A DNA stretch of 64,000 bases from Lytechinus pictus (lineage: Eukaryota): contig NC_087251.1 of the NCBI RefSeq assembly GCF_037042905.1, positions 26,724,001 through 26,788,000 on the forward strand, written 5' to 3'. This document shows positions 1 to 64,000 of this stretch, piece after piece. The position numbers were made by a program, and so were the translations under genes. The first letter of the stretch is position 1. Each line of letters opens with the position of its first letter. Below the pieces are notes generated by a model that was not told where the DNA came from, made no database searches, and worked only from the letters and a program-made list of their open reading frames with translations.

Positions 1-1500
1 TCTTCATCCAAGCAAACAGAAACTCGAATTGTCTGCGGAATTTTTTTTTCGAGCTCTGTTTGGCGATTTGCACTACCATACTACCACATTACTAAACTAC
101 AATGTACTATCTTCGACGGTTTTATGAATTTTAACTCCATTGCGCAAAGATGTTTGCTGATAATGTGTACATGATATGCATCCAAACGTTATACCCTGAG
201 GTACTTAGTTTACATCATGTTAAGCTGTGTAATGACGTTATTACATGCAAATAATTTTGAATTATTGTGTAATAATGCCAGAGTTACCCTTTATATATAC
301 AAATATGATTTTTTCCCATATATTTTAAGTATACAGATTTAATAAATATATGTTGGTTCTTCTCGTGATATGCTTTATAAATGGTTCGCTAAGTTTTTTT
401 TTTCTTGATGTAAATCTGCTGATCAGCCTGTGAAAACCACAGGGATTTGTTCACATATCCCTCTCTTGTGTTGGCGGGCTGACCCATCTTTAGATGAAAG
501 TTGAAGCGAAAATATATTTCATGGCTCTCCCCCAAATTGAAAAAAAGAACGTAACAAGGCACGTCCAGTTTTTAAATTAGTGGGTTGGGCGGAAAGCAGT
601 AATATCGAAAACTGACCTCTGACGGATGCACTTGTGTATGATTGGAATTCGGGTTTAGCTTTCTGAAATGAACAAGAGCTAGTATAAGCTGATGGCTCAA
701 ACTGTTGTCTGTTTTACTAGTATGCAACACTCAAGCGCATATAATTATTAATGTGATTATTATTATCTTTTTCTTTCGTTTGTTTCATGTTATACTATTT
801 CGTGGAGGAATGCGAAGTTTGATCATGCAGGCCTTTGTTTGATTTTATTGAACACCGATGTTCTGCAAAAAGTACAAAACATTCTGGCAATTTCATTACC
901 ATGTCACAATATAAATGTATAGGTAGAAAATAATGATAGGATTGAAGTGGAACATGGATATTATCTTGTAGAGATTAAGGAAAGACATAACATATTATGC
1001 TCTTGCCCTGATGCTATGTATCAATGAACAGTTTTCATATGCAGTAGATTTATCAAAGTAGAATAATGTACCTATTTTAATAATGATATACTGATTTGTA
1101 TAGCGCAGAAACTATGTGCATATATTCTTCAAAATCAATAGATGTACATCTATCTACAAATAGATAAGTTTTATCTACGAAGGTCTCGTTATACATATAT
1201 CAACAGTATGATTACATCAGACGCGCTCTTATGGAAATTCTCACCAAATAATTTCATAACGCTTCATCACACAGCACACATGTTGCTTTCTCTGCACCAT
1301 GCATTAGTGCATGTGTACAAAATACTCTGTAAACCCACAACTCATACGCAAGCATGTAATCATATGTTATTAGCAGTGAACTTCATTACCATAATTATAT
1401 TCATTGTGCCACTGTGATCGATATCACATTTTCTCATTTTACACCAAACAATGGGCGTACATTCGTAACAATGAAGGCGTACATTCTTCTATATGAGTCC

Positions 1501-1521
1501 AACGCCGAATGCTTCGGCGTT
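1501..1521. repeat. Short hairpin palindrome, possibly the terminal remnant of a HINE/Helitron-type element on the minus strand
   Basis: AACGCCGAA-TGC-TTCGGCGTT (9-bp arms), followed by TAAAA and preceded by two GGCGTACATTC copies (~1454, ~1477). Confidence 0.45.
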
Positions 1522-2672
1522 TAAAATGGCGCCGCATTAAGAAAATAACAAAACACACCCGCGATTAACCTGTACAATAATTATTAATACGCAATTTCTC
1601 TCCAACGCCACCAAAATTCTGCCTGATCAAAGAAAATAAAATGCACTTCCCTATAGAAATGCTCGAACACGTACAAGATCACGGGTGTTCTTTTGTGATG
1701 ATAATATACTGGAGGCATGATGATACTGCATTGTGACATTGCTGCACGGCACATCAAAGGTGAATTAAACTTTCTGATAGTATAATAACTTAAGTGTCGA
1801 GTAACGATGTCCCATATTGGATAATGAATTTTGGCCATCATTTCTCACTCGATGAAACACCCATCGTTTACACTAACCCCCGCCAGTTAGCTTCATTTAT
1901 CAATTATAAAGAAGTAATGTCCCGTGGAACTGGCAGAATTTTCTGATTTTTTTAATGGATTTATGAAACAATAAAGATAAATGCCGTTATTAATGTTGAT
2001 TGTGTGAGATAAATTAGAGCAATACAAATCAGCTTGCATGGCTTAAGTCATGTGCATGAAATATGTGCAGGGGATGGGAGGATTTAGATTATTTCTACGT
2101 AGCCTTAGCCCAAGCCCCCCTTGGACTTTGTCAATTTCACCGAGCTTTCCACCCGTGAAAAGGTCAAGATCAACGGTGTTGTCTTTATGGTATTAGAAAT
2201 ATTTTTCTTTCCTTATTTTCCCTCTTCCCTGTCCATACCTCACGGGGTATGACATCCTAATTGGGGTTACCGGCCCACCTCCTCGGTCCTTTACCCCCTT
2301 GAAGAGCCGATTTTTTTTTTGCTATATATGTCTATAGATTTGCCAAAGTCAAGGGGATTTAAAGTACACCCTAGTGAAGGACGCGCCCATTAGTATTTAG
2401 GTCGCCCGTGCAATGTCTTCATTTTCATCTCCCAAAGAGGGAGTGGTGGGTGAGGCGTGGGTGAGGGTGTGGGTGTAATACTGATGATCATTTTTAGAAA
2501 TGAGTCTTTTCATTAGGAGGGGTAGCAAGGGTGTCGGCTACAGAGAGATAGGCTGTATGGTAGCCCGAATTCCAATATCAGTCATCTATCACCAAAATAA
2601 GTTAGCTCCTAAACATTTAAGTATATGAATCTACAAATATTGTAAATAGCATTCTATATATTTGTTTGTAAA

Positions 2673-2915
2673 CACTAAAAAAAATATTTGTATTTTTTTA
2701 CCTCCACGAGGGTAATTACGTGTCCAACCAATTTTGGGTAGTATTTTACCCAATGCGGGAAGCATATATTGTCCAGTAAGGTTAAAAAAATAAGCAGCAA
2801 TTACTTTAGAATGGGAAAAATTTTCATTACGCTGGATAAATAAAATATGCCCAATGTTTGTTGGACACATAATTACCCTCATGGAGCACATTTACCCAAT
2901 ATTTTCTTTAGAGTG
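2673..2915. mobile_element. Non-autonomous DNA transposon (MITE) with CAC...GTG ends, CACTA/EnSpm-like
   Basis: Left end CACTAAAAAAAATATTTG and right end CCAATATTTTCTTTAGAGTG are imperfect inverted repeats; AA flanks both sides (2-bp TSD); internal TTACC/GGTAA subrepeats. Confidence 0.7.
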
Positions 2916-3655
2916 AAGTGATAGTAGTATTCAGCGCAAATAAGAAAATGGACTGGATTTGGTTGGTTATTTGTTTTGGTTGTGGTGGAAGTCATGCTGG
3001 TAATGGTGGAAGTGATGCCCGTCCTGTCAGTTTACCAGCTTTGGTGGTCAACCACTACGAATGGGCGAGGCATATGAGCTGGTAATCACCTATTTTGTAT
3101 AATGAACACGATTTTAAAATTGCTATCGTTACGCTGAAACCCATGGGAAAACATAGTTTATTCAGTAAGAATATTTATTTGCATAAACCATTTTACCTCA
3201 ATATTGTTTTAAATAATGTGGTTTTCAAACATTCAGTACCTTTCTTGATCTGACCACATATTGAAATAAAAAATAGACATATTAACAATGTTGCTTTAGG
3301 TCCAAGCTGTACAAAATCACAATGCATGTAAAACTTACAAATCGATCCAGACTACCAAATTTATAACGTACCCAAACTTTCGCTTTAAATCGACCTTTTT
3401 GACGAAAAAAACCACGAATGTAGCAAGCAAAGAGATTGCCATATATTCACGTGTAGGAATGAAATTTTGTCATATTTTTAATTAAAGGGTTAAAAAGTTA
3501 GCAAATTTTGCATTCGTTCCGAAATTAGTTTTCATCAACATTACTGATCAAGGTTACTTGAAATCACAAAAAATACAGACCTTAGGAATTAAAAGTTGAG
3601 AAACAAAATATATACAAAAGTATAATGAAAGGTAAACAAGGGGAATAAGTGATAC

Positions 3656-3897
3656 CATTATGATGATGGTTGAGATGAGTGTGTGTGCGTGTGTGTGTGT
3701 GTGGGGGGGTGACCACACTTGTCATGCAAACGACCGGCGTGACACCGTAACGGAATGTTGTAATATCATTATGATGATGGTGGAGAGATGAGTGTGCGTG
3801 TAGTTGTGCGTGTGTGTATGTGTGGGGGGGGGGGGGGGTGACCACACTTGTCATACAAACGACCGGCGTGACACCGTAACGGAATGTTGTAATATCA
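3656..3897. repeat. Two-copy tandem duplication (111 and ~129 bp) containing (GT)n and poly-G
   Basis: CATTATGATGATGG...GACCACACTTGTCAT.CAAACGACCGGCGTGACACCGTAACGGAATGTTGTAATATCA starts at 3656 and again at 3767; copies differ mainly in microsatellite length. Confidence 0.9.
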
Positions 3898-4394
3898 CAT
3901 CTCCCGCAGGTTTACACAACATCTCCGAACAAATGGCCGCGAAAGGTCACTCAAACAAACACAGCTCGCGTTACCGTGAGAGAGAAAAAGAGAAATAGAT
4001 ACGATAACTGACAGGGGAACCTTCGAGGAGTGATAGGCAGACAGAGACCGATGGGAAAAGAAAATAAGAGTGTAGAAGAGAGAGAGAAAGAGGGAGAGAT
4101 ACTTTTATATACGAGACACGGACAAACATAGTGATATAGAGATGATTTGTAGATATGCTTTAAAAAAGCAAAGTCATATGATTGAATAATAAGGGATCAC
4201 TCCAATAGAGTCTTCAGAAGACAGATTACAACAAAATATAGACCTACCAGACACGGCAGAGGTAATGACGACGAGGAAAGAATCTCCGTGAAGGTGGGGA
4301 AAAATAAAGGATAACGAATATTCACATGATTTATAGGATCATGCTACAATATCATTGTCCGGGATTATTGTCCACTTGATAGTCATCGTTTGAC

Positions 4395-4417
4395 CAGGGA
4401 AGTGTTATACTTCCCTG
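4395..4417. mobile_element. 23-bp TIR-only remnant with 7-bp TSD (P-element-like scar)
   Basis: CAGGGAAGT-GTTAT-ACTTCCCTG flanked by the direct repeat GTTTGAC (4388-4394 and 4418-4424). Confidence 0.65.
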
Positions 4418-7400
4418 GTTTGACAGTATTCACAAGAGACAGGACATTGACAAATACAGACGCATGAACAGAGGAAGAGATGGGGAGTATCAATAGATGC
4501 CAATGAAAAGTTGCGGATCTAAAAAAAAAAGGCCAAGCGTTGTTCCTTTATAGGACACATCTTTATAAACCTCCACCCATTCTACCTATTCCCCCTCCCA
4601 AGTCCTGTATATTTCGCAATTGCCATAAAGAATATCCACCTTCGCACCAGGGACGCCAAAAAGAAAAAAGAATCATCGATACTCCAAGGTCCCTCCATGG
4701 GGTCAACAAGTTTTTCTACCTTAAAGGTAAAATACAGTAGTTGCAGCAAACAATAACTTCATGAGAAAGTCTTTAAATCAAGGTTAATAGTAAGAAAAAT
4801 ATTATCATACATCTAGATCTGGTACATTAATGTAAACATGCAAACACTTTGGTGGTAATTTAATTGGATTCTGTTCGAACTCATTTTGAGATCGTTACCA
4901 ATATGGCCGGTATCAGATTGGCCAGTGAAACTATTTTACAAAGGTTTTACGTGAAGAAGTGCTCCTTCCAAGAATAAATGCTATAAAACTTAATTCTAAA
5001 AAGTGCATTACTAGCGTGATCTATCGGAAAAGACGAGTTACGCCTTAAAAACACTGTCTTTGCAAGACCCAATGACAAAAAGAGATCCACCTTTTACTTA
5101 AAATGAAACAATTCATGCGTAGCCTTGCGTGGTGATCTCCTCAAGTATTTCCACCCCTCTCCTTCGCTTGACTTATTTTTATGTCTTCCTTTGTCGTGGT
5201 TCCTAAATATAGTCATGTTATGAAAATCAAAAGCCTCTTCTTTTGAAATAAGACTTTTACAAATCAGAAAGTATGAAAAAAAGCTTGATGATTTGGCGTG
5301 TTTCAATCGATGCCTAGCTGATGTTTTGTTCGTCGCTTTACGTCATGCAGTGCCGGGGGCTATCGAATGCCTGGAAGCAACATGCTCAACAAAAGACACA
5401 TTTGAACTTCATCAATTGACTGTCTCATAACCATGCTCATAACCTTGAATATTTTACCCAGGCACCAGATGAATCATTCAAACAAAAGATGAGAACATGA
5501 TTAAGCCCTTTATAAAATCATAAAAAGGGAAATTTCGAACACCATTCCCCGGATGGACTGATGGCACTGAAGCTAACAAACTCATGGTTTTTCTGTTATG
5601 AATATTAAAAGTTTTAGCTAATCGGTAAAACATAACCAAATAAAACAAGAAGTAAAAAAAACATGGCTGCACCTTACGTGGCCAAATTGAGGCTTGAGAG
5701 TTTGTTTGCAATTAATTATCCGCTGTCAAAATGTGTTCTCATTAATCACCTTCGTCATTAGTCATACTACCCTTGATCGTCCCCACCACCGCACCTGGTA
5801 GGAAGCCTCTGTTTTAATTATCTCATGTAACATTTTTTGCTCTTCATCTTTTTCATCTTTACAGGGGTTTGAATGTGAAGATGAGACACAGTAGACTTCT
5901 TGAAGGTTTTCGCTACCTAACATGTATGGATAATCAAACTTAACATGCGCGTGTCAATGTCTGGTCAAAATTCAATGATTCCTCACACTTGAAAGACAAT
6001 TAATATTCTAGATGTACGCGATCTGATACCCCCCCCCCCCATAATCGAAATATATTGCAAATTGACATGTTGAAGTACGAGGATACTTTTTCTAAGTCAT
6101 TCCTTTTAACTAAAGAATCACTTTGACACAATACGAAAAGATGTGTAGTGAATAAAGTAGTGTTAAATACAAAACTGTATCAAGTTGGTGTAAAATTTCA
6201 TGGAGGAGAAAATAACAGCACGCTGATATAACTTAAGAAAGGTAATTACCAAAATTATCTCAACGGAGCACTCCAAGTCGTAATGCAAAGTGCATTTTTT
6301 ATGGGAATATAAGTTCAAGCGAAACGAAGTCTACGAAACTTGAGACTCAGCCCCCGCAGAGACGCTCGGCCTCGACCCTGCCAAGTTGTCCACCGTCACG
6401 GCGAGTGACGAGCAGATTGAAGATGGTCAATTACAATACGACTTGCAACATGAACATGTGCGAGTGACATGAAGAGTGGCTTATCTGGAGGCTAAGGGGG
6501 AGGATAGAGTGTCTAGGAGCCCCGCCATCTTGGAGCCCAGGATCATCATTTCATCAAAGTAAGCTCATGGATGTCATGGGATAGAGGCCCATATGTGACT
6601 GTCATATCGGGAGAAATCACAAAGGGCCATAAGGGACATAACCCCACCCCCTATTTCTAGTCGCATGTGGATCTGCATTTAAAGTGTGGACATTAAACCT
6701 CCCCTAAACCCGCATACACCTACTACAGATATGATAATGTTGCTCTGATGATTTTCTGATTGAATTGGATTACCGATAGAAGCCCTGGAATAAAATCACT
6801 CTGTTTTGACGAGAATAAATGTTGTGTCAAATAGATAATACTGCAATATTCACCCAGGTTCGATGAAGCCCAGGTACTTACAACTAGTCAAATGGTTCTT
6901 ATGTAACATAGGAAGCATGAATAGCTACCCCTCCCAAACATCGGCAAAAATCACAAATTATGCCAAATACAGGTGGACTGACCCGTGAGTGAACTGTATT
7001 CAACAATGTCTTTGGATGTGTTAGACCGTATCAAACAGGTATTTGGTCAGTGGACTGGGAATCGCCAATAAGTTGTAACTCCATGTGAAATGGATATTTG
7101 CTGTTTAATATAGTCATCCCTAATTCAAAGGTAATCTCACAAAAACCTTGTAACTATTTTAAACAATTTTTAACCAGTGTCGACACTTAATAGACGCTTA
7201 TCAGAGAAGGTATGGGAAGACTTATTAGATGCTTATCAGAGTAAAGTATGAGAGGGGACTTCAACTGAAGATGAAGGGACACGCCCCCCTCGGAAGGGAA
7301 CGAATATACAATAACCATGCTTACGATACGTGTTTGAAAAAAAAAAGTTATACAACCACATTCTACCACACGCCCACTTTCACTAGGGCCTCGCAAATTT

Positions 7401-10400
7401 GTATCTTATGAACGTTTTTTTTTGGGGGGGTGTCTTCTTTCATCAAAACAAACGGAAGGGTTTCAGAACCTTATTTCAGTGAAAAATACTCGACATTTTA
7501 CTGCCAGAAGAGCAGCCCCATTCTGAGCCATGTCAAATAGTCAAATGAAAGCAAGATGTCACGCACATTACCAATGCAATAATTGTTTCCTTGCCTGGTC
7601 AAGTTAAATAATTCACTGGAATTTTTCCAGATCTATCTACATCGTTTGCCGACAACAACAAAAGCAAGGACCGACGAAACATTTGGTATGTCTATTACAC
7701 ACCCGTCGATGATGTACGACGTAACGTTGCCAGAAGGATAGCATGATGGCAGGCTTGGCCTTGGCTTAGGGTTTAAATTGATGTGGATCAAAGCGGATTT
7801 GCCTCCGAATCAACGTGCCTGGCGTACTTTGAAATCTAGCGTAGATCTGGACTTAGAACTCACCAAATACTTTCCAACCTTTAACGCTAAGGTTTAGGGA
7901 GTCGAAAGTGAAACAAAAATGGTAATAGTGCAAATAACATGTAAAAGGGCTGATCAACGGAAGATTATCGAAAGGCAGGATTATGAAAACAAACGTACTG
8001 TATAAGCTCAACCGTCTTTGACTTATTTTTTTTTGGGGGGTGGAGAGATTCATAGCTACACAAAGAACAGTGAAAATATTTCCTTATCTGGAAGAAGGGC
8101 TATGTGAGTTAAAACAAAATAATGAAAGTGTCTTGAAGAAAATTATGCGCCTTGTATATCTCTATGCAATTCCCAATTTATTACACAATCATAAAATCAA
8201 GAAAAATATCTCAAAGGTTAATTTTAGAAAATTATAGGCATAAAGGTAGACTTGGGTTTATTTTTTTGTAATAAATGACTTATGTCACGGTTATGGTTAT
8301 GATTTCAGTCATGCTGAAGAATATCATCTGAACAATAAACCCGTCTAGACAGCAATCAGGTTAAATCTTCATTCTTTCAAGTTCATTTTGTGTGTTGTCA
8401 AAGACTGGCTGCATGGTCGTAGAAGGTGTTAGCAAATTCAACAAGGCGACGTGATTTTTACGTTCTTTGTCGCCTACTTGTGACATATCCCTGGGGATGA
8501 CGTCATCATGCAATAGCCATGGCAGGTTAGGTCTGACAGCTGTGTAGCTGGTCGTGATTTGGTATAAGCAAGGAGTAAGGTTGAAGGAAATAAATCCGTA
8601 TCCCGTTTGTTTTCATCACCATAAAGGTGTCAAAATCATTCTGAAAAGTGATGCAATATTTTGCAAGACACAGATAGATTTATCATTGCAGACGACGCTT
8701 CAACATAGTCGTGCAGGAAAAGTTCATCGGCTGAGGATGATCAAAAGATGACATTTTTAAGCTTTGATCAACCTATTCATTGAGAAAGCTTGCCCACTCC
8801 TATGGACTATTTAAAGTCATTCATATTAATCATAATAAAAAAAGTAAAGATGTCGAACAAATTCCGACAAGTCGACGAAACATATTTGTTATAACAATCT
8901 CATGAACATGAAAGATTATATTGCATACTATAACAATGCTCAATGTATAATCGAGACTTGTTGACGCTCTAAGCAGTTCAATGTCTATCCATTTTATTTA
9001 CATTTTTTTATACAAAATTGAATTATACAGTCAGATTGAAAATGTACATCAAAGCCGCAGGAATGTATTATTATATTTGTAATGTAATACAAATATTATT
9101 TTATTACTACTTATTCAAGTGCTGAAAAAATGTAAGTAAAAACCCCAAAACAATAAAAGGCAAAAATCAGAAAGAAAATGAAGGGAAACGGTATTGACAG
9201 AAAATAAAACACTGCTTTTTTCATTGAAGTCCACTTGAGTTGAGGTCACCTTGTATGAACAGCCTGCTAGGAATCACGGAGCATGCTTCTCTTTTATGGA
9301 GAAGTTATCAAGCATACTCTTGAAGTCAATAGTTCATAAATCTATCTATGACCATCAACCTTGATGATTCAATAATTACAGAGATTTGTTCGATATTTGA
9401 TTACAAAAAATGATGTATTTTCTCAACATTTACTAACCTTGGGACAGTCATCAACGAATCATATCAATTTAAATTTGAATAAGGTGAAGGCCTATTTACA
9501 CTTGTGTCGAGAAGTCCAATAATATTTGCTTTCAGTGTTTATTGATAAACGCCTGTTATTAATTCCATTAATTTGATATCTGTTCAAATTTGCTCTGTTT
9601 TGTATACCGGATCGGGAATCGGAAATTTATAAAGGTGTTGATGGTAACAACAGAGGTGTTGATAAATAACGAACAATGCATGTCAATGGATTCAGATGAC
9701 CAGCAATGCCTGCAAAGACAAGACAAATTTAAAAAATGGTTTATTAGGAAAAAAATCACATTGTGTTATGGTATATATATGCCAATGTGATTGCCACACC
9801 AAACGATACTGATCCACAGTAGAGGCATTTCTAGTTTTTAACATATTCTAAGAAATTAATTACTCTATGGATTGCATGGTATAACATGGTTTTATTCATT
9901 TGTCGAAAAATACAGCTTCAGACAAATTTTAACTGAAATAACTTCAAATATTCCAAAGCCACACTACGAAAACGAAATCCAAACATAGCCCCCCCCCCCC
10001 TGAGCATATTTGCGATTAAAATGTATGCATTACAATATATAATATCTCTAATAATGAAATATTAATGAAATTCGATATAGAAAATAATTATGTTCATATG
10101 CGCTGTACAGTACAGCGCATATGAACGAAACCTTTTAGGCACATTAGACAATAAGGACGGCATTGCTTTCATGAAGACAAGCGTATATGCATTCCTAAGG
10201 CGAAATGCTATTTTAAGAACTTGTATCGTTAAATCGGGAACTCTAGGCTGAATAGTCATGTCCAACACGTCCATGTCAAACTAGATTTAATGGGTTAATT
10301 AAGTCAGGGCTTTCTAAACAGCCAAGAGGCATACAAAGAGTATCTTTGATACTTGTTACAGCCATGACAAATAGGTGGGTAAACAAAGACGAACACATAA

Positions 10401-11522
10401 AAGACGAGAGAATGTGAATATTCAGGATTCACTTTGTTTATTTACAAGAGTATTGACAAGGATTCGTGTATTTTTCTCTATCCAAATGACAGTTGCCTGT
10501 CGCCATTGTAGAGCATGGATATTATTGACTGTATTTGTAAATATGCCAGTAGGTAATACTGGCAACAATGTATGGTAAAGACTGGGAGGGGTACAATATG
10601 CAAATTTGGCATTATAATCGTTGTTATGATCACTTTTATTTTAAGAAAAAAAAGACATAACATTATGTTTCATAGTTTGGCTAGATTGAATACCTTTATG
10701 ATCAATATTCTGATTTTGAACAGTGTTTGCAATATCACAAGCATGACAAGTACAGAGACGAAGTGATATTTTAGAATTCAAATATATGGCTTGATTTAAG
10801 AAGTTAAATGTAGTGACTGTTCATAATGTGATTTTTGTAGTTAATGTACTCTTAGAAAGCTATCAGATCGCCGCATGCCAATGTCAGTCCTACGAGTATA
10901 AAAGTCCTCGGGCCTCTTCAACATCTCAAGCAAAACTCTCACTCATTCGACTCTTTGCTCCATTCTTCTGCTGCTAATAAGCATTCTCAATCCCGACCGC
11001 ATCATTTAGTATACGAGGGCTCTTGACAAATCTAAACAGACTACTTTTCCGATATCCGCAGCAAGAACTGTCCCTTCCATCCATTTGTCAAGAGTGTCCC
11101 AGTTTACCGTTTGGAAACGTCAAAAGATTACGATTCACCCCAGTACAGGCATGTATAATCATGATGACAACAGATCTCAAATACTACACCATGCCTTCAC
11201 AGTTGTATTTTTTTCTTTTATTCATATACAACTGATTATGCACACAAAAAACAGAAACTTGCATGTGTTAGTAATCGTACTCAAATGTCAAAATAATTTT
11301 GACACTATAGCGACATACTTTGATGAGTACTTTCACTCAATGAAGGTACTTTGAAAACTCATCTTGTCGAGTATATTTCATTTGACACTATAGTGACACA
11401 TCAAGTGAGTAAATTTGAATAACTCAATCTAATGAGTAACTTAACCCAGTGTAATGAGTATGTTTAAAGTATATTTACTGACTTTTTGAGTATGTGAGCA
11501 TATTACACACTTGATTAGTTTT

Positions 11523-12394
11523 AGCGATAATCTGACGATTAACTGCGCTGAGAAAATGAGTAGTATATGACTCTTGTATGTGAGTTTTGGGGTGTTGAGA
11601 TCATGCATCCAAGTAATTTTACTCGGATCTCGCGTTAATTGCTTGCGCGCACACGTGATACCGGCCAAATGTGCAGAGCATGAAGACTTTTCTGGTAAGT
11701 TCTACATGTCTTTTTATTTATTTTCCCCCTTTTCTTCTATAATTACTTTTCTTGACAATAATAGCTTAGACCTATGGGGCAAACATAAATGCTATTTATG
11801 GTGACAACAGGGTGCATTGATCTACATTCTCATCCATCCGAGGCTCACGCCTCTCGGTTTGGGTAACCACACACCAGCCTGTTGTTGTTGTTGCAAATAA
11901 GTGACATCGTCCATGATTACATAAATCATGGACGATGTCACTTATTTGCCCTCCTCATAAATGACTCCAGCAATCGTAGCGGCACACTGGCCTTCACTCC
12001 CTTCTGGCCCCGGGGTAGCGGCGCAACAACAGGCTGGTGTGTGGTTACCCAAACCGAGAGGCGTGAGCCTCGGATGGATGAGAATGTAGATCAATGCACC
12101 CTGTTGTCACCATAAATAGCATTTATGTTTGCCCCATACATGTAGGTCTAAGCTATTATTGTCAAGAAAAGTAATTATAGAAGAAAAGGGGGAAAATAAA
12201 TAAAAAGACATGTAGAACTTACCAGAAAAGTCTTCATGCTCTGCACATTTGGCCGGTATCACGTGTGCGCGCAAGCAATTAACGCGAGATCCGAGTAAAA
12301 TTACTTGGATGCATGATCTCAACACCCCAAAACTCACATACAAGAGTCATATACTACTCATTTTCTCAGCGCAGTTAATCGTCAGATTATCGCT
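11523..12394. mobile_element. 872-bp foldback element with 365/371-bp inverted arms and a 136-bp spacer; possibly Harbinger-derived
   Basis: 11523-11887 is the reverse complement of 12024-12394 apart from a 6-bp insertion in the right arm; mirrored ORFs in the track agree. Ends AGCG...CGCT; flanks TTT/TTA (imperfect TWA-like TSD). Confidence 0.9.
11893..11949. repeat. Perfect 26-bp-arm hairpin inside the foldback spacer
   Basis: GCAAATAAGTGACATCGTCCATGATT-ACATA-AATCATGGACGATGTCACTTATTTGC. Confidence 0.95.
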
Positions 12395-12899
12395 TTACCT
12401 GGCTGTGAGTTTTTTCACCCGTTCTGCTATCATACCTTACAAACTTGAAGAAAAACTCATTTGTACGGATTGTTTTACATACTTTCACTGACAGGGATAC
12501 TCAAGAAAAGTAGTTAATAAGTAATGTCCTTGAAAAAAAGATCAGGTGTAACAGAAACCCAGATTCTCGAGTAAAAACACATACGTTACGAATTTTTGCA
12601 CTTAATTCTTTATGTAAAAAACAATTTTACTCATGGAAAATAGTTCTCGTTTTTTGTGTGTGATACCTGGGTACTGTGCACATGAAACCTGAGGATTAAC
12701 AAAACTATGCCGAGATATGCTGCCTACCCGTTCATTTTATTAAGTTTTATCTATTTTTTTTTACAAGAATGTAGGTCATATCCCCTTCTACCACAAGTAT
12801 TCTGTTTCATGTTCCGAGAAACTCCGCCTTCCTAGTTTCTACTTTCTAACTATTTATTGTAGTGTATTGTACATCTACCTTTTAAGTGCTCCTGATCGT

Positions 12900-13600
12900 T
12901 TCTTATTAAAAACACATTATAACATCACTGATGCCATTTTATTCAGTTCGAACGTGTATTCCTGTTCGAGTCGGCACCTGTCGCACGCGCGCAAACTCAA
13001 GCATCGATCGGCACTCACCATCTTCCATCTCACTATCTCCCAGAATGCCCACCATCACCCAAGACAGCATGTTGACCTAGATGATGCCTCCCCGACCTGG
13101 GACCTATCATGTAAACAAACTCCATCCTCAACTCTCCATTTCGACCAATCTGGATGAACCTATCTCTTCTCAATCCCCACCGCAACGCTCACTTTCCTCT
13201 CATCATTAAAGCATTCTTGTGTCATCCTACTTGGCAGTAGCAGGTCAAGCTCGTCTATTTTTCGCTCCCTTGGTCACCCAAGTGATGCGTTCCTTCAACC
13301 CCGTTTCCGTGGTTACAAAGAAACCCTTCCCAATTATACATATACCATGTCTACATAAAAGTATAAATTATATTCCAGATTTCATCTTTACATTTAAAAT
13401 GTTCACGTCCATTTGAAGCCAGTGAGGGAATTCATGTCCCATCCCATCTAACTACATCACGGCCATTATTTACCCCGGGTATCGACTGACAGAGAGACTG
13501 CTTCAGAACTGTCGAAATTTTTATACCAATTTGTAACCAGAAGAACACTTCAGACAGACCAAGCTGATTACAAAGACTCTAGCTAATGTAACACACGCTA
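12900..13600 (+). pseudogene. Decayed Penelope-like retroelement 3' part: GIY-YIG-like remnant and degenerate hammerhead-like motif
   Basis: Translations NITDAILFSSNVYSCSS...KHRSAL and AGQARLFF resemble the Penelope/Neptune endonuclease pattern (ITD.FTC.SSNV.Y...EHRS...EQRLIF); CTGAC...GACTG...CTGTC-GAAA at 13486-13517. Confidence 0.4.
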
Positions 13601-16600
13601 TCAATACTGCTTTATTACTAAAATATATATCAAACTTTCCTTAAATTGCGATTAGTAATGCGTAATCCATATCAAGATATCCATCATTAACCCTCTACTC
13701 TTCTCATCCTCCGAGTGATCCAAAAGAGAATCTGTCCTCTTTTCCAGGTAAAGCTCATCAGATCTATCCATCTAGGCAATGACGTAAACAATAATATACA
13801 GTGCAAGGTTTGATTTGACCCCCTTTTACCTTCAAGTTGAAGGGACATCGAACTGATTTCTGAATTACAAGTCCGATGAACCTTAACTTCCTTACTCATC
13901 AAATAAGAATGAATATAGCCTCTGGTGTTGTACAATTCGCATAATGATTGTTTGCGTTATGGAATTTTTTTAACAGGTGTAGGAAAAAAACACCAATTGA
14001 GAGAAGACCCTAAACATTTAACATGTTTAAATGCCCTATCCAGAGCCAATTTAAATGTATTGATACATGAATGTCAGTCTAAAGAAATAAACAGTTTTAT
14101 TTTATTTTATTGGATGCTCGTGAATATTTCGTGTATAATGAATTGTATTGAACCTATTCGTATTATCGCTTCTTAAAGACCTACGAAATATGAATCTAAT
14201 TTTGGTTTCGACAACATAAGGCTTTTTTGCGGAGTTAATATATTCTTCTTCGGTGCATGTCTTAGGCTAATAATATCAAAAGAAACAACCCAACCCTCCT
14301 CTATTTCTAAGCGAATTATTCTATCTAAATAGCATTTTCGAATGAAAAGAATCTATACTATTCATGTTTTCATGTATGGCTAAGAAACAGAAATACATTA
14401 TACCAGCGTCAATATGCATGTGAAAATAGCAACATACCATTGACATTGTTCGCCATACAGCGTGACACGCATGAGTCATAATCCATGGTGTATTATCTCA
14501 ATTTTGCAATACCATTCCCCATTGAAATGGTAAGTCACGTGACTGGTTTGTTCTCATAATTGGCTTCCAATCCCATGGTTTTACTGCCAAGCATGTTTAC
14601 AAACCTTCAAGTCCACTCACACAGATCTGGAATACATCATACATGTTTGTATTTACATTTTGAAGATCGGTTAAGTTTAGAGGTTTTCTTTTATCGTTGC
14701 AGTTGAACTGGTGGGTTCATCGTTGATGATGTTTAAATGAAAATGAGCAAAAGCATTTCAAATTGACTATAAAACAGGCCTGGCTTATCATCAGTTTATT
14801 TTGAGCGGCGCTGAACGATATGGAGCACAAAATACTAACGAGGTACAGATTAATATCTTAGACCAACACGTGGCATAAGATGAAAATCTATACTAAAAGG
14901 TGTTACGTATTTTACAATAAATATTACTTAGAATTCAAAATTCCCTTTAGAAAGCCCACAGGAGTGGGCCAAAGCAGACTGAAAACGAAGGTAAATGTAG
15001 AGCTAAGGTAAAAGTTATTTTCAAGTGTTATAGTTATAAATTTAAAACGTGTTTCAACTTGAATCAGCCCAATATATATTAGCCATGTAAAAGCAGCAAA
15101 GAAGACAAAAAGCAAAGCAGTATTAATCTATTAATCTCTTTGCCTCAAAATCAATTGACCGGAGGCATGTGACAAACATGAAAACAAAGCGGTGGGACTG
15201 GGTTTGGGTCATGTTGATCAAGCTATTATGTATTTCAATCAATATGTGAAGTGGATGAAATGGACTGCTAGCAGTCTAGTACTAGTTCAATACCATCATT
15301 GTATTCCAATATAACGATTCCACGCATGGTTTCCACTTGCAGGCAACAACAACCTTTCAAAATTGGGTGATGAAAATTGACTCTCTTTTTTAATTGCTGC
15401 CAGGCTTAATTCAACTGCATTGAGCCCACATTGACTACAAGGAAAGTCAATACAATAATTAGATAGATGAACTGGAAAAGCAATAAACATAATGGTACTT
15501 ATAAAGCAATCAATAGCCAGGTTTAGCAATGATTGGGGTTAAGGGGCCGGCCTCCAATTCCGAATCCGGTACCCTATACACAAACTCGTGACGGAAAAAT
15601 TAACACCACACTTTGCGAAAAGGTGAAATTATGTAGACAGATCAGCAATGGAGAAGATGGAACATATTTTCCGCCATTTTTCGAGCCACAATGTGATAAC
15701 CCCCTTTTAATGTCGTTTATCGGATTATGCCCGATTTTAACACCATAATTCCTTTCTTCATCGAGGTAAACAAGTGAATTAGACAGAGCTTAACGATGGG
15801 AGGCTGTTTGGAAAGAAGGTGGATTAATATACCGTCTGTTCCACTTCATTTCTAGGTTTCCCGAGATCCGAAATTAAATTCACCCTTGGATATTTATCGC
15901 ACAAAATTCCACAGTCATGAAAATTATAATTGCAAGTAATGTTCACTTCATATAATAGGCGAGGCATGAATAATATCTGGAGAATCAAAGAGACATGCAT
16001 GTTTGTGTTGTTCCTGCTTTTATTATTGTTGTGTATGGGTCTATAGGAAGGTGTGTGTGTGTGTGCGAGTGTGTTAAAAAACTAGTATGAGAGAGAAAGA
16101 GAGAGTAAAATGGTGAAAGAGAGAAAGAGATGGTTTATGAATGTAAACGGGCGTGGTTATGTAATAGAATCGATAAGTTACCATCTAACTTAGATATCGG
16201 GCTTTATCACTTTCGCTTTCCATATAGGTGTGATATCAATCAGAGATAAACATACAGTGATCAAAATACTGTATGTTTATCCGACATTCATGTCACTCCA
16301 TCTATCGTCTACTCCAAACAGATCTAAATATAGAGTATTTTGAGTCGAAATACGTCAAATAAAGGGCGTATGTAGGCCTTGAGACTCGAACCTACCTCAA
16401 CTCGGAAATGCCAAATCGACACAATTCAGAAGAAGGCTACAAGATTTTGATTGTAAGATTTCATCTTACGGGAATTATTGTATATTCACTAAGGTTGTGT
16501 CAGATTGTTACTCTTTTTTTTCTACATCTGTAGGATCTGGTACTCTTATAACTATAAGACTTCGTCAAAGACCAGATTCTGCTCCCTTTTCAGATTTCTT

Positions 16601-17224
16601 TTTAAATAAATAATCAAGTAGTATGTTTCAGCATTTAGTATAGATGCAAATAGTTGTGGAATAGTCATTGTTAACCTAGAATGTGTCACATAACGAAACG
16701 AGATTCACTGACTTCATTTAGGACATGGCTTTCCCAATAGCCAATGCAGAGTAAACTACGGTCTCCTTTAACCTTTCCCGATGAACTCGAGTGATTATCG
16801 ATTAAGGTAGACAGAAGCTTCAAAATGAGTGGGTCCTTTGTAAAGTTTGTTCAACTCTGAAATGGGAGCCAGCTCAAGCATTGAAGCGTTATCATCTCTT
16901 TTCCCATCATACATTGCATGGAACCACGTGCTCCCATACATGACGGTCATGTAGAATTGTCATGTAGAAGAACATGAGCAGAGAAGCTCGAAAACGATGT
17001 TAAGAATCATTGGTGAGTTCCAGTCGTCATTGGTTGGTACAGGGACAGGGTCCTGTTTCACAAAACATGTTGTTCGTTTTAATGCCATTTAATTATGTGT
17101 AAAAAAATATGCTCTCAATCAAATTGCACCATCTTAATAGCTTACACAAGTTACTCGAAATGAATTATTACACGTCTAGAAATTAATGTCCAGCAATATA
17201 ATGCGCATATCGGAAGATCTATAA

Positions 17225-17626
17225 AGCCTGTCTCACAATATGTGATCAGGTACGACCTGATTTTTCAAGAAATCGCAATTTGCATTAAATATGAAAGTTC
17301 CAAGATGTAAAATTATTTCATTTAAAGTTTGGCATATTGTTAGGAAAAATGAAATCATATTTTTACTTTGCGACAAGCCCTATGGTCGGAATAAAGTCCA
17401 AATCGGCTTAAGTCGCAGCTGATGATGACGTCATTACGATTTCTAATTGAATCTGTTTTTATTCATTCAGGGAGGCTCTAACTGGACTGAATTTCGATTT
17501 CAGTAGTCCTACCACTATTCTGAACTCTGATCCGTAATATTTTATAAGTTGGATTATCCATATCAAATATTATCAAAATTAATTTGAAATTCGGATCGCA
17601 ACGAATCGCATAGTGTAAGACGGGCT
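17225..17626. mobile_element. PIF/Harbinger-like MITE (402 bp), related to 53986-54398
   Basis: Ends AGCCTGTCTCACAATATGTGAT and ATCGCATAGTGTAAGACGGGCT; TAA on both flanks; shares internal blocks (AAATCGCA.TTTGC, ATTTCATTT, ATGACGTCATTAC) with 53986-54398. Confidence 0.75.
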
Positions 17627-17754
17627 TAAACCTAAATAGGTTGTCAAACAATCAGGTGTCCCTGGATTCATAACTAATGGTTCAAATAATGAAGGTCGGA
17701 GTTATATAAGCTGTCATCAAAGTTTTTCAAATAGCAAGGCGACTTAAAGACCTG

Positions 17755-17925
17755 GGGGCGGTTTCATAAAGCTGTTCGTAAGTTAAGAGCGACTTTAAGA
17801 ACGACTGGTTAACCTTTCTTATGCGTTTAACCATCGCCAATGAATAAGCCATTTTCCACAAGAAAGGATCACCAGTCGTTCTTAAAGTCGCTCTTAACTT
17901 ACGAACAGCTTTATGAAACACCCAC
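17755..17925. mobile_element. Palindromic MITE at a CWG site (Harbinger-like)
   Basis: ~49-bp perfect arms GTTTCATAAAGCTGTTCGTAAGTTAAGAGCGACTTTAAGAACGACTGGT and its reverse complement; flanks CTG/CAG; related to 51930-52099. Confidence 0.85.
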
Positions 17926-20689
17926 CAGAATGGCTTTTCTTTCCATAATCGACTTAGCAAAGGTAATAATGGTAATGGTGGGCTCCCCTTTTTAGTCCGA
18001 CTCTGTTACCACGGATATGAAAAAAAGCATTTGTTCTAAAATTTCTTTTGGCAGTTACCAAAAGCTACCTTTCATAAAATACCTAACTTCCTTACATCAG
18101 ATATCGCCAATACTCCGTCTACGGCTAGGGTCTACAGATTAGCACATACGCGACCATGTTAAATGACATATTTTCAGTAAGTAGGCCTACAACAGGAAAG
18201 TAAAAGTGAAATAATTTAATTCACAAATTAGATGGGACATAATAATAGCTACTGATCATGCTAAATACTTGGGCCTAACCGACAGGACTGTGTGTCGAAG
18301 GCGACTTAGACGGTGGACCGGAATTCCACCAATTATGTATGTCAAACTGTATCATAGCTCTGTCAGTACTTTCATAGAATTTTACAAATATATTATTGGG
18401 ATCATATCAGGAACTGGTATGCTTTTTCTGTAGGTATTATAAAACATATAGAGCGTGTACAAAGTCATTCTAACCCATTCTTATCAGGTTTTGCACCGAT
18501 GCTTTTCCATAATAGTCATTAAATCTTCAGCCAACCACAGGAAAATCATCCCAAACGAAAAGGACTTAATTGGTTTACTTCTCTAACAGCCCATGTGATG
18601 AACAAACCAGTTTAGTTTGTAAAGTACCCCCACCCAAGGATCTACAAAATACTGAGAAAAGAGCCCAAAGTCCCATGCGCGTTATTGAATGTGTGCATGC
18701 AGCTGTGTCGTGTGGTGCCAACTGCGGAAGTAAGGCTTGCTATAAGGGCTTGGCAAAATCGGCTTATAGTCGAATGAAAAATCACTGGAGTAGAAACTTT
18801 CATGTCACTTTATTACAACACATGAAACAGTCGCTTGACATGTTAGGGTAGCGACTCGACAACATAATAAGAGAGTCTCTATTTCTGTCTCTGGTGTCTT
18901 CTAACCCGACCTGATTGCGAGATAACAATCGGTCGCGACTATTTTCAATAATTTCAGTAGCAATGCTTTGATTGATATCGTCACAGGTTGGAAACAATAT
19001 ATAGGTACTGTCTGGAAAATATGGAAAAGAATACAATTAATGAAATCATTGTCTATTGGATTAGTGGTTGCATGATCTTCAGTGAAGTGCATGAGTGGTT
19101 CCTCACCTGGTGAGATCTTGTGATTGAGAACGATAAAATTGGGAAGTTTTAAAGCTTCCCTCTTTTTTTAGATCCAAATGAGAAGTTAAAGAACTCGTAT
19201 ATACTCTGAAAACAGTATTAACATCTCTTCCTCTATTCATAAACAGGTCTGTGTGGAATAAATTAGAAAATAGTAATGCATATAAACTGTTTTTGATGGC
19301 TAGACAGCAACGCCTACGAAGACATAACAGAACTGTGAGAAAAATGGGTCGTTTGCAGGGGAAAAATATATCAAAGAGGAAGAAGAAAGTTTTGTTATAA
19401 GAATAGAAATGGATCAGAGACAGACATGAGAGATAAATGAAGAGAAAGGGCGAGAGAGTTAGGGGGAGGGGAGGGGTAAAGATATAGAATTTTTGACGGT
19501 GAGAAGTAAATGATACGTATATTTTTATTTTGTACAGACGGATGGATAAATACATCTGGATATTGATAGAGAGAAAGAGACAGAGAAAGATAAAAAGAGA
19601 GGGGCAAGGACGAAAGGAAAGAGAGAGATAAAGACATGGAGAAAGAGACTAAAGAGGAGAGCACATTGAGTGTGACAGCTCTGGGCATGAGACAGAGAGA
19701 GGGAGAGTTGGTTACATCCAAATAGGGGCAAGAGACGTGCCATGGCATTCCACACACGCCTGCAAGGGGCGCAGAGGCCAGCCGCCTAGGGATCGCTTTA
19801 TTAATGGTGTACTCACATGGGCGCATCCAGGGGGCAAATGGGGACAAGTTGTCTCCCGGGCGGTAAAGCACCATGCAACAAACTTCAATGCTTTCCCCCT
19901 CCCGCCCAGTTGTCATTTGATAGCCAATGCCATGCCCTTCAGCAAGTCATCAGAATCCGCCATTGCTGGACTCTAAGATAATTCGATTTTCATTCAACCC
20001 TTAAGTATCCGCACTTTCTGTTGAACCTCACCCGAGCAAAACCCTTAACCCACACCCACATCACTTAACCCTATCCTTGATCATATATCTCAAACGCCAT
20101 GTAGCATTAGTTCTGCCGAGAAAAAGGACTTCACATGCAAAAGTCATATTTGAATTTGGAGCCTTCACATATGGATAAGTAAATTTTGGCCTTCCAAATA
20201 CATGTTCTGAAACTTATTCACTTTCTATTTTCACAGTCCGGTTGCATGAATCTTATTATGAGCTTTTGTCTGATCATTAACACAAAGATAGTATTTCTGC
20301 GGTACCACTTTATGCATTAAAACTCTTCTTTTAGAGCGCATTCGGTCCAATTAGGATACAAGAAAATATGAATTGTAGGACACTTCCGAGATCATGTCAA
20401 TATGGAGACTTAATGGTACTTAAAAATTCAAATCAATTAAGAAAATATTGACATCAAATGAGGGCTCTTGATATTACTGGACATTACTCGAGAAACTCCA
20501 TTTTCCTCTAACCAACGCGACCTTTTTAAAGTTCATGCACTTCTAGGAGACCATCGAGTCGATAATTACTTAGACTGATTCTCATTTCAAGTCGTTATTT
20601 CCTTCATTTAATAAATGTAATTCAACACTTTGAATTTCCTCCCCGAATGCCCTTACTTCATATGCTACACACACAGAATTAAATAAGCA

Positions 20690-21040
20690 GCTAATAAGGT
20701 GATATGACAATACCCATGCCAAGACATCTAGCCACAATTTAGAAATGTGTTCCAAATAATGAAACATTTCAAAAGTCGTCGTTGCCTGAACTGAGGCTAA
20801 ATTCATGTCACGCTGGTTTTGAGTCAACATCGAAACAATTGATCGTCCTCACGATCATTGGTAATCGATAGCAAGGTGGTGTGCGTACCGTCTGCTGGCA
20901 TCACAATGAAGCCGTTCAATAGTCCCTCATGGGTTCCTTTATACAAGGCAAATAGAAACACTGTCTGGACGATTCTAAAGGTGTTTTGAAGTTTCAACAA
21001 TAAAAGCAAATGTTGCTTGCTTTTGCATGATACCATTTGG
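20690..21040 (-). pseudogene. Highly decayed CR1/L2-type LINE reverse transcriptase fragment
   Basis: Colinear minus-strand peptides LLNGF...GTHTTLLSITND, TTTFEMFH and VLAWVLSY resemble Q.GF...HSTETALL.ITND, SAAFDTVDH and L.WF.SYL of CR1/L2 RT. Confidence 0.4.
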
Positions 21041-21380
21041 TAAAGCAAAATTCTAACCGTTTAAATTGGGATTGCATTATAATAATTTAATTGGCTTTGG
21101 AAGAAAAACAAATCTTTGAAAAACTAGTGCGAGAGCACAGTCAGAATTCATGACTTATTGCAATAATTGCACTTTTCATTGAAGAAATCACACAAAAATC
21201 AAAGTTTAAAGAATTATTGTTTAATAATGATGATTATGATATCATATTATGAGTGAAATGATATCCATATGAATCAAGCAGTAACAACTCAACTCACAAG
21301 CCAAAATCTTGACTTGATAAAAAACATGACAGAGGGCCACTTTAGAAATCAGCATAAAATATTCATTTCTGCGGCTGCCA

Positions 21381-21526
21381 CAGGGGACGCGGAATGGTTT
21401 TGAAAGTGCATGGGGGGCTGACCATGAAAAAACAATAATCAGATGGTCATATTTACGTTTTTGTATACGGTTTTCGAAAAAAATGCCCCCGCGCCCCCCC
21501 CCCCCCCCCCGTTTCCGCGGCCCATG
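21381..21526. mobile_element. hAT-like MITE with subterminal G/C runs
   Basis: Ends CAGGGGACGCGGAA and TTCCGCGGCCCATG; TGCCA directly repeated at both flanks (only 5 of the expected 8 TSD bases). Confidence 0.6.
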
Positions 21527-23904
21527 TGCCATGCAAATGCGCACCCTCTTTGTGTAACATGTTATGCTTGTCTGAGTTACTTGTGTTTCTCACGTTCGTA
21601 AGTGATTCGTTCATGAAGGTACCATGGGTCTATAAGCTTCGGACAGGGGTTAAAAGAGAGAAAGTAAAACTATTATATAACAAGTCCACATCTAAGCCAG
21701 ATAGATCCAACACACTGCATGAGGGTTCAATACCAATCCGATAATGCGTGGTTTGTCGAGAAAATTATTATCGTGATCATTCATCAAGCTCATGGTCACT
21801 TAATTTCAGTCAATGAACCATCTGGGAAGATTCCGCCGTCATTAACTGTTACATGCTTTAAGTTTAAATGTAGTTTAGCTAATACCATTTCAGTTAATCT
21901 TCATGTCAACAGAGTACGCATTTTCTACTTAAATCCGAGAGTATGCAAACAAACACTGCATGAATTTCTACTCCTTTCATTTAATGTGCATTAATACATG
22001 CCAAACGAATAAATGCTGACAGCGTGATCTGATGGTTTAGTTGACGTGAATATTTTTTTATGAAATGTAGTACCGTACACGAATTAACACCACCTTATAG
22101 CCCTATCATTGTACACACAAAGTAAGTCAGTTTATCCAATTCATTAAATCATCCAACATAACTCTGTTTAGTCTTTATTCATCAAACAGATATATAAAGC
22201 ATCATCTACATGTCATGCTTGTAAGTCAACTATGACGACTTAATAAAGAAGTGTAAGGAAGTATAACCGAAACATTTGGCAATCGGTCATCAAAACTGCT
22301 TTATTAACCTGGCGTTGTGTGCCTTCTCCATTATCCAATCATGTAAGACCAGGCATGTCATATTGGCGAGCCGCCGTCCTCTCCCCCGCCCCGTAAAACA
22401 CCTGAAAGATATATACCTAAACACATTCTGAATTACTTTTATGGATATTCTCTTATTGAAAAAAAAAATCTCGGCAAATGCGGTCCAACCTCACCGTACA
22501 TACTTTCGAATTGAAATATTTTCGCGACCCCATCCCCACTTTCATTCGGAAGACGCCAGGCATACCCCAGATGGAACATATCTCTTTGCTGACGAAGGGC
22601 CAATATCAGACAGATGTTTTTATTCCTGCCGACTGTCCAAGATTAGGGCTGGACGCTAATTAAAGAGATTTAACCTTTTGACGTCATATATTGCGATATG
22701 CTTTTCCGCACATGATCACAGGATAAGTCAATTTTGGAGACGCTTCACTGAAAAATGGGTTTTATACGATATAACCATACTGATCTATCCAAGACCATAT
22801 TGACCAAAAAACGCCGTAACACACATTCAAGTCTCGATCAGGTTTTCCTCAAATTCAACCTTTCTCTTGTTAAAAAGAAATGTTTTATTCATCATATTTA
22901 CCGCTATGACTGATTTGGAAAAAAAAAATTGCTAGAATATGTTAGTGTAGAGGAGAGGGCCTTTTTTTGTATACTTTATTATAATATCTTACTGATTGCT
23001 TTGTTTTGTTGCAACCCCTGTCCTTAGTCCATGTACATTGAAGCCTTCTCCCTCCTTTTCAATTTTCTTCCTTTCATCTTATTTCAATTGTATTCATGTA
23101 TCACTGTTTTGTCTCATGGAGCATTCACCACAAACCATTTTGTTTAATTTTTTTATCCAATGTTAATTTCCCCTCGTTTTCATTCATTCTTTGCATAACA
23201 CTTTTTTTTTTAACAAAACCTTGGAGGGAGTGCGCCCATGCAATGTCATACATACGCCTATTCCAGAGTTACACTATTTCGTTCGTTATGATATATCTAT
23301 ATCTCATATTGTCGTTTTCTCCGCAATGTAAAACCAATATTCCACACAAGTGAAGCATGATTTTAATTGTTCCCCCACATATTCAATCGATAAGGTGGAG
23401 TTTCCTAATTGGTCCCTGGCTAATGAAGGCTGTAGTGTTTCACACGTGTAATGATTGGACGGTTCGCGGGATGCCTTTGCCACCAAATATTCATGCTTTA
23501 TGATAGGGGTATAAACCCGCCAGAAAGGATCGCCACATAAAACATAAACATAAATTAGTTAGTGTTCAAGTAGAAAAGGAAGATGATAGATAGAGAATGA
23601 AGTATATTGGGACTATGAGTGCAGGGGTGAAATTCAGGTGATGGGGGGAATAAGTGGTACATTTGTGGGTTCCACACATTTCAAGAAATTACCTTTAAAG
23701 TGAAGTCTAATTCTAGTTTTAAAAAAATATTTAAATATAAACATACACATCCTTTCCGCTCCTTCCATTACTTATTGCCTGATGAGCATTGTGAATCCTT
23801 ATTACCCATCATTACAAGAACTGTATTGATAATAATTATGACAGTTGAGGTCGGTACATAATAAGGATCAAGGAATAAATCCATGTAAATCCGTGATGAG
23901 AAAC

Positions 23905-24254
23905 AATAAATTTTAGCGGTGTTTAATCGCTCAAATGATTTACAGTCGCAATTTGCACAATTCGTCGCGCGGTAGTTGCGCGGAGCGGCAGTTCTTATTG
24001 CGGCTGTGGTACTTGCGGTCACCTAGATCAAACGAAACCGCTCACATGGCGGCGCTCCATATAAAGTGGCCGCCTGTTTGTACTGCCGCGATGTTTACAA
24101 AACAGAATTCCTCGGGAAGTTACCGCGCATCAGAGGCGTGGGAAAGAAGCCTTTACTTGCATTCAGCATGAGTATACCGAGAGAATATAATCATTTTGAG
24201 TTGTGGTTTCGTTGAGAACACTTGTTATGTGTGAATCATCCCAATTTTAATTCC
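23905..24254 (+). repeat. Split direct repeat A1 (350 bp)
   Basis: Identical by eye to 28632-28981 at a constant offset of 4727; CpG-rich, with a TATA-like CATATAAAG near 24058. Confidence 0.95.
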
Positions 24255-25041
24255 ATCTAGGACTCGATATTGGAACTAATATCAACAGCGATAGGATTAA
24301 TAGTATCGCAGCGGCCCCTGCTTCGATTCAAATCAAATTGAATTTCAAACCTTTTGCATATGTTACATCGCGGTTTAACCTGCTTCTGGGTCTCAAGTTG
24401 AAATTTCGTAAATGATCTGGTTTCAGCAATTCTCGTTGGGGAGCCTGATTTGAGCTGTTTAGTGGAAACCAAGGAGAAATCCAAATTTCTCGTATTTATG
24501 ATGTACTTGGTGGATTTATACGAACTGGTGACCGACTAAGCAAGGATATCGAGGTGGAGAGCATCCTACTTTAAAGCTACAGTTGATGCCGCAAGGATGA
24601 GATATGTTCATTCTTCTTCTTCATTAGTTTTGCCTCGCAGATTATAGACAAAAGATTCCTACCTAACAACAAACAATACTGGCCAGATACTATAGGAAAT
24701 ATTTGGCATGCTCCATGTGGTTATAAAGGAATGAAGGTGGCGAGTCGGTATTCGTGGAAAAAGTCGGGGCCGCAGAACTTGATTGCAGTTTGTGCGTGGA
24801 GTTCATACAATTGCAGTCGGTTGGCAATTAGACCTGAAAATGTAACTTCTTTTGTCCAAGTGATGTTCATGACTAGAGGGTTTTTAGTCGTTAATGAGCT
24901 TGACTGACGGAGTTGATCTTTAACGGACCCTCGAATGCAGTAGACCATGGTTCCTTGGTAGATCCACGAGAGACCAAGGCTAGGATATGCAAGCATCCTG
25001 TGAGTATGGTATTGAGTTGGATCTACATGTATTTTCATATA

Positions 25042-26131
25042 TTTTAGGTTGACCGCCGATATACCGCCGCCCAGAGCAGCGCCTCAGTCCGTTGTCTGAA
25101 AATGTATAGATTATCCTGCATACTTCAGACTTCTAATAACTGCTGTCGAGTTGCTCTTTCAAAAAAAAATAAAAAATAAAAAATAAAATATGACTTGCCC
25201 TTCAAAATGCCGTCTTCTTCACCGAAATTCAAATCGAATATAGCATACGTTCAAAAAATTCATATTTATAAAGATGCTAAATATTAAATTTGTAAAATGG
25301 CCATAACTTCCTTAAGTTTGTTTGCATCTTCGTTTTATATTTTCAGGGTTTACTAATCATGCCATCTCTCAACATTCTAGCACGCATCAGTGATCATTAA
25401 GTTAAGATCTAGCACCCTCGATTTAAAAGTCGAAAATACTAAAGTGGCCATAACTTCCTTGTTTTCAATTATTCCGGTCTCATATTTGCAGAGTTTGCCT
25501 ATGGTATCATCCATCATAAATCGAACGGTTTTTACGCATCAGTGACCAATACCTTACTAAATAGCACCCTCTATTGAAAAAGGGCAAATGTGAACTTGCC
25601 ATAACTTCCTCGTTTGCATCCATTTTGGTCTCATATTTTTAGAGCTTACTAATTATGACTACATCCTTCATAATTCACTGGTTTGTTACGCATCAGTGAC
25701 CATTATCTTTAAAAAGAGTGCCCTCTATTGAAAAGTTGAAAATAGTAAAATAGCCATAACTTGTTGTTAATTATTTTGGTCTCGTATTATCAGGGTTTGC
25801 CTAGGGTATCATCCCTCACATTTCAAACGGGTTTTTCGCATCAGTGACCATCACCTTAATGAATAGCGCCTTCTATTGAAAAGTTGCAAAATACAAACTT
25901 GCCATACTTAATTCCTCTTTTTCATTCAATTTGGTCTCATATTTTCAGGGTTTGCTTATGGTATCATCCCCCATTATTCTAATGTTTTTCTTACGCATCG
26001 GTGAAAATTAGCTTAATAAATAGCGCCCTCTATTGAAAAGTGGAAAGTAGTGAAATGGCTGTAAATTGTTTTCATTCATTTTGGTGAGTTGACAGTACGT
26101 AGCTCAAGAGGTCCCTTCGGGCACGTTTGTT
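25042..26131 (+). mobile_element. Helentron-associated (HINE/DINE-1/pearl-like) non-autonomous element nested in the RT remnant
   Basis: Starts TTTTAG, has an internal ~150-bp tandem core, ends with the short hairpin CCC-TTC-GGG then TTTGTT in a T-rich site with no TSD; RT-like motifs resume immediately after it. Confidence 0.6.
25290..26080. repeat. Tandem array of about five ~150-bp units
   Basis: Recurring GCCATAACTT, CGCATCAGTGACC and AGCRCCCTCTATTGAAAA; the last motif at 25411, 25563, 25717, 25865, 26022 (periods 152, 154, 148, 157). Confidence 0.92.
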
Positions 26132-27258
26132 TTGCTAATACGGGAAATCTTTCAATTATTGCTTCTTCTGGATGATTTCATATTCCGAATAGGCTAGTAT
26201 GAATATTTACAGGATTACTATCTCAGAATATTGGGAAAACACAACTTGTAAGTTGTACATTAAGTCTTTTTCAATGGAGGCAGATATTCATTACTCAAAT
26301 TTTATGCATTGCGATATGTCTGTGGTGATTAGGATTTACGTGTTCCTGTAATGGATGCAAGATTCTGCCAAAAGCTTCTTTTTATTTTTGCAGCCTTTAC
26401 TGTCTGATTCACCGGGATTCAATGAAACATACCCGGCAAGCGGAGAAGAGCACATTATGCAGGCTGAGGTGGTTGCCCGGTTCAGCGGAATGGTCCATCG
26501 AGTTGAAGGTTTGCCAGCTGCCATGCCAGTGATTGGGCGGTTTGTCGATGGCGAAAACGGCCTATTTCAATGACCTGAGGACGAACGAGGTGCAGCAATG
26601 TAAGAAGAATGATATTAAGTAACACCCACGGCGTATATTTGACGGATCATCGCCCCTTCCCAAGCTCTGGCATATACCTTGGCGATACTATCGATATAAG
26701 GGGCTGTCCCTTAATTGTCAAAAGACCCTCATCGATTGGAAATGGTGGTTCGATACCATGCTGCAGCTCAGAAGGTTCAACAACTACACTTTGTTATGTT
26801 TCTATGCAACGATCTATAACTGAGTGAACTAAATCCATGGTTTGGGTAGATCTTTCAGCTACTGACGCCCTTTTAGACGGATATTTGCCACCTTTCGCAC
26901 ACCTCAGGAAAGGTCAGAGTTTTACGACCACGACGACGGGCCCTAAAGTCTTTTTCCAAAATCAACTTACGTCGCAAATTATCGTTCGCGTTCTCCAGCG
27001 GAAGGTCCGGATTATTATTGGACACGTCGGAACGACACAGTGGCAGTTAAGCTGAATATTGCTAGCCTTTTCCCCAAATTGGGTTGGAAAGCTAAGCGTA
27101 TCGTTTCCGGGACATCCTTGTATAGGCTCTTGGCCTTTATTATTTTTACCATTCGTAATATTTACGTTTATTATTGATTAGTTTTGTTTCTAATATCGAT
27201 GCCAAGGGTTGAACATTGAGCTATAGTTTTGTTTAAAAACCGTAGAATGAGATGCGAC

Positions 27259-27261
<3 letters not shown>

Positions 27262-27300
<39 letters not shown>
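27262..27300 (+). repeat. Pure poly(A) run, 39 nt
   Basis: Directly visible; lies inside the YR element between the RNase H-like and YR-like remnants. Confidence 0.95.
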
Positions 27301-27301
<1 letters not shown>

Positions 27302-27722
27302 GGTACTTCTAATTCCTTATGTTACAATGTAAAGTTACTTTTAAAGAGTTGAAATTGTCGTAATTAAGCATACGATACGCCTGCATGGTTAAGCCAATTA
27401 GCCTACGTACGTAATGTCCTTATGGACGTTATTATTTAATCAACGTTTAAGGGTTATTCTGGTTTAGTTGTTTTTCTTAATGCTACATGTGTCGTTATTT
27501 GATTGTTATATATTTTTATCATTTATTATAAAAACATACATAGATTAAATATACTTATTTTCTTTTCTTTCTCTCAATGCTAGTGAAGGAACTATGAATA
27601 ATTCTTCCCACTTTCATCATGATATTTTGTTGGATCTGTTTATTCAGTTATGCGAATTTTCTCTCGCACACATAATGAATGTTGTTTGTATCCAGCTAAG
27701 ATGTTAGTTGGTAGATCCTTAG

Positions 27723-27872
27723 GCTTGTCTTACTGCGTCTCAACCAGGTATTCGTCTTCAATACACGAAAGGTTTATTCCTTTCTTTCATTCTGTATATA
27801 TATGGTAGAAACATACTGAAGCCCATTTCATCTGGCTTGGGAAATAACGAGCTTCACGGGATTCGCAGACAA
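27723..27872 (+). pseudogene. Possible tyrosine recombinase C-terminal remnant
   Basis: Frame reads ...RNILKPISSGLGNNELHGIRRQ*; HGIRR (27855) resembles the H-x-x-R box (HSFRRG) and sits where DIRS-order elements encode YR, just before B1. Confidence 0.35.
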
Positions 27873-27928
27873 TAATACGTGAGTGACGAAGCGATATGCA
27901 CAGTGGCGGCGGGCATTGCCCGTGTGGC

Positions 27929-28634
27929 GGTAAATTGTACAATTTTTGAGCCCCTGTGCCTATCTTACGTAACTTTGGCCGGCTTCAGCATGTAAAGCTC
28001 AGTAGGAAGGTGTATTGTTTTCAATTATTTGAGATCGGATGTATTGGCCATTGCGTCTTAATTATGCCCATTTATTTCATGTTGTGCCCTTGATTGTTTC
28101 CTCGTCCATATAGGTTCACACCCTATCATGTGGAGAGGGATTTTGTTCGGGCAGTGTTTATTAATGTTGTGCCCTTTGAATGTTTCCTCGTCTGTAGAGG
28201 TGGGCACCCTATGCAGAGAGAGAATAATATTGTTGGCGTCATTATGCACCCCGGGTAGGGATATATATGTGCGGACGCGGGGCGGACGCTTTAGTAAATT
28301 GTGATTGAATTATCGGATAAAATATACCCGGGTCCTTCCAAGTAGTTATGCTGAAGCCGTCCTCTTTAAGTGGTATACCCATTTTATGAAGTTATAACAT
28401 TGAACTTGAATTGAATTGAATTGAATTGAACTTAGGATGGAGATCTACAGATTTAAGAATCGTAATATTATGTATTCAAATTATGTTAGTATAAAATCAT
28501 CCTACAACCAAGTTATTCATGTCGTAATCGTCAAGATTATGAAGCCTATTCACATAATGTATTATGTATGAGATTAAAACCACAACCAATGGCACACCTT
28601 AGTTTCTTGTGCTTGTGTGAATTGTGAGTGTAAT
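27929..28634 (+). repeat. Split direct repeat B1 (706 bp)
   Basis: Matches 29507-30212 at a constant offset of 1578 (identical translated ORFs); contains (TTGAA)n. Confidence 0.95.
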
Positions 28635-28981
28635 AAATTTTAGCGGTGTTTAATCGCTCAAATGATTTACAGTCGCAATTTGCACAATTCGTCGCGCGGT
28701 AGTTGCGCGGAGCGGCAGTTCTTATTGCGGCTGTGGTACTTGCGGTCACCTAGATCAAACGAAACCGCTCACATGGCGGCGCTCCATATAAAGTGGCCGC
28801 CTGTTTGTACTGCCGCGATGTTTACAAAACAGAATTCCTCGGGAAGTTACCGCGCATCAGAGGCGTGGGAAAGAAGCCTTTACTTGCATTCAGCATGAGT
28901 ATACCGAGAGAATATAATCATTTTGAGTTGTGGTTTCGTTGAGAACACTTGTTATGTGTGAATCATCCCAATTTTAATTCC
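28632..28981 (+). repeat. Split direct repeat A2 (350 bp)
   Basis: Copy of 23905-24254; overlaps B1 by AAT and begins AATAAA. Confidence 0.95.
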
Positions 28982-29506
28982 CTCCTCCTCCCCTCTTAGA
29001 CCACCTGTCATATGTTATCATAATTAAATTACATAATCACGGGTCCGGTAGTGAATTGGCGGAAAATTGATATTGTCTGTAGATTTATTTTTAGTCTTAA
29101 GGGCGCTACGCCCTCAAATTGAGTACCCATGGAGAACATTCAAATAAGCTATCATGCCTGTGCAATTTGCTGGTGCCTCAGACTGTGTTAGTATTGTTTA
29201 GTTGTCGAAGCTTTGCTTGGCAGTAAGGGGCTTTTCTCCTCCTTCGACCATGGAGGTTTTCACCCTTACCTGAGGTTCGCAGCACTTTGCACTCGAGCAG
29301 GGGGTGCATTTATATTGCCCCTGCCCGGTCATTTAGGGTACGTGTTCAAGTTCAAGGGGACCATCGATCCCACGGATATAGTTATATCATGTAAACTTAT
29401 ACACTTAATGTAAACTTATATATATATTGCTAGAATGATTTCAGCAGTTGGTTTATGATGTTGGTATGTCTGTTCTATCTGAACATACATTGCACATCTT
29501 TCGTTA

Positions 29507-30212
29507 GGTAAATTGTACAATTTTTGAGCCCCTGTGCCTATCTTACGTAACTTTGGCCGGCTTCAGCATGTAAAGCTCAGTAGGAAGGTGTATTGTTTTC
29601 AATTATTTGAGATCGGATGTATTGGCCATTGCGTCTTAATTATGCCCATTTATTTCATGTTGTGCCCTTGATTGTTTCCTCGTCCATATAGGTTCACACC
29701 CTATCATGTGGAGAGGGATTTTGTTCGGGCAGTGTTTATTAATGTTGTGCCCTTTGAATGTTTCCTCGTCTGTAGAGGTGGGCACCCTATGCAGAGAGAG
29801 AATAATATTGTTGGCGTCATTATGCACCCCGGGTAGGGATATATATGTGCGGACGCGGGGCGGACGCTTTAGTAAATTGTGATTGAATTATCGGATAAAA
29901 TATACCCGGGTCCTTCCAAGTAGTTATGCTGAAGCCGTCCTCTTTAAGTGGTATACCCATTTTATGAAGTTATAACATTGAACTTGAATTGAATTGAATT
30001 GAATTGAACTTAGGATGGAGATCTACAGATTTAAGAATCGTAATATTATGTATTCAAATTATGTTAGTATAAAATCATCCTACAACCAAGTTATTCATGT
30101 CGTAATCGTCAAGATTATGAAGCCTATTCACATAATGTATTATGTATGAGATTAAAACCACAACCAATGGCACACCTTAGTTTCTTGTGCTTGTGTGAAT
30201 TGTGAGTGTAAT
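29507..30212 (+). repeat. Split direct repeat B2 (706 bp)
   Basis: Copy of 27929-28634; ends in AAT at the element boundary. Confidence 0.95.
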
Positions 30213-31730
30213 GTCAAACATGTTTACGGTTTGGGATCGGTCGTAATCCCACCCTAATCCACATTGATTCGAGATTGTAGATTTCAGTTGAAAGGATTCA
30301 CTTAATATTCATGATGTATTGCTAGTGTATCTTATCATTTCTATAGTTTCCCCGGGAATTTTAGCATGATTTAATTCAACTGAAATCTTACAGCGTTGAT
30401 TCGTATCATTTCACAGAGAAGTAATGCTCTTCTAATAATCAACAGGCAAACGCAGTCGATTCCTTCATCCCTACACAAAAGGGATGTTTTCCATACACTA
30501 GAAAAACCCTTTTGATCACTATCGCAGACAACGCAATGCAAATATTGCTTTAAAGGCCAAGGGCACGATGCAATATGAAAAATATATATTTCTATTCTAT
30601 TAATTATGCATGCGGTTTTGGTATGAGATTTTACTGTATTGTATTGTGCCCAGTTTTATTCTAGAGATTAAAAGGCAGTAGGCCCAATGCCAAACATGAC
30701 ACGCATTCAATGCGGGTTGCTCATTATTTTTCTTCTGCGCTCACGATACTATACTTAAAGGTCTCTACTATATTCTTAACTCCCCAGTGATTTATAAATA
30801 ATGCTATCCACCATTATGTTTTTATATGTCTTTATGTAAATAACATCAGAAATCTGGACAAAAAATCACTATAGAGAAATTCCAAGCTCCTATAATCATG
30901 CGAAAGAAAATGTCTAAACTGTCTAAACACTGTTTAGAAGTACAGAAACTATGAGCAATAATACCCCTAACAAATCTCTAGCTAAAACCACGCAACGACT
31001 CCAATCCATGGCAACGGTGACATATTCCACGGCTTTTTTTATTTCACACCCAACATAATGGCGCCTCGCCGAGTGTTCTTTGACTAAAATCAATATCTAT
31101 TCCTTTGTATATCCATGGTTATCACAGCTGAATGTGACCTTCATTAAAGTACAAAGAACCATGGAATGGGAGAGACAAATTTCTCGCAATCATAATCATA
31201 TTTTACCATCGTTTTAGCGGACAGGTGTGCCCAGGGTTGAGCAAATAAATATGGATATATTTTTTCTGCACACTATTCAAGGACAGTACAATATACTAGT
31301 ATCTTTCCTATACCCTTAAAAAATGTCTAAACAATTGAACACGAATAACGCTATTTTTTAATGTGCCATTGAGTCCTTTCAAAACGTTTACATCCCCAAA
31401 GTCTCTACATTCCCTCTCACATTCATTTAGGATATTTTGATATTAAAATATTCACTCTTTAGTTCGGTATTTCATGGTAATTCACTCTGCTTTTGTTTTA
31501 CTACGTTACAACAAATAAACCATTAATCATATCACTTTATCGATACAATTGAGAACTTGGATATCCAAATTTAAGCTAATATCAAAGTCTGAACATGAAT
31601 GGAGCTGCAATATTTAGATTGGCATCATTGTTAAGCCCTTTTCTACAAAAATTACTTTAAAAGGGAAGAATTTTAAAGTCCAAGGGCGATTCAAATCCGG
31701 ACGCTCGAGTCTTTGATGCACTCATTACCG

Positions 31731-31795
31731 TCATCATCATCATCATCATCGTCATCATCATCATCATCATTATCGGCATCATCATTCATCCATCA
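31731..31795. repeat. (ATC)n microsatellite
   Basis: Imperfect TCATCATCA run. Confidence 0.9.
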
Positions 31796-33523
31796 ATATG
31801 CTTGCGTGTTATCATCCTCCATGCTTCGTTGACGCTACATATTAAACGATGACGGTCGTATCTCCCTCGATTAGGAGATTGATCAAGAAACGTGTACAAA
31901 CTGGATGACGACTGACCTGCAGGCTGCCTCATAAAATACATTCACGAAAATACGATAGTAAGGCAACACGCGTGGATTATGTGCGTATAGAAGCACACGT
32001 TTATAAAAGTAATACATTTATAAAATTGTAATTAATGTCATTAAACAAAAGGATGTATATTACTGAAGATTTTGATTTTACTTGAGGCCATAAAATCATT
32101 GAAGATATACAGAAAATTAAATCAGGAAAAAAAAGTCACCATTATCAATAATGATGACCTTTTAAACAAAAACTTAATATCAATATACAGGGGTAGTTTT
32201 CTTTTCAACTTATATTATATTTCAACTTTATATTATGCTATATTGAATTAGTTCAATATGTTGTTTGCTATAGCGGGAAAATTGTTGAGGTCATACTTCT
32301 CATAATATGCAGTTCGAATCCACCTGTCCTTAACCATGAGGTAAATATCCACAAAACAAATCGAAGACCTGCTTCGATTTTTCTCAGGTCACTGGCATGA
32401 CGATGTAACTCGGCCTGTATGCATATCAAGACTACGAATGGACAATATACCTTTTTCTTACAAGCTATGAACAAGGGATGGCTGTTTACAAGGGCAATGT
32501 CTCTATAGCATATGTGGAGTGTGCGTGAAATTTTGTACATGTGTTTTTTTTTTAGAGAGAGTGTGTGTGTGAACGAGAGAGGAACATTCAGAAAAGAAAT
32601 GGAGAAAAGGCAAATACCGATATATACACGAAGGTCTGATTCGAAACGTTTAAACGCCGTTCAAACTCATAAACATTACCTATTTGACAACCGTTTAACC
32701 GTATATATCAAGTGCCTAGAGGGGAAAAACCCTTCCCAAAAAAATATAAAATTTCACATTTTACATCTCTATACTAATGAAATGGCTATTTATTTTCCAT
32801 ATTTTTTTCAATCGTTTTGATTCAGTTGGAAACTACCGAAAAAATCTAAGAATATCTACCTTTCTTGACTCTGAAAATCGTTTGATGATGTTTCACTCGG
32901 TAACAGCACTACCTAGAATTAGAGAAGAAAATATCCTACTTGAAAGATAAACAGGTTGCCAGGATGGGTGTGTGAGGGAGTGCGTGTGTGGGTGTGTTGT
33001 TTGAAAGTTCGAGAGTGAAAGGAACGGCTTAGGCGGAAACCTAACAGGGCAGATTCCTTAAGAGAAAACAAAATGATATAAATCATACACCCGACAGTAT
33101 CCGAACACCGCCCTTGGCTTTACATAAATTATTCCATAAAATCCATGTCGGTATTATCATCTGTATAATCGTGAGTGACGTCATCATTTAGCCAAGACGA
33201 CTCGTTCATTCCATCCCATATTCTACATCAACAAAGCACATCCATGCCTTTCCCCATTTTTTTTTACATTGAATAGATTCATCCTAATAAATCTTTGCTA
33301 CATGAATATTCTCATTGAGAAATTTGGGGTCATTATCTATCAGGCCGCGTTTTCTTTATTACCCCCATTCAAGCGTGAATCATCGCTGTATATTAAACGT
33401 AAAATGAGAGATGTCCCGAAAAAGGGAAAGAAAAAAAACATGTTCCTCGTAAAAAAAATCTTTGTTGTTATTGTTGTTGTTGTATTTTCAAACTGGAGAA
33501 GGCTACCATTCAGACATACAAAT

Positions 33524-33853
33524 CACTAGCGTACCTACGGGGGGGGGGGGGCAGAGGGGGCAGTCTGCCCCCCCCCTGACGAGCCACAACCCATGCAAAG
33601 GACGTATCCTTGCCCCCCCCCCCCCCGACGAGCTTGAAAGACCTTTTTTGCCCCCCTGACGAGCTTGAAGACCTTTATTGCCCCCCTGACGAGCTTGAAG
33701 CTCTTTTTTTTTTTTTTTTTTTTTTTTTGCTTGTCAATTTTTTTTTCTGGTACGAAATCCTTCATTTGTGATTGAAGACCTTTTTTTTTTGCTTGTCAAA
33801 TTTTTTGGCGGACGGTTTTGCCCCCCCTGTGGAAAATCCTAGGTACGCCACTG
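33524..33853. mobile_element. hAT-superfamily MITE (330 bp) with perfect 8-bp TSD
   Basis: TIRs CACTAGCGTACCTA / TAGGTACGCCACTG; ATACAAAT at 33516-33523 and 33854-33861; internal CCCCCTGACGAGCTTGAAG repeats. Confidence 0.9.
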
Positions 33854-36800
33854 ATACAAATCATTACGAATGGAATGGTGGACCGTAAACTAAAATTTAA
33901 AAAATAAATACTTTGAAAAATCATTTCATTTAGAGAGGGTAATTTCCTTGTTGTAATTTGTAAATAAAGAGCCACTACCATTTCGATTCACCTGCAGATT
34001 CTCTGATTACCTTTATGCAAATGTTTCTTTTAGCAAAAAGGACCACTTTCCATTTTCATTGAGGGATTTGTTTTGAGAGTCTTCCTTCACAAAGATACAT
34101 CCGTGAGCAAATATGCTGAGAAACTTAACCTCGATTGGGAAACCGTACAGGAGTAAAGTATAGACGGGACTAAACAAATAACAGTAGTATTTGGCCGTGG
34201 ATGTCATGTGGACTCAGGTATTATTTGTGTTGACTTGAAGGGATTTGTAAACAGCATTCTACAAAAGCATCGAATTGGAAATCATGTCCTGAGCCAAGAA
34301 GTCGTATGAGGATCATTACTTTAGTGGCTCGAAACCCACTAATTACTTTTTTTATACAGACTGTACCCACTCAAAATGAATTGACTCAGTGTGGTTTGGA
34401 GTGGATTGAATTTCATCAATTTAATTCATCTAGCAACGATGTTATAGTTTACAAATTTACAAATGATTACATCACAATCGTAAAATATGTAAACTTTATC
34501 ACAAAAAAGGCATTCGCTTTAAAAATATCAGATTATTTAAAAAAGTATTAAGTACAGAAATTTCTAAATCAAGAGTGGTGGAACCTTAACCAAGAAAAGC
34601 ATAAACTTTTAAAGTAAGCATTATCCGCTTCTTGTTTGATCTTGTTCCTTTTCTCCGACGCATTTCATATATTTTCCACTTACAGCAACCTTGCCAATTT
34701 AGCAATGGCATAGGAATATCATTCAAAGATATCGTTCATTACATATGTATTAATGTCTAAATCATGAGACTATTGTAATTACGTAGGCCTACTCGTCAGA
34801 CAAAACGATATGATGAATCGATATGATCTGTATCTTCCTAGCTCGTTCTCATCATACAATGCATGAATCCTATATAATTATGTACATGGCTCTTCTCGGT
34901 ACGAAAGATAGAATGAGATATAATTTCGAAGTCAAAGTAAATTCAAGGCCTGCATGGTCATGTAAAGGAGACTCTCGATAAAATGCTCCCTCATCAATTC
35001 CTCATTTCCATGGGAACATAAAGCTGATAAAAAATTAATATTGAATTATCATACATATAAACGCGGTTCAGTACACTCTTTCTCTCGTGGGAATATAATT
35101 TCTCATCAACAAAAATGCAATAACAGCAAAACAAAATAAACATGTACTCGTTAGTATCTCAATGCGCTTCACCAATATAATGGTAAGATTGATCAGTAAC
35201 TTGATGCTTAGAAACTAAATAAAGTTTTCACAAAATTTCCAAATATATTGATTTTTGCTACTGCCTTTAAGTGGTATATCACATTTCAATCCATTGAAAT
35301 ATAACTTGATATATATCGTTCGAGTTATGATGTCACCCATGTCATCACATGCAAACATTAATGTGATGATAAATGTACCCAATGGATAGATTGATATGCT
35401 CGTATCATCAGATCATGTCAAAGTCGCTAAAACCATTAAGAATCCCAAACGAATGAGGTATTCCAAGAATGCCAATAAATTCCAAATATTTTCCCCAGCA
35501 TCAATGCACTTGACATTGTGGTTGAAAAAATGGGGATCAAATTACAAAATACAGAGGTAGTGAAAATAACTTGGGCGAGACGAGAATAACAACCAATTCT
35601 ATAAATCGTATATTTTTACAGTCACCTGTTAAACCGTGTATTGAGTGTATAAACTGTAGAACACCCCTGTGCAATTACATCCAGACCTTATTAGAATTTC
35701 TGATAAGCTTTTTATACTGCCGCACTTCATGATCTGTGTCAAGACGGTATGTGAAAACATTTTTTGAACGTTTTGATAGTTCATTTTACTGAAATTCTTT
35801 ATTATTACCTTAGAAGAAATTGATAAACGCACATGGGTACGATCCAGAATTCGTAATGATTAGTTTAAGAATTGTTATATCTCCGTATAGATGAGCTTAT
35901 ATAAACAAGATGCTTGATGGTTATGTGTATCGTTCAAATACAAACAACAATTCTGACACTCATTTTTATTGCATTTCAACATGGTTTGTAACAACCTTAA
36001 TATCTTACTCTTATATATAATGGTATCAAAGTCGAGAAACTTCATTTTCGTCACCGAGGAAATACAAATAATTAATGGCGATATACAAACTTGCCAACAA
36101 TTGAGAAAAGAAAATTTACATACAAAAATTGAAGAAAAAAAATGAACTGAAAATGTGAAACGAAAAAAATGAAGCTCGAGCAGAATGTAATGAAAAATGG
36201 TTATAAGTTGTATCAACGACTGATGCATGTCGTGAATGGGAGCAAAGAGATGCACACACACACCACACAACACACCTCACAGGCTCACACATATTGAAAT
36301 TTAATCTTCACATTATACAATAATCACAGTTAATGCATATCCATGAATATATCACACATATGCATTCAAATTGCTGAGCTCCCCAAGAGTGCGTTTCAAA
36401 GTAATCACAAATGGCGTCCCTGGCATTTTCGTGGCATCAAATAAAAATGTTCAACGAGATGCGAGAGAGATGGATAAAAGTGCGTAAGTTGTGTGTGTGA
36501 GTGTGTGTGGGATGATGGCGCCGATAACATGGTATGCCCGCCAAAAATGAATGCGCCTCGCAAACAAGAACTAATGTTATTTTTCAACACAGAGTTCCGT
36601 TTAAGCTAATCTGGCCTACCTTAAAATGATCCTCAAGCATGAGTTATCCGTTAGATTATCACTTGGAAATTACACTCCTCTTCTCATCCAATTCAGAGCA
36701 TTTCCAGAGGTAAAATGTCAGCAACCTGCTGTATGTGCGGAGAACGCCACATCAGCATGTGTTGAAAGATAGCGTTATCAAGCGAAATTGGTGAAACGAT

Positions 36801-39245
36801 CAATACATGGTCCGCGCGGCCGCTCCGTTCGCTTTTGTTCGTTTATCGAAACATGAATAGATAGATCCAAGGAAATGCTTCGTAATCGATACAGGGGCAT
36901 TGATAATAGGCCAGAGTCAGTCCCTTGTTCAATATCGCATCCCTATATTTCCATACGTACAGTCGAGACCATCCAAAGCGACCTGGCGCGCCATGAGTGG
37001 AAGGTACGTCAAGGGATAGTATTTAGTCATCCAACCGTAACAGATGAACACGGACCCTTCCCAGAAATATCATCAATGTGATATAATTCCGATATAGGTT
37101 ATTGGTATGTCCAACGATTTCTTCAGATGTACTCATTTTGTAGAGCTATTGATTTCAAGCGCACCATGATGGAGAAAGACATTCTAAGTAAAGAAATAAG
37201 ATTAAGGTCAAAGACTCAGAAAGGAGATACCGACCAATAAAAGATGTTGTTCATATTAATATGATAATTATAATATTCCATGTAGGCTTAAAGGCGAGTT
37301 CCATAAGGAAAACGATTCACTGACTTAATGGCACTCTAAGGTTTTAACTTCCTGTTTTTCCGAGTTCTGGCAGCTCAGATGCTTACTCTATCATCCTTGG
37401 AATGAGTATACATATTGACCTAAATTTCCACTCCAACTGAAAAATTTCACCGCGAATCCCCAAGCAAGGGTCTTCTGAGAGAATGGGAGAAATCAGGGAG
37501 AAAATTGATATTTGTGTGCTTTTGTAGATGGCGTCTTTATCGATGGATGCGGCGTTGGACTCGAAAATGAGGCTTACAGGAGGAAAAAAAAGATGACCTG
37601 CTTTATTGATACACCATGCATCTAGTTATATGCATGGCGGAAAGATGAAGATGATGATTATTATCAAACATGTTAGTCATGCTCGCGTGAAGAGAGATGA
37701 ATGCACGCCATAATGAATGAGACGGGTCTCGTGTTCTTGTTGATTAGAATACGAACGAATTATTCGATATTGAAATACACAGGAGAGGATCATAATTCCT
37801 GATAACGTGTGCCGCATGTTCAAATTAAATATCAGTTATTCCGAGGCCGAAATGTATACACTTTAATACCCCAAATCAAACCTATTTGATATTATCCCCT
37901 GTATGAAGTAGTGTTTTTCCATTTTTTTAAATCTTGAACTTCAGTTTGAATATATTAAATTTCATTTTTCGGCACTCAAGCTTAATATATCGAAGAATAT
38001 AAACGTATCGACAAATACTGAAAATTTGAATTCAGGGATCAATCACTTAAATCGCCATGAATATATCAATGAAAAAAAAACATTGATCGTTATCAAAAGC
38101 ACTAAAAACTGCCAATTATAATCGGCTTTAAATAAAATGATGCATGATAACAGCCTAGAGGAATGCACATTATATTACAGGCGCTAATGTTGTTTGCATT
38201 TCATAACACCGGCCACGATGGTTGTGATTATAAAAAGCATCTTGTTCATAATAACGACATTCATTTGCGTTGTATTGTTTGATACCATTCTGGTTTGTTG
38301 AACAGCTATGAAATATCATATTCTTGCATGTATTATAAATAATCAGTTTCTCCCAAATATTTTCCAATACCATGAATACCTTATCCACTCAAATTACGCG
38401 CCGACACCCTCGCTTTATATTTCTCTTCTTCTGCCTCAAACCTAACGTGCCATGTTAATCAAATATCGATCCCATTTTCTGATGGTCTTCCCCATAGCTT
38501 CAATACATCAATAATTGTTGCAGCTATATACCACGTGACGAGTCCCAAGGCGGATTTCTGAAAACAAGAACCCATTTTCGCCACGAACCAGTGCACTGAA
38601 TTGTTTAATATGTATAAAATGCATTGACTTAACTCAAGCTGTATGAAATAAAATAATATACAATATTTGCAGGATATGAAACGATGTAGGTTCTCCCTTC
38701 ACAGTACATGCATATGGGACCGATACATAAATTTATCCAATCAATTCCATTTATTTGGCTTCTTCATTAGTCAAAAAGTTCTATCCTTAAGCACATTTCG
38801 AATGTATCACTCTCTCAGTGTCTCTAATTAACCAAACAAATTATATTTTGCATGGATTTATCTACCTTTAAACAAAAGATCAATGAATCTGTAGGCCTAT
38901 ATTGAAAGCGCTAGAGAGAACGATCCCATCGTCAAGCAACATAAACAGGCCCCAATACATTTCGTAATATTTCAGTCATTAGTTGTTGCTCCGTTGATGT
39001 ATATGGAGGTTTATGGCGTGTTCGAAGAGAAATTGAATAACTGTTGCACAAAATACAATGCATATAGCTTTCATCGATTTGTTGATGAAAGCATATGGCG
39101 TGCTCAAAGAGAAATTGAACAATTTCATCACAAAAGAAAATTAACTCAGAAGGAACGTCAAGGAGGAAATTAAATAAAGAAGAGAATAGGAGCGCCAAAC
39201 GGAAGAGAGTAAGATAGAGAGATATATAGACAAAGATAGATATAC

Positions 39246-39281
<36 letters not shown>

Positions 39282-40462
39282 GAATCTAGGTCATTGTGTA
39301 CATATCTCGATACATATGATTTGTACAATCCACTATTTGATTAAGGGTGAATGGATGCAGCCTTTATGGAAAGAGACATCGCTTAACTTGTTCTCCGGAC
39401 TGTGCAATCTGAGAAGATATCCTGGTAGGAGAAATATATGGAGTTTGGAGGGAGTGTGTGTGCGTGTGGGAGAGAAATAGATAGGATGATAGAAAGATGG
39501 ACAGAGAATTATTTGTGGGAAGGTATTGGAAAGCACCTAGAGAGATAGAGGGACAGAGAGAGGAGGGATAGATAATGATGGAAATATGGTAAAAAGGGAT
39601 GTTTGTGTTTTATTATTATTAAATCTTTAAAAAGGATCTACACCGATATTCATTAATAGAAAGTTACTTATTCTAGTCCAAATCATTCAAGCGCAGTATA
39701 AGCATCTTCCTAATTATTGTTATTGAACAAAAACCGTATATGTACAATTCAATTAATGTAGATAATAATGTGAACCAAATACCAATAGTTTTTTTAAGGG
39801 ATAACTTATGGAAAGCCAATGGAGGTAGATAGTGAATGCAGTGCATATACGAAAAGGGGTATTATTGATACTCGGGTCATAGCATTCTTTTTTCAAGAAA
39901 GGCAAAAATATTCGGTATCAAAAGATGATTGAGAGTGAGATAGGCAAACATACAATACACAAGATTTTGAAGCACCCCCCCCCCCAAAAAAAAAAAAAAA
40001 AAAAAATCCCCAGACAAAACAAAGTCACATACTATTCAGACATATCCAGTCTCTTGTGAATAGAGAGACAATAGATACATGGTGGGAAAACATGAAAACA
40101 AATTTACATTGTTAATGCATTTGGTTTAGACTCTGCACCTGTTAGCTAGTATGGGTGCGACCCTGGTAAATACACACGCTGATAATAATCGCAGAATTTT
40201 AATACACCGCAATGGTATCAAAACCAGAAGAAGAAAAAAACGTATGCACAGTCATGAGTTTCAATATCATTTGCATCGTTCGTTATATAGCTCATATAAT
40301 CATAGTGAATCCATTTCAAATGTCTGTCATTTATGCCTTATTCTAGTAATAACAGAGGGGAAAAGGCATCGCTTAAAGTGCAACTGTGCAAACTGTAACA
40401 TTCTAGAAAAAATATGCGCCTTGAGCACTATACAGAGTGAATTTGGCTCTATAAGTCATATG

Positions 40463-40514
40463 TATTATTATTATCATCATTGTTATTATTATTATCATTA
40501 TTATTATTATTATT
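40463..40514. repeat. (TTA)n microsatellite
   Basis: Imperfect TATTATTA run. Confidence 0.9.
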
Positions 40515-41945
40515 ACAATTATGAGAATGATCATCAAAACAGGAACCATCAATAATAAATACAATATTTATTCTACCACCATCAAACCAAAGAAATAACA
40601 ATATCACAATAAATTGGTAACAAATGAATATTCGTTCTTTACAAGTTGGTGTCATATAGGCCTAAATTTGATTTTGAATGCAACGCAACAACAAAAACTC
40701 AAAATTTGTTAAGATCTCTTAATGGAAGGACATAGCTTTCATTCTCAATTTCGAAGTCTCTGTTTAACTTCGGATATTGTAGTTATTATTTGTTTCATTA
40801 AATATCCGATATATTTATTTTAGGAAATTCTATGTAAAAATGATTTATGTTGAACAATTTTCGGGTCAAATTTTTGTGATTTTCTTTCGGGGTAGGGGGG
40901 GGGGGCTAAGGGCCTGTAGTCTTATTCTTTTATTGTATTATTTATAAATTTTGTCAGCTACCGATTCTGGAGATCACATTCTTTAAAATGAATGTAGAGT
41001 GTAGTGATTTCACGGTACACCAAGTATTCTGTCGTGACATATCTTACAAATTTGAAGTTGGTTCATAAAGTATTTTCTTTACGAATGTAAATAAGCAAAT
41101 TCATAACTACATGAACTAAAAACTGTTACTATGGGCCTTCTGATTATCATACGTTTGCTCTGACTTGTTGTTATTTAGGTGTTCCTTTATTTCTGTCTCT
41201 TTATCTACTTATACAATCCGCTAATCTCCCTTGAATATTGCGATCGATACATAAATTTCCCCGCAGTCAAGGCCGATAGTTCTCTCAAAAATCAGCTGGA
41301 CGCACGATCGATTTTTGTCACAGAGTGGTTTCGTAAAGAGATAAAAACAATGAAATGATTACGCTAAAATCCCTCCGAGGCGACACGATTTCAGATGGGT
41401 ATATTTGGGAGACGCAACCAATAAGAATAATTTGCAAGAACCGTATGTAAGTTTTCCATTATTCACCCATTTTTGAAGAGCAGTTTGATATGTGTGATGG
41501 TGAAATGGTTAACTTTATATATAAAAAACGTTTGACGTAATCAGTGGAAAGCGGTTTCAAAACATATTTCTTAACTATAAATACATAGAAATTCTAATAA
41601 AATTAATCATCTCTCTTTTTCACGAAATTCTATTTTTCTTTATTCAGGAAATATTGTTCATCTGATTGTTAATGAACTATAACCATTGTGTATTTTGCAC
41701 TTATAAAACATTAACATATTCAGATCAGATTTAACGAGGGATTTTTTTTTACAATAGTCTATCTGCCAATTATTTGTTTGCACTTGTAATTTCCCAATCT
41801 CACATTATTTTTTTTAGCTTTTCAATGGGAAAATCCAACCAGGGTCTAGAGCGGAGCCATTACAAGTATTCTACTAATGCGAAAAACAACCTCCGTGGTA
41901 CACACGTTTGTTTGTTTTTATCATTATTACCCCCCTTCCCTGTAA

Positions 41946-41948
<3 letters not shown>

Positions 41949-42012
<64 letters not shown>
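41949..42012. repeat. (TA)n microsatellite, ~32 units
   Basis: Pure TA run. Confidence 0.97.
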
Positions 42013-42016
<4 letters not shown>

Positions 42017-42865
42017 TGCGACTGTGGTAACAACTAGTGCAGTAATCTTAATAAAAGTCACTTGTTTGTAAGTACAAGATACCAAGATGTACTAAATATA
42101 CATGAAGCCTATATATGCAATGGAGCACCGGAGCATAACGAAAGGCCAACAAAGCAATTGTTTCGCCCATTATTGAGCCGTGACAAGCGTCTACCCGTAT
42201 CGATTTAGCGAAGAAATAGTTCTTCTTCCACGAAACTTTCTAGAGAGTTCATCATTAATGGTCATTGCACCCGCAAAATGTCTTACACAGTGTATTAGTA
42301 TATTGACAACTACTAGTAATATCTATAATTTTAAGTGGGATTTAATAATTACCCTTTTATTTCTGTATAGCGAGATGCGCGTGGATACGTTGCCAAGACG
42401 ACGATATTGATTTCATTTTACCCGTACTTTACCCAGAATAGTCATGATCACCTGTGATTAATAATATAATTTTGGTTTTCTATCAACTTTTAGATGAGCG
42501 TTACATCAGACAGAGAACTAGAGAACTAAATATCTTAAATAGAGTATTATTGCAATTAAAAACAAATGTTCCAAGAATGCAATCTTATTTTAAAGAATGG
42601 ACTATAAAACAAATTGGTTTTTACTCTACAACGGGCAATCATCTTGCTCTAAACATTACCGACGTACTCATTATCAATATGATAAATGTGAGTATTATCT
42701 AATTTTCAAAGAAAATTAACACCCCTTTTGATCAGAAACAAAATATTTTTGAAGCGTAGTACGTAAACAGACAGCAATTTGATTATTTCACATCGGTAGA
42801 TGATACCACTTCGCGAAATACGATTTATCACATCGAAATTAAGCACTAAAGCAGTTAAGAATTAA

Positions 42866-43281
42866 ATGTTGCAAGTTGGATAAGACTCGAACCGGTACAG
42901 ACATGTTTCTAGATTCAATAGATACCAAATGGAGGAATAGTTATGGTTTACGCGTATGGGCATAACGCTTGTGTAACCAACCATCCAAGGATTCCAGTAA
43001 ATCAAGCCTTAATGAATATTATCATCTTAAGTATCTCCGGGATCTGATTCCTGATGACAAAACCTGATAGAGACGAGGCCATTGGCCAAGCTATGAAGCC
43101 AGGGGCGCAGAAGACACTCCCTCTCAGTTGGGACAAGAAAAATCTCCCAATTCTTTAACATTTTTGTTCATTATGCTGTTTTCATTTATCGCAGCGGCTA
43201 ATTTTTCTTCATTAGTATGGTTAAGCGCTGTGATATAAGTTTACTCATTCTATAAGAATGATAATTCCGAAATTAGAATAA
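42866..43281 (+). repeat. Left copy of a ~415-bp dispersed inverted repeat
   Basis: Reverse complement of 48121-48535 with scattered substitutions and small indels; related ORF tails (WDKKNL.IL). Confidence 0.92.
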
Positions 43282-45059
43282 TTAACTAATAAAAAAGAAA
43301 TTTATTGATTAATGGAACCAAAAATTCTAATCAAAGTTTGATGTTAACTTATTATATTCAGAGGAAGCGACAAAGCACGTTACAAAGTAATTTTCTGGGA
43401 AATTTTCCTCCCAATCCGCCATTGTCCGCCCCCCCCCATTAACGTGTAAAACACCCTTCGTCATGATCCATTCCATTCTGAAAAGGGAAACCATATATAC
43501 AGTCAAGAGCAAAATTCATGTACAAGTTTGTCATTTTTTCATTAAGTGAATATTAGTACACCAAAACCCACACTCACTGAGAAGATGAAGATAAATTCGA
43601 TGACATTAGTTTTTGAGTGATGTGAAGTGCGCTCAAATGTTTGATTTCACTCTTGACTGCAATTTAACGGTATACCTGCAACAGTTTATTCCCACGGGTG
43701 ATTCAATATTTCACTAAAATCAATGTTCATTCAAGTACTCTGGACCAATCAAACTAAAAAGGAAATTGATTTCACTTTTGAGGGTATTTACCCTAACTAA
43801 TATGAAATCATTTTTCTAAATATGTTAAAATCTATCACAAGATTATTATCAACACATTCTGTGTATTAATTCTACATTCCATGCAAAGAAATTATATACG
43901 GAAAATCGTTTATTAACCTAAACACTTTATAATTTCTTGACCCAGTCTTAAAAAGAAAGAAAAAATTGATTTGATTGAAATCAAACTCTTATTTGATGCG
44001 AATCAATCGCAAATCTTTGTAAGACGAGTTCCACCAAATCCAAAAAGGAACAAAAGGGATATTTTGGGAAATTTATCATCCAAATCGCATAGAAAATAGG
44101 ACCAGCTGCATGCATGTTTTGAGATTAATTGAAACAAGTCTAATATTTTAGTAAGGATTTCTTTGTTTCTTTGTTTCTACATTGCTTGTGTCTTAATTAG
44201 CCATTACTAATCCGGTGCCTTTGAACTTGACCCCCCTTCTCTCCAACAACTCATCAGCCTTTGTGTGACGTAACTAATGAGAACTCATTGTCCTTCTAGT
44301 TCCAATGACAGAGAATGCTTCAATTAGACCATCGTTGTAAATGACTTTGACAGCGGAGATCTAATGGTGGAGAGCTAACGGATTATCTATCTTACCCCGT
44401 TGTTTAATGAAGACAAAGAAAGAGCAGACACTACAGAGTTCGCTGATTCAATTCAATGTTCTCTTCTTGTCTGTTAAAAAACAGCTGGTAGTGAAAATTT
44501 GGTTTCGCACCGAGTTGCACCGTCTCTGTCCAACACTCTGGAGACAAACAATGCACGAGTCAATTGTTTTAGAATCTTATTAGAATTTTAACGACACAAA
44601 AATAAAACATTTTCCCCCCAAAAAAAAAGTCAGAAAGAATAAAAATAATGGAACCTTGTTCTAAACTAGTAAGTATACTTATGCGTGACTCCAAAGTGTA
44701 TACACATGTATTTAGCATAGCAATAAAGAGGGATCTATGCAACACCCCGATGCATTTCATAATAATCTTTCAGTTCATTAGGATACAGATGGCAAGATAT
44801 TATAGATAAGCACGGAATTAAAACGTGTCACAAGAACCTATCCTGCAGGCTTCAATCGCCCAGATGAAACAGCCGTAAATATTCTTCTCCGTTACATCTG
44901 ATGACAATGCAGTGTCCAACCTTGTCCCCAAGGGGGAATGAGCACAGGATCACACGCCGAATTATGATAAATAATTCCCGTCACATGACCACATAATACA
45001 ATCACGGAATGGGCAGCGGGCGAAGGGACGATGTTGTTTACGCGCGCGGGAGAAACCGC

Positions 45060-45072
45060 GTTGCTAGGCAAC
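45060..45072. promoter_or_regulatory. RFX X-box-like palindrome in a GC/CpG-rich patch (~44900-45250)
   Basis: GTTGC-TAG-GCAAC matches the RFX consensus; function untested. Confidence 0.4.
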
Positions 45073-46581
45073 TGCACTTGGAGCGCATCACCTGGGACTA
45101 GAGTTTCATGGGAGGAGATCGGGCAATGTTGGTAGAGATGATGAAAACTACCTGGAGTGGTGGCTGGTCCGTGTGGGATGCTTCAGCGTGGGCCGTCGAG
45201 GAAACAGAAGGGGTTGGTGATTACAAGATGCATTACAGCCCAGGTGACGCAAACTGAAAGATTTCGTCCATTTTTTTTGGTCGGCAGTCTATTTCCAGGC
45301 TGACACGGAATTTCTTCTTCTGATTTATTGATGTGATGAATTTATTCCCAGTTATCTTTCAACCTCAGATGGGGGTTTTCAAATTTTGAAGCCTTCTTTT
45401 TATCTTTGGATTACACAAAAATATGAATTCAATAGTTGTAATCTTCTACAATTTTGTTGTCTATATAATATTGCCTAACATTTTGTACTACACCTGATGA
45501 GACTTTGCTTGATAACTTTAACAAATGGCTGTTTAAAGTCGATTTATCCGAACACACAACCTGTCCGGACACACAGCAATTGGGTATAAATGTTAAAAAC
45601 GATGATTTAAAAAAATCTGTATTCAAAATCATCAGGTGAGCGCTTATTTGTTATTTGGGCATAGCCATGGTGTCAATGCACATTATTACAGAAAGAGACG
45701 CTCAGAAATAAAGCATTTCATTGAAGAATAAATATATCTAATTTAATTCTAAATGGAAGCACAAGATACAAATATTTGATTCCCAATAAACATCGTTACA
45801 ATAAAAAACAATCGAACATCAAGTTCACAACCCCCTCCCAAGATTCCCAAACCTTCCATTCATTAATCACCATAAATCCCCAGTCCAGGGACTACTCCGG
45901 AGATATCCCCTTTGAACTTGGCTATTATAGGAAAGCATCTCAGTTTGTTTATAATGGTGACCATTTCGCACGAACGCGGCTTATACTCCATCGCTGTCAC
46001 CGACTGAATCTTTGTTTAACAGCCCGGATTACGACCTGCAATTGACAAGGTCAATATTGAAGAGGACAATGCCCACACGAATGTTTTTCAATCGCATCTA
46101 TTGAGTAATTGGAATGACCTCAGCTCATCCACAAATCTCAATGATGAAGTCACAGTTTCTCGTTGTTAACAAATTGTGTCGATAGAGCACATCGATGTAA
46201 ATCAAATAATTCTAAACATTATTTTCTATCTGGAGTCAAACGAATCTCATTTAAAAAAATCGCATGTGTTTATCGAATTACGTCCATTAGAATATCAATT
46301 AGCTTCATTAAATCAACGAAGAAAATGAAATAGTACTATGATCTGACAGCTATACGATAAGAAAAGAGTAAAAAAAAAGTAAGTACACATTCTATATCGT
46401 TATCTGCTGAACTTCTAGTCAAGAAAAAAAAACCGGAACCCTTGGTATATGCTCATTCTTTTCTTTAGAAAGGTCTTTTTAGTCAATTAGCGATGGTAGT
46501 TAAAGGGAGACAGACTTGAACATAGCCAGGAGATTTATCACGGTATCATTGCAGAGACTACAGGTTATAGCATAGGAGCTG

Positions 46582-46710
46582 GGTCCCGTAACACAAAGGC
46601 TAGCGATTGATCGTACGCTTGATTTCTACGATTGATTGTACATTGTAGTCTATGGAATCAATCGTAGAAAAATGTTCTACGATCATTGCTAAGTTTTGTG
46701 TTACGGGCCC
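46582..46710. mobile_element. Palindromic MITE (129 bp) with CTG TSD (Harbinger-like)
   Basis: GGTCCCGTAACACAAAGGCTAGCGATTGATCGTA ... TACGATCATTGCTAAGTTTTGTGTTACGGGCCC; CTG on both sides. Confidence 0.85.
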
Positions 46711-48120
46711 CTGGACTTGGTTTTTTTAAGCAGATGACACCCGTAAGTCATCCAGCCTCATTAAAAGAAATATAGAAGGTCACGTGGATGCTCTGCCTCC
46801 CTGGGCCATCTCAGGTTATGTGATGTGTTTGGGCTGTTGCTAGGCTAGAGAGAAACTCCATGCGGTCTTCGTGATCTATTCGGCCATACCTCACGTGCCA
46901 GGGTAGGTTAAGGGGGAGCCCTAAAGCCAACCAAACATAAACGATAGCCTTAAACACTCAATCATGTCAGCAGGCGACATTTTATGGGGTTACGTATATA
47001 TACGCCATTCGGCGGCGCCACGTAATGAACGCCACACATTCGTGTATTCAACCATACAGTTGGCACTGACAGATTTATATATTGTGTGTGTGGGTGTAAG
47101 TGTGTGTATGTGTGTGGGTGGGTGTGTATATCAGTGTGTGTGAGCAGCGGGACCAATTCTTTTGGGTCTACATGTTTGCAGTATATTGTCCAATTACGAT
47201 TTCGAACATTATGCATGAAATTCCCTCAATTACTGGTATTAAAGTACTATAAATATCATTTTGTCATAAAAAAAACTTCATTGCCAATCACTGGGCCCAA
47301 TCAAAACCTCATCATTTTGTTTTGTTTTGTTTCTTGTTGTTTTTCCCCATTGAGCATATTAAAAACGAATAAACCTAAATGGACGCGTCAGCTGTAAAAG
47401 AGAAAGGATTTCAACTCAAACTTATTAATACAAGCGATTTCACAAATCAAATCATGCCAAATAATGTCCCAAAAGGGCTGTAATATATTGATACGTCAAT
47501 GGCACATCAGTATTGTCTTTTGATGAAAGCGAGTTGTGAAATACAACTATATTTACTTTGCGGCAACCTTTATAAATCCATTTTCTCAACTAGACTACGT
47601 TGATTTGTGAAGGCATTAAGAGATGATGTCTTCCCTGAATGGGTGTTTCGATGTACCTCGATGCCTCTGTGTTCTCAGCCAATCGGATGTTAAGGATTTC
47701 AGCAGCTTTTATCAGTTGCCTAATAAAATCACACACAATCGCTTCGTGAATACTCCTGCATGCGGTAATATTAATGTACTTGGTTCGACAAATCGAATTT
47801 GATTTAAAGTGATCTTCTAGGAATTTTTTTTTCTTTCATAGAAAGATTCTAGGAATTTATGTGGAATGATTAACTGAAACTTACATTATCACAACCATTG
47901 TGTGGAAAACTAATAGCGCATGACTGAAGTACCCTGAAAATTATGAACATTTTCATTTAACATAATTGAAAAACTGTGTAAATTATAAGGGTTGGTTTCT
48001 TTCAATTTGTTTAAATTACGACATTTACGTATTTCTCTTGAACCCTTTGCTTTTTCTTTCTGTTATTATCATGAATATAAAATATTTTAGTTCAACTCAT
48101 CTTCCGCTTACTACACTTTT

Positions 48121-48535
48121 TTATTCTAATTTTGGAATTATCATTCTTATAGAATGAGTAAACTTATATCACAGCGCTTAACCATACTAATGAAGAAAAA
48201 ATAGCGATAAAAGAAAACAGCATAATGAACAAAAATGTTAAAGAATTGAGAGATTTTTCTTGTCCCAACTGTGACGGAGTGGCTTCTGCGCCCCTGTCAT
48301 CATAGCTAGGCCAATGGGCTCGTCTCTATCAGGTTTTGTCATCAGGAATCCATGGAGATCCCGGAGATACTTAAGATGATAATATTCATTAAGGCTTGAT
48401 TTACTGGAATCCTTGGATGGTTGGTTACACAAGCGTTATACCCCTATGCGTAAATCATAATTATTCCTCCATTTGGTATCTATTGAATCTAGAAAAATGT
48501 CTGTACCGGTTCGATTCTTATCCAACTTCCAACAT
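48121..48535 (-). repeat. Right copy of the ~415-bp dispersed inverted repeat
   Basis: Reverse complement of 42866-43281. Confidence 0.92.
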
Positions 48536-49719
48536 ATCATAATTTGATTTAAAAATATTCATACTACTATCCTTGCTGTTTTTTTTCAATTTGCACTTAT
48601 CATGTCCTTTTCTTTAAAACAGCACCACCGTCTATTTTTACCCTGTCTATAAATTAATCTATCAGTGTCTTTCCAACGTCTGAAGCTATTAGAGGTGACA
48701 GGATTTATTCTTTAGATCGCACATAAGGAAATAATTCCAGACCTCTTTTTACCATGGAGCACGCTCCCCGGGCATTCATACAAATTAACGTCAAGGCTTT
48801 CAAACCTCTCTGCGTTAAATGACAAATCTGTTCAATTTGTCTAAATTGCAGATATCCAACAATGCCATACAACAATCATACATCCCCTGGGGGCATATAC
48901 TATGACTATCCTGTGTTTACCCATCTATAATGTATCCTCATCCTTCTCAGTATCTTCTTTACAAGGATGTCATGATAAACATTCTGTCACAAATGGCATA
49001 AAATATCTCATCATACTTAAAAATATCATTTAATACTTAACTTAATGCTTAAATTTATCAACTTCAATGAAATGTTTTGGCTAATTAGTCAGTGATAAAA
49101 AAGACTTCCACTTCTTCTGCAGACGAGATGAATTTAATCAGAAACATAATCATATTTTACTGAAAAGAATAAAATTAACTTGAAAATTATTGGAAAATCC
49201 GACAACAAACAAATGTATATATTTCCAGGGCTTTAAGCAAATCAGCATAAAATAGTGTATCAACATCTTAGGTAGATAGTTAATTTCGCAATACGTGGCT
49301 ATAAAAGTATAATATTACTAAAAAATAAAATACTGTTACCTTTAACAAGAAAAAAAGAAAATAGCAGCCGACATGAGGACTCTAACATATATTTGCAGTA
49401 TCTAACTTGTTTTTTAATGATACATCCCATAATATTTATTGTAATTATTTTCTTAACTATAATTTCAGAAAAGCCGAATTCCAAACTTCGCACCCCTTTC
49501 TTCTATCTAATGCATATGATGCACATGGGGCAATTAAAAAAAAAATTCTGAAGTGGTGTCACTTTTATTTTGTTTTTTATTATTATTACTACGACCATCG
49601 CTATAGCTTTTTGGATTGAGTCCATGGGTCACGTGACAACGATGCTTACGGCGAGGGGGATAATGTTTGATGTATGGGGATTGAGAGAGATTGATCACAA
49701 ACTAGAGCCAAACCCAACT

Positions 49720-49940
49720 GAGATTAGCCCAGCAGCCATATAAAATATGTCCACATCACTTTTAAAAAATCTTCATGTGTTTGTGTTTTCTCCTGAATGA
49801 TTATATTATACTAAAGTCAAACTCATCGGAGATTAGCTTAGCAATCACGTGGTAGATGTCTCGATTACATAAATCAATGTTCAGGTATTTGTGTTTTCTC
49901 CTCAATACCTAATCGTATATTCACGCTAAAGGAAAACTAA
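49720..49940. repeat. Old diverged two-copy tandem repeat (~109-bp period)
   Basis: GAGATTAGC, TTTGTGTTTTCTCCT and CTAAAG..AAACT each recur at a 108-110-bp spacing. Confidence 0.65.
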
Positions 49941-51929
49941 CATCATGAATAATATTTTTGAATCTATTCTACTCACAAGGACCTAAATTTAAAAACAAAG
50001 TTAGCAAATATATTGTCCGTATTCTTTTTTTTATTTCATTTTTTTACAGAAATAATATTTGTGTTCCGAGTCTTCATTAGTCTTAAAAATCTTTACGATC
50101 CACGTAAGCGTCAGAAAATGCAAAGTTCGCATATACAGTACATGTATAAGCAGTCAGCATTATCATTATTTTTGTTACAACAGGTCATAATATATAAAGC
50201 TCTAATTGGGTGGAAGCGAGGACACATGTGGTGTTTTTCAGCCGATTTCATTAACGTCTTAACTAAGGTCAGCCTACCACATTTGTCATTGATTGTCTTG
50301 ATATGTAATTGAGGGCATACTAACTATCATTCATTAATGATTAATCATTCTTAGAAGAGCTCCTCATCACTAACAGAAAAATAATTTTGCTTTTTTTCTC
50401 TGGACAACAACTGGATTTCCAAAGAATTTATTGCCATCGAGGTTTATCATTTTACTTCCAATCATTCGTCATAGATTAGAGGGGAACATCATAACATAAA
50501 CCTGCCACTTTTTTACAAAAGTTTCTACACAAACTGTGCACCAGATCATTTAATTCAATTTTTGAATAATACAAGTACAAAAAAAATGGGAACAAATCAG
50601 CTTGGTTTGCTTCGTTCCCTTGCCGATATATGCATGAACATCTTACTGATTCTTTCGACTTTATTCAAACAATAACAAAGAACTCATGCGCAAAGCTAGG
50701 GTTGATTGGCGTCGAGGTCACTTGCCAAAGCACGAATTCTGGCCATATTCAGCTTGGTAATTTTGAGTAATAGCCATCCTAGATTTATCAATTTTATTCA
50801 AATGGAGATTAGCAATAAAAATATCAAGCGTTTGTTTAAAATTTCCTTGCCATTGAAGGTGTTTATATCAATTTTATTGAATTTTGAAGTAGAATTTGTC
50901 ATGTTACACAGATTCGAGAAATCTTCAGAAAATGTTTTAAAAGCTGTTTTTTTAACCACTTGATAATGCTATAATGTTTAAGCCTAGCACTGTATGTAAT
51001 GGAAGTGATTTTTATGTCAACACAAGATGTTACATTAACTAGGTAACATCGGAAACTGTTAATCAAATTCTATATCAAACGCTTCCTGTTGGGAAATAAA
51101 CTTTGTTCATGTTTTAGTGCCATATCAGGTTACCTTAGACAAATCCTTTGCAATGACATTCGATCGTAGAACTATACAATGTTTTTACTTTGTGGGTAAT
51201 ATCAGAAGCTTGCTCAAGCTCCTGAAATAATCACGATCTTTGCGGTGAGTGCTTATCAGGTACAACTCACTGCGGTTGCAACTTAAAGGTAATGCAGAAA
51301 GATCCTACACATACTCATTTCAGCTTTTTTCACCAACTTATGTTCATATAAGAATCAATGGATTTCATGTAGGCCCGCATGTAGGAAGCATAATGGTCGA
51401 CGGAGAACATGGATATTTTTTTACTTGCTTGTTCTGTAGTTTCTCAACCTTTTTTTTTCACCTATACCCTTAAAAAGCAAAGTTGAAAATGTTTACTTTA
51501 TAACAAGTAGTGACTATAAAACAGAGATTTTTCTTTAGTTATTTCAAGTGAACGGTCCAATTTCATTCCATATTTGCTCATATTTACTCAACAAAGAATG
51601 ATTAATTAGATTAATCAGATCTACGCCATAATTCTGCCTTGAGCTTTTTAGAACACACAGGAATAATTACTATTCCCACGGAATGGACCAGCTTAATTTA
51701 GATAACTGAAAATGTATTTACTGCATCCATATATACCAGCTCATTGGTATAGACCATCATACTGAATAGAGTCCATATTTAGGTACTGCACGTGACATTT
51801 TAGCTCGCGTGCCAGTCGATTGCACCCCTTACCGAAACAGCATGGTGCGTAACTAGTTATACCTCAACATCGAGGGATGTAGCAACCATCAGTCATCACA
51901 GCGGCCATGTTGCAACCAATAGGGACCAG

Positions 51930-52099
51930 GGGCCCGTTTCATAAAGCTGTTCGTAAGTTACGAATGAGGTTACGCACGACTGGTGACCCTTTCTTGCGCT
52001 CAATGATATCCCTATGTAACCGATTTAGCACATAATAACAGGTTTCAGTCGTGTGTAAAGTAGTGCGTAACTTAACGAACAACTTTATGAAACACCACC
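51930..52099. mobile_element. Palindromic MITE with CAG TSD (Harbinger-like), relative of 17755-17925
   Basis: GGGCCCGTTTCATAAAGCTGTTCGTAAGTTA ... TAACTTAACGAACAACTTTATGAAACACCACC; CAG at 51927-51929 and 52100-52102. Confidence 0.85.
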
Positions 52100-52102
52100 C
52101 AG

Positions 52103-52249
52103 GGTCCTGTTTCACCAAGACTTGTTATAATTAAAACAAATGCGCAACTTCTTTCACAAGTCTACTGTCATCCAATCAAACTGAATGATTTCAGTAGCTT
52201 GAGACTGTTATTACAATTTTGTTATAAAAAAAGTTTATGAAACGGATCC
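52103..52249. mobile_element. Second CWG-type MITE abutting the first through a shared CAG
   Basis: GGTCCTGTTTCACCAAGACTTGTTATAA ... TTATAAAAAAAGTTTATGAAACGGATCC; CAG at 52100-52102 and 52250-52252; a similar left end occurs at ~17049. Confidence 0.75.
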
Positions 52250-53985
52250 CAGAGCCGTAAAACAATCACGAGGCTCTGACAACGGTGGTGCACGAGTCGG
52301 CTGACTCTGCTCTTGCTGTACGATTACTGAGATATGGAATATAATGCCGTTGGCAACCGAATTGGTAATTTCAAAGAACATTGCAGATCTTGATTAGATT
52401 GTATTTCTTTGGAAAATTACGTCATCCTGGTCATGCGTCACAATATTACTCAACATCACAGCAGATTATGGACTGGTAATGATTAAGAATCAAAACGTCA
52501 ATTGGACGAGAATAACAATTATGATCAAGAACTTGTATCCTATCCCTTCGATTGTTCAATGTCTTATACTCAAAGCTTTCTGGCCACACAATTCGATGAT
52601 CATGAGTTATTTATTAATGATCGTTAAAGACATATGTCACAAAATACTGAGCACCACCACCTTGGAGGTAGACAGGTAAGCTATCCCCGTTCAGTATAAC
52701 AAGATATCAATTCTTTAAGAAGATAATTAAAAAAATACTTCCTAGAGTGTATTTAGATAAAAAAGTGTATTTTTTCGCTTTCAAGATTTTTTTTTCTCAA
52801 CTCATTCCATACATAAGTATCACATGCACGGATACATTGTTATTGAAAAAATAGCATACATTTCAAACAAATTCAAACAAAATGGTTATATTTGTATAAA
52901 AAGTATTCCATTTTATTCGATGCACGTTCATCAAATTACGTTTAAAAGCAATTATTCTCTCGGTTGTTTCGATTTTTTCCAAACCAAGCATAAAATGAGC
53001 AAAAGTGGGTTTGATATTTTTGTATTTACATGAATAAATGAATGAATAAAATAAAACGTGTATTGTTCTTACTTAACTATTTGATAAAATATTAAGATTA
53101 TTCTTTCCCTAATGCACTTATTGGCTAGTAAACTTTTCCACTCAAATTGTATAATCATCAGTCATCCCAAATATTTCAATATCTAAACCATATCAAACCC
53201 CTTATCAATCACTGGGAGGGCACCAATGAAGACCGCAGGGTCCTGTCCCCATGGAAACGGATGACTTTAGTCGACTTGTGACATGGATAAAGGCCAATGT
53301 CCTCATCTGCAAAAACAAATTGAACTTACAAGACCCAAATTCATTCAAAATCTGAAATCGTAAACAAAACTATTAACACTCAATTCAAGCAGGTATCCCC
53401 CTTTCCATTGGTTTGGGGGATTGGCAGACTTGGTTTGGTGAGGGGGATTCTTTCAGATGAAACTCCAAGCTTGGGCAGGAAACAACAAGGCAGCATTGTT
53501 AGGCTCTCGAAGTGACCCCTGACCTGGAGGAGTTTGACACACGTATGTGCCTGTTTTTGCAGATGCTGCTTCTGTCGTGTTTCACGTTGTGAGGGTTCAC
53601 CATCTTTGCTTTTTAGGCGCAGCTAATCAACTAGACTACTGTGCCACCGCAAATAATTATAACCCTTTCAATCCATTACCTCTAAATAGCAACATATTCC
53701 TGGCAGAAACATACCTCCATCAGGACAGATTAACGGCAATTATAGTAAACAAAATTCTACCTTAATAATCGAATAAACATAAAATGCTTGTTTGTCATGT
53801 TTGTACCGCAAGTAGGTGAATCAAGAGCCTGTATGTTAAACTTTGTAGCATCATTGTTATTTTACTTTCATCCTAACGAGGGGTAGGTGACAACTTTACT
53901 TTTGAAATGAACTTGATTTACACAATCAACTTAAACCGTATCTTATTTTCAATTCAAAATAAGTTGCATATGGTCTTACCCCTTA

Positions 53986-54398
53986 AGGCCACCGCACACC
54001 TTACAACTGTTCGCGATCCTATTTTGGAACAAATCGCACTTTGCCCTTTTCTGAAAATGTGAATGGAACATACATTTCATTTGAGGTTAAAATTAATTGA
54101 AAGAATACTAATATAACCATTTTGAAAGATTGCAAACCTTTATTTTGGAGTAAAGGCCAAATTAGTTTCAAATTGTAGCCAATCGTACGACTGCTATGAC
54201 GTCATTACAACTAGATATTAAATTCGCTTTTATTCTAAGAAGGATGATAGCATAGTCACAGATTTGAACATAGGTATTCGTACGATGATTTCGAATATTA
54301 CACAGTAAGATATTCCAAGTCTCAATATTAGCATCAAATTCTACAACATTTTATTCTGAAATCGGGTCGCAGACCAATCGTAAGGTGTGCGGTCGCCT
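53986..54398. mobile_element. PIF/Harbinger-like MITE (413 bp), TTA TSD
   Basis: TIRs AGGCCACCGCACACCTTAC / GTAAGGTGTGCGGTCGCCT; TTA at 53983-53985 and 54399-54401. Confidence 0.85.
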
Positions 54399-54401
54399 TT
54401 A

Positions 54402-55586
54402 AGCCCCTTTCACAATTGACGTACGACCTGTTTACGACCACCTGCAACAGTTTTTTCTTGTTGTTGCACGATCGATCCCTTGGTGTCTTGCGAGCACTCG
54501 CAGTCGTTGTAGACGATCGCACAAACTCGAGGTGGTCGGAGGTGATCGTGACTGGTCGCATCTGAACTTTGAACATGTTCAAAATCCAAACGCGATCAAA
54601 TACGATTGATTCACTCGCAACAGGTCGTACCATCGGTCGGGCGATCATCGTGTGAGTATTGTTCAACGTTGTACGACTTGGTGCGAGAGGTGGCACAACT
54701 AAGTATAGTCGCATTTAGTCGACTGGAGGTCGTACAACACTTGCACATGTGCTGGAGACCTACAGAGACCAGTCTTGCGACTGGGTGCGATAATATGAGA
54801 CTGTTGCAAGACCGATCGAAATTACGGCTTACTACATTCCACTACCGTTGCATTCGCATGTATGCGACCGTTCAGCCCCTTTCACAATTGACGTCCGACC
54901 AGTTTACGACTGCCTGCAACAGTTTTTTCTTGTTGTTGCACGATCGATCTCTTGGTGTCTTGCGAGCACTCGCAGTCGTTGTAGACGGTCGCACGAACTC
55001 GAGGTGGTCGTGACTGGTCACATCTGAACTTTGAACATGTTCAAAATCCGAACGCGATCAAATACGATCGATTCACTCGCATCAGACCGTACCCGGGGTC
55101 GTACCATCGGTCGGGCGATCATCGTGCGAGTGTCGTTCAACGTTGTACGACTTGGTGCGAGAGGTGGCACAACTAAGTAGTCGCATTTACTTGACTGGAG
55201 GTCGTGCAAAACTTGCACATGTGCAAGCGACCTACATGTACAGAGACCTGTCTTGCGACTGGTTGCGATAATAATATGGGCCATAAGACTGTTGCAAGAC
55301 CGATCGCAACGGCTTACAACATTGCACTACCGTTTCATTCGCATGTATGCGACCGTTCCACTCGCAATCCCTCGTGCAACACTCGCATGTGATCGCACGA
55401 GCACAATAAGAGTATATGCGACTTACTCGTGCATCGGGGTTTACTGGTTGTTTTGTTGTACGACAGCTGTTGCAACTGTGAAAGCCTCTGTGCGATCTTA
55501 TGAGATGACTAGCGATTGATGCCTGTTGCAGCCTGTCGCACGACCAAAAGGTCGCAAATGGTCGTACGTCAATTGTGAAAGGGGCT
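54402..55586. mobile_element. PIF/Harbinger-like non-autonomous element with a duplicated 5' part, TTA TSD
   Basis: 27-bp TIR AGCCCCTTTCACAATTGACGTACGACC and its reverse complement; TTA at 54399-54401 and 55587-55589; a second left TIR at 54874 starts a full 713-bp copy after a 472-bp partial copy; CGAC/GTCG-rich. Confidence 0.9.
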
Positions 55587-56025
55587 TTACATAGATGGAA
55601 ACGTCCGTTTGATAGCTGGACGACCCGAGTGGCCATCGACAATTTCTTAGAATTCAAATTAGATTATAGATCATATACTCACAAGTTGAAAGTAACGACA
55701 TCCTTGTCATTGACTTAATCCTGATATACCACATTAATTTCATCCTAAACACGTATAGTAACTCCACGTGTCTCCTGATTCGCTCTATCTGGGATTGTTC
55801 CACGTTGTATAAATCCTAATAGATTGAAATTGCTATGAGCCTGGCGAGCTAGGAGCAATCATCAAACGAGTACCCTCCTTCTTACTCCATATCAAACAGA
55901 GTGATGAAGACGTTGAGTGGGTAAAGAGGAGAGGGTGAGAAAAAAGGTGGCCTTATCTCATTTTAGGATCATTTGCCAATCGAATGAAAGTTAAAAACAG
56001 CTCGGAACTTGAACTCCCAACCACG

Positions 56026-56087
56026 GCGCATGCGCAATCTATAAACCAGATGAATGGAGAGAGAGGATAGAGACAAAGCGCCATTTT
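56026..56087 (+). promoter_or_regulatory. Promoter-like motif cluster (NRF1-like, TATA-like, YY1-like)
   Basis: GCGCATGCGC 56026-56035, TATAAA 56040-56045, CGCCATTTT 56079-56087. Confidence 0.35.
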
Positions 56088-57600
56088 GTTTTCTCACCCC
56101 ACGAGATTTACGCTTGCTTAATTCAGGTTGTCAACACATTTGATCCAGTCTGAAGGTCGAGAACTTGATGCAAAAACCAGGTCTCAGTCAACGGCAAGTT
56201 CTTCTAGAGAGGAAAAAATTGAGTATTGAAAGTTACCTGTATCCTTGAACATGTATGCTTAACACACATGCCTCAGACGATTGAATAATCGTTTTACCGA
56301 TAATCGTTTCAGATGACATCGTCTGCGGGGCGCCATATAATAAGTTTACACACTATGCACAAGCACGGTCATTCTGCACTAATTATGTAAATTGTTATTA
56401 AAATAAGTTGGCTTACTTTATATCAGATATGATTACAGAAAATAGGTCAAAATAAGGAGAAGCGATGTTTTTGTCCACGAAAAAAAGCATTTCCAGCCCC
56501 CCTCCAAAAAAATTGTATTTACAAAAAATCAATGACATGATAAATCAGTTATCATTGAATCGTAAACAAAGTTTATACCTTAAATCACAATGATTTCGAG
56601 TGTGACTTGAATTTTAGAGTAATTATTGTCATTGAATAAACATATATTATTTTCTGTCACTGTTACTCATATGCGCCTCCAATAATCTCATTTGATGCCA
56701 AACAAGAAAAACTATACATGTATAGTTGTAGCATCGAGATTATCATTTGCATTTTGAGCGAAATGACTGTCAAGATATCAAACAAATATCGAGATTAAGT
56801 GAAATACACCAGATAAAAAACTGGTCACAAGTCATGTTACAAACATGTCCAATTCCCGTCAAACTGAGATTTGACGTCATCTAATACGTCAGTGCTGAGG
56901 ACTAATCCTCCGAAGAAATGAGTGAGGTCTAAACGCGTTAATCCTCTGGTACATCTGCAAGTTCATTACACCTGCCATGTATATCTGCCTTGCATATAAG
57001 AAATTCCAGTTCATTCCATTTCATTAACATCGATTCATGTTATTCTGATTGTGTGATGACGTTTTTAAGTTTTGATCGGAAATATTATGGGCACTTTTTA
57101 AAAAAATACATCTTAATCGATTTCCTCATGTGCAGGTGATGTTGAGATAACGTGTGGTAGATAGCGTGTAGTAGATTTTATCCACAGTTTACAATAAAGC
57201 ACAGAGAGGATTCGAACTCCATTACAGGTTTGGTTCCTTGTAAACTTAGTTGTTAGGCCTACCGTGTTTTTACGAATTCTCCCCCCCCCCTCAGTATGAT
57301 AAAGTGTAAACATTGAGATCAAGGTATTGTGTGCCTGTGACGTGAGTTAAAAAAAAAATCATAAAATGCCATTGATAGCTACACTGCTCAGCACTTTCAA
57401 CCTTTCAAATTTAATATAACACATTTATAAAGAGTACCGCAATTGAGGAAACCTACACTTTGCACTGTGGATAACTACATATTTCACAGTGTGGATAACT
57501 ACGGATATGTGGGAGAAATGTTTCAGGTATTTGATACACACATCCTCAAAAGCCGCGCACACCCACGATTGCTTTTCCAGATACGCATACACACATTTAG

Positions 57601-57961
57601 GAGGAGCCGTGGTGTAGTGGTTCTGACTTTCGCCTTGTAAACAGAGGGTCGTGTGTTCGAATCCCATCGCGGTCTGGCGTCCTTTGGCAAGGCGTTAATC
57701 CACACTTTGCCACTCTCGACCCAGGTGCTAAATGGGTACCCGTTAGGATATGAAAGTCATTGTAGCTTGTCCAGTACTGTGTGCGCCTCATCGGCGACTG
57801 TCTGGAATACTCCCCAGGGAGTGGAGGATGTGCACATATTGTGTGCGGGAATGACTGATTGAATCCGATGACCGGGGTAATGATATATCTGTAAAGTGCT
57901 TAGACACGTCGTTTCGATGTATTAAGCGCTATATAAAAGCGGATTATTATTATTATTATTT
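57601..57961 (+). mobile_element. tRNA-derived SINE with L2-like 3' tail
   Basis: A box TGGTGTAGTGG (57610), B box GTTCGAATCC (57655), CORE-like centre (CTTTGGCAAGGCGTTAA...CCCAGGTGCTAAATGGGTACC), tail AAGCGCTATATAAA...(ATT)n; possible TSD ACATTTAGG/ACAATTAGG. Confidence 0.9.
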
Positions 57962-60900
57962 ACAATTAGGCGACTGATATTGTTGATGTCTATGTCTTAC
58001 ATGTAGAGTTTCAACTACATATCATCATGATCACAGTGTAGAATACTATGAATAACCCGAATGGGGGATTGGTGCGTGGGGAAAATAAACACACATATGC
58101 ACGTACATCCTTGCACGCCGCTCTGCACACACCCTCTAATGATTTTCCACACACACACACACTCCCACACGCACACCTCGTATAATAGTCTAACAACTGA
58201 TTTTCACCCATCAACAAACATTCAATGCCAAGGCATTCGCGTCAGGGTGACACCGAGATTGACATTAAATTCTTGCACTGCACATTTAGCCCGTCTGCTA
58301 TCCGATCTCTTGGGATCGATGAGTTTCGATTTCATTAACAATCTGATACACAGCGATGAGTATCATACCTTATTGCTTGATCTGATTACGCCACGAAGCG
58401 TATTGGTTTCAAATGTTTTGATGAAAAAGGGCTGCGCAAGACAATAACCCATGAACATTACTCCGTCTCACATACAAATAATATTATTGGCTTGTTCATA
58501 TACAAACGAGGACATCAAAGTTAGTTTTATATGTGACAATGAATAACATAACTAAGTATGAAAAAAAGAATGATAGCTCAAATCCTCAAAACAATGGTTA
58601 AGATCTACGTTTTATGACAAAGTTTCTAGATTGGCAAATATGAAAATATTTATGTAATCAACAAGGTTAGTTATACCATTTGACATTACACTTGAGCTTT
58701 ATTTTATGAGATGAGAGTGTACTACAAGAAACATAATATAAACACTCATTCACACAAAGATAAAAGTATTTGCATTATTATAGGGGGGTAAAAACATTCA
58801 GATAAAAATGGATTTTCCCCATTTGAAGAACAATCACATCGAAAAATGCAATTTCATAATATAAATATTACTTCAAGATTAGTAGATAATTTTATTTTAT
58901 TGACCTTTTTTTTAATCATTCTTTTATAAACTGACAAAATGAACTTGAAATTTCCAAATATAGAGATGAAAAGATAAATATCATCTCACGAGTAATTTAT
59001 CATCGTTTTGTCACCATTTTAAGTGGCACGAGGGGTCAGTGCAAGTGCAACTGGCAATGGAGGAATGTTACGTGGGAATGTAAAGCTCGCAGGAGAGATA
59101 TGGAAGAGAGATTAAACATTCTTGTTTGCCTGAGGAAACGTCGGCCATTGGGACTGTTTCACCAAGCTGTCCTCAAAGTTATGCATGCCTTTAGGCTCGG
59201 CACCATGTTTCCTTGTTGAAAATTTGCAATGAAACATTGTGAAATATGTATGTTTCGGGGCTAGGCCGGGAAGCCCATGCCCCCCGCTACGTATGGGCAA
59301 CTGGAATTTCCCTTAATGTTGCAACAACCAATTATAAAGTATTTCTAGTGATTGTGATTGTTGTTTAAAGAAATAAAATAAGATTCTTGAAGTTAATCAC
59401 CAACATGTAGATCATACCTTAACTTCAGTTGGTGTGATTAAAAAAAACTAAGAATCCCATAAAGCGTCATATTTGTGTTCAAAAATTTATTTATAACAGG
59501 ACGAACAAGTTTATGAAACAATTCCCCTGAAAATGGCTCAAATTTGTGTCCGAAACGAAAAGAGACTATAGATAAAGACGATGAAAAAGCGAGGGGTCGT
59601 GGATAAAAGAAAGAGATATGCATGATGGAAGCCGACGTGCGGGATGTTTGAGGGTAAACATTGCAACGAAGAGGAAATTAAAAGATCGAGATATAACGAA
59701 GATCGGATAAAGAACCGCCGTGAACTAAGTGAATACAATTGGGAGGCAAATGGCACTGAGTTTCTCAGAAGCAATGACAACCACATAATAAAAGCGTTCT
59801 CAACGAAAATAGTTTTATCATACCTTAACAGCGCACTTGAAATGACTGGCATTCAGATTAATCATTTAAAAAAACGCCGTTAAAAAAAATCTAAAGTGAT
59901 CTTGTAAGTATTGATTAAAATTTCGATCCTTTGTCCAAATAAAATGAAAGATTGTATTGAATGTTTTACTGAATCTCTATCAACGATATGAAATAGGTTT
60001 TGTCGTTCCAAGTAAATACTATAAAAGATTTCTAAGGAGGGCTATATTATCCTTTAAATTTTCGGGCGTTGGGGATACACATAAACCTAATTTCAAACAA
60101 ATAAGTTTGTTCCCGTTCTTCTATTTTTGATAATTCTAGAATCAGAAACACTTCCATTTGTCAGGGCTATGGAACATGAAAACATGTGACTCTAGGGGTT
60201 GGTATGTGGGAATGACGTGTTATCCTTCATAAATGTTCAGGGAATGACTAAACTGAGCTCTGACGACCATTAAAAGCATGTTAAGAGACAACTAAATGGG
60301 AGGAAATGGCGAATGGATACCGTTTAAGAGAAGCAGGTGAAACAGAGGAGAGTCCATGTGATTGAAAGCTATTAAAGACGCCAGAAAATATAAGGCATAT
60401 AATCGCGATGACTGGCGATAGGGACGTGATGCTGGTGGAGATGTGATAGAATGCAGCGTGTGTGAGTTCCATTGAACATTAGTCACATCAAAGGCCCAAC
60501 TCCTTGGTCTTACTGGCAGCAATGGCAGAAACATCTGCCAGTCAGTTCCCTTTCTCACCAATTCAATTAAACGAACGGAATGGCGGATAGCACTGCATGA
60601 CAACCCTGAAGCATGGTCGGCTGTCGTCACGTACTCTAAGCCTCGGCCATTGGAGATATGCCATTATGGAACAAATTTTCGAAAGCTCTCGAGTGAAATA
60701 GGAGCTCCTTTGTGAGTACATTACGATGAATTGATCAGGAATCTTCCCCGTAACGATGTCTTAGGCAATGAATGAAGGGATGGAATGTTTGCAACGGCAT
60801 CTTATCTATCAAAGAACATTAACTGGTCTTGATATGTAAAGGGAATAGTATCTCCTCAAACGACCACGACAAGCATATTGCCCTTTGACCTTTTACAAAT

Positions 60901-62557
60901 AATTGAAAGGTACCCTCAAACATACGAACTAATTTCCTTTCTGTATTCATTACAAATGACTCTTTGGCTCTGATAATTGATATGTGTCTATATATTTCGG
61001 GGTAGGTGGAGTTAATCATGGCATCAGTATTAATAATGTAAGATGAAAGGCAAAAACGAAAATGATTCACTCTTCATCGCCCAAACTAATATTGTCATCC
61101 ACGTTGATCCACCTTTACAATGAGTTATATACCGCGCATTAAAATATGATTTTTTTTCCCTCCACATAACACATCGATAAATGTATTAAATCATACAGGC
61201 ATTTAAACAATAGAGTGTATTCCAAATTATTTTACAATATACAAGCTAGAGTATGATGTGGAAATAGAGACAAGTGTACAAGATAGGGCTTTTCTTTTAC
61301 ATGCTGAAATATGCAATGGAATTTTAAAACTTTCGCTAACACTGAAACACATATCATTTAGAGCCCCTTTGACACAGGTCTATACAATGTAAAAAGTGAG
61401 GTTATTTGTGAAACATTGTTTGAAAGTTGTACCTAACTCATGAACATTTCGGGGGGGGGGGTTCACATCAAAACTCACACGATGGATTACGATATTTCCA
61501 ACACTCACAAGTTATGGAGAATGCTTATTAACGATAATCAAAATACATATATTGTTTTATATATACAGTATAAAAACTATTCTTATATAAGATCAATTCA
61601 CAAAACGAGCCAATCTCTTTGCATGTCCAATGGTATATGAGATAAAAGCAATCAACAGAACGGCGACAATAATTATCTTATGCCATCCAGCTTGATGGCA
61701 TGGCAAGGAACCAAGAATGTTGCGTCTTAGAAAAACAACATGGGTGATCATGGCTGCATGTACCAGTGTAGATATCTCCCTCCTTCATCCCACTCCTTTC
61801 TGCCTTCCCCTCCCTTCCCATTACTCCACCCCTTCGATCTTATCCCTTCCTCCCACCCAAACCCTTCTTCCTCTTCTGCTATATAAAGAAAGACCATGGG
61901 TCTAGAACATGGCGATGTCAAAGGGTTAATGTACCGGAGTGGTATCTATATTGGTTGTAGAGTCCACATCTTGATTCCATCTTTGCCAGACTAATGCCGA
62001 CTATCTTGGGCCATCCTGAATCCTACACATCTTTGTATTGTTAAAATGGCATTAAGTCGTCCATCTGAATATTGGATGCTGCCAAAACATGGTCGTACAA
62101 ATACGACCATGATTATGCGCATCATGAATTCGAGCTGAGAAGATTTACAAATATGAATCTACAGAACCATTGTTCTGAAGTAAATTACTTGAATGCATGC
62201 TTGAAATCCACGGATGACATAATTCTGTTACCAATGCTAGACAGCGAAGTAGGTTTAGAATAACAACTCGTTTCCATAGTCACCGTCCTATTTTCTGCTT
62301 CGGGTTCGATGCTTTTCAAATAACCTTAAGTACTTTTTTATATTTTCAAACAGCCAGAGTCATTACTATTCAATTTTAGAAGTGCTTTTAATGTTGATGT
62401 AATATGAGCTACTTTAAGACGCAAATCGGCAACACCTGCGCTACGAGGAGTTATGAAAACAATCGCAAATTTCAGCGTCAGTATTACTTTCACCGGTCCT
62501 CAAAAAAGATGAGGGGAATAAAAAGCGGAGGTAAAAAGGTAGTAGAACAGGACTTAC

Positions 62558-63312
62558 CTGGGAGTTTAGAATGAACGCGTATCGTGTGTGGTTAATACCG
62601 CTGGATGCTATCCGGGTAATGGAGAGTATATCCAAAAGTAGAGGTGCAGCTACGCGATGGGTGGTGATGATGTTGGTGATGATAGTAAGGGCAAGGCGCA
62701 CATGCAGAGAGCGGAGATGGGCTGCTAACTCCTTAACTATTCCACAAGATCAAACCAAGACAGGTGCAGGCATAAACACACGGTCCTCGAGTTCCAAGGG
62801 ATGGAGTTCCTCTCTCCCTCTCTCACCCTTTCTCTTTATCTCTCCCTTGCTGTGTATCTATATCGCTTTATCTTTCCTTATGTCATCCAAGTATCTTTGA
62901 AAAGGGCACGGAGATATAGTGTTGTGCACGGCGGGGTTGCCGATGTTGGCAGGGCCGAAGCGGACGAATATAAACCAGGCAGCAGTAATCAAAGAGGGGT
63001 AACTCAACACGTCCTCAGACTAGAAAGAAAGGGAATGGTGCGCGTGCTGATGACGGTACTCGCTGGTTGACGGTCTAACTCTTTCTGATGAAACTAAGTT
63101 TGATGATGCTTGGGTCTTGCTATCTCTTGACGCCCCTCAGCATCCCACCGTTCCAGCTCTGGCGCTTATGCGTCGGTGGACGCGATACCATGCCTGAGAG
63201 CGGCGTGTGCTCCATTTAAAAGCAGCAAAAATAACTCCTCATACTTTCACGCAAACCTGAGCCGACATGGACTCACGTCTCTCTCTCAAACGTGTCCCCT
63301 CTCACTTATATA
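62558..63312 (-). promoter_or_regulatory. Candidate TATA promoter and non-coding first exon of a minus-strand gene
   Basis: Minus strand: TATATAAG at 63312-63305, then ~720 nt of GC/CpG-richer sequence, then the perfect donor CAG|GTAAGT at 62560-62552; no convincing ORF. Confidence 0.4.
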
Positions 63313-64000
63313 TACATACTTCTCTCTTTCAAATCCGGCTTAAATCCCTTAATGTTTCCGAAGATTGAATTACAGTCCTATCACGATCACTTACTACGTT
63401 TTACATTCGTGTTGAAGAGAGTCGATAATAGCCGACCTAACATAGCCACTGTAAAATAATACGAGAGAGGTTTATTCAGGTTAAGAACGTGATAATCTAA
63501 CCTAGCAGCTATACTCCCGAGGAATAGTTCGCCCAACATCTGCTTAAAATGTTGTCAAAGTTATTTTCTCAGAGACCCTTTCCCATGCAGTACAAATACC
63601 TTACCCCCGAAGACACAGCTGTATTGCATATAGTATTCACTGAAAACCGCATCTTGTTCTAATTCCTTTTATCCGTATTGGTGACATTTGCAAAGCTGGT
63701 GGTTCATTGAAAGAATTATCCAGTATTTATGAATTTTCAATCTACTTTTTTAATATTTACTCGAGTCTATTTATTTGAAAAAGTTTAGATTCTTCCACTT
63801 TTCGTTTGTAAGTTTGGAAATTATTGGAAAAAATAACACGTTTATTGTTCTTATAAAAAACAAAGGACTGTAAATCAAAGAATATAGCACGTCGTGTAGA
63901 ATTCAAGAGGGTTTCAGTGTTTTAGATTTTTTATGAACCTTACGTGTATGAATAACATGTCATTGGCTTTTACTTCACCATTAGTACACTTTATCACATA

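Follow-up and report, generated by a model that had tools for sequence, protein, structure and literature searches.

Split direct repeats and short cores in described elements

The closest described systems for the locus reported here are retrotransposons of the DIRS order. The layout A1-[ORFs]-B1A2B2 is given as the defining feature of Ngaro, PAT and VIPER (PMC8547959, PMC9210276, PMC6681497, PMC4157794), and split direct repeats are also described for the Toc elements (PMC4157794). For DIRS-53_XT, the entries consulted list pairs that are 100% identical, with A 236 bp and B 152 bp long (PMC8547959, PMC9210276, PMC4157794, PMC6681497). TOC1 of Chlamydomonas reinhardtii is presented as the non-autonomous partner of TOC3, within the PAT group of the DIRS order (PMC5613634, PMC9940879).

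For DIRS1-like elements, the published model holds that a 3-bp junction common to both ends is recombined with an identical triplet of the host (PMC3266345, PMC7192593). By our own count of the published Table 3, AAT is the commonest junction, found in 13 of the 28 tabulated DIRS1-like elements, and 10 of the 28 begin with one trinucleotide and end with another, third-base cases among them (PMC3266345). The cDNA of DIRS-1 is described as mainly linear and single-stranded, and inverse PCR yielded no product across a circle junction (PMC7192593); since that junction was never amplified, the circle is unproven in the published literature too.

The current model of DIRS-order elements already combines a core with a circle, and finding these features at a further locus is in itself unsurprising. 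Such a core was probably reported for Ngaro already by Goodwin and Poulter in 2004.

The element described here lies at 23905-30212 of the window, by which we mean the whole stretch of 64 kb that was analysed. It is very probably a recent insertion of a non-autonomous DIRS-order retrotransposon with split direct repeats, of Ngaro/PAT layout and gene-less in the manner of TOC1, for which another element would supply reverse transcriptase (RT) and tyrosine recombinase (YR). With Ngaro and PAT-like elements, including the echinoderm Pat1, as these are described, it shares the order A1-body-B1-A2-B2 and 100% identical repeat pairs, but it differs from them in having no detected gag, RT/RH, YR or MT, in its long B (706 bp) and in the 525-bp spacer between A2 and B2. 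The likeness to TOC1, drawn from published descriptions, is that both are non-autonomous members of the YR order with split direct repeats, whereas a helper is known for TOC1 and the window element comes from an animal-type host. TOC1 contains an internal tandem array.

Other described groups resemble the element in part. As in the DIRS1-like elements of the published tables, the terminal trinucleotide recurs in a copy at the internal junction, AAT/ATT being commonest and one-base mismatches at an end frequent there, and no target site duplication (TSD) was found; DIRS1-like elements, however, have inverted termini and, internally, a complementary region that is inverted as well, whereas the repeats here are all direct, and the first and last 100 bp share no inverted match longer than 8 bp. 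SIRE of Trypanosoma cruzi, an A2-B2 derivative of VIPER, is likewise a non-coding derivative of split repeats, but it is described as a short A-spacer-B remnant, whereas the window element keeps four repeats and a 3.7-kb body (PMC6681497). Among the passages retrieved by a literature search, none describes large gene-less split-repeat elements in animals, the only related items being the Chlamydomonas case and one zebrafish paper on 'DIRS-N1'; ORF-less DIRS-order animal families may already stand in repeat databases, which lie outside the literature searched.

Architecture of the element

Counting both terminal AATs, the element is 6308 bp long and is arranged as A1-body-B1/A2-spacer-B2 on the plus strand, to which all features below belong except a hairpin and a tandem array, which have no orientation. 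Extension of exact matches gives A1 (23905-24254), which begins with AAT, and A2 (28632-28981) as 350 bp of 100% identity, and B1 (27929-28634), which ends with AAT, and B2 (29507-30212) as 706 bp of 100% identity. All four repeats are direct and form two interleaved pairs, and the four borders of this layout are sharp. Across both pairs, 0 of 1056 positions differ, an outcome with a probability of 2.5e-5 at 1% divergence. The body (24255-27928, 3674 bp) is non-coding according to ORF, profile and protein searches, and the spacer (28982-29506, 525 bp) is unique by self-comparison; sequence comparison finds the two unrelated, with a best match of 22 bp. The remainder of the 64-kb window gave no blastn match to the element.

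Several smaller features were noticed inside these parts. Repeat finding places a diverged tandem array in the body at 25382-26085, with a period of 151 bp, about 4.3 copies and 72% matches. On either side of the array stands one arm of a 10-bp inverted pair (25219, 26078; one mismatch), and the second arm (26078) lies about 45 nt from a T-rich end, which we take to be like the ends of invertebrate HINEs; the region 25215-26131, where no significant hairpin was found, is possibly a decayed nested HINE-type element. On inspection, the body also holds a run of 39 As (A39, 27262-27300) without flanking duplication, a possible tail of a captured retroposed piece. Within B there are two imperfect direct repeats of 56 bp (82%) at 28071-28126 and 28157-28212, the same in B2, and an ATTGA microsatellite at 28399-28430.

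Coding capacity

The element contains no ORF of at least 150 aa, the longest being 120 aa, and the gag, RT/RNase H and YR ORFs that mark an autonomous Ngaro, PAT or VIPER element were not found. A Pfam search of 12 read-through frames (X at stops) detected no RT, RNase H, YR/recombinase or gag family; the weak, unrelated matches were all under the curated cut-offs (best ATHILA, E 0.003) and were set aside. One of the six body frames (plus strand, 24256-27255), compared by phmmer with 1.84 billion proteins, gave 0 matches, and a word search that compared longer proteins with one 266-aa read (26352-27149) yielded 0 matches among 833 candidates. Rfam and the tRNA scan likewise gave 0 matches each. 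Faint coding remnants are possible in the body frames beyond those searched. Because no remnant of RT, RNase H, YR or gag was found, the tie to YR enzymes is a structural one, and as the methyltransferase domain and RT phylogeny both call for coding sequence, Ngaro and PAT are not separable for this element.

The AAT core at the ends and the internal junction

Exact extension shows that B1 and A2 overlap on 28632-28634, which reads AAT, and no further; 28632-28637 reads AATAAA. The left joint is GAGAAAC|AAT|AAATTT, the internal one GAGTGT|AAT|AAATTT and the right one GAGTGT|AAT|GTCAAAC, so that the left terminal AAT occupies 23905-23907 and the right one 30210-30212. The earlier note had claimed an AAT core common to both ends and the internal junction, and the three joints print exactly as claimed; its further statement that the element's ends, joined through one AAT, give the internal B/A junction follows from the same letters. 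The tyrosine-recombinase reading that it attached to them is supported by the layout together with this core, that is, by structure. The AAT overlap at the window locus alone is only suggestive evidence for a core: if A and B merely abut and flanks are random, an overlap of at least 3 bp has a chance probability of 0.06, and with 6% at one locus, other copies are needed. Around the core there are no inverted arms, the longest being 4 bp, and no palindromic recombinase arms. Over 1056 bp, the junction of a circle would have the very sequence of the internal B/A junction, and for this reason reads across it are unable to prove a circle.

In the flanks of the element, no direct repeat of any length from 1 to 14 lies outside the AATs, and a conventional TSD of variable length seems to be absent, as the note had proposed. 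One host AAT becoming two formally equals a 3-bp TSD, and the locus could on this ground be read as two DNA or LTR-type elements in tandem, with shared ends and a fixed 3-bp AAT target duplication made by a DDE integrase, the internal AAT being the duplication between the two. No terminal inverted repeats were found here; the body and the spacer, which would form their interiors, are unrelated, and the identical B/A junction recurs in another sequencing run (X11, record 9). The argument from repeat identity (0/1056), set out below for a rolling-circle dimer, applies here too, and we regard tandem elements as highly improbable.

Other copies and a putative empty site

Four of 23 sequencing runs (three organism labels) were aligned to 28600-31600, a reference that contains A, the spacer, B and the right flank, each once. 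Run X1 is labelled organism A and may be the assembly's own sample, X13 is DNA of organism B, X11 is organism C, and X21 is an RNA run. The end forms were taken from 15 of 36 loose ends, and AAT at these ends was read from alignment end points.

In X1, the window's own left flank stands before 28632, another left flank is found before 28631, and another right flank follows behind 30213; both foreign X1 alignments run through AAT. In X13, two contigs, which represent one right-end form, stop at 30211 and continue with A, so that this end is AAA. The prediction that other copies begin and end in AAT therefore stands for 2 of 2 left ends, one of which is foreign to the window, and for 1 of 2 foreign right-end forms among the 15 of 36 loose ends, and it fails for the AAA form. 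That form counts against the core reading, yet it is within known DIRS1-like variation, since start and end are mismatched in 10 of 28 published elements, including at the third base; by the same figure, the rule that other copies must begin and end in AAT is too strict. A G directly follows the core position in all three right ends (window, X1, X13); a target preference for G was set aside, three right ends being too small a sample.

The earlier note had further predicted an empty site with a single AAT, and one contig of organism B has the matching geometry. In record 21 of X13 (2159 nt, depth 37.6, minus strand), positions 1-857 align from 31026 to 30210, where the right AAT begins with its first A; the other 1302 nt, beyond 30210, match nothing in the aligned stretch. 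Its orientation was set by X11 record 14, with 661 - 518 = 143 loose letters before the lowest place, and also by a 30-nt overlap with record 22. The site thus lacks B and keeps AAT on the host side, where the contig alignment starts at 30210; this is the geometry of an empty site, and it is likely one. The predicted right-hand side is found in this contig, and the left-flank side is read as geometry only.

Further pieces of the element recur in these runs. The B/A junction is found again in X11 (record 9), the sequence that precedes B1 also precedes B in X11 and X13, and X13 has both entries into B, body-to-B as a loose end and spacer-to-B as a joint from 29452 to 29576. In X1, depths of 25.7 for A, about 17 for the spacer, 32.7 for B and 2 for the flank suggest several near-identical copies and imply no copy number. 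The element is present at more than one insertion site and is apparently multi-copy. A search of metagenomes with a 22-mer of the right flank and one of the A start gave 0 matches each.

Could the layout be an assembly artefact or a local duplication and not a mobile unit at all? Mis-assembly can yield 100% identical repeats, and X1 may be the assembly's sample; against this stand the interleaved layout with its four sharp borders, the runs of other studies, in which different flanks occur as well as the B/A junction and the two joints that lead into B, and the X13 site without B. An artefact is, on this evidence, hardly credible.

X11 holds pieces of the element that are 98-99% identical to the window, at a depth of 2-9 and with no flank among them. 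Either traces of organism A's DNA or a close copy in a different species would account for them; given the former possibility, they were not counted as another species and not taken to indicate horizontal transfer. In X13, a loose end behind 28980 carries A followed by sequence that resembles neither the beginning of the body nor that of the spacer and that could belong to a sister family or to an autonomous partner sharing A.

Repeat identity and the rolling-circle alternative

The pieces of X13 are several per cent off the window, with, for example, 21 differing letters over 29147-29350 and 46 over 30210-31026. Between organisms the family is several per cent apart, yet the paired repeats of the window show 0 differences in 1056 positions, a contrast that calls for re-templating of the repeats. 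Copying both ends from the B1/A2 joint would reset the repeats, and a static dimer would not; gene conversion could likewise hold them alike.

An alternative to a split-repeat retrotransposon is a Helentron/HINE-like rolling-circle composite. Such a composite would lie on the minus strand, where two units with common ends would follow each other head to tail between two Ts; ATT/AAT would then consist of terminal letters of the element and a T|T target, and a recombination core would not exist. In our reading, a minus-strand insertion at T|T fits all five end forms seen, including AAA. A weak hairpin just inside A (23910-23936, also in A2) lies 5-32 nt from the minus-strand 3' end, and the 8-bp inverted match lies 52-59 nt from it, roughly where HINEs, as described, have such features (PMC4067079). 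The described HINE subTIRs are, however, 12-15 bp long (PMC4067079), whereas the 8 bp found here are reached by 15% of random pairs, and the hairpin is borderline (z -1.9), 9-10 of 200 shuffles folding equally well. Moreover, the middles of the two would-be units are unrelated (best match 22 bp), canonical Helitron ends (TC...CTRR) are absent, and a dimer has no means to hold 1056 bp of paired repeats identical while its family diverges by several per cent. We consider the rolling-circle composite improbable.

Transcript signals

The AATAAA at the junction (28632-28637) had been put forward as a possible poly(A) signal, a suggestion that we abandon. Its 30 downstream nucleotides hold 16 G/T, below the median of 17, so that a G/T-rich downstream element is lacking; the motif is no more than the opening six bases of A and is present as well at the element's first base, 23905; and a transcript ending at the junction would lose A2-spacer-B2, which would be needed in the copying cycle proposed below. 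Near the end of B, ATTAAA occurs at 30151-30156 in B2, with a G/T-rich tract at 30180-30209 (25/30), and the same motif stands in B1 at 28573. The window plus strand contains 133 AATAAA/ATTAAA motifs, three of which are followed by a 30-mer with at least 25 G/T, and B1 and B2 supply two of these three with their ATTAAA; the 25-of-30 threshold was chosen after the tract in B had been seen. By motif context, ATTAAA with its tract (30151-30209) appears the better poly(A) candidate, and a poly(A) site at the B end implies read-through of its copy in B1. At the other end of the element, TATAAA occurs once in A, at 24060-24065 (position 156), as a TATA-like box that may serve as a promoter. In the RNA run X21, 5 reads aligned out of 8.7 million (6% of the run), and they gave 0 RNA starts or ends.

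A proposed copying cycle

For the non-autonomous split-repeat retrotransposon that we favour, these features can be arranged in a cycle. The RNA would start inside A1, near the TATA-like box at 24060, read through B1/A2 and end inside B2, behind ATTAAA at 30151 and the G/T tract. Reverse transcription across the B1-AAT-A2 joint would then rebuild the lost start of A and the lost end of B, and such rebuilding from the internal joint would reset A1=A2 and B1=B2 at each jump. The ends of the element would thereby be joined through one AAT, as a circle, and a helper recombinase acting in trans would cross the AAT of the circle with an AAT of the host, tolerating one mismatch. After the crossover, an AAT would stand at either end of the insertion, without a true TSD. 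We infer the steps from RNA through end regeneration and circle to crossover from the published DIRS-order model, and a circular DNA intermediate of this element with them.

The circle would hold two B-AAT-A junctions, one made by the joined ends and one from B1/A2, which would be identical over 1056 bp and locally indistinguishable to the recombinase. Integration through the internal junction would give permuted copies of the order A-spacer-B-A-body-B with new flanks on AAT, an outcome that we rate as rather unlikely. If permuted copies exist, the genome itself proves the circular intermediate, which amplification failed to show for DIRS-1; if they are absent, the enzyme picks the newly made junction. 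From the two identical junctions a sharp alternative follows, copies that are permuted or copies that are not, and the value of the element is that of a test case, being young and apparently multi-copy, with exact ends and, in a related organism, what is likely an empty site.

Other elements in the window

The 64-kb window contains further repeats. At 11523-12394 lies a fold-back element, by its appearance a young MITE, whose arms of about 370 bp are 100% complementary. Two inverted arms at 42861-43281 and 48121-48540, each about 420 bp long and 94-98% complementary, enclose about 4.8 kb without an ORF of 150 aa, and the unit 42861-48540 is likely a non-autonomous DNA transposon. A tandem duplication with a period of about 470 bp and 88-96% identity is located at 54396-55236, and a short palindromic element at 17749-17928 has a partial second copy at 51924-52005.
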